Shown piece by piece: positions 1 through 64,000 of a stretch of 64,000 bases of DNA. Location of the stretch: contig MCFH01000002.1 of the NCBI GenBank assembly GCA_002104945.1, positions 310,001 through 374,000 of the forward strand, given 5' to 3'. The first letter of the stretch is position 1; each line of letters starts with the position of its first letter. Position numbers and translations under genes: made by a program. A model generated the notes under the pieces. The model made no database searches and had not been told where the DNA came from. It worked only from the letters and a program-made list of their open reading frames with translations. The stretch comes from Piromyces finnis finn. Lineage: Eukaryota; Fungi; Neocallimastigomycota.

Positions 1-1
1 C

Positions 2-3000
2 TTTTGTCAGAAGAAAATAGAAGAATATAACAATTCTCCAGAAGGTCAAAAAAGAAGAATAACTACAATTTTAACTCCTGAAACAATAAAGAAAATAAAA
101 CAAATTATTTTTGGTTTATTGGCAAATACCCCAATGATTATAAAAGGTTTTACTTCTGCTGGAAAAAGTTTCAATGCTATTGTAAGTTCTGTTATTCATG
201 GAGGTCAATCTCCTGTTTCAATAGTCCTTTCAGAAAATACAACAGTAGAAGATTTGTTAGGAAAATACATTTTACAAAGAAAAGAGTCATCAATGATGTC
301 TTTTGTTCCAGGTGTATTGTTAAAAGCTTATATTGAGGGAAAAATACTTATTTTAGATGAATGTGATTTAGCCAAGCCTGAAGTTTTATCTTGTATTTTA
401 GGATCTTTATCAAAAGACGAAATTACTGTAAATAATAGAATTTATAGAAAAACAAAAGGTTACAATGTTATATTAACTATGAATGGTGAAACAGAAGGGT
501 TCACTAGTACTCAAAGAAACGAACTCAATTTAAATATTTTATCAAAATTTGTTATCATAGAATTTGATAAAATGAGTAAAGAAGAATGTGAACTTATATT
601 TATGAAGCTTATGCCTAATGCTTATAAACAAAATGTTCCTAATTTTGTAAATTTACATAATAGGATGTTAGAATATTCACAAAAGACAATTGATCCTATT
701 GTTACCTTAAGAAATTTAAAAGCATGTATTTATTTATTGAAAGTTAATATACCAGTTAGAGCCTCGGCTGAAATTGCTTATTCAGGAAGATTTCCTATTG
801 ATGAAAGAAATGAATTTAATGATATTCTTGGTAACTTTGGAAGTGATGATATTGATAGTAATATTAAGAAAGAAATAATTAAAAGGTTTGATGAGTATAA
901 TTTATACTATAATGACTCCTATTTAAAATGTGCTTACTTAGCATTGTCGGCATGTAAAGCTGGTCTTCACCCTCTTTTAATTGGTAAAAATGGATCAGGA
1001 TTAACAGAATTAGCTAAATTTGTTGCTTGCAATTATTCTATTAGTACTGATACATTTTTAAGTGAATCTAAAAGGACTAATGTTGAAGTAGTATGTCTTG
1101 GTTCTGAAACATCAACAGATGATTTAGTGGGTTGTTTCCAGCCAATATTATGTAAAACTGAAGATTTAACCAAACTTATTTCATGGGTAGATGGTCCAAT
1201 TTTTAGAGCAGGAAAAAGTGGAAATCCTGTAATATTAGATGGAATAAATTGTGCTAAATCACAAGTTATAGAATATTTAAATCCATTGTTGGAAGATAAT
1301 TCAGTTTTTAATAATGTTAAATTTAATGTAAAAGAAAAGGGCGATGAAGAATATGTTAATATAGAAAAAGGCTTTATAATTATTGGTACTATGAAGGTAG
1401 AAGAAGGAATAGAAAAGATATCAAAAGCTTTGATGAATAGATTTGTAGCTATATATTTGGACGACTTTTCATTAAATGCTGAAGTAATTGAAAAAATAAC
1501 ATATTTAACAGTTAAAAAACTTGAAAATAAAAATAAAAAAAGTTTTGAAGTAGATGACACACTAACTAATAATTGTGATTATAATAAGATTGAAAATGAA
1601 AGTTTATTAGAAATGGAGGATGAAAGAATTGAAAGAGATGAGGAGGAGGATGAAATCACTTCAGAATCAGACTTTGATGAAGAAGAAGATGGTCAAGGTA
1701 TTGTATTTTCAGATTCAAATGAGGAAGAAAGTGAAAATGATAAAGAAGGTGAATTTAATAACTTATCACATTTTACTAACGAAAGAAATAATGCCAATAT
1801 TTCTTCGGAATATTCAAATGATAATTGTGAAACAAAGGAAGAAGACATTCCTAATTGGTATAATATGAACAATTTTAATAGTATAAATATAAAAGAAATA
1901 GTAGAACTACTTAAAAATGTTGAATTTAAAAATATTAAGACGTTAATTAAAACAATTACTAAATTATATTATATTATTCAAAGAACTAAAATGTCTGGTT
2001 CTGATTCTTATACTTTTTTAAAATTAACAGATGATATTTTTGATTTAAAAAATATAGATAAGTTAATATCAGATGTATTAAATGATAATGAAAAAGGCAG
2101 TAATATATTTTTCTTTAATAATAATAAAATAGGTAATGCAAAAAAAATGATATTATCATTAATTTTATCTGATCTTTCTTGTTCTCCAATATTTATACAA
2201 GGAACAGCAGGCACAGGAAAGTCTGTAGCAGTAAGACATTATGGCTCGTTTAGAAAATTCAGAAATAGAGATCCAATATTAACCATTAGTTGTAGTTCCG
2301 AAATGACTTTTGAACAATTTATTGGAACTTATAGTTTTAGAAATACATCTTTCCAATTTATTGAAGGACCATTATTAACGGCTATGAGGAATGGTGAACC
2401 TATTCTTGTTGATGAATTTAATTTATGTTCTGAAGAAGTACTTCTTAGCTTACTCCCATTATTGAAGGCTGAGATTAATGATAGTATCCAATTAAAAGGT
2501 GTTCCATATAAGGTTAAAATTAATCAAGGTTTTGTTTTTATAGCTACTGGAAATAATGATAATGAGTCTGGTAGGAAAAAATTACCTAATTCAATATTGG
2601 ATGAATTAATAAATGTAAAAATTTCAAATCCATCTTTAGAAGAATATAAAGGATTAATTGATGAAATAATAAATAATGAATATAAGGAGTGCAGTAGGTA
2701 TATATCTTCTGATAATATATGTGATATTGTTGAAGTAGTTGAATCAGTGGCACAACAGAGTTTCACATTAAGACATATCAAAATTTTATTAAATAGAATA
2801 AAAAGATTTTGTACTGAGGAATTAACATGCTTAGAAATTTCAAACGAAGAATATAGAAAAATACCAGTTGCCTATGTAATAATAAGTTTCATAATTCCAA
2901 GTTTAAAGGTAGGTAAAGAGAGAATAGAACAATTAGTTGAAAAGATCGGTATTATTACTAATATAGATAGTAAAGAATTATTAGAATTTATAAAATCTGA

Positions 3001-6000
3001 AGCTATAATAGTTTCTAGGCAAAGTAGATATTACTTGAAAAAGAATTATATTAAAAAAGGGAAAATAATATTAAGTACATCTTTAAAGAAAAACTATCCT
3101 CCAATTATTTTACAAACTTATTTTTGGATTCGTATGTCATGTTCATTAAATTTTGATAGTCCTTCCGAAGAAACTCTACTTTTAGTTGGTGAAACTTCAT
3201 ATAAATCATATATATTGGAACAATGGTTGGATTCTTTAGAAAGTGATTCTTATGAAGAACATTTTGTAACTGGAAATACTGAAACACAAGATTTAATAGG
3301 TATCTCAACTTTAGAAAATAAAGATAAATTGTCTAATTATATTGATTCTCTTGTAGAAAAAGCTATATTATATTTACATGGAGATAGAAAGAATATTAAT
3401 GGAGCAAGAGAAGAGAAACTTAGATCAATTATGAATGAACTTGAAATAGATGAAAAGGGTATTATCCATAATAATAAAAACAATGTTTGTTTAGAATTCA
3501 TTTATAGATGCATTAAAGAGTTAATTAACTTAGAAGAAAATTATGATAAATCAATGGGAATAAAAACAGTTACATCATTTAATTTAGGTATAATATCTTC
3601 TGCTTGTATCTTTGGAAAAAAATTAATTATAAAAGGAATAAATCAAATTTCATCATCAGTACTAGAAAGAATAAATTCTGTGTTAGAATACCCAAGAAGT
3701 CTTGTCCTGAATGAAGATACTCAAGGGATATTTAATAATCAAAAAATATTTAAAGATTTATACAAAAGCAATAGAAGAAGTATTCCAATCTCTAATAAAT
3801 TTACATTATGTTTTACTTCAAGAGAAATAATTAATGGAAAGTTATCTGAGGCATTTAAATCAAGATGTTCTACAATTATTTGTCCTAGTTATGATAATTC
3901 ACTTTATCTAGGCATTATACAAATAGATAAATATGAAAATTATAGTTTAATTGCAAAATCTATTATAACAAAAAATGAACTTCAGAAAGAAATAATTAAA
4001 TTATACAATAAAATAACAAACAATAAAATTATAATTCCCGTACTTTCATTTATAAGATGGTGTAATACTACTGAAAGAATTAGTGAATATTTGCAAGATA
4101 CAAGTTTTAAAGAAATAGTAGGAATAGCTGTACTCAGAAGCATATTTGATGGATTTGAACCAAACAATAGAACTAGAATTATTAGAGAATTATTACTAGA
4201 ATACCTACCTGAAAATTTATATAATTTAATAGTAAATGATGAAAATAATGATGATTATAAACCCCCATTTGAAATTGAAAATAAAGATGAGGATTTTAAA
4301 TATGTTAAGTCAATTTATAGTGGAATTAAATTACAAGTTACCAATCCAAAAATTGATAAATTAAATGAAATAAAATGGACTAAATCAGCATCAGATATGG
4401 CAGATTCAATTTTAACTTCACTAGTAGCTCATACAATGTTAATATTTGAAGGTCCTCCAGGAAGAGGTAAAACAGCAATAGCAACTATTATTTATGAATT
4501 TCTAGATATAGATTATAGAAGAATAAATTTATCACCTTCTACAACAGAAGAAGATATTTTTTCTAGAACGGTCCCAAAAATTACTAATGACAGTAATGAG
4601 AAAAATATTAAAACGGAAATACAATTAGGACCACTTTTACAAATAGTACAAAAAAGCTCAAACTCAATCAAATATTGTAAAAATGCTTTATTATTGGATG
4701 AAATTAACTTAGCATCTAATGAGTTATTAACTCAATTATATTCTTTTTTAATTTCAATATTTTATAAAAAAGAATATCATACTTCATATGGCAAAAACTA
4801 TAAAATAGGAAAAATTGGTGTTATAGCAACAATGAATGATGCAAAATTATCAAATGCAAGAACAGCACTTTCATCAAATATTTTAAATCTTAGTCATACC
4901 TTTAAATTATCAAACTATGAGCAAAAAGAAATGATGATTTTGGCTAACAATATATTAGGAAGAGAAAAGTTATTCAAAAAAAAAGAATTCATGATTAGAA
5001 CATTAAATTGTTTCTTAAATTCACAAAAATATATTAAAAACAATTTAGAGATAGGAGGATTTACTTTAAGAGAAATTTTAAAGATAGGTGAGTTTACTAA
5101 TAAATGTCCTGATGTACCACTTGATGCTTTGTTAGAAATAGTATTATGTTCAAATATGTCGGATGAAGATGCCTATAAATTTAAAGAAGAAAATCAATTT
5201 ACAAATACTCTTAGTAATATAACACCTGATATTAAAAATAATAAACTACGTTTTAAAGATTTGATAGAATATGATTTAATTAGATTTAGATGTGATGGAC
5301 CATTAAAAAGACAATTTACATCCCCCGAGAAGGATGCTTTAATGAAAATATTAATTGGACTTAAAGCAATGAGAACGATTTTATTGTCCGGAGATATTGG
5401 AACTGGAAAGACATATATTGTGGAAACGTTGGCTGAAATAATTGGGGTAAAGTTAAATATAATTCAATTTAATGCGGAAACATCATCATCAGATACTATA
5501 GGAAAAACTGAAATGAGTGTAGATTCAAATGAAGAATATGATATTAAAAAGGAATTAAATAAATTAAAAAAAATATTAATAAAGGAAAAATGGCCTAGGA
5601 TAACTTCTTTTATATGTATGGATTTTTATAATTCTAAAGATATAAAGAAATTTTTTGGAAAGTTATGTAAAGAAAATCCAATAAGTAATGAAGCTAAAGA
5701 TCAATTAGAAATTTATTGTTGTAAATTAGAAAAATATTCTACATTATCATTTACTAATTTTGAATTCAAAAAGTCATTGCTACTTAATGCTATGGAGAAA
5801 GGAGAGTGGATATTAATTGATGATCTTAATTATGCACCACAAGAAATTGAAAGATTAATGCCATTATTAGAAGAAAGCCCTTCATTAACGATTTTTGAAC
5901 AAAGCCCTCAAATTAAATATTCAAGAAACTATATTGAGGATACTGATACTATAAAGCATATACAAATACATAAGAATTTTAGACTTTTTTTAATTGCATC

Positions 6001-9000
6001 TAATGAAAATGCTTTATCTACAGCTATAAAATCAAGATGTTTATGTGTTAGGCTTAAGCCTTTTGAAAAACCACAGCATTACTCTGAACTTATATATAGC
6101 TGTTTAAGTAATTCTAACCTTCCTGAAAATGATATTATTTCAATTGCAACACATTTAGGTAGGGCATTTCATGATATTAAAAATAGTGAAAAGGAAATAT
6201 ATTTCTTACTTAAAAATTTGAAATTGACACCAGTCAACTTAGTTTATCTTTCAAAGGTTTTGTCTAATTATTCAGAAGTGAATGGGAAAACTTTATTTGA
6301 TGGTATAAAATTCTGTATCTTTTCAATGTTTAAGAATAAAAATGAGCAAATTAGCAGATTTAAAAAATCATTATCTAGTGAAATAGATTTTAATATTTCT
6401 ACTTATAATACCGGGATAATGAAAGATAAAAAGTATATTCTATGTAAGATTGAAATAAAAATATTAAGTTATGCTAAACTATTAAAAAATAAAGAAATAA
6501 GCAATAATGATATTGATAAAGAATTTAATGATAAATTGAATTCATTATTTAAAAAAAAATACAAAACTAAAAGAGTAGCAAACATAAAAATTAATAATGA
6601 AAAAGAAAATGAAATAATTGATTTTATAAAAAGAGCTAAAAATGACATAATTAATAATTTAGAACAATTTACATTAGAAGATATCGAAGAATATAAAGAA
6701 TATATTGAAGAAGTTTTATTTATATTAGAAAATTTTATTCCTGAAGAAAAAGAAATATATGATTATTTATACTATCTTAAATATTTAAATTTATTATTAA
6801 AAGAATTAACTTCAATTAAAAACAAGAAAGTTAAGGGATTAAAATTAAATACTATTGAAAATTCAAAAGATTACTTTTTACAATTTGGAGATTCTAAAGA
6901 GGAAGCAGAAGAAAATGCTTTGAAGGTGTATTGGTTTAGAAATGTATTAAATGGTTTTGATATCTTTATACCAGAAAAAGTTTCAACAAAAAATTTAAAT
7001 TTATCAATTATTAATATATATTATAATCATTATGCTGAAGAGTATAATACATTACCTTTGGATTATACATCCAAAATTAAGATAGAACCTTATATTTATT
7101 TAAAATTCCTAGAAAACATTAAATTACGAAAAATATTAAAATATTTTAATTTTACCATTAATGATGGTTATATAGAAGAAATATTTTATACTTTAGTTCA
7201 TTACAAAAAATCTATAGAAATTCATACTTCAGTTAATGAAATATTAGAAATTATAATGTTTATTGGAGAAAACTCTAAATTTATTATTGAATATAATAAT
7301 GGATACTGTATTAATAAATATAAAATAGAAGAGTTAAGAGACAACTTGAAATTGAATGAATTATATAGTAAATATAAATATAATGTAAAAGACATATATA
7401 AGAAAAATATGGATTATATAATTCCATTAAGCTTAAAAAAAAATAATAATTTAATAGGAGGAAATATCTATTGGTTTTATAATATTTTCGCTAAAGAATA
7501 TGATCTAAAGTCTGTTATTAACAATAATATGCTATGTGAATTTAATAAAGCAATTGAAAATATATTAAGATTAAAAACATATAATACAAAAAATATGGAA
7601 GGAATATGGAATAATGAATTAAAAGATATATTAAATAAGGGCTATCAATTAATCTATTCTTTACAAGGTTTGAAAAATATTCTTTTGGAAGAGGAAAATA
7701 AAGAAGAAAAAATAAAAGAATTCATCGAAAATATAATGACTTTAAAAAAATATAAGCTATTTCATATGTGTGAATCAAAAAATGTTATTATAGAAAATAT
7801 TATTAATTTAATAGATTTAATAAAAGATTTTTTTAAAAGATATGAAATTAATATATGGGATGAAATGGAATTATTTAAAAATACTTGTATTATATATTTA
7901 GAAAGTGAAAAATTGAAAGAAAAGTATGAAACAGAAAAAATAAAATACGTTAATCAATTAAACCAAATTTTATTAAAATTAAATAATATTTGTAATCAAG
8001 ATAATAAGAATAAATTTGATTCTATAGATAAGGAAATTAGAGGATTATTAAAATTTATAAATAATACGGATATAGAAGATATAGCCAATAAAATCAGAGA
8101 AATTGAAAAGCAATTAAGTATGTTTAAAATAGCTAATGATGATAATATTAATAAAATGTCTTCGAAAAAATCACAAATATTAAATGACACTAATGTTAAT
8201 AATAATAATAATGAAACTATTAAATCAGAAGTATTAGTGAAATATTCTAAATTATGTAACATTATTAATAGAATGAAAAAAACCAAGGAACAACAACTGC
8301 TTATAAATAATATGTTTATGTTTTGTGACATTTCTACTTTAGATAATTTTATTAATACATATAAAGTTTCGTTTATGAAATGCTTAGATGATAAATCTGT
8401 TTTAGAAGTTTTAATTAAAGAGTTAAAACATTTAGTGAATTCATTATTAATTTCGGATATAATTAATATATATAATGAATATTCTCAATATGAGGATTAC
8501 TTAACATTTATTAAAGAAATACTTTCAAATAATTTAAATTATATAAAAATACTAGGTAATTATTTTGAGGACGATGCTTATATATATTTACCAAAACTTG
8601 ATATTATTGATTTAAAATATTGTGTTCAATATGGTATTAAAAATAAAGAATACGGTTCATTAATTAAATCAATAACACATGATTTAAATATTAAAATTCG
8701 TAACCCAGAAGAAGGCGAAACAACTGAAGAATATTTAAAATATTTAATTTATCAATTTGATAAAGATATTGATTTTTCTCATAGTATAGAAGAAATAATT
8801 TTATCTCTTGATAAAAAACATATAGAAACGGTTAAAAATTTATATAATGCTGCTAAAATAGTAGAATTATTCAAAAGCATTAAATATGATTATAATAAAG
8901 AATGGCTTATGAAAGATGTTGATGAAATGAAAAACTCATACTGGAAAGAGCCAGGTAAAATTCTTGTTAAATATAAATATAGTTCTTTGCTCCATTTTAA

Positions 9001-12000
9001 TCAATTTAGTGATAAGAATATATTTGATGGGGAAAAAATTATTGCGAAATCTCTTTATGCAGCACATGAAGCATTAAATTTAAAAAATATTCAGTATAAA
9101 AAAGGTATCCTTAATGATATTCTTACTGAAGTTTTAAATAATATTTATAATGATACTATAAATAATTATAATTATGGATACAGAACTATCTTATTTTATA
9201 ACAATAACATATATAAAGATAATGTTGGTGAAACAATGGTCTCAATTATATATTCTGCATTTGAAATATTATTACAAATAGATGATATTGTAGAAAATTA
9301 TCATGTTAAGAATATTATAAAAGAAATTATTAATAAATTTATAGTTAATTGTATAAATTATGAATCACCGGATTTTGATAATATCGATATTACTAATATT
9401 TGTAATATATTAATAAATAATTCTTTGAGTAAATATAATTTAATGTATAAAAACAAAAAAGAAGAATATGAAGAAGAAATTATAACATATAGAGAAAAAT
9501 TTATAACTATTGTCGAAAAATTAAAAGAGAAATATGAAAATATTTATGAAACAGAGAAAAGCCAGTATTTAAAAAAATTAGAAGACTATAATAATAAAAT
9601 ATATAATTTAAGAGAAAAATATAAAAAGGAATTTACATTTGATAAGTTTATTACTAATATATATACAAAAAAAAATAAAAACTATAGCGACTGCGACCAA
9701 GATAATAAAGAAGCCAAGAAAAAATATACGGAATATATGAAAAAAAATACTGAAGATGAAGAAATTCTAAAATATTACAAAATAAATATAAGTAAACCAT
9801 TCGATGAAAATATTGATGAAAAAATAAAATCATTTAATAAAGAATGCAATTCATTACTATTACTAGAGATATACGATATAAATATTTTTGAATATAAAAC
9901 TATAATAAATAGTAATAAAATAACTAATTTTATAGAAGATGATAGAGATAAGCAATTATATTTAAAGTATGAAGATAATTTGAAAGAAAAAATAAATGAT
10001 TATATTAACATTATTAATGACAATAAAAATTTCATGAAAGAAATAAAGAATATAACAATACCCTCATATAGATGTTCAGAGTATAATATTGAAGCTGATG
10101 TTAAAACATTGATGGAATGGATTAAAAAGCTATTAAATTGTAAAATAAATATGAAAATTAATGAATATAAGGAAATTCCTCATAATAAAGAAACAAACAT
10201 TACAGAAACAATAAAAATGTATTCAACAGACACAAATTGGATAAATGATAGTAAAAATAGACCAAGTTTCTTACTTGATAATATTAATATAGATCTAGGT
10301 ATTTACATTTTAAAGCAAATTCATGTAAATAATGTTGGTTCTGTAATTTTTAACAATACCTGTTCATATCCAATTACTTTTGAATTAGAGCAAAGTGAAA
10401 AGAATGGAATCAAAGCATATACAAATGGAAATACAATACAACAAAATAAACCATTGAATATTAAATTTAGATTAAATAAAAATCCCGATACTAATGAGAC
10501 AATAAAATGTGAATTCTATATTAAATTAATTAAAAATAATGAAGAATGTGACAGATGTAAAGTAGTAGCTTATTTAAATGTAATTCCATTTTGTATAAAA
10601 TTTAAATTTAATGAGAAATACAATATAGATGAAAATAACAATTTAAGTATAAATCATTATATCAATGATTCATTAGAAATTATGTATAATTATCCAGGAA
10701 ACTATTCATCTAATAACTTAGGTATTATAATAAAACAAAATGAAGATAATTGTAATAATGATTTAACTATTGAACAACAACAAGGTATAATAAGATCGAC
10801 ATTTAAATCAAAATTACAACAACCTATTGTAAAATGTTCATATAATAAAAAAATTAACTTAAATAAATTACAATTGATCAATTTAAACCTTAATTTTCCA
10901 ATTCCAACATATTTTGGTCTTGTTGTATATGATGAAAAAGAAATAAATATGCAATCCATTGATGTTGAAAAAGATAATCCAATAACATTATACTTATTTA
11001 ATATGAGTGCCACTTCAATAAATATTAATTATCATTATAACAATAGAAATATCGAATTAATGGAAAAAACTGAAAATATAAATCCTGGTGAAAAGAAGAA
11101 ATTAATATTTAAAGTTTTAAAAGAAAGTTATTCTGAAAATCTTTATTTAGGTATTAATAACAAGAATATTGATATCAATGTTATTAGTTTACCTAAATTA
11201 ACAAAAGAAAAACATTTTATATTAAAATATAAATATATATGTTGTAATCTTATAACTAAAAGTATACAAAATAAACTTAAGTGTATTATAATTGATAATC
11301 AATATAAAATAATCCAAAAAGATAAAGTAGAAACCATAAAATATAAATACGATAGTCTTAGCTCTTGTTATCTACTATATAATAATAAAGTATGTGATAA
11401 AGTAATTAAAGAAGAAAGTAACTATAATTATAATAAAAATGTTAATTGTTCTGTTTATGGATTCAGTAATAACAATTTATGTACAAATAAAATTTATAAT
11501 GTAGATATTGTTCTAAAATATGAAAGTAAAAATAATCATGTATTTTCTACAAATCAAATGAAAGAATTTTCAAAAATATTAAAAGATGAAAAATTTAAAA
11601 ACGATCTTCAATCTAATGATAGAGAAAGAATAGAGGCCTCAATAAATAAATTAATAGATGCAGAATTGAGCCTCAACGAAAATATTAATGAAAATATTAA
11701 AAATATAAAAATTGATGAAAGTGAAAAAACATCCATTAAAAATATAATAGTATATCTTATGAAAATGTCGAATGATTATTTAATTGATAACTTTATTGAA
11801 CAATTAAAGAAATGGTTAAAAGAAATGTATAATAGAAGTATTTTACTTCCATATTTTAATGTAAATACTGAATTGAATGAGAATATCAAAGATTTTTTGA
11901 ATAAATTAAAGTATATTATTAGTTTTGTAGATATAGTTGTTAATCCTATGATATTGAGCGAAGATATTTTGGACTATATCAAAAGTAGTTCTAATAGTAA

Positions 12001-15000
12001 TATAAAATTAATTAGTAATTACAGAGAATTAACTAACATCTTTAATCGGTGCTTTAGATATGGTCTTGAAAAAGATAGTGAAACTTCAGAAATAATATTT
12101 TATGATGGTAAATATGTTAAAGGTGATGTCTTTGATGCGTTTGATAAGCAAATTAAAAATTCGAAAATGGATAATCAAAGTTATAATATTGATAAAATTA
12201 ATAATTTCATTAAAATATACAGGAAAGAAATCCAAGAAATTATAGATAAAATAATAAATAATAAGGTTAGTATATCAAATTTACTTAATATATTAGATGA
12301 ATGCATTGACATAATTGCCAAATGTCCATTAATATTATCAACAATAGATAATAATAAAGAACTATTCAATTACTGTATTTCAAATAGTCAAAGAATATAC
12401 GATTTTATATATAAATTAACGAAATCACCAATTAATGAAACACATTTTTCTAAAAGAATATGTAAAACTCTTTATGCCATCCATAATATATTATCACAAT
12501 ATGAATTTTTTGATTTATTTACTACTATATCAAGTCATTTTGATTCTTCTTATATAAAAACATATGGTGCCATAGTTCAATGTGAATTACCTTTTGATAA
12601 CACTTACGAAAATGATATTACAGCTAGTAAAAAAATGAATAAAAAATGTAATTCATACGAAATAAATAGTAAAAGAAGAAATGCCCATTTTAGTAAGTCA
12701 CAATTTGCTTCAAGAGAATATGAAAATTATAAAAATGAATCTTTTAATAATACAAATAATGTCGAAAAACCTATATTTGTTAAAGAGAATAAAGTTGATC
12801 ATAAAAATAAATTTACCAGAGTACTATCAGATGAGGAAATAAATAAACTATCAGTTCCATACTTTAATCAAAACATTGAAGAGAATAAGGAAAAAGATAG
12901 TAATGATGACAATATATTAGAAAATAACATTTCAGATATTTTACAAAATCAATGTAAAGATATAAAAATATCAATGGATATATTGGAAGCAAACTTTGGT
13001 AAAATAACACCAGAAAAATTTTTAGAAATGATATTAGAAAGAACAGCATGTCTTAATCAATCATTATCTGAAATTAGATATTCAATGGTAAAAAGAGATG
13101 GTTTAAATAAAGATGGTTCATTTAATTATTATGATGAATGTTCAGAAGCATCATCCTACATTCAATCGATCATTTCTAATAGTTTAAAATCTGAACTAGA
13201 ATTTATAGATAATAATAATATACTATTACCTTATAGTGTAGTGGATAGTTATGTTGACATAGCAGTAGACATTACTCATATGTCACCAATTCAAAGAATT
13301 GCTAGTCTTGTAATTTCAACAGGGTTATCCATTTCTTTGAGCAGCTACGGGATCAAAATAAGAATTTCTGTTTTTGGAGAAAGAAATGGTGTTTGGATTT
13401 TTTCTAATGATTTTGAAACAAGTATTGAAATCCAATTATCAAGATTAAGAGATGCTCTTTCAAGTAAAAAAAGATACATGTCTATCCCGGGAGATGCCTT
13501 ACTTTCATTGAAGAAGGATTGGATTGAAAAAGAATATGAAAATAAAAAAACAAAATATACATCAGTATTAATATCCTCATTAATTTCACCTCAAGTTGTA
13601 AATAAAGTGGTTAAATGGGATGAAATCATTTCAAATAATATAGTTGTATTTGGACTAAAATCTGATTTTAGTGAGGAATTTATGAAGAGACATAAAGTAT
13701 ACGAACAATTATTACAAGTTCCATCAAAAAATAATGAAAATATAACTCAACAATTTTTAGACCCAATGAACGTGATAAATCAGAATGAATCAGAAAGTGA
13801 ATTACTTGAAATATTATGTAAATCATTAGTAAGATCTTGTAGATACAAATTAGAAGAGGACAAAGATAACTTTAAAGAAACCAAAATTATTGTAAATAAC
13901 AATCATAATGATTTGAATGAAGAAATATCATTAAAATATCTAATTGAATCTATTCTTAATAACAGGAACGATGTAACATTCTTTGCTCAAAATAAAGAAC
14001 ATACCACTACTGAAGTGTATAATTTGAATAATAGTTTTGTACAAACAAAGACACAACTTCCTTCAATATATGAAGAAACCCAAAATAGTATATTATGTGA
14101 TAACGGCAGCATAGGAGTTCTTAAAGATGCTGCGGAAAAGTTATTAAAGACTTCATTTGGATTAGCCTTTCCACCAAATGCTTCTTCGAAAAAAGTCCCA
14201 ACCGCATCAGGAGGTACAATATCTATACCAGCTCTTAAAAAATGGATTGCTTCAGGATTCACGTATAAAGAGATATTTTTGAAAAAAGCTGGAAAAACAA
14301 AAAGAAAATATAAAATTACTGTAGCCATTGATTTCTCATCATCTATCCATTTATCATGTAATTATTCTCATGCTATTTCAACCACCTTATTATTATTAAT
14401 AGCCCCATCAATTCTTCAAGATAATGAAGAAATTAGTATAGATGTTATTATAAGCACTATTGATGGACCAAAAATCATGTATATATCTTCCAAGGCAAAT
14501 ACTTTTGAATCTATTTCTTATATTCAATCCATTATTAATATTATTGATAAAGAAGCTCCTAAATTCTGTACACCAGGTAATACCTTAAATGCTGCTTATC
14601 AATTACAATTAGAAAAAAGCGGTATAAACATGGGAAGAAATATATTCTTTATTACTGATGGTTATGTCACCTCCAGAAAAGAGGTTATGTTTGCTAATTC
14701 GATTATCAGTAGTTGTGAAAATTCTGGTATTGAATTAATGACATTTGGTGTCGGTTCATATCCTTATGGAATCAAGCAATTGTATCCAAAATGTTGTTAT
14801 GCACCATCCATACTAAATCTTGCTGATGCTCTTTCCTATTTATTTTCTTTATCAAGAAATCCAGCATGTGATAAAATTATACCTCAAGTCATTATTAGTT
14901 CTATATCTGAAGAGCTTCAAACGAAGCTTTCCGAAATGATTAACCAACCACCGGATAATACAGAATTACAAGAAAGTATAGAAAATACATTAATGGATTA

Positions 15001-16615
15001 TATTGAATGGATAGGAAATAACAATACCATGAAACTTGAAAATATAAATAATATGAAAATATACAGTAGAAATCCTGAAATTGAGCCATACTTTGATGGA
15101 ATGTTTAAGGGATTTAAAATTTTGGTGGTCATCTTGTATTTGGGAGGATATGAATATAACGGAAAAATCAGGGATCAAAATATCACCATACAACAATTTT
15201 ACTCTGGTACTGGTATGGCATTAAAAAGAAAAGGCTTTGAATACAAATTAGTTTTTAGTTATGGTGATGCTATTAATGAACTTACTAAATCTGAAGAAAA
15301 TCGATGTCCATACATAGAAACATGGGTATTCTGTAGTAGTGGGGATGGATCTTTGCCCGACATCGCTATTGATAAAGACAACAATAAGATTATTCCATTT
15401 TTCGAATGTATTACTTCATTTAATAATAATGGCGGTGGATTATTATTGTTTTGTGATAATGAACCCTATACTTTAGAAGCCAATATATTACTTTCTGAAT
15501 ATTTGAAATTTGAAAATGAATATGGTCATAATGTAAAACCACAATTTTCCATGAAAGGAAATTACAATCAACCTGACTTTGAAAAAAAAAATATTACATC
15601 ATTAGAACCTAACGATACAAGAAAAAATGGCAGATTTAAATCAGATGTTATGCTTCCATCACCTGGAAAATGTAAGGATAGAATGTCCCTAAGAACTGGA
15701 TTAATAAAGTTTAATGAAGGAATTACATTATCCTATGCTGAATTTACAGGTGACTCAAAGACCTATTCACCATTTACCCCATTTGCCTATTTATCCGATG
15801 AATCCAATGAACGACCATTTATTTTGTATTATGATCCGAAGATGAAAAATCCTACCATAAATCAAGGTCCAATAGTGATACATGGTGGTTTTACCTCAGC
15901 ATTTTATGACTTTACGTTTGACGGTACTGGTAGACTTGTAATTTCAATTGCATGTTGGTTAGTGAGGTATGAAGAAAGATTTCATCAACAAATGCAAGAA
16001 GAGATGAGGATAGATATGGTTAAAAATATACCTTCAATAGACATTCCAGAAAATAAAAATGAAAATTTCACAAGATGGGTTAATAGCAATAGAAATCTCT
16101 ATTCTATTATTATTTTAGATGTTTCAGGATCTATGGAAGGTTTCTATTCACCACTTATTAATATGTCCAATTCCATTATTAAAAGACAAATGGAAAATCC
16201 AGAAAATAAAGGAACTATTATTTTCTTTGCTACAACAGCCAAAGCAGTACTTACAGAAGAATATAGAGAATTAACAATTGGTGATATACATAAAGCTAGA
16301 GTTGGTAAATGGACTAATTCCTATTTAGCTTTTTCAGAAGCCAAAAAATATATTAATCCTACTAATCAATATGATGATAAAAGATTATTATTCCTAACCG
16401 ATGGAAAGTGTGATTGTAGTAGTCTCAAACCATTATGTGATGATATAGCAAATGCAGGATTTTCAATACATATTCTTGGATTTGGAGAAGAAAAAACTTT
16501 CATTAATTTAAAACCGTTTGTAAGAGATAACAATAGAAACAAAGGAACATTCCAAGTTTATAATAATTTTATTGAAGTTGCCGATTCAGCTAAAAAGACA
16601 TTTGCAGCTGAATAA
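2..16615 (+). CDS. Giant midasin/Rea1-like AAA+ ATPase with six AAA modules and three vWA modules; 5'-partial, more than 5530 aa, intronless in this window
   Basis: The ORF track starts at a TTG at 119, but the frame is open back to base 2 (FCQKKIEEYNNSPEGQKRRITTILTPETIKKIKQIIFGLLANTPMIIKGFTSAGKS), so the true start lies outside the window. Walker A-type motifs: GFTSAGKS (~146), GKNGSGLT (~983), GTAGTGKS (~2201), GETSYKS (~3188), GPPGRGKT (~4451), GDIGTGKT (~5390). Each is followed by a midasin-style Walker B segment (ILILDECD, VILDGIN, ILVDEFN, LIIKGIN, LLLDEIN, WILIDDLN). A midasin-type MIDAS lead-in is present (KKWIASGFTYKEIFLKKAGKTKRKYKITVAIDFSSS ... FITDG), as is a terminal vWA (IILDVSGSM ... 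FLTDG). Symbol withheld because the architecture departs from canonical MDN1. Confidence 0.9.
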   Translation, partial: FCQKKIEEYNNSPEGQKRRITTILTPETIKKIKQIIFGLLANTPMIIKGFTSAGKSFNAIVSSVIHGGQSPVSIVLSENTTVEDLLGKYILQRKESSMMSFVPGVLLKAYIEGKILILDECDLAKPEVLSCILGSLSKDEITVNNRIYRKTKGYNVILTMNGETEGFTSTQRNELNLNILSKFVIIEFDKMSKEECELIFMKLMPNAYKQNVPNFVNLHNRMLEYSQKTIDPIVTLRNLKACIYLLKVNIPVRASAEIAYSGRFPIDERNEFNDILGNFGSDDIDSNIKKEIIKRFDEYNLYYNDSYLKCAYLALSACKAGLHPLLIGKNGSGLTELAKFVACNYSISTDTFLSESKRTNVEVVCLGSETSTDDLVGCFQPILCKTEDLTKLISWVDGPIFRAGKSGNPVILDGINCAKSQVIEYLNPLLEDNSVFNNVKFNVKEKGDEEYVNIEKGFIIIGTMKVEEGIEKISKALMNRFVAIYLDDFSLNAEVIEKITYLTVKKLENKNKKSFEVDDTLTNNCDYNKIENESLLEMEDERIERDEEEDEITSESDFDEEEDGQGIVFSDSNEEESENDKEGEFNNLSHFTNERNNANISSEYSNDNCETKEEDIPNWYNMNNFNSINIKEIVELLKNVEFKNIKTLIKTITKLYYIIQRTKMSGSDSYTFLKLTDDIFDLKNIDKLISDVLNDNEKGSNIFFFNNNKIGNAKKMILSLILSDLSCSPIFIQGTAGTGKSVAVRHYGSFRKFRNRDPILTISCSSEMTFEQFIGTYSFRNTSFQFIEGPLLTAMRNGEPILVDEFNLCSEEVLLSLLPLLKAEINDSIQLKGVPYKVKINQGFVFIATGNNDNESGRKKLPNSILDELINVKISNPSLEEYKGLIDEIINNEYKECSRYISSDNICDIVEVVESVAQQSFTLRHIKILLNRIKRFCTEELTCLEISNEEYRKIPVAYVIISFIIPSLKVGKERIEQLVEKIGIITNIDSKELLEFIKSEAIIVSRQSRYYLKKNYIKKGKIILSTSLKKNYPPIILQTYFWIRMSCSLNFDSPSEETLLLVGETSYKSYILEQWLDSLESDSYEEHFVTGNTETQDLIGISTLENKDKLSNYIDSLVEKAILYLHGDRKNINGAREEKLRSIMNELEIDEKGIIHNNKNNVCLEFIYRCIKELINLEENYDKSMGIKTVTSFNLGIISSACIFGKKLIIKGINQISSSVLERINSVLEYPRSLVLNEDTQGIFNNQKIFKDLYKSNRRSIPISNKFTLCFTSREIINGKLSEAFKSRCSTIICPSYDNSLYLGIIQIDKYENYSLIAKSIITKNELQKEIIKLYNKITNNKIIIPVLSFIRWCNTTERISEYLQDTSFKEIVGIAVLRSIFDGFEPNNRTRIIRELLLEYLPENLYNLIVNDENNDDYKPPFEIENKDEDFKYVKSIYSGIKLQVTNPKIDKLNEIKWTKSASDMADSILTSLVAHTMLIFEGPPGRGKTAIATIIYEFLDIDYRRINLSPSTTEEDIFSRTVPKITNDSNEKNIKTEIQLGPLLQIVQKSSNSIKYCKNALLLDEINLASNELLTQLYSFLISIFYKKEYHTSYGKNYKIGKIGVIATMNDAKLSNARTALSSNILNLSHTFKLSNYEQKEMMILANNILGREKLFKKKEFMIRTLNCFLNSQKYIKNNLEIGGFTLREILKIGEFTNKCPDVPLDALLEIVLCSNMSDEDAYKFKEENQFTNTLSNITPDIKNNKLRFKDLIEYDLIRFRCDGPLKRQFTSPEKDALMKILIGLKAMRTILLSGDIGTGKTYIVETLAEIIGVKLNIIQFNAETSSSDTIGKTEMSVDSNEEYDIKKELNKLKKILIKEKWPRITSFICMDFYNSKDIKKFFGKLCKENPISNEAKDQLEIYCCKLEKYSTLSFTNFEFKKSLLLNAMEKGEWILIDDLNYAPQEIERLMPLLEESPSLTIFEQSPQIKYSRNYIEDTDTIKHIQIHKNFRLFLIASNENALSTAIKSRCLCVRLKPFEKPQHYSELIYSCLSNSNLPENDIISIATHLGRAFHDIKNSEKEIYFLLKNLKLTPVNLVYLSKVLSNYSEVNGKTLFDGIKFCIFSMFKNKNEQISRFKKSLSSEIDFNISTYNTGIMKDKKYILCKIEIKILSYAKLLKNKEISNNDIDKEFNDKLNSLFKKKYKTKRVANIKINNEKENEIIDFIKRAKNDIINNLEQFTLEDIEEYKEYIEEVLFILENFIPEEKEIYDYLYYLKYLNLLLKELTSIKNKKVKGLKLNTIENSKDYFLQFGDSKEEAEENALKVYWFRNVLNGFDIFIPEKVSTKNLNLSIINIYYNHYAEEYNTLPLDYTSKIKIEPYIYLKFLENIKLRKILKYFNFTINDGYIEEIFYTLVHYKKSIEIHTSVNEILEIIMFIGENSKFIIEYNNGYCINKYKIEELRDNLKLNELYSKYKYNVKDIYKKNMDYIIPLSLKKNNNLIGGNIYWFYNIFAKEYDLKSVINNNMLCEFNKAIENILRLKTYNTKNMEGIWNNELKDILNKGYQLIYSLQGLKNILLEEENKEEKIKEFIENIMTLKKYKLFHMCESKNVIIENIINLIDLIKDFFKRYEINIWDEMELFKNTCIIYLESEKLKEKYETEKIKYVNQLNQILLKLNNICNQDNKNKFDSIDKEIRGLLKFINNTDIEDIANKIREIEKQLSMFKIANDDNINKMSSKKSQILNDTNVNNNNNETIKSEVLVKYSKLCNIINRMKKTKEQQLLINNMFMFCDISTLDNFINTYKVSFMKCLDDKSVLEVLIKELKHLVNSLLISDIINIYNEYSQYEDYLTFIKEILSNNLNYIKILGNYFEDDAYIYLPKLDIIDLKYCVQYGIKNKEYGSLIKSITHDLNIKIRNPEEGETTEEYLKYLIYQFDKDIDFSHSIEEIILSLDKKHIETVKNLYNAAKIVELFKSIKYDYNKEWLMKDVDEMKNSYWKEPGKILVKYKYSSLLHFNQFSDKNIFDGEKIIAKSLYAAHEALNLKNIQYKKGILNDILTEVLNNIYNDTINNYNYGYRTILFYNNNIYKDNVGETMVSIIYSAFEILLQIDDIVENYHVKNIIKEIINKFIVNCINYESPDFDNIDITNICNILINNSLSKYNLMYKNKKEEYEEEIITYREKFITIVEKLKEKYENIYETEKSQYLKKLEDYNNKIYNLREKYKKEFTFDKFITNIYTKKNKNYSDCDQDNKEAKKKYTEYMKKNTEDEEILKYYKINISKPFDENIDEKIKSFNKECNSLLLLEIYDINIFEYKTIINSNKITNFIEDDRDKQLYLKYEDNLKEKINDYINIINDNKNFMKEIKNITIPSYRCSEYNIEADVKTLMEWIKKLLNCKINMKINEYKEIPHNKETNITETIKMYSTDTNWINDSKNRPSFLLDNINIDLGIYILKQIHVNNVGSVIFNNTCSYPITFELEQSEKNGIKAYTNGNTIQQNKPLNIKFRLNKNPDTNETIKCEFYIKLIKNNEECDRCKVVAYLNVIPFCIKFKFNEKYNIDENNNLSINHYINDSLEIMYNYPGNYSSNNLGIIIKQNEDNCNNDLTIEQQQGIIRSTFKSKLQQPIVKCSYNKKINLNKLQLINLNLNFPIPTYFGLVVYDEKEINMQSIDVEKDNPITLYLFNMSATSININYHYNNRNIELMEKTENINPGEKKKLIFKVLKESYSENLYLGINNKNIDINVISLPKLTKEKHFILKYKYICCNLITKSIQNKLKCIIIDNQYKIIQKDKVETIKYKYDSLSSCYLLYNNKVCDKVIKEESNYNYNKNVNCSVYGFSNNNLCTNKIYNVDIVLKYESKNNHVFSTNQMKEFSKILKDEKFKNDLQSNDRERIEASINKLIDAELSLNENINENIKNIKIDESEKTSIKNIIVYLMKMSNDYLIDNFIEQLKKWLKEMYNRSILLPYFNVNTELNENIKDFLNKLKYIISFVDIVVNPMILSEDILDYIKSSSNSNIKLISNYRELTNIFNRCFRYGLEKDSETSEIIFYDGKYVKGDVFDAFDKQIKNSKMDNQSYNIDKINNFIKIYRKEIQEIIDKIINNKVSISNLLNILDECIDIIAKCPLILSTIDNNKELFNYCISNSQRIYDFIYKLTKSPINETHFSKRICKTLYAIHNILSQYEFFDLFTTISSHFDSSYIKTYGAIVQCELPFDNTYENDITASKKMNKKCNSYEINSKRRNAHFSKSQFASREYENYKNESFNNTNNVEKPIFVKENKVDHKNKFTRVLSDEEINKLSVPYFNQNIEENKEKDSNDDNILENNISDILQNQCKDIKISMDILEANFGKITPEKFLEMILERTACLNQSLSEIRYSMVKRDGLNKDGSFNYYDECSEASSYIQSIISNSLKSELEFIDNNNILLPYSVVDSYVDIAVDITHMSPIQRIASLVISTGLSISLSSYGIKIRISVFGERNGVWIFSNDFETSIEIQLSRLRDALSSKKRYMSIPGDALLSLKKDWIEKEYENKKTKYTSVLISSLISPQVVNKVVKWDEIISNNIVVFGLKSDFSEEFMKRHKVYEQLLQVPSKNNENITQQFLDPMNVINQNESESELLEILCKSLVRSCRYKLEEDKDNFKETKIIVNNNHNDLNEEISLKYLIESILNNRNDVTFFAQNKEHTTTEVYNLNNSFVQTKTQLPSIYEETQNSILCDNGSIGVLKDAAEKLLKTSFGLAFPPNASSKKVPTASGGTISIPALKKWIASGFTYKEIFLKKAGKTKRKYKITVAIDFSSSIHLSCNYSHAISTTLLLLIAPSILQDNEEISIDVIISTIDGPKIMYISSKANTFESISYIQSIINIIDKEAPKFCTPGNTLNAAYQLQLEKSGINMGRNIFFITDGYVTSRKEVMFANSIISSCENSGIELMTFGVGSYPYGIKQLYPKCCYAPSILNLADALSYLFSLSRNPACDKIIPQVIISSISEELQTKLSEMINQPPDNTELQESIENTLMDYIEWIGNNNTMKLENINNMKIYSRNPEIEPYFDGMFKGFKILVVILYLGGYEYNGKIRDQNITIQQFYSGTGMALKRKGFEYKLVFSYGDAINELTKSEENRCPYIETWVFCSSGDGSLPDIAIDKDNNKIIPFFECITSFNNNGGGLLLFCDNEPYTLEANILLSEYLKFENEYGHNVKPQFSMKGNYNQPDFEKKNITSLEPNDTRKNGRFKSDVMLPSPGKCKDRMSLRTGLIKFNEGITLSYAEFTGDSKTYSPFTPFAYLSDESNERPFILYYDPKMKNPTINQGPIVIHGGFTSAFYDFTFDGTGRLVISIACWLVRYEERFHQQMQEEMRIDMVKNIPSIDIPENKNENFTRWVNSNRNLYSIIILDVSGSMEGFYSPLINMSNSIIKRQMENPENKGTIIFFATTAKAVLTEEYRELTIGDIHKARVGKWTNSYLAFSEAKKYINPTNQYDDKRLLFLTDGKCDCSSLKPLCDDIANAGFSIHILGFGEEKTFINLKPFVRDNNRNKGTFQVYNNFIEVADSAKKTFAAE

Positions 16616-17556
16616 AAATTAATATAATAATTTTTTTTTTCTTTTATTCAACATAGTTTAAAACTATTAATAATTCTATTAAAAATTTTTATTTTTTTTT
16701 TTTATAATAAGAACTATGTAAAATAATATAAAATTATCTTCTTAATAATAAATTATTTAATAAATAAATATTTATTTAATAATAATAATAAAAAAAAGTT
16801 TCAATATACTTTTTATAATAAATTTTCTTTACAGAGCTTCAGCAGCAGCAGTAATAATTTCATAACAAAAAAAAAAATAGATTTATAAAGAACTAAATTT
16901 GATATCAATTCAAAAAAAAAAAAAAAAAAAAAAAACAAGTATATCCCGTTTAAATATAAACATTCTCTTTTTTTTTATTTTTTTATTTGTAGTTGTAGTT
17001 AATATTTTATTTTTGTCTATTATAAAAAATTTTGATTTTTATATTTTAAATCTAATACTTTTTCATGTTTTACAGATAGCTATTTATTGTTATATTCTAT
17101 ATATATATACTGAGTTTACAATAACATTTAAAAAAAGATCAAACTAATTAGTTATAATAATAGTAATAATTATAATATATATATGGGAATCAATAATTAT
17201 TTTCCTCATTATAAAAAAACATAAAATATTGAATGGTAACTGCATTAGAGTGTCACTTGGACCTTTTTCATACTGAACTAATTTAAATTTTTTATATAGG
17301 AATGGGTTGAAAAAAAAAAAAATTAAAATCAAATTATTTACAATTAACCATAATATATTTTTTTATTATTTATTATTTTTACAAAATAATATTGTGATAG
17401 ATATATAAATGTATATTAATAAATAAGTTTTGAAAATATCAAATTACTGAATAAAAGTAGGGTATATGATTAAATTACAAATTATATTTTTAAATTATTA
17501 GGTTTTTTTTTCTTTTCATTTCTTTTTTTTTTTAAAAAAAAAAAATAGTGTAAATT

Positions 17557-18075
17557 TTATGAATTATACATCCATTCAGTTTCATCCAGTTCTTTTACAA
17601 AATCTTCTAAATCTCTTTCTATATCCAATCGTTGTTCTATATAAAATTTAATATTCACAAATAGGCAAATAGGATAATGTATTAAAATAAAATATATTTA
17701 TAATAAAAGTAAACATTATGAGTAATTTATTTAAATAACATATATATATGTATATATATACATATATATTTCATTTAAAGTTGATATTTATATTAATTGA
17801 ATTTACCTTCTCTCATATCTTCTAAAATTTTAGTTTGTGTTTCAAGGGATTCAATTTGTTTTCTAAAATTATTAACTTTTTTTTTTTTTTAGAAAAAAAA
17901 AAAAAAAAAAAGTATTAACATTTAAGAATATTTACATTTTTGAAAAAAAATATATATAATATATTTTAAAATTTTATAAAAAGATGATTAATAATAAATC
18001 ATTACTTGGTCTTTTTTTCAATGCTAAATTAAGTGAAGGAAAATTGGCTTCATTGAATGAATTATATCTTATCAT
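17557..18075 (-). CDS. Small 3-exon protein (72 aa), C-terminus APC16-like; absent from the ORF track
   Basis: Hand-spliced exons 18075-18006, 17875-17807 and 17636-17557, with GT..AG introns and consistent phases (1,1). Product: MIRYNSFNEANFPSLNLALKKRPINNFRKQIESLETQTKILEDMREEQRLDIERDLEDFVKELDETEWMYNS*. The exons are GC-enriched against the flanks. Gene existence is fairly well supported; the APC16 identity is tentative. Confidence 0.7.
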
Positions 18076-18747
18076 ATTATTTATAATATTAAATGAATAA
18101 TATTTGTGGTAATGATGATACTATTGTATTAATTAAAATATTTTATATATTTTTTAAATGGGAATTTATTTAAATTTAGATGACTATTTATTTATTCGAA
18201 TTAAATATTAAATAACACTTTAGAGATACAAAAAAAAAAAAGAAAAAATTATTTTTTTTATTATTTTAAACATTAATAAAATTTAAGAATTTTTTGGTAT
18301 GATATATCCACTTTTTTTTAAAAAAAAAAAATAAAATTAAATAATTTTCAATAAATATAGAAATTATGGTTAATACGACTGTATTAAAAGGTTCATTTAT
18401 ATAAAGTATAATAAAATAAAAAATAGTCAATTTATAATGGTTTATACACAACACTTTACAAATATTAATTTTAATTTTAAACTTTTTTTTTTTTTTCATT
18501 TTTATTATATTCATTTGATTAGTTTATTTTATATGAAAAGTAATATTTTCATAAAAATATAAAGTAACTATAGAACTTTTATAGTAGCCTTTAGATGCAT
18601 TATGAATTGAGTTAAAAAAAAAAAAATTTACAATAAATAAAATAATGATTTAGGATTAAGAAAAAAATATGGTTTAAAAAAAAAAATTTACAATGTACAT
18701 ATAAATATATATGTAAATAATTATGGATAAATAAATAAAATGATGAA

Positions 18748-18779
<32 letters not shown>

Positions 18780-18806
18780 GAAATATTTTAAAAATTATTT
18801 AGCTTG

Positions 18807-21300
18807 TTAGGAATGAGTTATAAAATTAATGGACATAATCTTATTACAAAAATCTTTCTTTATATTTTTATCTGAGATGGAATTATTTGGAATTCTTTCT
18901 TTATTATTTTCTTGAATATTAATTATTGGATTCGAATCATTATAATAAGAATATAGATGCAATGATTGTGAATAAGGGATATCGTATGAATATTTATGAG
19001 ATAAATTAGATTCGTTTTTTTCAAAATTGGGATGGTTTAATTCTAATAATATATGATTTGATGGTGGATACTCATTTTTATTTTTTTGTTTTTCAAAGTA
19101 ATCATCTTTTTTTTCTAAAGGGTAATAATCATTTCCACTACCCTGATTTGTATTTTTATGAATCGAAAAAGATGAGGAATAAGTATCAACATCTTCAAAA
19201 TTTTCTTTTCTATGATAATTATCATAAAAATCTTTTTTTAAGGGTATGGATTCCTTTGACATTGGCGTTCTTTTTTCTTCTCTATTATAATCAAATTGAT
19301 CTACATCAAGTGTTGATGCTGACATTAGGGTATCATTATAATAATTTTTATTACTATAATTAATAGAATCATCAGAATATTTTTTATATGAGGAAGATTC
19401 ATAATAATTTTCTTTATTTTGACATAACTCTGGATGAAAAAGCTCACTAGATGAATATTTTCTAATATGCGTTAATGGTACATCTTTTATTTTTTTCTTT
19501 AATTTTGTATGTCTCAAATCGTTGTAATAATCTCTTGTTAAATAGGAATGACTATCATGTTTAAGATCCATTTTATTATCATTACTGTTATTAATGTGGT
19601 GATGATGATTGTAATATTCATATTTTAAATCTTTATTATGATCACTATTATTATTATTGTTACAGTTTTTGTAGTGGTGGTGGTGGTGGTGGTAATTATC
19701 ATTAAAATAGGAAATATTATTTGATTTTTCTGAAAAGTGATTTTTGTTACTATTAACATTAGGTGAAAGGTTGGCATGAGTTCTAGAATCATTAGAAATA
19801 GTGGATACATATTTTTTATTACTAATAAAATCTTTAGTATCTCCTTCATCCATACTCATCCAAGCTATTTCATTGTTAAAATATTCTGATGAAGAATTAG
19901 AGTATTTATCGTCATTATGATAGATAACATTCATATTATGATTATTAGAATAATTATCTGGATGATCAAAATTTGGATGATTATAATAATTTTTGAGATG
20001 ACTATTGGGTAGATTATTAATTCTATTAGTATTATCTTGTTTGTTAGATTTTTTGTTTTCATAATATTTTGATGGTGAATTTAAGGAGAAAGAAGATAAA
20101 TTATGCGTATCATTAGGAAGCGTATTATTAGTGATATTATGAATTGGTGTTGAATAATCCTTAGTGTTCAATGAATATCTTTGAAATAAGTTTTTATTAC
20201 TTTCATTTTTTAAATGGTTGGATTCATAGGAATCCTTATTTATTAAATAGTCTAAACTTTTATTCCTATTATCGTTATTATTATTATCATTATTATTATC
20301 ATTACTTACATTATCATCATTGATACTGAATGAATTCTTAAAAGTGTTTTCCGTTTGTTTACGACTTTGATTATTATCTTGTGATGGAATCATTGATATA
20401 TTATTTCTATTATCATTAATTTCTATTTTATTTGAATAGATACTATCTATAGCACTATTGAAAAGACTTATACTTTTCTTTGAAGAAGCATGCTTTTTAA
20501 CGTCACTACTTAAAACTTTTCTTTTTGTAATTTCATTTTTTTGCTTATGTAATTTTTGATAATGTAATTGTTCATGATGTTTTAAACCATCTTTTCTTGA
20601 AAAACGTTTATTACAATTTAAAAATGAACATTTATAAGGTCTTTCAACTGAATGAAAACGTATATGTCTATATAATACTTCTTTTCTTTTTTTTTATTAA
20701 TATATCATATATATAAAAATATATTATTTTAATTATATTATTTTTTATTTAATATTCATTTTAATTCATTTTAATTTTATTTAATGTCATTTTAATTTTT
20801 ATTTTATTTATTTATTTATTTTTAAATTGTATTAATTTATTAAAAAATTTTATTAATTAAAAAAAAAAATTTCAATGTACACACAGTAGGAGACATGTTT
20901 TAAATTATATATTTATTTAATTATTATTATTATTATTATTATTTCTCTTTCTCATACTGATACCCTTATTACTTTTTTTTTCGTATAAAAACAAATAATT
21001 TTTTGAATTGAAAAAACAATAACATTTTACAAAGACTTAATTTTCATTTTACATAACTTTCAATTGATGGAAAATACTAATTTAAAATTATAAAAATTAT
21101 TCAATAAAAAAAAAAAAAGACCATAAATAATATAAATACCTATCAAAACTTTTTAAACATAGTGGACATTGATAAATTTCTTTTGGGTATTTTCCATGGT
21201 CATTAGGATAAGCAAAATTTGGTGATGGTATATTTGATAATTGTGTATATGGGTAATATAATGTTTTAGGTAATGTTGATATTGTCGTTTTTGAAAACAT
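18807..21300 (-). CDS. C2H2 zinc-finger transcription factor (two fingers, Egr/Krueppel-like), paralog 1, ~679 aa
   Basis: Exon 1 is 21300-21140 (ends YQCPLCLKSFDR) and exon 2 is 20685-18807. Splicing gives CPLCLKSFDRKEVLYRHIRFHSVERPYKCSFLNCNKRFSRKDGLKHHEQLH, two canonical C2H2 fingers with a TGEKPY-like linker. The frame is continuous into ORF 18807..20393 (N/H/S-rich) and ends KIMSINFITHS*. Confidence 0.85.
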
Positions 21301-24300
21301 TTAAAAATTTTATTATTGTGATTTATAAAGAGTAACTAATAATACTATAATAATGTTTATAAAAAATTAAATATTAATATTTTGTTTTTAATTTTATAGC
21401 TATTCTTTTTTTTTTTTTTCAATTGCTAATAAATTATATACAAGAAAAAAATTTTTTTTCTATTTTATTAATTTAAATACTTTTTATTGCGTTTCTTTCT
21501 TTGATCTATACAAACTTTTTAATTTTATTCTATTGTTTATTCATTTATCTATATTCTCTATAATTTTCCTTTTTTTTTTTTTTTTTTTTTTTTATTTAAT
21601 CTATCTATTTTATTTTCTCGCTAGATCTTTTATTATTTCAAATAATATTTTGTTCATGACAATTCTTTATATCCAATTCTTTGTATCACCATTTTATTCA
21701 TTTATTAAAATTATATATTATTATTTATTAAATAAACTTTAAAAACTTTATTTGATATTAAAATTTATTATTATTATTAAATGCTTCTAAATTTGGATAA
21801 TTAAATTTTTAATTATGTGTAAAATGAATATAGCTTATGATTTTGTAGTTCTTCAATCTTTTATAAAATAAAGCTTTACACATTTTTTTTAATGCCTTTA
21901 ATAATTTGATCTTCATTTCTAATTTAAATAAAACTATATTTAGATTGAAATTGATCATAATTATTTTTTTCATTTTAACCTACTACTACATTATGCATTG
22001 GATATACTTTAAATATCAACCCATTTTATAATACTTTATATAATTATCTCCAAACCTTTTTATATATTATTATTATTATTATTATTTTTTGTTTTTTTAA
22101 ATTGAAGTGTAATAAAAATATTAAAAAAATTAATTTATACTCTTTATTAGAAAAGTTAAATCCTAATACTATTTAAACGTTTTATTAAAATCATTTTTAT
22201 CCTTTTTTTTTATAATATACTTATTTATATTTCAAATTAATATATATTTATATTACTTTAAAAAAAAAATACATTTGTATTATTTATGGAATATACTGAT
22301 GTTTGATGGTATTAACCATCAAATAGTATCACTATCTAAATTTCTTTAAAAAAAATGTTTTTACTTTATAATATTGATCTATGAAAAATGAACTTTTATA
22401 TTAACAAATTTTTATTTGTTTTATTATTTATTATCATACTATCATTGTTTTTGAAGATAACTATTAATAATAATATTAATAGTCATCAAAAACAATGATT
22501 GTATGATTATTTATTTTATTAATTATTATTTAATAATAATTATTAAGTTGGTAGTATTTGAATTATTATTATTATTGTTGTTGTTGTATAGTATTTAATA
22601 ATTTATACTTTTATTTTTAATTTTTGAAAATTAATTTTATTATTAATCAATTATCATTATTATCATTATTAACTGTTGATTATTATTGATTATTTTTATT
22701 TTATTATTCTTTTATTATTTTATTATTATTAATTAGTAGTAAGTATTTTTTTTTAATTATTATTTTATTAAAATTATTTATTCATTAGACTTGACTCATC
22801 AATCTTTTATTAAAATATTTTTTATTAATAAAATACCTTTATAATTTTTATTATTATAATAAATGATGTTTATGTAAAAAAAAAAATTAAAAATTAAAAA
22901 AAATAGTTGTTGGTAGGTAGGTTATAACCATTTTTATTTTTAAACTTTACGTGTTTTTTTTTTTTTATTTAATTCTATATTTAAAAAAAAAATTTTTAAG
23001 GTTATTTTTATATATAAATTTTAGCCAATAAAATTAAGATGAGAACTTACCTTAATTCTTTTGGTGAAAAAAAAAGTTTCAATTAGAATTTTTGGTGATA
23101 AAAAAATAGTTTTATTTATTATTAACTTTTGGTATTGATAACAAAATAAAATAATTTGAACTTTAAAATTTCTCTTTTTTACTAATTCATTGATAATTAT
23201 GAAATGAATGGAAATCTATTATTCAATAAAATTTGTAAAAAAAATAAAATGTAACAAAATACGTTCAATATACACACCTCTTTAAAACCATTTAAATATT
23301 ATATTTAAAAAAAAAAAAAAAAAAAAAAGAATTTAAATTGTCGTTCTTTCAAACTATTTATATATAAAATAAAGTAATAAAAAAAATGATGATGATATAA
23401 TATCATATAATATTATTCATAACCTCTTTTTTAAATTATTTATAAAATCATAATTATAATACAGCCTAATAATCCTAACAATATTTAATAATAATAATTA
23501 TTAATAAATAATAAAATTTTAATATATAATAAACTTTTTTTAATAAACACAATTAATATTAATTTTCTTACACGTTAAATTAAAATAAATTAAAAAATTA
23601 AAAAATATGTAAAAGATTTACATAAATATGGTAAATAAATGTATAATAAATAAAAAAAAGTATAATTTATAGTTTTTAAAGAAGATAAAAAGCTGATGAT
23701 TTCATTGTATTTTCTAATAATAACAATGATAAAAATTTTTTTACCTTTTTTAATTATATAAAAAGATAATAAACTTCATCAATCCACACATTTAAAATTT
23801 TAAAGTTTTTTTAAATGAAAGTTTATAGGAGATTAAAGTTTAAAAAAGAAATGATATTAACAAAATTTAATATCATTCTATACAAAAACAAAATTGAATG
23901 GAAAAAAAAATTAAACTATTTATTAATATAAAAAATTTAATTTATAAAAGTATTAAAATTTTATATTAAATTATTTAAATTAAACCCCTAAAAAACTTTA
24001 TTAGAAACAGGATATTTGTATTAAAAAATGTATACATTGTTGTAAAAAAATACATTATTCATATGTATTAAAGTGGAAAAGAAAATGGATGAATTAGTAT
24101 TTATCCTAGATTTTTGGCGATTTTAGCCAGACTTTTTAGCCAGAAGAAATTCGACTCTTATCAAACTTTTAACCAGTTTTTACTTTATCTTTTGAGTAAT
24201 AGTGATGCTAATAATATATTTTTTATTTTTTTATTTTAATATAGTATTAAAAATAGTGAGAAAATATAATAATCTCCCAATAAACAATTTTCTTTGTTTT

Positions 24301-27300
24301 ATAATAATTATAGTAGAGTTAGGGAAAAATAAAAAAAAATCAATATTAAAAAATACACATGTTAATAAAGTAAATGAATAAATAAATAAATGTTTAACAT
24401 GTTAAATGAATGAATGAATATAATAATAATTAAAAAAATAAATGTTTAACATGTTAAATGAATGAATGAATATATTAATAACTAAATAAATAACTTTGGA
24501 AAATAGTTTAGGAAAATAAAAAAAAAAGTTAAAAAATTCTGAATCAAAAGATCTTCCCATTTAAAAAAATTATTCTTATAAATAATAGTAATTAAAGTTT
24601 GAAGCTGTGAGATTAATATCAAAATAATAGTAATTTAAGTTACGTACTTTAATTATTAATAAATTTATTAACAATACTAAATCATGGAAATTTTTTACAA
24701 AACATAAGCCAATAAAAGGAAGGGGAAAAAAAATACAGTAATTTAAAAAAAGTTTATTTTTAATGATTTATTTTATTTTATTAACGTATTATTATTCTAT
24801 TTTTTGTACCTTCTTGTACTATTCTAATAATAATACTTTTCCTATTATGATGATGGCATAAGACTTTTACCATGCAATTATATGAAATATGTCCTCTAAG
24901 GGAATAACATATAATAATAATATATCTTTACAATTATCCTATCCAATATAGATTATAAAATTTTATATGCTATAACAAAAAATAAGACTTTAAAAATTTC
25001 TTATATTTCGTATACATTATTGTTATCGTCCATTTTATTTTAGATCATAAAGTAATTCGATTTTAACTATGTCTATTTCATTATAATTAATAAAAATAAT
25101 TTGGTTTGTGTCTATTTTATTATATAGTAAATTTGGTTTAATTGTGTCTATTATAGGTTTAAATTAATTTAGTCTATATCTTTGTATTAACTAATACTAT
25201 TAATCTATAAATGTGGTTAATTACCAATTCAACTATCATATATTATAGAAAAAAAAAAAAAAGTAGTATTTAGGATGAAATAAAATTTAGATTATAATGA
25301 CATTTTGATCCATACCAGAGAATATATATACATGCATGTATAAGTATCAATAATGATTATAAAAATAAAAAATATATATTGATAATTATTAATACTAATA
25401 TATAAATTTTCCACAAGCAAAACAAAATTATTATTTTTTTATTATATTTACTTCCTACATAAATAAAAAAGAAAAAAAAAAAAAGAATTGAAAATACATT
25501 TCATCTTTAATCCTTCTATTATAAATATATATAAATATATTAGGTATTAACTCTACTATAAATAAAATAAAGTTGACTAAATTTACATTAATTATACAAT
25601 TTAAAGAGTGTGTTAAAAAAAACTAACATTTTTTTTTCAATAATGATCTTTTTAAAAAAAGTTTTATTATTTATCTATTCATTAATTATTATTAGTTTTA
25701 AACTTAAAATTCATATTTATTTTTTTTTAATTGAGAATAAAGTTAATTCTTTTTTATACAAGGACACCGTTGTTTTACTATGTTTATGGTGTTATTCCCT
25801 TTTTTTTTTTTTTAGATGAATAATAATTGGAAGGGAAAATTATAATAATATTTATTAAAAAAAAATAGTGGATTCATTTCGGAGAGCGGGAAATATTATA
25901 AATAATTATTAATAATAAAAAATTTTTTTTTTTTAATTATTTATCTTTTTAATTCTTTTTTTGTTTAGTGTATGATTTTCATAATTTCCCTTGTTTACTT
26001 TTAGTATAAAGATATACTTTTTATGTATGTGTATATTATGTTGTTGTAAAAATAATATTTTTTTTGCAATAGGATTAATGAAAAAAAAAAAAAAAAGAAA
26101 TAGTTAACATTGAATAAAAATGAAATATTTTATTTTATTTACACGATATGAAGATATATTTAATGGAATAATATTGATAATAATAAGCCAATTAATTCCT
26201 TTTTTTTTTCTTCCTATTCGTATTTAGAAATAGATCATTTATCCTTTATAAATAATTCAATAATATTTATTATTTCAACATCACTTTAGTGGATTAAAAT
26301 AAAACTTTATAAAGATTATTTAAAACTGTATATATAAAAAGACATCTTTTATTTAAGATGATGATGTTATATAGTATTTTTTTTTTAAAAAAAACAACAA
26401 CTTTTATATGCTTTTAAAAAAGTAGTAAGAATATTTTGTTTCTATGACTTTATCCTATTTAAATAAAAAAAAAAAGATTCCTTTTTAGTTTTATCAATTT
26501 ATTTCTTTTTTAAAAAACAAGTTAATATAAATAATATATCATCATTATCATTATTTTTTCAGGTTGGGTATATCTATTTATATAAAAGATCAAGCTAATT
26601 CAGTACATTATTTTAATAATTTCATTAATATTATTGATACTGTCATCATATATATTAGTTAGCTAATTCAAAAGTTATTCAAACAAATTTATCTTTACAC
26701 CTTTATTAAAAAAAAAATAAAAAATCAACACACACAAGAAAAAGAAAGAAAGAAATCGAAAAACTTTTTTTTTTAAAAAAAAAATAAATAAAAGATAAGT
26801 TTACACTATTGAAGTATTTATATTAATAATGATGAAAAAAAAAAAAAAAAAAGGGAGTCTACAAGGAAAAAAAGTACAGATTATATTTTTATATTTAAAA
26901 AAAAAAAAAAAACAATTAAAATAAATAAATTATATAATTATTTATAAAGCATTTTGATAATAATAATAACAACAACAACAACAACAACAATAATAATAAT
27001 GAATAAATATATAAAAAAGAGGATGAATAAAAAATATAAATTTCAATATTTCTTCAATAATTTCACTAATCTTGCAATTACCATAAAACTTAGATCTAAA
27101 GATCAAAAAACTTTTTTATTTTATTTCTTTTTTTTTAGGTATGAATAAATATTTATTTTTTCAATATTCATTTTTTTTTTTTTCTTTTGTAATAATGAAA
27201 TAAAAAAATAGATATATATAATCAAATCTATAAAGTTACAATAATCAAGAGTATAATTTATTTAATTATAATACAATAAATAGTTTTAAAGTCTTTTTTT

Positions 27301-27733
27301 TTTAAAAAAAAAAATAATAAAACTTTAGATTTCTTTTTTCTTTCTTTTTTTTTCAATAAATTTCCATTTAATTATTTGTTATTTATAATGGGGGTAATGA
27401 AACATTTGTTAAATCAAGTAATCAGTTTTTTTTTATTATTATTCTTTATTCATGATGATTTAATGATGACAATATTAATATCATTATAAATCTCATTCAA
27501 TATCTATATTCCCTTTAAAAATGTAAATGGTTAAACTCTTCTTGGCTTAATAATAAATTTTAATCTTTTTTTTTTTTTCAATTTTTTTAGGATTGTTTAT
27601 TTCATTTTGTTAAAAAAAGGATTCCCTAGATCTAATCATGATGATCACAATTTCGTAATTATTCTCATCATCTAATTTCTTTTATTTGTTACCCATTAAC
27701 AACCATTATTTTTAAAGGTTGATTAAAACAAAA

Positions 27734-28234
27734 GTCGTTCCAGTTTTTATCCTGGTTGTTAAGGCGTTTCCTTAGCATACATAAGGCTTCTGGTTCGACC
27801 CCGCAGATGTCAGTGCCTGTGGATTTTCCCACTGGGTTTGCCATGGGTTGGGTTATGATATTCAGGTAAGTATAAATGAACTTTCTAATTTACTACTATG
27901 ATAATAACACTCGTCTAGCCGGCCTGAGAGGGTCTAGTGTACATGGTACATTCCTTAATCAATTTAAGTGTAAACATTAGGGGGCGGTTGACACGTGATC
28001 AAATTGACTATAAGAGGCTTAGCATTGTAGTTGTGAAATATCGTACAACGACATGCATCTAATGTACATGGATTAAGTGAGCGTCGAAGCTGAAGAAACA
28101 GTATGACAGACCAGGAGGGTCACAACCACCTAGCAATAGGAATGAGCCAACGTTTCTCTAAGAACCACCATTGGAGCTAACTCTGATCGATGGGAGAAAT
28201 GCACTCGGAAGTTAAAAAAAAAAAAAAAAAAAAA
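27734..28234 (+). mobile_element. tRNA-derived SINE, copy 1 (480 bp body plus 21-nt poly(A); 14-bp TSD)
   Basis: GC-rich island in AT-rich DNA. Degenerate A box (TATCCTGGTTGTTAAGG) and consensus B box GGTTCGACCCC (27792-27802). Poly(A) at 28214-28234. Flanking direct repeat TGATTAAAACAAAA at 27720-27733 and 28235-28248. Near-identical to 35588-36149. Confidence 0.85.
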
Positions 28235-29710
28235 TGATTAAAACAAAAAAAGAATATTTAATTTATTCATCCTTTACTCCAAAAAAAAAAAAAAAAATTA
28301 AAACTTTTATTATTTTGGTTGGTACAAATTATGGTGGTTAAACACAAGGAAAAAAATGCTTTTTTCTTTTTTTACATTGACATTATTCTATTTTTCCCTT
28401 AAGAAAAGGAAGTCGTTACCCATCATTTTTTCTTTTTTTTCTTTTTTTTTTTTTTTTGAAAGATTTTTCATTTTTCATTTTTAATAGGTCAAAAATAATT
28501 AATAAATAAAAATTTTTTTCTCCAACGATCGCCACATGCCATACTTTTGTAGGAATAATTTTTTTATGATATAGGAATAATAGGAAGATGAAATTTATGC
28601 TCTTTTTTTTTTGGCGATAGTGGAATTAACTATTTCTATAAAAGGATTATTTTAATACAATGAAAAAAGAAAGAAAACAAAATATACACATGGTAAGATA
28701 TAAAGAAGAAAATTAAATTTTGTTAAAGAAACCTGTTGAAATACTAATATGGATGAATATTTTAATACAAAATATTGATTAAATAGATTTATATCTTCTC
28801 AAAAAAAATAATAATAATAATAATATTAATATTAATAATAATATTATTATACAAAGAAATAATTGAAACTTTTTGAATAATAAAAAAGTTTAATGAAAAA
28901 TGTCAAAAAAAAAAAAAAGTTAACAAATTATTAATTGTAAAAAGAAGAAAAAAAATCTTTTCTTTTTTTAATTTTTATATTATTTACCAATTTAGGATTA
29001 ATTATTAATTTTAAAAAAATTTATGGAAAAAAAAAATTTTAAACTTTTTTAAATTTTCAATTAGTTGTCCTTTTGAAAAAAAAAAAAAATTTTTTTAATA
29101 TAAAAGCTTAATTTAAAAAAAAAAATGAATGAAAGTAAAAAATAAAAAAAAAAAAGAATAAAGAATTAATAATGATAATATTTTATAAACTCAGATTTAT
29201 TTTGTAGAATAATGATTAATTAAATTAAAAAATATATATTATGTTTATATTTGTATATATATACTATTTTTAAAAATTTTATTTTAAATATAGTATAATG
29301 AAAAAAAAAAAAAAAAAGATGGTTAGATTCCGACTTAATGTTTTAAATAATATATGTAACATTTTATGATTATTATTACAAGAATAATAATTAAAAAATG
29401 GTTCAAGCATTAACAAAAAAAAATGTATATATTGATCAGATTGATCAACATATCTTGAACATATAGATATCTATTTTTTCTCTTTCATTAAATAAAAGAG
29501 AAAAATTAAATACTATAAAGTTTTATATATATACATTTTACATTCTTTTTTTTTTTTTTTTTTTTTGAAAAAAAAAATAAATAAGCAAGGTATTTTAAGT
29601 TATGTTTTACAAAAATTGAGGTGGCGTTACGTTTATTGTTTTTTTTTGATAAATGATATTATAATTGATTTATTGATTTTTGAAGGGTGTGTGTGTGTGG
29701 ATGTGTGTTT

Positions 29711-32548
29711 TTAAGATGAACAGAAATTTGTAATGAAACTAATAGACATTATATTTTTTATATTATTATTATTATTATCGTTATCGTTATCATCATCATT
29801 TATAGCATTCATGTGATATAGTGATGGTGGTGGTAAGGGTTCTTTTTTTATTGAATTACCTATAGTAAAAAAAAAAAAAAAAATTAGTTCATTATCAAGG
29901 AAATACTAAAAAAAATATAAAATTATTGGGTAATTGTTGTTAACAATAGATAAAAAGAGGTATATACCTTGTAGACTATCATCAAGATTTGATAATTCAC
30001 AGGGATTATCTAGAGATGTGATCTTTCTTTCAATTTTATTTATACGTTCCCCTTCCTTCATACCAAATTTTATAGGAGAATTGTAGTGGGTTGAATTATT
30101 TTCATTTTTAATGTATTGGTGGGGTTCTTTTTCAGTTGTCGTATCATCATCGTCATCATCATAGAATAAAGCATTGGCATTGTAAGGATCATTTGAATTA
30201 CAATTAGAAGAAGAGGTATCATCCTTTCTGCTGATATTCATTTCTGTTTTTTCAGAATCTTGATCATTGAATTTAGGAGGTGGAAAAATAGTTGAACTGT
30301 ATAATTTTTTCACATCATGAATATCTTTTTCTTGATCATCCTTTTTATCCATGACATTAACTAATGTTCGACTGCTACTTTCACTATTACTGTTTTTATT
30401 TGAAAAGGAATCCTTTGGACTTACAAAGAGTTCTATTCTATCGGTGGCAAAGGTAGTAGGGGTGGAAGTGGAGGTATACCTGGTAGAATAATCCTCTTTG
30501 TTGGATAGGGATTCATTGGTATAATGATTGAATAGTATTGGACAATAATTCTTATTGTCCTTGTGCGTATCTTGTTTGTAAGAAGACAATAAATCATTGG
30601 AAATTTCTTTGGATTTTGGGGATAAATTATTATTTTTTTGGTTGGTTGTAAAAGTGTTAGAGGGATTGGTGTAACAACCATAAGTAGTGTTAGAATAACA
30701 GTGTTTACGGGGGGACAGGTATCTTTTATCATTTGAATTCCATGAGGAGTGGTTTATTTCCTCTTCTTCAAGAGGTGGAGGAGCATTAGGGGTACGATGG
30801 GTATAATTTTTATAATTTTTTTGAGAAATTAAATAGCCTTCTTCTTCTTTTGGTGATGGTGAATTATCTTTATAATGGTGTATTAGTTGAAGAGGATCCA
30901 TAGGATAGGCGTTTGTAGAATTAGGTTCTAAAGGATAAGGTGAATTCTTTGAATAATAGGGATCCTTATGACTACTACTAGAAGGTAGGAGGTTTTCATT
31001 TAAATAATTTTCTGGATAATTTCCTTTATCCTCACCCCCATTGTAATACGGATCTTTGTCGTGTGGAGGGAAGCAAGTCACAGAGGAACTATTTGAATAG
31101 GTTTCCTGAATGGGAGGGTATCTTTTTGATAAAGAGAAAGAAGAATGACTATCCTTACAACCACTACTTTCATATTCCAAATAATTTTTATTATTATATA
31201 CATTGTCAGGAATGTATTGGATGCTTTTCTTAGGGATGAGATAATCCTTATTATCACTATCCTGGGGGTAACGTTGATCTTCATTATTATTATTATATCT
31301 TGATAGTGGAGAATAATCCATTTTTTTACTACCTGGACTATCATAAGAATATGGAAAATACGAGTAATCCTGCTTATGCTTGATGATAGGGTTATTCGAA
31401 GCTGGAAGAGTATAATGACGATTTTCAAATGGTAAAGGAATGAGCCTATTGGTATTATTATTATTATTATAGGATTTATTTAAAAATTTAGTATCATGAA
31501 TTTTTTTCTTTTTTAAAATTCCTATTTTATTTGGTTGTTTTTGTTTTTGATAATGAAGTTGTTCATGACGCTTTAAACCATCTCTTCTTGAAAATCGTTT
31601 ATTACAATTAAAATAAGAACACTTGTAGGGTTTTTCTCCCGAATGTATACGTAAATGTCTTATCAAATGTTCGCACCTTTTATAAATATAAAAATATATA
31701 TATAATGGTATAGTTTTAATATATTGATAATAATTTTGTAATAGTTTTACTTTATTTTTTTTTATTTTATTTTTAAAAGCAATGTAATTATCTATTTTAT
31801 AAATTTTAATTTTCATTTTCATTTTTTTTTTTTTTCCATTAAAATCAATTTACAATTTTGAATTAATCTTTGATAAAAGTATTTTTTTTTAAAACACATT
31901 CAATTTAAATAATATTTACTACATTTATCAATAATTATTTTTTTTTTATTTTTATTTCAGATTTTGTTGTAGTCTTTATTAAATTGAAAATATATATCTA
32001 TATAAAATTAAAAGAAAAGATAAAGCTAATTAATGAATGACTAAATAATAAAAATTTTATTTAATATATAAATATTTTATATATTAAATAAAATTTCATA
32101 ATTCAAAAGAGATACATATTTTATTTTATTTTTTATTTTTTTTTTTTTTTTACTTTTTGAATGTAGCTATAGTTAAAAAACTATTATGTTCTCATGATGA
32201 TTAATTATATTATATTTTCAATATAATTTATCATGAATAAAAAAAATAATAATAAAAAATAATAAAAAAAAATTTATAAAACTGATAAAAGTTTATTAAA
32301 ATTAATGTAAAATAAAAAGGGTTATAAAAGGAATACCTTTTAAAAGTTTTTAAACAAGTTGAACAGTGAAATAATCTTTCATAATTATTATTTTCCTGAG
32401 GATTTGTTTTTTTTGTATTTTGTAGAAATTTCGGTTGTGGATTCGGTGGTTGTTGGTGATTTGGTAGTAGTGGATTTGGTGGTAATAGATTTGGTGGTGG
32501 ATTTGGTGGTGGATTAAAAATTTCTGATGGTAAAATTTTTGAATACAT
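29711..32548 (-). CDS. C2H2 zinc-finger transcription factor (two fingers), paralog 2, 3 exons
   Basis: Exon 1 is 32548-32337 (Pro/Asn-rich, ends FHCSTCLKTFKR). Exon 2 is 31676-29968 (CEHLIRHLRIHSGEKPYKCSYFNCNKRFSRRDGLKRHEQLH...). Exon 3 is 29859-29711 (GNSIKKEPLPPPSLY...NIMSISFITNFCSS*). All junctions are GT..AG and in phase. Confidence 0.87.
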
Positions 32549-32937
32549 TTTAACTATTTTTTTTTTAATAATAAATGAAAAAGATAAAATAATAAAAATA
32601 CAATTAAAAGAAAAAGTTCATAAACTATTATTAGAATAAAGAAAAATTGTTTTCTTTTATAAAAGATTATAAAAAAAAAAAAGGAAAAAAAGGAATACTA
32701 GAGTTTGATGAAATATATCTATATCATATTTTTATTATATATAAATATATGATTGCTATTTTTTTTTATATAGTTTTTATATTTTTTTTTTTTTTTTTAT
32801 AAAAATAATAATAATAATTTTTTTATAAAAAAAAATAAAGGATTTATTTGTATAGACTTTTTTAACTCTATTTTTTCTTCTTCTTTAATTAATGTATTGT
32901 ATAAAAAAGATTCTTTTAATAATAATACTTTAAAAAA

Positions 32938-32975
<38 letters not shown>

Positions 32976-33462
32976 AATATATTTATATTTCTTTTATTTA
33001 AAAAAAAATATAAAATATATATATAATAAATATATTAATTTTTTTTCAATTAAAATAAATTAATTATAAATATTTTTTTATAATAATTTTATTAATCATT
33101 TTGGGAAAATGTTTTTTTTTTTTTTTTTTAATTATTAAAATTAATATTTATAATTATATATTTTAATTATTTTTTAAAAAAAAACTATTTTATTATATTT
33201 TAAACTAAAAAAGTATTAAAGTTTTTTTGGTTTTTATAAAACTTTTTTTTTATTATTTTTATTATTATTATTAAATAGTATATAGAGTTTTTTTATTATT
33301 ATTTTTATTTTTTTAATTTTTATTTTTACTATTGATTATTTAATAAAAAATTTAAAGTTCACATTATTCAAATCACTTAGTTTTTTTTTTATTTTATTTA
33401 ACAATTTCAAGATAATTTTTTATTTTTCCTTTTTTTTAATTAATACTTTTTTAATAATACAT

Positions 33463-33465
<3 letters not shown>

Positions 33466-33515
<50 letters not shown>
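33466..33515. repeat. (AAT)n microsatellite
   Basis: Uninterrupted run of about 16 AAT units. Confidence 0.9.
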
Positions 33516-33516
<1 letters not shown>

Positions 33517-34763
33517 TTCCATTAAAACAATGAAATATTTAATTATTAGGTTTAAATACATCACACTCAAACACACTTACACTTTAAAAATTATATTAAT
33601 AGTAGTTATAATAAGAAAGAAAGAAAAAAAGCTTTTTGATCATAAAATAGATTATATTGATTCATTTTAGTTAAAAGTTGGTTTAAATTTTTATACTCTA
33701 TATTAAATTGGATAAAAAATGCAGAAATATATTTTATAGTATAAACTCAAAAGTAACCATCTCTAATTAATTATGTTTTTTTACTCTATATTAACTTTTT
33801 TTTATTTTTATTTTTATTCTTTAATATTATTAAATAAATAGTTTATTTCAATTAAATATTATATATAAAGTTTTATCTTTTTCTTTTGAAATTATAATTT
33901 AACCATTTCTTTAAATTTTTTAGTTTTTTAAGAAAATTTTCCAACTTTAAAAATTTTATCTTTGAATTTATAGATAGACTATTTAAATACTTTAAAACTC
34001 GATTATACAACTATTGTCTATGTAATTTGTTTTTTTTTAATAATAATAGAGTTGTAAAATAATATTAAAATGTTTTTTTTTTTTTTAATTTTTTATTATA
34101 AATTAAATATATTGGGTCATATTACTAATTATACATTATACAATAAATAATTAAATAATTTAAAATTATTTTAGGTATCTTTAGAGTATATTAAACTATG
34201 TTTTTTTTTTTTTTTTAAATTTAAAAAGTTTAAATACTTTAAAATGTGTTAAAGTTTTTTCTTTTTTATTTTTTTATCAATTTATTCAGGTTTTGGTTAT
34301 GGTCTTTTTTTTTTTTTTTTTTTAAACAAATATTTTTTAAAAATATGTAACTTTGTTACACTAAAAAAAAACTTTTTTTTTAATATGCATAATATTAATT
34401 TTTAATATAAAAATAAAATAAAAGTGTATCAAACCTTAAATAGAATAATTATATGAATTTTTTTTTTAATTATTAGAAGAAAAGAAAACTTTCTTTCCAC
34501 CCTAATAAGCTACTTTGAATTAATAATAAAAATAATAAATTATAAATGATATTAATTTTTTTTTAAACTTTTTGATAATTTTTCATATATATTTATACTG
34601 TTTTGTTATTCCATACCTTGGTTTTTTTTTTTATCCTCTATTTATAACTTTTTAATATAGAAATTTAATAATAAATTAAACCCATTATCCATTACCTTTA
34701 AAAACTTAATTCAGTGGTTAAATTTTTATTACTTTTGAATTAAAAACTAAATTATACTAAATT

Positions 34764-34803
34764 GTATAGTATAGTATAGTATAGTATAGTATAGTATAGT
34801 ATA
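34764..34803. repeat. (GTATA)n pentanucleotide microsatellite
   Basis: Eight perfect GTATA units. Confidence 0.9.
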
Positions 34804-35587
34804 AATACTCAAAATACTTTTGTTACAAAATTATATTCTTTTTTAAATTATATTTACTTTTTTTTATATTAGGATTATTAAAATAGAAACTTTATTATTT
34901 GGTTTTTTGAGTTAATTACTTTAATTAAATTCTTTTTTTTTTTTTTTACAATTTTTTTTAAATTGAATAATTAATATAAAAATAAAAATATATATCACAA
35001 TTTCATAATTTTATTTTTATTTTTTTTTTAAAGATTAAATATATTAACGACATTTTATATTTATACCTTTTTATAGAATTGGATAATAGTTTTTAATAGC
35101 ATTAAATTATATTATACCATTAAACATCATATCACTTTTTTTTTTTTTTTTTGTAGATAAAAAAGTTGTTAAGTAATATTGTTATATATATTTTTATTGT
35201 TTAATTTATTATCTATAGTGCTACTGTATTATTGTATATCTTTAAATTTCAATGTTTTTTTTTTATGTTATTGGTGCTGGTGGTGGTTAAAATCTTGCTT
35301 GCATTAACCACTACTCTACTATAAAAATGAACTAAACTAAAAAAAGGAAAAAAAAAACTTAACAAAATGAATGGTAACATTTTTCTATTTATATATTAAT
35401 TTCTTTTTTTTATTTTTAGTAAAAATTTTAATATTTTAATATTATCTATTATATGATAATAATATATTATAATATATTATATTTAATTAAAAATAAATTA
35501 AATTTTATAATTTTTTTTTTAATTTCCGAGTGTATTAAAGGAATAAAAGAATAAAATGATGTATATCAAATGATTAATTCTAGTGAT

Positions 35588-36119
35588 GTCGTTCCAGTTT
35601 TTATCCTGGTTGTTAAGGCGTTTCCTTAGCATATATAAGGCTTCTGGTTCGACCCCGCAGATGTCAGTGCCTGTGGATTTTCCCACTGGGTTTGCCATGG
35701 GTTGGGTTATGATATTCAGGTAAGTATAAATGAACTTTCTAATTTACTACTATGATAATAACACTCGTCTAGCCGGCCTGAGAGGGTCTAGTGTACATGG
35801 TACATTCCAAATTAGAACTTAATAAGTGGTGACTTAGGCTATGCCAAAAACACATAATATTCCTTAATCAATTTAAGTGTAAACATTAGGGGGCGGTTGA
35901 CACGTGATCAAATTGACTATAAGAGGCTTAGCATTGTAGTTGTGAAATATCGTACAACGACATGCATCTAATGTACATGGATTAAGTGAGCGTCGAAGCT
36001 GAAGAAACAGTATGACAGACCAGGAGGGTCACAACCACCTAGCAATAGGAATGAGCCAACGTTTCTCTAAGAACCACCATTGGAGCTAACTCTGATCGAT
36101 GGGAGAAATGCACTCGGAA

Positions 36120-36149
<30 letters not shown>
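35588..36149 (+). mobile_element. tRNA-derived SINE, copy 2 (535 bp body plus ~27-nt poly(A); 12-bp TSD)
   Basis: Same 5' end (GTCGTTCCAG) and 3' end (CACTCGGAAGTT plus poly(A)) as copy 1. B box at 35646-35656. TSD AATTCTAGTGAT at 35576-35587 and 36148-36159. By eye it differs from copy 1 by one C/T substitution and a 55-bp segment (35809-35863). Confidence 0.87.
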
Positions 36150-36150
<1 letters not shown>

Positions 36151-36935
36151 TCTAGTGATGGTGGTGATGGTGATGGTGATGGTGGTGGTAGTAATATAAT
36201 TTTCTAATAAATAATATTTTATCATAAAAAATAATTATAATAAAAAATGTTTTGATTTTTTTTAATATTTTATTAAAACAATTTCTATTTAAAAAAAGGT
36301 TATTAAAAAAATAAGCAAACAGAATGAATATAAAAAAAGTATTAATTATTATCTTTTTTCTTTTTTTTACTTGTCACTTTTTTTTTTTTTTTTTGATTTA
36401 ATTTATTAATGGGATAAATTTAATATAAAATTTTTTAATTAAAAAAAAAAAAATTTAAGAAATTTCGATAAAATTTAAAGATACAAAATGAGTCAACAAA
36501 TAAAAAAAAATTTAATTTTACCTTTTCTAAAAAAAAAAAAGGTTTTTATTAATAATAAAAAAAAGGTTCATTTTCAAATAGGAAAAAATGTTTTTTTTTT
36601 ATCATTTCTATAAATATAAAAGAAAAAAAAAGGAATAATATTTATTTTTTATTATTTCAATAGTTATATTTAATAATTAGTTATTTTTATTGTTTTCTTT
36701 TATTCAAAAAAAAAAACTTTTGGGTATAAAAAAAAAATTCAAATTATTTTATATATATAGAAAATAAAAAAAAAATAGTAAATATCTATAGAATATAGCT
36801 GTAAAAGAGAGATAAAATTGTAATATGCTTATTACTTTTTTTATGATTATTTACATAAATTTTATAAAAATCTTCTATTTATATAAATATTGTAAAACAG
36901 AATAGGGATCACTTGAAAAGTGGTGTTATTTTTTG

Positions 36936-36982
36936 ATAATTATAATTATAATTATAATTATTAAACATTACAAACTATTATC

Positions 36983-37015
<33 letters not shown>

Positions 37016-37055
37016 CTATTATTATTATTATTATTATTATCTATTATTATTATTA
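36936..37055. repeat. Compound (ATAATT)n/(ATT)n microsatellite
   Basis: Interrupted ATT runs just 3' of the C2-MUN gene stop codon. Confidence 0.8.
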
Positions 37056-37139
37056 TTATTTCATCATTGTTTTTTATTATTTTATATTAACTATATATGT
37101 ATATATCAACTTTCTATAATTTAAATGGTTCTTTTTATC

Positions 37140-43343
<6,204 letters not shown>

Positions 43344-45487
43344 TTTTCTTTAAAAAAAAAAAAAAGATAGATATCTATTTATTTAAAAAATTATTTACTT
43401 ATTTCAAAATTGTCTACCAAAATTTAAAATTGTTTTGAATTTTTGTTTGTTATTATATTAACATTTAATATTATATTTAATGCTTTGTTCTTATTCTTTT
43501 TTTATTATATTTTTTTTTTCCTTTTTTTCGTTTTTGAAATTTGTAATTTTGTAATTTATATTTTTATTTTATTTTATTTTATTTTTATTTTGAAACTTAA
43601 ATTTTATTTATTTTATTTCGATAATGTTGTTTTATTGTTTATTTTTTATTATTAATTTCTTTTTTTTTGTTTAGTATATTGATATTGTCTTTTGCTAATT
43701 AAAAAAAAAAAAGGTTTGTAATAATACTCTATTAACTATAGTGAATTGTATAGATATACTAAATTCATATTTTCTTGAAGTATTATGGTTGAATGTATTA
43801 TATTATTTTTAATACTTTCCAAAATATTTAATGTAATAAAAATAATATAAAGAATGAGTTTTCTTTTTTTTTTTTTTAGTTCAGATTTATATCTATCTAA
43901 ATTAAAATTTAAACTCTTAGCAACACAATGACTAATGAAAAAAAAAAATATTTTTTTTTTAAAAAAAGAAAAGAAATTGAAATTTTGATTTTTTGTTATA
44001 TTTTAATTTCTTTTGCTGCTAAATATAAAAAACTTAATTTATTAATAAAATTTAATTAAAAATTAAACATTTGAATTTTTATTTAAAATTAAAAAAAATT
44101 GAAACCATTAATTAATTAATGATATTTATTTATTTATATATTATTCATTCATTTACTTAGTTATATCCTTTTTTTACTTTTTAACATATTTATTTAATTA
44201 TTTACATTGACTTTATTCATTTACTTTAAAAAAAAAATAAAAACTTTAATTCTTATGATTTTTGACTTTTTTTGTATTATTCTTATAATTTAATTAATAA
44301 CCAAATTTAACATTATTTCCTATCCATAATTAATTCTTCTGATTTTAATTTACATAAATTAAATTCAAAAAATAAACAATCTTAATTAATAATAAAACCA
44401 ATTTTTATTATTTCAAAAGTATTCCATAGTCATAAAGTAAAAAAGTAACAAATATTATGATATATTTTTTTTTATTTAAAGTTTTATAATTTCTTTTTTA
44501 CTTAATGATATTTTACTTATTTCTACCAATAATATCACGAATTCAGGTTTAAGAATATTAAATTGAAAAGAATAATTTCAATATATTTTATATAATCATC
44601 ATTAATTATTTTATATATAAAAAATGTAGTGGCAATTATTGTCTTTTTTTTTTTTGAAATTGTGGCATTAAAACTAGGTTGAAAAAACTTTGGATTATTC
44701 ATTCATTTACTTAGTTATTCATTTATCTATTTAGTTATATTATTTAGTTATTTATTTAAATATTATTAATTGCTTTCACCCAAATTAATTATTACTTAGC
44801 ATTATTAATAATAACATATATATATCATTTAGTTAAATTCATCTTTCTATTATATTCATATATTTTAAATGTATTGTTACTTAACGCTAATTACATTGAA
44901 GAGAATATTTCATTTATTAATTTATTATTAATTATAACAATAATAATAACAATAGTAATAAATGTTACCCATAAGTAACAAAAAAAAAGTTTATTCATAT
45001 TTTTTATAATAGATCAGTTTTTATTAGTTTATTAATTATTATAAAAATATTTTTTAAAATAAAATATGATAGATAGAATAGATATTTTTTATTTCTTTAT
45101 CATTATACATATTACAATAAAAAAAAATATTAAAATATCTATAATTATTTAATTTTTAATACCAATGATAAATGATATACTATATTTTTTAAGAAATATA
45201 TATAAATAAAAGATATTATAAAAATAAAAAGCTTAATTTTAATTATCATTAAATTATGTAATGCTTTTATTTAAAAAATCTTACCAATATTAAGTTCATT
45301 ATTGAAATGACTTTAATATTTGATTGTTTCTTTTATTAATACCTGAAAATAATCAGTTAAATAATGTTAAGTTCTATATTTTATACAATATCATTTAGAA
45401 ATGACAAATACAATATTTTAATTAAAACAACTTTAATATATAAATATTATATTTCTTTTAAACATAATAAAAAGAAAAAAAGTAATT

Positions 45488-45488
45488 A

Positions 45489-45526
<38 letters not shown>

Positions 45527-45532
45527 ATTAAT

Positions 45533-45564
<32 letters not shown>

Positions 45565-45568
45565 ATTA

Positions 45569-45617
<49 letters not shown>

Positions 45618-45715
45618 ATTATTATGCTTATTATTATTATGTTTATTATTATTATTATTATTATTAATTATTATTATGTTTATTATTATTATTATTATTA
45701 TTATTATTGTTATTA

Positions 45716-45770
<55 letters not shown>

Positions 45771-45790
45771 ATTATTATTATTGTTATTAA
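45488..45790. repeat. Long compound (ATT)n array, about 300 bp, with periodic ATTA/ATGTTT/GTT interruptions
   Basis: Direct reading of 45488-45790. Confidence 0.9.
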
Positions 45791-46648
45791 TTTTTTTTTT
45801 TTTATGATATTTAATAAACTATTATTTTCATAATTAAATTATATGAAATTTATAATATATAATTAAATTCTAATGTTACTAAGAATTAAATAAAGTTTAG
45901 AAAGAAAAATATATAAAATGTTAAAATAGAAAAATTAAAAAATAATTATATTCTTATAATGATGATATTCTTTTTAAATAGTGGATAGTTTAGATAAAAT
46001 GAAGAAAGTATAAGAAGTTATTATATAAAAATGACAAAGCCTTTTTTTCTTTAAATTTAATTAATAATAAAGTCTTGATAGAAAAAAGGTGTTTTTTTTT
46101 TTTTTTGAAAAGTTGAAACGGTTTGGCTTATAGATTTTTATTAATTTTAAGAATAATTATGAAAATATTGAGATTAAATAAAATTATAGGTAATTGTTTC
46201 TTGAAAAAAAATAGAAATTAATGGTTCATAAATTAATGATTTAATATTTATCCTTGATTTTGATCGGTTCGAAAAAAATCCAGGATGGAGATTCAATCAA
46301 AGTAGATATTTATCATTATTGATATTAATAGTATTTTATGTTATATTTTTTTTTATAAATATACAATGTAATGACTCTTTTAAACATATATTAAAAAAAA
46401 AAAAATCATATATATAAAGAATGCTTTTCTCCAATAAAATATGGATAATATGAATACACATATTTAATATTTAGTAGTAACAAAAGCAACAATAATAATA
46501 AGATCATTTTTTTTTTTGAATTATTTCTTTTCTTTTCTTTTATTTTACTTGGCTTTATTAATACTTCTTTTTTTATATAAGTAATGTAATTTAGATAAAC
46601 ATTATATTTTATATAATAATTAAATAACTCTATTTTTTTTATTATTGA

Positions 46649-46683
<35 letters not shown>

Positions 46684-46767
46684 TTACTGTTCTTAAAATT
46701 ATATTATATATTTTTAATTTTATAATTCTTTTTTTTTCTTTTTTTTTTTTTTAAAAAAAAATATCAT

Positions 46768-48119
46768 TTAAATATCTTTTTCATCTTTCCATTTTAAAAA
46801 GTTTGATTCGTAGTTTGAGAAACAACAGAATTCATTGGATAAACCACCACGATGTAATGGTTCAAAAGTGGTTGTTTTGCAGTTTAATATACGTTTAATT
46901 AATTCAGTTTGAACACGACCTGGAATTTTATTGATAGGAAAAAATAAAGTTTAAATGTATTTTACACATATATATATTATTATATATTTTTGTTAATACA
47001 AAGGTTTAAAATATATTATTTCTTTATTTTAAAAAAATTATTATATTATTTTTTTTTTTAAACTTACCGGTACAAGCAATAATTTTACCGTTTTCTTTAA
47101 GAATCCAACGAGTAGTCATACTAGCTTTGACTAAACATTCTTCACTTAAAAATGGTGGATCCATAACAACAACATCGAATTTATTCTTTAAAGTTCTTTT
47201 ATCTTTATCTTCTGATTCCTTTTCTGGTAAGTATGTAAATTTAAGTGGTGATTTGTAATCGTAAAATACAAATTCTGGTCCATATACATTGAATCTTTCA
47301 TCAAATTCAAAAACAACAACATTTCTTTTTGGAACTGGTCTTAAAGACTAATATTTTAATATTTGTTATAATGTTGAATATAATATTGAATGTAATTTTT
47401 AATAATTTTTTTAAATAAAAAAAATAATTAGATAAATTTAATAATTATACAACAACAACAGTTTCTTTTTTTCTTTTTTCTTTTTATTCTTCGTTTTTGT
47501 TACCTTGTATTTTACGAAAACTGAAGGACTACAGAGACAAGCAATCCAACCATTTTCTGGTGAAGCATCAATAGCTTCTTGAATTAATTTTAATTGTGTA
47601 TCATCATCATACTAATTTAATGACAAAAATAATAAATTCATTTAAAAATATTTTATTAATTTTCAATATATCACCTAAATTATTATTATAATATTACTTT
47701 ATTTCGAGGTAGATATTATATTGACAAGTATTAAAAATTTCTGCTTACCCAAAATTGACTTAATCTTTATTATAATTTTGAATGTTGTATTATATAAATT
47801 TAATTATCAATTTATTTTGAAATTAAAATATTATATATATTATTATTTTTTTTAGTTGGTAAATTATTAATATTATATAAATAAAGTTCTTTCATATAAG
47901 ATTTAAAATTTATATTTACTGCCAATCTTCTTTGAAATCTTCCATAGAAATTTTTATGTCTTCAGCTTCTTCTTCATTTTCATTTTGAATATCGTCAAAA
48001 CGCTTTTCAGATAATTGCTTTAATTTTTCGAATTTATCTTGTTGTTCTTGTTGTTCAGCAAGAAATTGTTGAAGAGCTAATAATGTACTATCAGATAATC
48101 TTAAATCGTCGTCTTCCAT
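46768..48119 (-). CDS. EFM5: eEF1A lysine N-methyltransferase (Efm5/EEF1AKMT1/N6AMT2 family), multi-exon
   Basis: MEDDDLRLSDSTLLALQQF...FKEDWQ splices to LSQFW via a 16-nt microexon (47749-47764). Later exons give IACLCSPSVF, VVFEFDERFNVYGPEFVFYDY, DVVMVDPPFLSEECL, IIACTG, and TTFEPLHRGGLSNEFCCFSNYE...KDI*. The EDWQLSQFWY, DPPF and LSNEF motifs are diagnostic. The ORF track start at 48203 is probably too far upstream. Confidence 0.92.
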
Positions 48120-48491
48120 TTTTATTTTATTTGAATTGTATTTTAAAAAAATTCTAATTTTTAAAAAAATATATAAAGTCTTTAATAATTTAATTTTAAC
48201 CAATCATGTTCAATATTTAATTATAAAAAAGCTTAAAAGATGGTATTGGTAAACATAAAAGAATTTTTAAGGAATTAGAGGGTAAAAATAGTAGCTGAAA
48301 TAGAATTTAAAAGTAAATTTTAACAAAATAAAAAAAAAAAAAAAAATAAATCAAATAAAAAATAAAATTAAAATAAAGTAATAATAAATAATAATAAAAA
48401 AGGAAAGAAAAGAGTTATTATTATTTTATTTTTTGATTTATTTAATAGGAAAAAATATATATATTATACTTATAAAAAGAAAGATAATAAA

Positions 48492-49310
48492 ATGAGCGGT
48501 TTTAAACCATTTAAAGTTTTAAAGGATTATTCAAAACAACACCCTTTTCAATTTTATTCAATTCTTTGTGTAGTATCTGCAACTGCATATGGTGAATTTA
48601 AATTTCGTTCAATGCGTCGCAAAGAATTATTAATGGGTAAAAATGATGAACCAACAGCTAAAAATGAATATGAACAATATTTAATTTCTCAGAAAAAAAA
48701 GCAAGAAAATCAATTAAGTTTAGACGAAGAAAGAAATAAATTAAAAAATATAATTAATGGTACAAGTAATATCGAAGAAAAAGAAGAGAAGAAAGAAACC
48801 ATTTTAAATAATACAAAAGAAAAATTAAATCAATTAAAGAATGATGTTATATCAAAAAAAGAAAAAATAGAAAATGATGAAAAGGTAAAAAATGCCAAAA
48901 AAGGATTTACTGATGGTATTAAAAAACTTAAAGATAACTCAAAAAAAATAACTAATAAAATTAGTACTGAAAAGTTAACTTCAAAAATAGGAAGAAAGAA
49001 GTCTGATTCAACAAAGTCAACACCTGTAGTTGCAGACGATTCAACACCTTCCAACTTAAATGATAAAATAGAAAATAACAAAGTTGAACCAAAAAATACC
49101 AATACGTTCTTCCATAATGGAAATGAAAAGTTTAGAGATTATCTCCAAAAATTCAATACTAAAAAAGAAGAAAATACTATTTTTAATAAGTACAATAATT
49201 CAACAGAAGATAAGGACAACAGTAGTAATTATATTGATGACGAAATTTATGAAGATAATAATCCTGAAAGAACAATATTTTTATATGATAATTCAAAAAA
49301 TAACTATTAA
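48492..49310 (+). CDS. Hypothetical protein (272 aa) with a short N-terminal hydrophobic segment and a K/E/N-rich coiled-coil or disordered body
   Basis: Single long ORF starting AAAATG, with coding-like composition, divergent from EFM5. Hydrophobic stretch FQFYSILCVVSATAYG. No recognised family. Confidence 0.7.
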   Translation: MSGFKPFKVLKDYSKQHPFQFYSILCVVSATAYGEFKFRSMRRKELLMGKNDEPTAKNEYEQYLISQKKKQENQLSLDEERNKLKNIINGTSNIEEKEEKKETILNNTKEKLNQLKNDVISKKEKIENDEKVKNAKKGFTDGIKKLKDNSKKITNKISTEKLTSKIGRKKSDSTKSTPVVADDSTPSNLNDKIENNKVEPKNTNTFFHNGNEKFRDYLQKFNTKKEENTIFNKYNNSTEDKDNSSNYIDDEIYEDNNPERTIFLYDNSKNNY

Positions 49311-49944
49311 ACTATTATTAATATATGAATATACTTAATAACAATAATAAATAACCAATCTTTTATCTGATGTATAAAAATAAAAAAGATAATGTTTAAG
49401 CATCATCATTATAATGAAATAATAGCATATATATTTTAAAAACAAACAAACAAACAATATTTATAATTAATAATATTGTTTTTTATTTTTCTTTTTTCTT
49501 TTCTTTTTTCTTTCATCATAATAGTTATTTAATTCATTCATTCATTCATTTAAAAATAGAAATTAATAATCAAATTATACCTTTGAAAAAATAATAATAA
49601 TGATAAATTATTTATTAATAAACTTTTAATAAAATATTTGATAACAAATACTACTTTTAAAAATAGTAAATTTTATTAATAAATACAATTAAAAGGGAAA
49701 AAGAATTACTGAATATATATAGTTCTATTTATTTATTTATTATAAATTTTTAAGTTATCGTTGTATTTAAGTTAATGAAAACTATTTTAATAGATATTAT
49801 TCTGCTTTTATTTACATGTGTTTGATAAAAAATATATAATAGATTTGTGTATAATGTATATATATATATATATATTTTATATAAAATGAAAAAAAAAAAA
49901 AAAAGGATGAAATTTAAAAGAATAAAAAAGATATAAACAATTAT

Positions 49945-51854
49945 TTATTTACTTGAACTTTCATTGTTGCCATTATCATCATCATTATCATTAGGATTAC
50001 TTTTATTTATTAAATTTAAAAGCTGATAGGTGACCGAGTTTAATTTTGGAGTAACAACATAGAAAAAGGCATCAGTTTTAAAATTGTTTGAAATTAAATT
50101 ATATTCACTGCTAGAATCACTGATGGAAGAAGTAGTATTGAGAATCGAAGGAAAATCAATTTCATTTGAATATTTATTAAATGATTTACGAATATCAATA
50201 AGTTCATCTAAGTATGGAACATCATGATAATTTAAATAACTACCAATAAAATTAAAATCTCTATCGGATAAGGGTATGTTGTTATTATCTATATCCGTTG
50301 TTCGCAATAAAATGAAACTTTTTAATTTTTCTTCAAAATTTGGAATAACTTTACATATCATATATTTATAGCTTTCATCGTACGATAAGGTACTTTGAAT
50401 CTTTCCATATTCTTTATCTCCATTATTAATAAAGCTGTCACTAATATCTTCATTAATTTTACTATTTATAAAAAATAAATCTAATTGAAGATAAATTTGT
50501 GATAAAAGACTAGCTTCATTATAATGTCTTGTGTTATTTTGTAAATAACGGGCATCTAATTAATTTTAATATAAAATAATAATGTTATTATTTTTAATAT
50601 GTATAATAGATAATTAATTATAATCATTTAATAAGTATTATTTACCACTTGTAATTGTGTTAATGATATTAAAATAATAGGCTATAATTAATTTTAAATT
50701 CCAGAGATAATAGACTGATCCTTTTTCATAGAAATCATTATGGATAATATTCACCGAAGAATAGACATGTAACAAATTTAATTTATCTGTGGAAATACAT
50801 TTATAAAGAATGGTTGAGAAAAAGTCGGATATTCTCTTGCTTTCATCATTAATCATCTTAATCATTTCCTTATCTTCCTTATTATCAATAGGCAATTCAT
50901 AATAACTACATATAATTTTAGCAAATGCTGTAATAATTGGATCTTCTGTAAATGAAGATAAGAAATCTTTAAAGATATTTTGCTTTTGACTATTCTTTTT
51001 ATACTTTGTTGACATTAAGTTTGAAAACGTTCTACACAATATACTTTTATTTCCTTTTGGATCCTAAATAAGAGAGAGTAATATTAAAAAAATTATTGAT
51101 TAATTAATAAATATGTATAAAATATTATTTAATAAATAATTCTACTTTTTTTTTTTTTTTTTTTTTAAAGAAAAACTTACCTTATTATAATCTAAATGCC
51201 CACTTTTTCTATTTACTATAATAGTCTGTGTTTCTTTTATTCTATCTAGATGTTTTGGGTTTTCTAAGAAATTCAATGTAATAGGCCAATATCTTGGGTT
51301 TTCTATTTTTATAGATTTTATCATATCAAATTCTGGAAGGATACAGGGAGTAACCATCTTAATATCTTGTGTAGGTGTATCATTATTAACATGTTTAATA
51401 TCATATCTTGTTATATTATCATATACAGTAACTGTAATTGGAACAGGGCAAATATTTTTATCATTAATATTTCTTGTAACTAAACAACGACGTTCAACAG
51501 CTAATGCCCATAAATGTCTGAATGCTTGTAAATGAGATCGATTATCAATTACAGTTGTTGGGTATTTTGGATATAATGAGCATATTAATGCGGCAATAGC
51601 TTTATTGGATGTTCCTAATGTATATGTACCACCACCTAAAAAGAGGAAACCAATAGCCATATGACATGCCATATGACTACCATATCCAATATCTGATGAA
51701 ACTTTACCATGTAATTTTCTTAATTTTCTTAGTAAACCTAAATTTCCTGAACCTGCCATTAATACACTTAATGAAACAGCCACAACATCTAAACATGATC
51801 TTGCAATGGTCTTATTTAACTTTTCAGAATAAGTATTTGCTAAATTTGAAATTT

Positions 51855-51896
<42 letters not shown>

Positions 51897-54800
51897 GTTA
51901 TAAAAGCATAAATATTTTATATATAAATTTTTTTAAAATTTAATATTTCAACACAAAACTATTACAATTTTTTTTTTTTACCTAATGAATTAGAATAGGT
52001 CATTAATAAATCGAAATATTTCATTAATGAATTATACGCAATTTGATTAGCTGATCCGGCGAATCTTAATGAAATAGCAAAACAAGCACCTGCAATTATA
52101 TTGAAATAGGCTTGTTTAATGGAAGGTGTCATGAGTTTTTCATTATGATTATTTTGATCCAGAATATCTCTAATAAACTCTGGAAGTTGAGAATAGATCC
52201 ATTCTTCTGTTGGTTCAATAAAGTCCCACATAATAATATTTTTAGATAAAACCAATAAAAGTAAGTAGTCTGCACGAACAGAATCCAATGAAAAGTTCTT
52301 GTTTGGAAGATCTAGATAGGATGCTATCATACTATTATTAGTTTTTAAATACATTAATCCAAGAGCAATAATAGCTGAACTTGATGGTGAACGACTTTTA
52401 ATAAATAATCGAAGTTTATTTGGAATATCTAGATCAGCAAGACATACCGAATCATCACCTTTTCCTAATGTGATTAAACCTAATGAAAAACCAGCTGTTA
52501 AAGAATATGATTCACTAACAGCATTATTATTCAATTTATTTTGTGATTCAAATACTTTTTCAATTTCCCCTAACATAACCTCTGCCATTCTTCTATGACA
52601 TGAACCAATATATAGCCAACCAATACCCATGATGCATGCAATTCTAGTATTAATTGGCATATTTGTTTCTGTTGATTGAGGTGGTAATAATGCTGGTATA
52701 TGAATAGATAATAATCTGGTAACTACAAGATCCATTGTTCCAATATTAGCTACTGATAAACCTAAAAGTAATCCTATCGATGTCATCAAATGTTTTTCTG
52801 TTAGGTATACAAAAGAATTCCAAGTTACCATTTTTTTTAGATGACCGTTCAATCCTAAAGCTAATAATAAGCCCGCATGTTGATTATTTAATTCCTCTGG
52901 TCGATTATATAAAATCCATGAACTATCAACTTCATTGTAATCTGTAATAATTTGTAAACCAGCTGCTACACCATCATGGAAATCAGGCCATTCCATTAGA
53001 TCAGGTGGTACAGGTGGTAAATTAGGATTACTTTCAATTAATTGATTTATATCAAGAATGGTATTAAGTGGAAAGATTTTAATTGTAATATCAATACCAG
53101 GAATAGGATATTTTTTATTTGAAACTGGATATACAGTCCCATAATTAAAAATACCTCTACCAACAGGTAATGCTAATGTTCTAGAAGAAAAAGCTTGTAA
53201 CAAAATATATTGTTCTGTATCATTAATTCTAATATTAAATATTTATAAAATAAAATTATTATAAATATATATTTATTATTAATTAAAAATATAATATTTT
53301 CAATAAAATTTATTTATTTAATAAACTTTATAAATAATAATAAATAATAATAATAGTATACCCTAAATCTGAATTATTTTCGATATAATGTTGAACTGGT
53401 TCAGATGATTGTAATAATTTACTAACTTTTTCAATACGATTATCTTTATTAAATTTCATATTTATAATTTCTGATCGAGGTAAATTAATAGCTTTGGTAT
53501 CATCTTCTTTTTTTGAAGTTTCAACGCAAATATTGTGTATATCATTATTATTAATCTTTTATAAATAATAATATTAATATTGCTATTTTAAGAATTTATT
53601 TTATTATTATTATTATTAACTTACATTATTCTGTAATATCGGAATATTTTCTTGTATTTGAACACTTTGAATTCCGTAATACTGTTCAGCTAAATCTTTT
53701 CTATCTACATAATAGTAATAATAATAAAAGTGAATATTAATTACATAGAATTTATATAATGTATGAATACATACTAATTAATATATATGCTTCAGGCGGC
53801 CAATTATTTGGTGGTGATTTTCTATAAGCTTCAAGTTTTCCCATAATATTTAACATCATTCCAACAGGTAAACATTGAATTTCTTTAAAATAAAACTTAT
53901 CTTTTACCATTTCCAAAATCATTTTTTCCGAGTCCAAAATTAGTAATCTAAAATATTTTGTTATTCTATAGGTTTGTTTGCAAGTATCATGGGTTTTTAA
54001 CTTTTGATGAATGCATTTTTCTGTTTTAAATATAACTGGAATATCAAATATTGATGGATAAGAATTCATGTTTTTATTCTTAACTAATTCATATGTCCAT
54101 TTAAATATTGATGGAGGATGCTTCATAATATACTTTACATCTTCATTCTTTTCAATTTCTTCATTAATTAATTCTAATGATTTTGCTAAATTAATAATAT
54201 TGAAAAAAATATATATTATTAATTAGTTAATTTAATATTAATATCTATAATTATAATTATTATTTACTTACATTTTAATTTATATAATTTCTTTTGAAAA
54301 TTAATTCCTTCTCTTAAGTAATATTCATAATATGTTTGCCATTCAATGCAACATGATAAATGACATAAAAAGAAACCCAATGATCTTAAATGCTTTCTAT
54401 TTATTAAATTTAGTTTTAAATCTTCATAAACCAAATGAAGGGTATACAATATTATAGGTAACCTTTGTGTTAGATCAATATTATTATCTTTAATTTTTGA
54501 ATGAAATATTTTTGATTTTTCATAAAATAAATGGTATTTATAAAATTGGCTTGTTAATGGAGTTGGTTTAATAGTATTATTATTTTTCATTTTTGAATTC
54601 TGTTCTAAATCATTTTCTTTCATTTTTTTTTCATCACATACTGTCTTTGTAAATAATTTCATGTAAGGTTGTTTTTTATTATCATAATGATAGGACGATA
54701 TTATCATTGATTCAAAACTATTATTTTTTATTTCATTTATTTTTTCTGATGCAATTTGCTTTTTTCTGTATTTATTAATACTTGGTTGAAACAATGCAAA

Positions 54801-56795
54801 CATAACAATAACAAACGTGTCCCATTCCTCTTCCTCTTGATATAAAGGATGACTTGGACCTCCAAATTTTGCCATAATTAAATGAATCATTATTTCATAA
54901 TATTCATGATATGGCAAAGATATTGATAATGCATTAATACATGATCTTACTAAATATGAATAAAAAATTAAATCCAACAATGTACGAACAACTGTTCCAT
55001 TTGAATATACAATGTTTACTTTATTATCAACAGGATCAATAATATCAACAATTTTTAACTCACTTGAATAGAATGATGGAGGTAACCATGATTTATTTCT
55101 TTGAGTTGAATTAAAGTCATCTTCACTAGTCACTGAATTATTTCTTCTTCGTTTTCCTGAATATTGCTCATTCTTTTTATTGATTACACCTTGATAGTCT
55201 TCTGGCATTACACATTTTAATCTTTCATCATAAGTTCCAGTCCATAAATATAATTTATTATTTGAATTTAAAATTAACATATCAAATAAAGGATATCTTA
55301 ATGATCTTATAGGTTGAACTGAGATTGCATTGATGGAAAATACTTTTTTGATTTTTTTGTGCTTTAACATATTTCCAATTGATATTCCTGTTACTAATTG
55401 TTTTGATTTCTGGAAGAAACATAATATATCTGATTCGGATTTAGAATTTACAATAAATACTCTATCTGCTGGTTGATTACTGAAAATACATTAAATAATT
55501 ATAATACATTTATAAGATTATTCATTAATAATTAATTTATAGTCAAATTTTTAATTTTAATTATAAAGAGAGTCTTTTTTAATTTTAGATAAGAAAATAT
55601 TTTATTGTTATTTTTATTTTTAATTTTTTTTGAAATAACTAAAAATATGCATATTATTAATTAATATGAAACAACAACATACTCATTTATTTGTTCCTCT
55701 TCAGTCCATAATTCCTTTAGTAATAAAATAGAAATGACTTGATTCTTTTGTAGATTTTTTGTAAGTTCATCATCATCGTAATTAACGGTTTCGATATCAA
55801 AATTATCGTTATCACTACACTTAAATTCTGGTAAATGACGTTTATTATATCTCCAAATTTTGTGTATCTTTTTTAGTTTATCAAATGTAACAATAATAGG
55901 AAGCTTTCTATTTGTTGACACATATATTACATCTTCATGTAGCATAGAAAAATTCTTTATATTGTCACTTTCATCATTAATACTTAAATTATCTTGGCTA
56001 CTTTGATTTGATTTATCATATCTTGAAACAATTCTCATTTCTTCTAAAGGATGCATTACTGAAAACAAAATAGAAATATCTAATTTTGAATTTATTGAAA
56101 ATTCTTCTTTTTCTGGAATTCTTTGAATTATAATTCCATGATCAAGCGGAAATGCTTTCTTTATTTTAAATGGTAAATTTAATGTAAATGATTGTCCATT
56201 CATTAAATAAAATTTTGCAAATGTTTGTAGAAAAATACATAAAGTTTTTTTCAATACTTTATTTTCTTTGATTTTTAATGATGATTTTTTATCTATGTCT
56301 TCAACATAAAAATATGCCCAAAATGCTTGTGTCACTTTTTGATTATAATTTTCAAAAGAATAACTTCGTTTCAAAACATTACCATTACTCCATATAACTT
56401 TCGAACCAAAAATATATAATTCCTCATCATAACTAATGTTAAGATGTACGTCTTTACTTTCATTATATGAACTATTTAATATCCCATTTGGAGAATTTAG
56501 TGTATACTTTCCTTTTTGACAAACTTTATCTATATCTTCACTTGAAATTTCTGCATTAAATGAGCAATCTGGTTTTAAAGAAAATGGATTTTTGTTAATA
56601 AATGATTTTTGACGTTCTTTAAGAATATGTTCCCCAAAAGGAGAGAATTCCGATAATACCTATATTATAACATTTATATTTAAATAATTTTTTTTTAAAA
56701 AAAAATATAAGAATTATTGTCGCATTTAAAACAATTGTAATTATAAGTAAATAAGTAAGTTAGTATATATTAGTTATACAAACTTTTAATTCCAT
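49945..56795 (-). CDS. APC1: Anaphase-promoting complex subunit 1 (BimE/Cut4/Tsg24 family), multi-exon
   Basis: Conserved motifs: LALPVGRGIFNYGT, EWPDFHDGVAAGLQI, HAGLLLALGLNGHL, HRRMAEVMLGEI, ESYSLTAGFSLGLITLGKG, LSVLMAGSGNLGLLRKLR, YGSHMACHMAIGFLFLGGG, DNRSHLQAFRHLWALAVERR. The start is inferred from a 12-nt exon (MELK, 56795-56784) joining VLSEFSPFGEHIL. Start coordinate is less certain than the identity. Confidence 0.93.
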
Positions 56796-58884
56796 TTATT
56801 TATGCTAATTATTATTAAATTATTAGATTTAATTGGAAAATAAAGATTTTTAGAATAAATAAATGACAATATTCATAATTCAATTTGAAATGGCATTTAA
56901 AATAAAAAAAATGTTTATTTTAATTATTAATTATACATTTTAAAAGAAAAAAAACATTATGTTTTATATTATACTAATTAAACTATGTATATTAATCTAA
57001 CAATTTTTTCATAATCCGTGATTTTATATTGAAAAGAAATATTATTTGAATTGCCAAATTTCAAAAAAGATAAAAAAACAAAGAGGTTAAAAAAAATTGT
57101 AAAAAGACACATATACACGTGATCTATAATAAAAGAAGGAATAATACAAATTACATTTTAAATATAAATTTTGAATGTATACATTTTAATAAGTTTATTT
57201 TTTAATTGATTAATTTATTTTTATTTAATCTTTCTATATTTGTAAAATTTAATTTAAGATGTTTGATGTAGTACACATTTAATAATATTTTTTTATTTGA
57301 AAATCTTGTTATCCTTATTCCTATTTCCTATTTCCTATTATTATTACTTTTCTTATTATTCCTATAATAATTAATATTCTATTCTTTCTATTTCTCTTCT
57401 TCTTCTTCTTCTTATTATTATTTCTATTACTATTACTATTACTATTACCACTACTTTTTTTTTATAAAAAATCATCCATTATTCAGAATAATAATATTAA
57501 AATTTTCAATTATTAATTATGAAAGTTAAAAGCAACTAGTATTAATAAAAAAGAAAATTATAACATTATAAATTTAAATTTATGCAATAGAATTGAAAAA
57601 AACTATGGAACATTATTAATTAAATATTTATATTTATTTTCCAATATCATATCATTTTTAAGGTTTAATATTGTAAAATAATATATAATATTTAATAATA
57701 ATATTTAATAATAATAATAAAACTATAAAACTATTCTGCATTATTCCTAATAATGATTATGAATAATTATTGATCTAATAGGTAAATTATTCATATGTAT
57801 TTATAGTATATCTGTAGCAAATTCAAAATTATAATAAAAATGTAATATTTATTTTATAGTAAAGAAAAAAAAATTATAAATTTAAAGTTTTGATAATAAG
57901 ATATTAAATATGTATAATTAATCTTAATTAGCATTATTTATTATTTTAAATTAGTATTTATAATGTTAATAATAATTGTAAATTCACCTTTTAAGTTTTT
58001 TCACATTATCCTATTTTATATATGAGTTATGATCTAATTATCAATAATAATATATAGTTTTTTTATATTAAAATCTTGAATATTTTAATAATAATATTTT
58101 ATCAAATATCAAATAAAAATTATTTATTTTCTATCAAATTTTACTAAAAATTAATAAAAAAATTGTTTATTTTTTTTTTAATAAAAAAAAAAAAGTTTGC
58201 ATATTAATTATTTAAAAGAACAATAAATAGCAATAATAAAAATTATATAAAGTAAAAGAAAGAAAATAACAATAATAATAGACCAATGTTTTAATTTAAA
58301 AAATAAATATTATGTGCGAAATATTAAATGTAATAAAATCATATTTATTATTTAATCTTTAAACTATATATTATATATATATTTTATAATTAAATGTTTT
58401 ATTATCATAAAAAATAATAGTAATATTGTGCTTTTAAACTTTTAAAGAAATCTAAAAAAAATCAATTTATTAGTTTAAATCTTAAAAAAAACATTATTAA
58501 TACTTGAAAAAAAATAATAATAATAAAAAAAAAATAAAAATAAATGTGATATAACAACGACTATAACATAAATAATAAAAATAAAAATAAAACAATAAAA
58601 TACCACAATTTCGAAGTAAGAAATCGAATATAGAGGAAGAAAAAATAATATTATATTATAATATCATTTACAATAAGCCTTTTATATATAAAATATAAAT
58701 ATTATTAATTAAAAATAAAAATAAATAATAAAAGAAAAAATAAACGTTAATCCAATATATTCATGACTATTAAAAATAATAAATTAACATATTATATTAT
58801 TATTATTATTATTATATATTAATATATAAATGATTATATCTTATTTTTATAAATAATAAAAAGGAAGAAAAAGTAATTAAAAAT

Positions 58885-61617
58885 ATGAATAGAAATAACC
58901 AAATAAAAATTGTAACAGACTTTACAAATGAGGCTCTTTCAATAGAGCAAAAAATATTAAATGGGTCTTCAATATCACTACCAAGTACCCCAAATAATGA
59001 TGAAGAAGCTCATGAAATTAGACATACTCGAACTCGTTCATCAACTGATCCTAGTACTATACCAATAGATTTAATTTCAAGTTTTCAAGCTCATCCTTGG
59101 TTTGCAAATGCCGAAAAGGATTTTTCAAATGATTTAATTCAAGTTATCCATATAAGATATTATTCTATTGGGGATACAAGTAATTATTATTATTTTCTTT
59201 TTTATTTTTCTTTTTCTTTTTTTTTTTCTTTTACTATTATAATATCGACAAATAGATAAAGCTATAAATATAAATTGTATAATTTTAATGATAAAAAAAT
59301 ATTAAGTTTAATTTTTTTTTTTTTTTAAAAAAAAAATAATTTTCATCTAAAAGTTATTAAAGAAGGAACAAAAGCAAAAGCAATGTTTTTCATTATCAAA
59401 GGTATAGTTGAGGTTACTTCGGAAGATGATGAAATTGTATATGCTGAACTTGGAAAAGGATGGTACGCCGAAAATAATAAATAAATATTTCAATAGAAAT
59501 GACCTGATATTAATACATATAAATAATATTTTTTATTTTTAATAATACTTTTAAAAAAGCTTTTTTGGGGAAATTGGTAATTAAATCGACTCTATTAAGA
59601 TAAATTTTTATTTAAAATTTATATATAAGAAAACTGGAATTTATTTTTTAAATTATTGATATACATTTATTTATTTTTATGAAAATAGTTAAAATATTAA
59701 TATGTAATTAATATATATAATTTTATTAGGTGTCCTTTTTCAAGTTGCAAGAACTACATCAATTGTAGCAAAGACAAAATGTATTATAGCTAGAATAACT
59801 GCAGATGAATTTTATGAACTCTGTAATAAACACCCAAAAGTAGCTAAAGCAATTCATGATGAAGCAGTGGATAGATTCACAAATCTTAAAAGTCAAAAAG
59901 AAGAAAGAGGTAAAAAGTTTAATATTAGTTTAAATGAAAATATACTTTCACCGTTAAAGTCAGTTACATCAGATGAAGATATATTAATGACATCATCTAA
60001 TGGTAATATGAAAAGAATATCAACCATAAATATAAATTCTGAATCTTATAATTCGAATAATTCGATATTAAATGACGAATTAGAAGCAACAGCAAATAGC
60101 TATAATAATACCGAATTAATTGATAATATCAGTAATAATGATACCAATAATGATACCAACAATGATACCAATGATACAACAGAAAATGATACTAATTATT
60201 CCGATGTCAATTCAAATACAGAAGAGGAATTGCATTCACCAAAGATTGTTATTAATGCAGAAAATAATATATCAGTGCTTGATTCATCTGTTAAAGTAAT
60301 TGAGCAGAATACTCCAAGTCCTCAAAATCCTAATTTAGGATTTATTCAAAGATATAGTGGTAGAAGAAGAGCTAGTGTTGCTGTATGGGCTGATGATACC
60401 TTATCAAAATTACAACAAAGTATTCAAAATCAAATGAATAAACAAGAAAAATCACCTACATCATTGTCAGTACCATCGAGTGCTTTAGGTACATCCTTCA
60501 AAAAAGAAAATATATCTATTGACATCTCACCATCTTCATCAGCATATTCCTCAATATCATCTCTAACGAAGGATAAAGATAATTCTTCTTTAGATATTAA
60601 ACAAAGTATAGACTCCAGCCTTTGTTTATCAAATTCTACTATGTTAACAAATAATGCAGTTATTTCACCTAAAAAGAAAATAATGAAATTATCAGAGATT
60701 AAAATGAATTTAATAGAAAATCAACCATATTTAGGTCCATTACCAATAGAATTAATGAAAAAATGTTTAAGTTTCTTAGATTTTAAGAATCAATATAGAG
60801 TAAGACGTATATCAAAATTATTTAATAGTGTTATCATGAGTGGAGATACTTCATATATTGCAGATTCCAAAAATAAGGATTATGATCCTAAATGGAAAGA
60901 TTATGATATTCAACAACCTCTTAGTGCTTCGATAGACCTTTCAACCTTCCCAAAACTAATAAATGATAGTGTTTTAAATACAATTTTATCATCCTGTGAT
61001 GATGGTATAATTGAAAATTTAGATCTCCATAGATGTTGGGGGATTACAGATAAAGGATGTAAGGCTATTGAAACCGTAGGTTCTGAGATAAAACATTTAA
61101 ATCTATTAGGTTGTTGGGATATTACAGTAAATTATCAATATATAGATATTAATATATATATATAACTAAAATAAATATTTAAATACTAATTTTATTAAAA
61201 TACTTATCATTTTATTTTAATATATAATAATAACTATAAGGATAATGGTTTAATATCATTATCATCAAATTTGCCAAATCTCGAATCAATTGATTTATCT
61301 AATTGTAGAAAAATTACTAATATTAGTATAATAACTCTATTACAAAATTGTCCAAAACTATCAAATATTTCATTATCATATTGTAAGAATTTATCAAGCG
61401 AAATTTTCTCAAATTCTTTAATCTGGAGAAAGGTAAAACAATTAAATTTACAACGTTGTACCGGAATTTTTGACGCAGGTTTTGCATTTTGGAAGGATCA
61501 AATAAATCAAGAAAAGGATGATCCATTAATACCTGATTTTTTCCATTTAAAAAGATTAAATCTATCCGATTGTAGTTTTTTAACTGTAATTATTCTATAA
61601 GACTTTTTTAAAAATTT

Positions 61618-61650
<33 letters not shown>

Positions 61651-62336
61651 TTCCATTATATAACAATAATATATAAATTTAATTATTGATTATAATATCT
61701 AATAATAATATTTCTAAAAAATTATTTTATTAAATTTTGTAGGATGCAGCTATTAACAGTATAGCTGATACATGTTCAGAATTAGAAGAAATTTCATTAT
61801 CATTTTGTTGTGCGTTAACTGAGGTAAATATATAAAATATAAAGATAACCTATATTAATTTAATAAGAATTACTAAATGACTTTTTATCATTTTATTTAA
61901 AAATAAAAATAAAATAAATAAATAAAAACAGGAATGCATATTAAATTTAATAACAAAATGCAAAGAATTAAAAATTTTAGATTTAAATTATTGTGGTTTA
62001 GCTGTCACCGATGATATATGTAATACTATTGCAAATAATTGTAAAAATTTAACTAGTTTAGGATTCCGTGGATGTGTTCAAATTACAGGTAAAAAATATA
62101 TATATATTATTAAAATAATTCTCAATATTAATTCTATAATTATTCTTAAAATTATTTATATATAAATTACTCCTATGATATTAAAAGATGAGGGAATTGA
62201 TATATTATTAAATAATAAATCAAATTTGAAAAAGATTAATTGTTCGCAATGTTCAAATATTTCAAATGAAAAAAGAAAATACATTGAAAGTAAAGGAATA
62301 GAACTTTTAAATAATCAATTATTAATCGCATTTTGA
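58885..62336 (+). CDS. Cyclic-nucleotide-binding domain / F-box / leucine-rich-repeat protein, multi-exon
   Basis: Spliced cNMP domain: IIKEGTKAKAMFFIIKGIVEVTSEDDEIVYAELGKGC / FFGEIG (17-nt microexon 59560-59576) / VLFQVARTTSIVAKTKC. F-box: LGPLPIELMKKCLSFLDFKNQYRVRRISKLF. Cys-containing LRRs: LDLHRCWGITD, LNLLGCWDIT, IDLSNCRKITN, LNLQRCTGIFD, LNLSDCSFLT, ISLSFCCALT. Ends ...LLIAF* at 62336. Confidence 0.87.
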
Positions 62337-62469
62337 TTATAATATCACAAAATTTTTAAAATCCTACTATTATTTTCTTTATTCTCACGTAAATAATTTA
62401 TATTTATATTTATAAATTAAGAAAGCCTTTAGAGTTTAAAATATAAATTAATATAAATAAATAAATAAA

Positions 62470-62500
<31 letters not shown>

Positions 62501-62896
62501 ATTATATAATAAATAGAAATAAATATTATAAAAAAAGATAATATATATACAAAAAAAAATAAAAAATAAAAAATTCTACTCTTTATTTTTTTTTTTTTTT
62601 TTTCTAATATTATTTTTTTTTATTTATTTACTTAATAATAATAAATGTAAATTAAATATTACTGATATATTTATATATATAATTTAAGATTATTGATATT
62701 AATGTGGGATAATTATAAAGTATAGATAAAAATAATATATGATTAATTATAAATAAGATATAAAATACAATAAGAAAAAAAAAATAGGTCTTAAGATAGA
62801 ATATTGATTTTAATTAATAAATATATAATAAATAATTATGAAAAAAAAAAAAAAAAGATTATATGTTAATGTTTGTTATAAAAAAAAAATAGTATT

Positions 62897-64000
62897 TTAA
62901 TTTGATCCTTTAAAGAATTTTTTAAATCCAAAACCAAATGATTTCTTTGAATCTTTAATTTTGTCCTTATCTTTTTTAATTTTTTTACTTTCTGAGGTGA
63001 ATTTTGTTTTAGTGTCCTCTACTTCTTCAACAATTTTTTCGGTGATAATATTATCAGCATCTTTAAATGGTATATCATCATTTTCTGTAGCACGACTAGC
63101 TTCATCAATTGCTTCTAATATAGATCTATCTTCAGGTTCTTCTTCATACAAATTTTCAAAAATAGATAATTTATCATTATTGATATCCATTTTTTCCTTT
63201 ACATTATCTACTTTTTCATCAATTTCCTTTACTTCTGATGTATTTTTATCTTCTTTGATTTTTTCTCCAATTTTCTCAATACCTTCACTGGCTTTAGTTG
63301 CAGCAATTTCAATTCCATCCTTTATATTATTTCCTAATTCCTTTGATTTTTGACCTATACTCTTAAATCCATCTTTGGTTTTTTCACTAAGATTCTTTAA
63401 GATATTGTCAGTAAAACCAGAGGAATTAGTAGTTTCTTTAACATTGTCCTTAACATCATTTTCTAATTCTGTGGCTTTTTCTGAAATATTTTTTACTTCA
63501 CTATTTAAATCATTGTTTTGTTCCTCAAAATTAGTGGTATCTTTTACTTCATCTTTAACATCATTACTTATTTCTTTCACTTTATCTGTTACATCTTCAA
63601 CTGTATCTTTCGTATCATTTTTTAATTCCTTGGTTTTATGACCTAAATTATTAAATCCATCTTTAGTTTTTTCTCCAAGATTCTTTAATCCTTTACCAAC
63701 TTTACTTTCTCCAACTTTATCAGCTGTAGCTTCAATTCCATCCTTCATATCACTTCCTAATTCCTTTGTCTTACGACCTAAATTTTTAAGACCATCTTTG
63801 GTCTTTTCACCAAAGTTTTTAAGTTTATTACTACTATTGGTATCTTCTTTATCCTTTTCGCTTTTATTCTTTATACTATCTTTCATGTTATTTCCTAACT
63901 CTTTTGTTTTATGACCAATATTTTTAAATCCATCTTTAGTTTTTTCACTTAAACTCTTGAGCTTACTACTTGTGGCATGATGTTCTTTAGCATCATCTTC
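62897..64000 (-). CDS. Hydrophilic K/E/D-rich protein with 11-mer amphipathic repeats (LEA group 3/apolipoprotein-like); 5'-partial
   Basis: The frame is open past the ORF-track start (63886) to the window edge (EDDAKEHHATSSKLKSLSEKTKDGFKNIGHKTKELGNNMKD). The block LKxLxEKTKDG-FKNxGxKTKEL recurs at least four times. C-terminus KKSFGFGFKKFFKGSN*. Confidence 0.75.
   Translation of the reverse strand, partial: EDDAKEHHATSSKLKSLSEKTKDGFKNIGHKTKELGNNMKDSIKNKSEKDKEDTNSSNKLKNFGEKTKDGLKNLGRKTKELGSDMKDGIEATADKVGESKVGKGLKNLGEKTKDGFNNLGHKTKELKNDTKDTVEDVTDKVKEISNDVKDEVKDTTNFEEQNNDLNSEVKNISEKATELENDVKDNVKETTNSSGFTDNILKNLSEKTKDGFKSIGQKSKELGNNIKDGIEIAATKASEGIEKIGEKIKEDKNTSEVKEIDEKVDNVKEKMDINNDKLSIFENLYEEEPEDRSILEAIDEASRATENDDIPFKDADNIITEKIVEEVEDTKTKFTSESKKIKKDKDKIKDSKKSFGFGFKKFFKGSN

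What the first reader, a model, noticed from the sequence alone, without database searches (positions are those of the whole stretch)
2..16615. Remodelled midasin-like giant: AAA x6 - long linker - vWA(degenerate) - MIDAS vWA - GATase-like - vWA
Seen in the sequence: six tandem AAA+ modules, a ~2,400-aa linker, then three vWA-type modules with an extra alpha/beta domain between the last two. Established: canonical Rea1/MDN1 is AAA x6 - linker - long D/E-rich region - one terminal MIDAS, and serves in 60S ribosome maturation. This protein keeps the recognisable Rea1 MIDAS lead-in but has no long acidic region and continues ~600 aa past that MIDAS. Inference: it is a non-ribosomal midasin paralog, a mechanochemical remodeller with several ligand-binding heads. 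It could be a defence or substrate-extraction machine analogous in logic to other giant eukaryotic AAA proteins. This is the strongest candidate for an undescribed system in the window.
Basis: partly seen in the sequence, partly recalled or inferred. Interest (0 to 1): 0.88.

Follow-up and report, generated by a model that had tools for sequence, protein, structure and literature searches.

The report
Undescribed midasin-like giant of gut anaerobes
This gut fungus encodes a 6,082-residue ATP-driven machine that resembles the ribosome-assembly factor midasin but belongs to a separate, undescribed family found so far almost only in oxygen-avoiding eukaryotes, most of them gut dwellers (gut fungi, rumen ciliates, trichomonads, oxymonads, Giardia relatives), whose gene tree points to transfer between unrelated eukaryotes.

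Summary
Window 2-16615 (+) is one uninterrupted ORF of 5,537 codons, the 3' nine-tenths of a 6,082-aa protein (P0001).

Its parts are:
- six AAA_5 modules
- a 2,284-aa linker
- a degenerate vWA
- a Rea1-type MIDAS vWA with its lead-in
- a GATase1-fold domain, best matching the GIFT domains of IFT52 and OST48
- a terminal vWA with an intact MIDAS motif
- a catalytically dead kinase-like head, upstream of the window

It is not canonical MDN1. It has 0 of 11 MDN1 signature motifs, no MDN1 lid domains, no D/E-rich region and no detectable MDN1-type linker. AAA2 and AAA4 are degenerate.

It belongs to a monophyletic sister family of midasin with no functional name in any source. I found members in Neocallimastigomycota, rumen ciliates (contigs capped by CCCCAAT telomeres), Parabasalia, Fornicata and an oxymonad.

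Gut-fungal and rumen-ciliate copies are sister clades (37-47% identity), nested among metamonad sequences. This survives Dayhoff-6 recoding, and a vertical-looking topology is rejected (AU p 5e-61). Eukaryote-to-eukaryote transfer is the likelier history.

A probable canonical gut-fungal MDN1 exists separately, but this is inferred from tree position only.

The function is untested. The best guess is a Rea1-like ATP-driven extractor with two metal-dependent grips. The scan had already noted the kinase-like head and a similar tail on another piece of this genome.

The parts
2..16615 (+). Single uninterrupted ORF. It is the C-terminal 5,537 of 6,082 residues of the giant protein P0001. The stop codon is at 16613-16615.
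   Evidence: a 5,046-nt contig of run X1 covers 11444-16489 without gap or mismatch
59..901 (+). AAA1 (window aa ~20-300). Walker A is GFTSAGKS and Walker B is ILILDE, both intact.
899..1501 (+). AAA2 (aa ~300-500), degenerate. Walker A is GKNGSGL and Walker B is ILDG. It is degenerate in every family member.
1514..2071 (+). Low-complexity insert between AAA2 and AAA3 (aa ~505-690), partly acidic. It is the only local D/E peak.
2099..3001 (+). AAA3 (aa ~700-1000). Walker A is GTAGTGKS and Walker B is ILVDEF, both intact. This is the best AAA_5 stretch.
3089..3991 (+). AAA4 (aa ~1030-1330), degenerate. Walker A is GETSYKS and Walker B is LIIKGI. It is degenerate in every family member.
4349..5221 (+). 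AAA5 (aa ~1450-1740). Walker A is GPPGRGKT and Walker B is LLLDEI, both intact.
5279..6241 (+). AAA6 (aa ~1760-2080). Walker A is GDIGTGKT and Walker B is ILIDDL (DD instead of DE).
6347..13198 (+). Linker (aa 2116-4399, 2,284 aa). It is conserved within the family. It has no Pfam family and no profile match to the MDN1 linker.
13226..13843 (+). vWA-like domain 1 (aa 4409-4614). It has the vWA strand/helix order and no DxSxS metal motif.
14132..14851 (+). Rea1-type MIDAS lead-in plus vWA2 (aa 4711-4950). The DFSSS motif is at aa 4777-4781 (nt 14330-14344).
15059..16036 (+). GIFT/ThuA-like GATase1-fold domain (aa 5020-5345). It is the most conserved part of the tail. No Cys-His-Glu triad is conserved across the family.
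16082..16612 (+). Terminal vWA3 (aa 5361-5537) with a complete MIDAS motif. DVSGS is at aa 5373-5377 (nt 16118-16132), and the conserved Thr and Asp are present.

Best explanation
What it is. The ORF encodes a real, single-chain member of an undescribed family of midasin-like giants. The family layout is:
- a kinase-fold head with no catalytic Asp
- a six-module AAA+ ring in which AAA1, 3 and 5 (and probably 6) can bind and hydrolyse ATP, while AAA2 and AAA4 are permanently degenerate
- a family-specific linker of about 2,300 aa
- a four-domain tail: a metal-less vWA, a Rea1-type MIDAS vWA, a non-catalytic GIFT/ThuA-like domain and a terminal vWA with a full MIDAS site

Shown. The architecture, its conservation from end to end, its separation from canonical MDN1, and its distribution in gut fungi, rumen ciliates and metamonads are all shown here.

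Inferred mechanism. By analogy with Rea1, ATP turnover in the ring would move the linker. The tail's two metal sites would each clamp an acidic residue of a protein ligand. The GIFT domain would add a third contact. The machine would then pull a bound factor out of a large assembly. The kinase-like head would act as a docking or regulatory module. The cellular substrate is unknown.

Inferred history. The gene reached the ancestor of Neocallimastigomycota, or passed between it and rumen ciliates, by eukaryote-to-eukaryote transfer within the gut habitat. It was not derived from the fungus's own MDN1.
For: Real gene:
- The ORF is uninterrupted.
- A contig of run X1 spans linker to tail without a break.
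- Full-length orthologs at 64-71% identity exist in Piromyces finnis, Piromyces sp. E2 and Neocallimastix lanati (two copies), all on large contigs. A shorter Neocallimastix californiae gene model (P0026, 3,622 aa) covers the ring only.

Separate family:
- The best solved match is midasin, at only E 4e-36.
- Canonical MDN1s hit at E 1e-43 or weaker, 21-25% identity, and all carry the lid domains PF17865, PF17867 and PF21108, which this protein lacks.
- 0 of 11 MDN1 signature motifs are present, against 10-11 of 11 in canonical sequences. There is no D/E-rich region.
- The linker profiles are unrelated.
- The family is monophyletic against MDN1 with 100 support.
- Degeneracy of AAA2 and AAA4 is shared by every member.

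Midasin-like grip:
- hhalign to the MIDAS profile with its lead-in gives E 3.5e-5.
- The Rea1-MIDAS/Rsa4 structure is the best structural match to tail residues 234-551, Z 18.5.
- The DxSxS...T...D residues are invariant or nearly so in vWA3, and DxS plus the beta-4 Asp are invariant in vWA2, with the third Ser nearly so.

Distribution:
- Only 309 representatives out of 1.84 billion match the tail.
- The named ones are Tritrichomonas, Histomonas, Kipferlia, Chilomastix, Dysnectes, Streblomastix and Barroeca.
- Four relatives' contigs carry (CCCCAAT)n repeats: L003 and L004 at both ends, and they are gene-sized; L005 at its 3' end and L002 at its 5' end. That repeat is the rumen-ciliate telomere.

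Transfer:
- Fungi and ciliates A form a clade with 100 support, nested with the oxymonad and Chilomastix sequences.
- The same result holds after Dayhoff-6 recoding, 99.5/100.
- Metamonad monophyly is rejected, AU p 5e-61.

Separate canonical MDN1 in gut fungi.
Against: - No experiment bears on function.
- The pulling mechanism is analogy only. The linker has no detectable similarity to the Rea1 linker, so force transmission could differ.
- Fungal and ciliate clades are reciprocally monophyletic. The direction of transfer is therefore unresolved, and an ancient paralog with many losses is not excluded.
- The trees are quick searches with SH-aLRT support. They have long branches and uneven amino-acid composition.
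- The AU group was named after the tree had been seen.
- The three canonical MDN1 sequences are assigned to gut fungi by tree position and composition only, with no DNA or name.
- Run X1 is only guessed to be RNA.
Confidence: 0.6

Rival explanations
1. It is the gut fungus's only, highly diverged MDN1 ortholog and still strips assembly factors from pre-60S ribosomes.
For: - Midasin is the best solved match.
- The MIDAS lead-in is kept.
- No named gut-fungal MDN1 was retrieved.
- The metagenome DNA scan found none.
Against: - It has 0/11 MDN1 motifs, no lid domains, no D/E region and an unrelated linker.
- It groups with ciliate and metamonad proteins, not with fungal MDN1.
- P0332, P0334 and P0337 are canonical MDN1s placed exactly where Neocallimastigomycota should sit.
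Confidence: 0.04
2. The family is an ancient eukaryotic paralog of midasin, inherited vertically and lost from nearly all aerobic lineages. No lateral transfer is involved. The mechanism is as in the best explanation.
For: - The family is deep sister to MDN1.
- It is present in three metamonad lineages, ciliates, fungi and perhaps a choanoflagellate.
- Fungal and ciliate clades are reciprocally monophyletic.
Against: - It needs many independent losses, including in all other fungi and in free-living ciliates with annotated genomes. None of these appeared among the 30 relatives whose names were looked up. Most of the 150 listed relatives were never named, and the other 159 of the 309 matches were not listed at all.
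- Fungi group with rumen ciliates inside metamonad sequences, and parabasalids nest among other ciliate copies.
- A metamonad clade is rejected.
Confidence: 0.2
3. It is an immune-like conflict machine, a eukaryotic counterpart of the MoxR-vWA NTPase systems. It senses or dismantles invader proteins, which would explain its patchy, transfer-prone spread and the several ciliate lineages.
For: - The distribution is patchy and non-vertical.
- Rumen ciliates hold several divergent copies.
- MoxR-vWA coupling is used in prokaryotic conflict systems (PMC7159879).
- The kinase head gives a weak hit to the PD-T4-6 defence kinase model.
Against: - PADLOC gave only generic kinase and AAA hits and nothing for the linker or tail.
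- The tail is conserved end to end rather than hypervariable: 47% mean column identity, with many invariant residues.
- The ciliate diversity may simply reflect different ciliate species.
Confidence: 0.15
4. The giant ORF is an assembly or annotation artefact that fuses separate genes.
For: Some relatives are annotated as fragments, for example N. californiae at 3,622 aa and split ciliate gene calls.
Against: - The same end-to-end layout recurs in four fungal assemblies and on two telomere-to-telomere ciliate chromosomes of 18.9 and 20.7 kb that hold nothing else.
- An independent contig of run X1 crosses the linker-tail junction.
Confidence: 0.02

Closest known systems
Midasin / Rea1 / MDN1 (pre-60S remodelling AAA+ ATPase)
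   Same: - Six AAA_5 modules lie in one chain, followed by a long linker and a MIDAS-type vWA domain.
- The basic lead-in before the DxSxS motif is kept, and the fold of that domain matches the Rea1 MIDAS.
   Different: - None of the MDN1 signature motifs or lid domains is present.
- AAA2 and AAA4 are dead.
- The linker is unrelated at profile level.
- There is no D/E-rich region.
- There is an extra N-terminal kinase-like head.
- There is an extra degenerate vWA before the MIDAS, and a GIFT-like domain plus a second MIDAS vWA after it.
- It forms a separate clade.
Prokaryotic MoxR/NorQ/CbbQ AAA+ with vWA partner (e.g. NorQ-NorD, RavA-ViaA)
   Same: The AAA_5/MoxR-type modules couple to MIDAS-bearing vWA domains. 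NorQ and CbbQ are the next-best solved matches. NorQD appears among the fold matches of the tail.
   Different: Those are single-module proteins that assemble into hexamers and have a separate vWA subunit. Here six modules and three vWA domains are fused in cis behind a kinase-like head.
GIFT domain of IFT52 and OST48/Wbp1; ThuA-like/DUF4350 GATase1-fold proteins
   Same: These are the best structural matches of the domain between vWA2 and vWA3, at Z 14.6-16.4.
   Different: Sequence identity is only 9-15%. No catalytic Cys-His-Glu triad is conserved across the family. The context, inside an AAA+ giant, is unprecedented among these matches.
VWA8 (animal AAA_5 + C-terminal vWA protein); from memory, not tested here
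   Same: It has dynein-related AAA modules followed by a vWA domain in one chain.
   Different: VWA8 is about 1,900 aa. It has no kinase head, no long linker and no GIFT domain. It did not appear in any search here.

Membership tests
Canonical midasin (MDN1/Rea1) | Six tandem dynein-related AAA modules in one polypeptide | tested here: met
   AAA_5 scores E 5e-74 and six Walker sites or remnants are present. Midasin is the top solved match.
Canonical midasin (MDN1/Rea1) | MDN1 signature motifs (EALNRLLDDNRE, ELSPALRNRFTEIW, RINNHEHTD and others) and the lid domains PF17865, PF17867 and PF21108 | tested here: not met
   0 of 11 motifs in P0001 and its relatives, against 10-11 of 11 in canonical sequences. 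The lid Pfams are absent from the family's precomputed lists and present in all canonical hits.
Canonical midasin (MDN1/Rea1) | Intact nucleotide sites in AAA2-AAA5 | tested here: not met
   AAA2 (GKNGSGL / ILDG) and AAA4 (GETSYKS / LIIKGI) are degenerate in every family member.
Canonical midasin (MDN1/Rea1) | MDN1-type linker | tested here: not met
   hhalign of the family linker profile against the canonical linker profile gives probability 0.07% and E 0.7. Structural similarity was not tested.
Canonical midasin (MDN1/Rea1) | Long D/E-rich region before the MIDAS | tested here: not met
   The maximum D+E over 200 aa is 0.26. Canonical sequences reach 0.46-0.50 over 500-750 aa.
Canonical midasin (MDN1/Rea1) | MIDAS vWA domain with the conserved lead-in | tested here: met
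   hhalign E 3.5e-5 over tail residues 312-519. Structure 6qta_A matches at Z 18.5 with 213 residues aligned. The domain is not C-terminal here.
Canonical midasin (MDN1/Rea1) | Orthology: branches inside the MDN1 clade with other fungi | tested here: not met
   It lies outside a 100-supported MDN1 clade and groups with ciliate and metamonad proteins.
Canonical midasin (MDN1/Rea1) | Binds the UBL domains of Rsa4/Ytm1 and acts on pre-60S particles | not testable with these tools
   This needs biochemistry.
Kinase-headed midasin-like giants (family proposed here) | Collinear tail of vWA(deg) - MIDAS - GIFT-like - vWA, and AAA2/AAA4 degenerate | tested here: met
   The tail is collinear over 1,138 aa in fungi and ciliates. 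MIDAS, GIFT and vWA3 are shared with parabasalids and Fornicata. Walker table.
Protein kinases (active) | HRD catalytic Asp and DFG Asp | tested here: not met
   The Pkinase hit is below threshold, E 7.8e-5. HRD is HKS even in Tritrichomonas and LPT in the fungus. DFG is replaced by SEI/TEI.
vWA domains with a MIDAS site | DxSxS ... T ... D metal-binding residues | tested here: met
   vWA3 is complete: D974, S978 and G1069 are invariant, and S976, T1039 and D1068 are nearly so. In vWA2, DxS plus D487 are invariant and S382 is nearly so. vWA1 lacks the motif.
Class I glutamine amidotransferases (catalytic) | Fold plus the Cys-His-Glu triad | tested here: not met
   The fold is shared, at Z about 12, but the non-catalytic GIFT and ThuA groups match better at Z 14.6-16.4. 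Only G59, E220 and G270 are invariant across 57 sequences.
Known anti-phage/defence systems (PADLOC) | Match to a defence-system protein model | tested here: inconclusive
   Only generic kinase (PD-T4-6) and AAA (mad8, IetA, TRIP13) hits appeared. The linker and tail gave none. The library is prokaryotic.

The most novel reading that the evidence does not exclude
This is a third class of in-cis hexa-AAA+ mechanoenzyme beside dynein and midasin. It is an 18-kb gene that has moved between unrelated anaerobic eukaryotes (metamonads, rumen ciliates, gut fungi). It serves a process specific to that way of life, or an innate-immunity-like conflict role. It uses two MIDAS grips and a GIFT domain under the control of a pseudokinase head.
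Probability: 0.3. Interest if true: 0.85.

Novelty: new variant of a known kind. Interest (0 to 1): 0.68.

Why it matters
Dynein and midasin are the only well-known proteins that carry a whole AAA+ ring in one chain. A third, conserved family with its own head, linker and multi-grip tail widens that class. It also offers a natural comparison for how ring motion is turned into pulling.

The family is confined largely to anaerobic eukaryotes, most of them gut dwellers, from three supergroups, and its gene tree conflicts with the species tree. That makes it a candidate for one of the largest genes known to have passed between eukaryotes. It is also a marker for a shared, still unknown cell-biological need of these organisms.

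It is directly testable in culturable trichomonads and gut fungi.

Tried and rejected
- I scanned JGI metagenomes with a DNA pattern for an AT-codon version of the MDN1 motif PALRNRFTEIW. It gave 19 loci. The four most AT-rich (L012, L013, L022, L028) have no ORF of 200 aa or more in the standard code and look like ciliates with a reassigned code. L025 (GC 0.31) is a yeast-like canonical MDN1. No gut-fungal MDN1 was recovered.
- Logan-derived AT-leaning MDN1s proved to be yeasts, or a 56% GC organism.
- The findings search by sequence was blank, and the protein-atlas search gave no taxon.
- Pfam and NCBIfam on single tail domains and on linker pieces gave nothing above noise, apart from a sub-threshold VWA_2 match on vWA3.
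- PADLOC gave only generic hits.
- phmmer of the ring against canonical MDN1 showed modules cross-matching. Only AAA1 and AAA5-6 align in register, so I make no module-by-module orthology claim.
- A first recoded-tree run failed on a model name and was repeated.
- I rejected the idea that the fungus-ciliate grouping is an AT-composition artefact, because it survives Dayhoff-6 recoding.
- I rejected contamination. The fungal copies sit on megabase contigs among ordinary eukaryotic genes, and the ciliate copies sit on telomere-capped chromosomes.
Full report
**The observation**

Window 2..16615 on the + strand is one open frame of 5,537 codons that runs off the 5' edge. It is identical to residues 546-6082 of a 6,082-aa database protein, P0001, which sits on a 1.96-Mb contig. 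The genome is about 20% G+C. Earlier notes of this scan identify it as an anaerobic gut fungus. The rest of the window holds ordinary eukaryotic genes: an APC1 fragment, an F-box protein and a C2H2 zinc-finger protein. A 5,046-nt contig from public run X1 covers 11444-16489 with no gap or mismatch, so the linker-tail junction is not an assembly seam. That run is only guessed to be RNA.

**Anatomy: the ring**

Pfam finds AAA_5 at E 5e-74 in the first 2,100 residues, nothing in the next 2,200, and weak vWA hits near the end. Six nucleotide-site positions can be read:
- AAA1, AAA3 and AAA5 have canonical Walker A and B motifs.
- AAA6 has Walker A and a DD Walker B.
- AAA2 and AAA4 are degenerate.

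An alignment of 16 relatives shows the same pattern in every member, including Kipferlia and Tritrichomonas. This is a family hallmark, not decay in one copy.

**Anatomy: the head**

Upstream of the window, P0001 starts with a kinase-like domain. The Pkinase hit is E 7.8e-5, below threshold. Tritrichomonas relatives score 1e-22 to 1e-30 on the same domain. Even so, their HRD motif reads HKS, and the fungal version has lost both catalytic aspartates. The head is best called a pseudokinase.

**Anatomy: the tail**

The last 1,138 residues align end to end in 24 relatives. AlphaFold2 on that alignment gives pLDDT 76 and four alpha/beta domains.
- The terminal domain matches solved vWA domains at Z 18-19.8. 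It has invariant or near-invariant DxSxS, Thr and Asp residues.
- The middle vWA, together with the stretch before it, matches the Rea1-MIDAS/Rsa4 crystal structure best, at Z 18.5 with 213 residues aligned. It aligns to a profile of canonical MIDAS domains, including the basic lead-in, at E 3.5e-5.
- The first vWA-like domain has the vWA strand order but no metal motif. I did not get a fold match for it alone.
- The domain between vWA2 and vWA3 was modelled separately at pLDDT 93.5. It has a GATase1-type fold. Its nearest solved structures are the GIFT domain of IFT52 (Z 16.4), OST48/Wbp1 (Z 16) and ThuA-like proteins (Z 14.6). True amidotransferases come lower, near Z 12. AlphaFold DB clusters give DUF4350 and ThuA-like names.
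- Across 57 sequences only one Gly, one Glu and one Gly are invariant in that domain, so a Cys-His-Glu triad is not conserved.

**It is not canonical midasin**

- The best solved match is midasin, but at E 4e-36 only.
- In a database of 5.8 billion proteins, canonical midasins appear at E 1e-43 or weaker and 21-25% identity. All of them carry the lid domains PF17865, PF17867 and PF21108, which this protein lacks.
- Eleven motifs found in most of 84 canonical MDN1s are absent from all 33 family members examined.
- There is no D/E-rich region.
- Profile-profile comparison of the linkers finds nothing.
- On ring trees rooted with six canonical MDN1s, the family forms a 100-supported clade outside them.

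**A separate canonical MDN1 in gut fungi?**

No named one was retrieved. A search seeded with Allomyces MDN1 returned three metagenome proteins, P0332, P0334 and P0337:
- They have the strongest AT-type amino-acid bias of the 120 listed.
- They are 94% identical to each other in the ring.
- They form a clade sister to Chytridiomycetes, which is where Neocallimastigomycota belong.
- They have 10 of 11 MDN1 motifs, a 750-aa acidic region and one terminal MIDAS.

I take them as the probable canonical MDN1 of gut fungi.

**Who else has the family**

- Full-length orthologs at 64-71% identity occur in Piromyces finnis, Piromyces sp. E2 and Neocallimastix lanati (two copies). A shorter Neocallimastix californiae gene model (3,622 aa) covers the ring only. 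No source gives any of them a functional name: they are labelled hypothetical or by a single domain.
- The next relatives, at 37-47% identity over ring and tail, come only from metagenomes.
- Four of their contigs carry (CCCCAAT)n. L003 and L004 carry it at both ends and are gene-sized (18.9 and 20.7 kb); L005 carries it at its 3' end and L002 at its 5' end. That repeat is the telomere of rumen ciliates (10.1101/2022.01.05.474053).
- An exhaustive search of 1.84 billion representatives with the tail finds only 309 matches.
- The named ones are Tritrichomonas musculus, Histomonas meleagridis, Kipferlia bialata, Chilomastix cuspidata, Dysnectes brevis, Streblomastix strix and, on a very long branch, the choanoflagellate Barroeca monosierra.
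- A second, more distant set of ciliate copies groups with the parabasalids.

**History**

On ring and tail trees the fungal clade and the main ciliate clade are each monophyletic and are sisters, with 100 support. In the tail tree this pair sits inside a 100-supported clade with Chilomastix and the oxymonad group. Dayhoff-6 recoding keeps both groupings, at 99.5/100 and 100/100. Shared AT bias is therefore not the cause. Forcing the named metamonads into one clade costs 212 log-likelihood units, AU p 5e-61. That group was defined after I had seen the tree.

The simplest reading is lateral spread among anaerobic, largely gut-dwelling eukaryotes, with the fungal and ciliate copies sharing one transfer. 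The direction is unresolved, and an ancient paralog with many losses remains possible.

**Function**

Nothing here tests function. By analogy with Rea1, the ring would drive the linker, and the two MIDAS sites would hold acidic residues of a ligand that is pulled from a complex. The GIFT-like domain and the pseudokinase head would add contacts or control. PADLOC gives only generic hits, so a defence role is neither supported nor excluded. I found no paper describing this family.

**Verdict**

The origin story changes. This is not a local remodelling of MDN1. It is a member of an undescribed family shared with rumen ciliates and metamonads.

Noticed in passing
window 10259-11221 (window aa ~3420-3740): A beta-strand-rich, conserved segment lies inside the otherwise helical-looking linker. 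Its motifs include NLGIYIL, VIPFCIKFKF and LYLFNMSA, which suggest one or two beta-sandwich domains. Pfam gives nothing significant.
   Followed up: partly
L002 (ciliate contig ERZ1667817 scaffold_4394), 147-12584 and 12754-16584: In a distant ciliate relative, the ring-plus-linker part and the vWA tail are called as two adjacent genes on one telomere-capped chromosome. This is either a real split or a missed tiny intron.
   Followed up: no
L012, L013, L022, L028 (JGI metagenome contigs): These are AT-rich canonical MDN1 genes with no ORF of 200 aa or more in the standard code. Identity is slightly higher under the ciliate code, so they are probably from ciliates that reassign TAA/TAG.
   Followed up: partly
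P0271/P0262 (Barroeca monosierra, 4,088 aa): A choanoflagellate protein shares only the GIFT-like domain and the last vWA. It has no AAA ring in its first 2,000 residues and sits on a very long branch. It may be a different architecture that reuses the tail module.
   Followed up: partly
window 1514-2071 (window aa 505-690): An acidic, Asn-rich low-complexity insert lies between AAA2 and AAA3. It breaks BLAST alignments to several orthologs, so it is variable between genera.
   Followed up: no
tree: P0004 and P0006: Neocallimastix lanati has two copies that fall in different fungal subclades. A duplication therefore predates part of the gut-fungal radiation.
   Followed up: no

Follow-up and report, generated by a model that had tools for sequence, protein, structure and literature searches.

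A midasin-like protein of the fungus Piromyces finnis with six AAA modules and alternating complete and degenerate ATP-site motifs

The window, a 64,000-nucleotide stretch of contig MCFH01000002.1 of Piromyces finnis (positions 310,001 to 374,000), opens inside a single intact reading frame of 6270 codons on the forward strand. The frame starts upstream of the window, at G000:C112:307803, with its first methionine five codons in; it is open at the left edge, beyond which lie 733 further codons. From N to C terminus, its product comprises a pseudokinase-like domain, six AAA_5 modules, a long linker and finally VWA domains (Table 1), and the annotation of the gene is hypothetical protein only. 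The first-pass annotation had placed the AAA array at 140-6050; its motifs do lie inside that span, but module 6 with its lid reaches about 6682, and the frame is open leftward. The expression look-up returned one run whose type is uncertain; its contigs are short and of low depth, most of them continue into unlike sequence, and there is one odd joint.

Table 1. Window coordinates of the reading frame, its domains and their active-site motifs
Feature	Position	Strand	Remarks
Open frame, window part	1..16615	+	part of 6270-codon intact frame
Module 1	35..847	+	FULL aa 745-1015
Module 1 Walker A GFTSAGKS	146-169	+	
Module 1 Walker B LILDE	347-361	+	
Module 1 sensor-1 LTMN	473-484	+	
Module 1 finger position NILSKF	533-550	+	Arg replaced by Lys
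Module 2	875..1597	+	aa 1025-1265; sensor-1 Asn lost
Module 2 degenerate P-loop GKNGSGLT	983-1006	+	Lys replaced by Leu
Module 2 Walker B VILDG	1229-1243	+	without Glu
Module 2 arginine finger ALMNRF	1427-1444	+	
Acidic low-complexity insert, modules 2/3	1598..2104	+	aa 1266-1434
Module 3	2105..3097	+	aa 1435-1765
Module 3 Walker A GTAGTGKS	2201-2224	+	
Module 3 Walker B ILVDE	2402-2416	+	
Module 3 sensor-1 ATGN	2543-2554	+	
Module 3 finger position SILDEL	2591-2608	+	Glu, invariant in family
Module 4	3110..4357	+	aa 1770-2185; three-helix insert of ~84 residues
Module 4 P-loop GETSYKS	3188-3208	+	one residue short
Module 4 Walker B LIIKG	3623-3637	+	Asp replaced by Lys, Glu by Gly
Module 4 arginine finger AFKSRC	3851-3868	+	
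Module 5	4370..5317	+	aa 2190-2505
Module 5 Walker A GPPGRGKT	4451-4474	+	
Module 5 Walker B LLLDE	4688-4702	+	
Module 5 sensor-1 ATMN	4826-4837	+	
Module 5 finger position NILNLS	4877-4894	+	Leu here
Module 6	5318..6682	+	aa 2506-2960; helical insert of ~77 residues; lid domain present
Module 6 Walker A GDIGTGKT	5390-5413	+	
Module 6 Walker B ILIDD	5810-5824	+	Asp-Asp
Module 6 arginine finger AIKSRC	6023-6040	+	
VWA domain	14270..14902	+	intact DxSxS (DFSSS, within 14321-14347; aa 5511-5515)
Second, C-terminal VWA domain	16055..16612	+	intact DxSxS (DVSGS, within 16109-16135)

The N-terminal domain, kinase-like in fold, is probably a pseudokinase: it aligns with profile positions 20-246 of Pkinase at 25.2 bits, under a cut-off of 31.7, and at the HRD position the core family has LPT, TPT or SPT. 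At the other end of the protein, the VWA domain at 14270..14902 is the only stretch of the tail that detectably resembles the MIDAS domain at the C terminus of canonical midasins, the region around DFSSS giving a weak match (E between 5e-5 and 1e-3, small set), and the second VWA domain matches Pfam VWA_2 below its curated cut-off. Pseudokinase, six-module AAA ring, linker and VWA domains together make up an uncharacterised protein family, on which a literature search returned no paper. Its members so far come only from Neocallimastigomycota and AT-rich metagenome contigs, the distant homologs P0025 and P0023 lying on metagenome contigs of ~21% GC.

The modules have the AAA+ fold of the MoxR/dynein-related clade. 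Pfam AAA_5 matches five stretches of the protein (E 5e-74), and AlphaFold models of modules 3-4 (pLDDT 85, pTM 0.82) and 5-6 (pLDDT 82, pTM 0.78) are confident AAA+ tandems with strands and helices in the expected order: in both, strand 1 leads into the P-loop and strand 3 ends with the Walker B Asp, and in 4/4 modelled modules the finger position lies at or just past the end of helix 4, ahead of strand 5. In the second model, modules 5 and 6 can be superposed jointly on dynein AAA1-AAA2 (Z 26.5, rmsd 3.9, 505 residues) and on Rea1 residues 1719-2331 (Z 19.7); the model of modules 3-4 aligns with dynein, Rea1 and Mdn1 across 730-820 columns. Superposition on dynein and Rea1 suggests that finger and P-loop would be in contact, and profile alignment to midasin, together with the two models, assigns the motifs to the Walker A, Walker B, sensor-1 and arginine-finger positions, leaving the fingers where they had first been placed. 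The register also holds. By hhalign, modules 3 to 6 best match midasin AAA3 to AAA6, respectively, and modules 1 and 2 match odd and even midasin modules; a seventh AAA module upstream can be rejected, as the 733 upstream codons hold no AAA Pfam match, and the 300 residues before module 1 give hhalign probabilities below 1% against midasin and modules 1, 3, 5 and 6. The rule used to assign fingers to sites is documented for midasin itself, in which AAA(n+1) supplies the finger for site n (PMC5116814, PMC6286127). The second Arg of RNRF, which is critical in S. pombe Mdn1 (PMC5116814), defines the finger column in the counts that follow.

The first-pass annotation described odd modules that keep Walker A and B but lack the arginine finger, alternating with even modules that keep the finger. 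Every motif string it quoted (18/18) occurs once, all in the single open frame, and the homologs display the same alternating pattern of motif loss, not a random one. Our counts cover 23-28 core homologs, 38-70% identical, which are related sequences and thus not independent events. In the odd modules the Walker A Lys and Walker B Glu are both universal (23/23 in module 1, 26/26 in module 3, 28/28 in module 5), and the finger column holds Arg in only 1/23 homologs for module 1 (Lys in 22), 0/26 for module 3 (Glu in 26/26) and 8/28 for module 5 (Leu in 18). We count those eight arginines, and a conserved Arg ~10 residues before the finger column of odd modules (QRN, GRK, ART), against the reading that we favour. 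Modules 2, 4 and 6 keep the finger Arg in 25/25, 28/28 and 28/28 homologs. Modules 2 and 4 have indeed lost Walker A and B: the Walker A Lys is found in 0/23 homologs in module 2, where Leu or Val replaces it, the P-loop of module 4 (GETSYKS) is one residue shorter than the GETGCGKT of midasin, the Walker B Glu persists in 1/24 and 1/28 homologs, and the Walker B Asp position of module 4 is Lys in 28/28. Module 6 retains its P-loop (Lys in 28/28) and, as first noted, reads Asp-Asp in place of Asp-Glu, with Glu in 0/28. The sensor-1 Asn alternates likewise, being kept in modules 1, 3, 5 and mostly 6, and lost in 2 and 4. The described inserts of the even modules are present, short in module 2 (~15 residues), but those of modules 4 and 6 comprise ~75-85 residues of helices in the AlphaFold models rather than the ~90 first estimated; the spacing from Walker A Lys to Walker B Asp is 64, 79, 64, 143, 76 and 137 in modules 1-6.

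For a single sequence, the chance of three lost fingers falling exactly after the three Glu-less sites is 1/20. The pattern carries weight beyond this figure because it is conserved down to 38% identity and because the motifs switch together in the outgroup P0030/P0032. There, Lys is kept at site 2 and Arg in module 3, while site 5 is degenerate and the finger of module 6 is lost. As read from the sequences, cis motifs and trans finger disappear together, in the outgroup as well.

The gene is midasin-like, not the fungus's midasin itself. Midasin (Rea1/Mdn1/MDN1), a motor of 60S ribosome biogenesis, is the best PDB sequence match, and the two proteins share six tandem AAA_5 modules, collinear with AAA1-6, H2 inserts in even modules, a finger column of the form xxNRF, and a long linker followed by a MIDAS-type VWA domain, here weakly matching that of midasin. 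A canonical midasin ortholog is nevertheless ruled out: the real one of the same genome lies on C174, with three AAA_lid_7 matches and the canonical site pattern (sites 2-5), which is also seen in 26 midasins and differs from sites 1, 3 and 5 here. In midasin, sites 2-5 are active and sites 1 and 6 lack Walker B (PMC5116814, PMC6286127), whereas the full motif sets here are at sites 1, 3 and 5. Unlike midasin, this protein begins with a pseudokinase and carries a second VWA domain at its C terminus; its AAA2 H2 helical insert is nearly absent, and no long D/E-rich stretch is seen ahead of the MIDAS domain; module 6 has a lid, whereas Rea1 lacks AAA6S (PMC6286127). No Pfam match to the midasin lid families (AAA_lid_7 and related) was found in the protein, and phmmer found no homology between its linker and that of midasin. 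With a separate canonical midasin in the genome and one close paralog on C1, the gene is not a single-copy midasin ortholog.

We consider it likely that the modules form the motor ring of a midasin-like mechano-enzyme, built of three enzyme-plus-activator pairs (1/2, 3/4, 5/6). The six AAA_5 modules of one chain would close into a ring in which the finger of module n+1 completes ATP site n. Sites 1, 3 and 5 would then be complete, each combining a cis P-loop Lys, Asp-Glu and sensor-1 Asn with the finger Arg of module 2, 4 or 6, donors that are themselves predicted to be catalytically dead (2, 4) or lack the Glu (6), and hydrolysis would take place at exactly these three sites. At sites 2 and 4 the cis residues appear to have gone together with the trans fingers of modules 3 and 5. 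Site 6, with its P-loop, Asp-Asp and trans Lys, most likely binds nucleotide without normal turnover, like midasin AAA6. Because sites 1, 3 and 5 are full, 2 and 4 dead and 6 probably binding-only, the ring would work as three pairs that meet at interfaces either static or free of nucleotide. By analogy with midasin, ATP turnover may be passed through the ~2500-residue linker to the MIDAS-type VWA domains, which would grip and pull a partner, and the N-terminal pseudokinase would act in targeting or regulation. The pseudo-three-fold ring originally proposed stands as regards the alternation of sites 1, 3 and 5, but its symmetry would be imperfect because at site 6 the P-loop and the Asp-Asp are invariant and the trans Lys is conserved. 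To judge from these residues, site 6 is very likely a fourth nucleotide-binding site, and it could turn over ATP slowly.

Were it to do so, there would be four working sites, with site 6 (Asp-Asp, trans Lys of module 1) also hydrolysing ATP, slowly or under regulation, in an asymmetric ring (1, 3, 5 plus 6). The universal Walker A Lys and Asp-Asp of module 6 (28/28 each), its mostly retained sensor-1 Asn, a finger position in module 1 that is basic in 23/23 homologs (Lys 22, Arg 1), and the essential role of ATP binding at AAA6 in Mdn1 (PMC5116814) all fit this arrangement. We hold it to be unlikely, however: the catalytic Glu is missing in every homolog, a finger-column Arg is lacking, and AAA6 of midasin, which carries Asp-Asn, is taken to be a binding-only site (PMC6286127, PMC5116814). 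We give somewhat less credence still to a nucleotide-stabilised scaffold, in which sites 1, 3 and 5 would serve ATP binding and switching with little or no mechanical cycling. Such a role has been proposed for the ring of RNF213, which is dynein-like, has six modules of which only two have competent sites, and shows low activity (PMC7311170); it would accord with the absence here of the midasin lid families and of the AAA2 H2 helical insert, which regulates Rea1 (PMC6286127); yet the invariance of Glu, sensor-1 Asn and trans Arg at all three sites, down to 38% identity, exceeds what binding alone needs.

The three-pair motor ring that we favour has a counterpart in Torsin-LAP1/LULL1, for which a 3+3 ring has been proposed as a model rather than a solved ring: a finger-less catalytic AAA+ unit alternates with a motif-less finger donor (PMC4358337), and modules 2 and 4 behave like LAP1. 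Here, however, all units lie in one polypeptide and are of the MoxR/dynein clade, a P-loop is retained in module 6, and there is no sequence relationship. The alpha3-beta3 hexamer of F1/V1-ATPase has catalytic and non-catalytic nucleotide sites in alternation, three of each, and the trans Arg comes from the non-catalytic subunit; its RecA-like fold, separate subunits and rotary shaft distinguish it from the single AAA+ chain described here. Cytoplasmic dynein and RNF213 are likewise single-chain six-module AAA+ rings that mix hydrolysing, binding-only and dead sites, but their competent sites are contiguous, not strictly alternating, and their tails and outputs (a microtubule-binding stalk and an E3 module, respectively) are different. 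The competent sites of dynein are AAA1, 3 and 4. Those of RNF213 are AAA3 and AAA4, with AAA2 binding only (PMC7311170). In the MoxR-VWA pairs NorQ/NorD and CbbQ/CbbO, too, an AAA_5 ring works with a VWA domain that bears a MIDAS (PMC9976466). Taken singly, the modules fit NorQ and CbbQ closely in structure (Z ~20, rmsd 2.4-2.8), but in those pairs the ring is a homohexamer whose six sites are equivalent, and the VWA domain belongs to a separate protein.

Whether the six sites of AAA+ rings are coordinated sequentially, in concert or probabilistically has been studied mostly in single-chain hexamers engineered to bear dead subunits. Here evolution appears to have fixed a strictly alternating arrangement of live and dead modules in one polypeptide and to have maintained it under purifying selection in sequences down to 38% identity, in a cell that also has a normal midasin. 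This natural construct bears on whether a dynein/midasin-type ring can generate force from non-adjacent sites, why dead modules are retained (finger donors, insert carriers), and how a trans finger co-evolves with the site that it serves. As a tentative extension, which we put forward with considerable reserve, the single-chain three-pair hexamer may have its 2/3 and 4/5 interfaces permanently latched, by the invariant Glu at the module 3 finger and the invariant Lys in the module 4 Walker B, and may fire at three non-adjacent sites, a sequential cycle around the ring being impossible. The protein would then belong to a family of its own, MIDAS remodelers coupled to a pseudokinase, which would occur in anaerobic gut eukaryotes and act on some cellular target different from the pre-60S ribosome.

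Selection for function, previously argued from the motifs against pseudogene decay, is upheld by the open frame of 6270 codons (ln P ~ -588 for a stop-free run of this length at the local base composition, with ~0.09 stops expected per codon) and by comparison with the close paralog on C1, a second intact frame of 6252 codons. Across all six modules dN/dS is 0.16-0.29, and the dead modules 2 and 4, at 0.27 and 0.25, are at the level of the live ones. A redundant midasin duplicate decaying toward a pseudogene, as two dead sites out of six and the bare annotation might have suggested, is therefore discarded as wholly improbable, because the intact frame and the low dN/dS, dead modules included, exclude decay, and because the residues that have taken over at the finger of module 3 (Glu) and at the Walker B Asp position of module 4 (Lys) are invariant and the pattern is common to ~28 homologs. 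The least constrained part of the ring region is the acidic insert between modules 2 and 3, with a dN/dS of 0.54.

The alternating motif pattern proposed for the AAA ring of this midasin-like protein is confirmed, and it is shared by its homologs. We placed the motifs by profile alignment onto midasin's columns for Walker A, for Walker B and for RNRF, with which the strings quoted in the first-pass annotation aligned, and counted them over 23–28 core homologs (38–70% identical). In Mdn1, the functionally critical finger is the second Arg of RNRF, and site n, the ATP site of module n, receives its finger from module n+1 (PMC5116814; PMC6286127). On the basis of these counts (see table), sites 1, 3, and 5 are complete, whereas sites 2 and 4 lack the cis residues as well as the trans finger.

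Coordinates and motif states of the modules (M1–M6) and flanking features. Counts are over the core homologs; C112 is the contig carrying the window (genome G000), and L003 is C112 DNA upstream of the window.
Feature	Coordinates	Observation
Kinase-like N-terminal domain	L003:7818-8900 = G000:C112:307818-308900, upstream of the window	Pkinase, 25 bits, below cut-off, profile positions 20-246
M1		Walker A Lys 23/23; Walker B Glu 23/23; sensor-1 Asn kept; finger position Lys 22, Arg 1
M2		Walker A Lys 0/23 (Leu or Val); Walker B Glu 1/24; sensor-1 Asn lost, variable; finger Arg 25/25
Acidic low-complexity insert between M2 and M3	window 1598-2104	~170 residues
M3	finger column, window 2591-2608	Walker A Lys 26/26; Walker B Glu 26/26; sensor-1 Asn kept; finger position Glu 26/26
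M4	Walker B Asp column, window 3623-3637	Walker A Lys kept, P-loop one residue short; Walker B Glu 1/28; Walker B Asp column Lys 28/28; sensor-1 Asn lost; finger Arg 28/28
M5		Walker A Lys 28/28; Walker B Glu 28/28; sensor-1 Asn kept; finger position Leu 18, Arg 8
M6	window 5318-6682	Walker A Lys 28/28; Walker B Glu 0/28 (Asp 28/28); sensor-1 Asn mostly kept; finger Arg 28/28
Tail	window 13253-16612	degenerate VWA-like start (VDITHMS), then MIDAS-like VWA (DFSSS), then terminal VWA (DVSGS)

The earlier view of a three-site ring holds, with one caveat. Hydrolysis at sites 1, 3, and 5 is predicted from the motifs, but site 6, where a P-loop is present without the catalytic Glu and the trans residue is Lys, is best read as a fourth, conserved nucleotide site. 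The residues that replace the finger in M3 and the Walker B Asp in M4 are themselves invariant, a hint that they have taken on another function, perhaps to latch the dead interfaces.

In canonical midasins put through the same analysis, none of the six modules lacks the Lys, Asp-Glu is present in AAA2–5, and Arg in AAA2–6, in agreement with the literature; their competent sites are 2–5, unlike the 1, 3, and 5 of the studied protein. In dynein and RNF213 the competent sites are contiguous rather than alternating. Closest in logic is the alternating ring proposed for Torsin-LAP1, in which the finger comes from an AAA-like unit that is nucleotide-free (PMC4358337). The reading as a ring hydrolysing at alternating sites is supported to the extent that sequence and models allow.

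A different pattern occurs in P0030 and P0032, distant outgroup homologs that keep the P-loop Lys in module 2 and an Arg in module 3; their module 5 is degenerate (P-loop Thr replaced by His, Asp-Glu absent), and their module 6 has lost its finger. Because site and finger switch together in these proteins, the finger tracks the state of the preceding site across clades with different patterns, which is exactly what the n+1 rule invoked at first pass predicts when they are set against the core family.

The numbering of the modules as 1–6 stands, since the register holds in hhalign comparisons of each module's family profile with 26 canonical midasins and nothing AAA-like lies upstream. Modules 3, 4, 5, and 6 find their best matches in AAA3, AAA4, AAA5, and AAA6, respectively; M1 ranks AAA3 above AAA5 above AAA1, and M2 ranks AAA4 above AAA6, such that odd modules match odd midasin AAAs and even modules match even ones. 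Within the family, the odd modules are most like one another and M4 is nearest to M6. Pfam detected no AAA module in the 733 upstream codons, nor did hhalign in the 300 residues ahead of module 1.

AlphaFold models built with family alignments were confident for both the M3-M4 pair (pLDDT 85.1, pTM 0.82) and the M5-M6 pair (pLDDT 82.2, pTM 0.78). In all four modules strand 1 is followed by the P-loop, the Walker B position lies at the end of strand 3, and the finger column, as assigned earlier, falls at or just past the end of helix 4, ahead of strand 5. The inserts of M4 (~84 residues) and M6 (~77) form three- to four-helix bundles. Across 730–820 columns (TM ~0.5), the M3-M4 model agrees with dynein, Rea1, and Mdn1, and M5-M6 superposes as a pair both on dynein AAA1-AAA2, with Z 26.5 and an rmsd of 3.9 across 505 residues, and on Rea1 1719–2331, with Z 19.7; from these superpositions we infer contact between finger and P-loop. 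The model of M6 alone fits the whole of NorQ and CbbQ (Z ~20), so M6 seems to include a full small (lid) domain, in contrast to Rea1, which is reported to lack AAA6S. Rea1 also carries an autoinhibitory H2 helical insert, which is almost absent from module 2 here.

Constraint on the dead modules equals that on the live ones. Against the close paralog on contig C1, Nei-Gojobori dN/dS values, rough given the AT bias, are 0.29, 0.27, 0.27, 0.25, 0.16, and 0.25 for modules 1–6, 0.41 for the linker, and 0.54 for the acidic insert, the fastest part of the ring region. The sole sequencing run found for expression, of uncertain type, gave short contigs at low depth.

Among solved structures, Mdn1 and Rea1 come closest: Rea1 286–485 aligns with the first module and Mdn1 1870–2100 with the last. 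The possibility that this gene is itself the P. finnis midasin is ruled out by a 5487-codon frame on contig C174 with canonical motifs, which has three AAA_lid_7 matches and stronger AAA_5 matches than the studied protein. The search of the genome (56.46 Mb, 232 contigs) found one close paralog, G000:C1:2552571-2571329 (L005, L006), intact over 6252 codons and 63% identical in amino acids, with the same motif pattern except for Asp-Glu at the module 2 Walker B. Every named homolog (59–70% identity) comes from Neocallimastigomycota and is annotated as a ‘hypothetical protein’; a second tier (38–44%) lies on metagenome contigs of ~21% GC, and a third, P0030–P0032 (23–29%), includes one protein from Tritrichomonas. 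A literature search returned no paper describing the family.

Pfam places AAA_5 in five stretches, none of them beyond window codon 2200, and gives a weak VWA_2 match at the C-terminal end. Throughout the core homologs, the position of the HRD catalytic Asp in the kinase-like domain reads LPT, TPT, or SPT, and Pfam kinase domains are found in P0030 and P0032; the N-terminal domain, probably a pseudokinase, is fused to the AAA ring. It is followed by an Asn-Ser repeat and then by ~280 residues without a match. The acidic insert is reminiscent of the D/E-rich region of midasin but is placed differently. Two VWA domains in the tail, separated by ~400 residues, have an intact DxSxS, and the inner domain shows weak similarity to the MIDAS domain found in canonical midasins.

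The predicted single frame at window 119–16615 contains the whole finding, and by eye the same frame is already open at window base 1. With upstream DNA added (window = C112:310001-374000), it starts at C112:307803 and runs stop-free for 6270 codons, the first Met being five codons in (full-length residue number = window-frame residue + 733). At ~24% GC, ~0.09 stops per codon are expected; for 6270 stop-free codons, ln P is about −588. P0001, the public gene model (6082 aa), calls an intron that takes out some of the in-frame Asn-Ser repeat, and the frame stays open across it (L003 ~8770–9200, frame aa ~324–465). Other giant frames with AAA_5 (2200–4560 codons), not closely related, lie on contigs C156, C170, C204, C35, C164, and C135; they probably encode dynein heavy chains along with further dynein-related ATPases.
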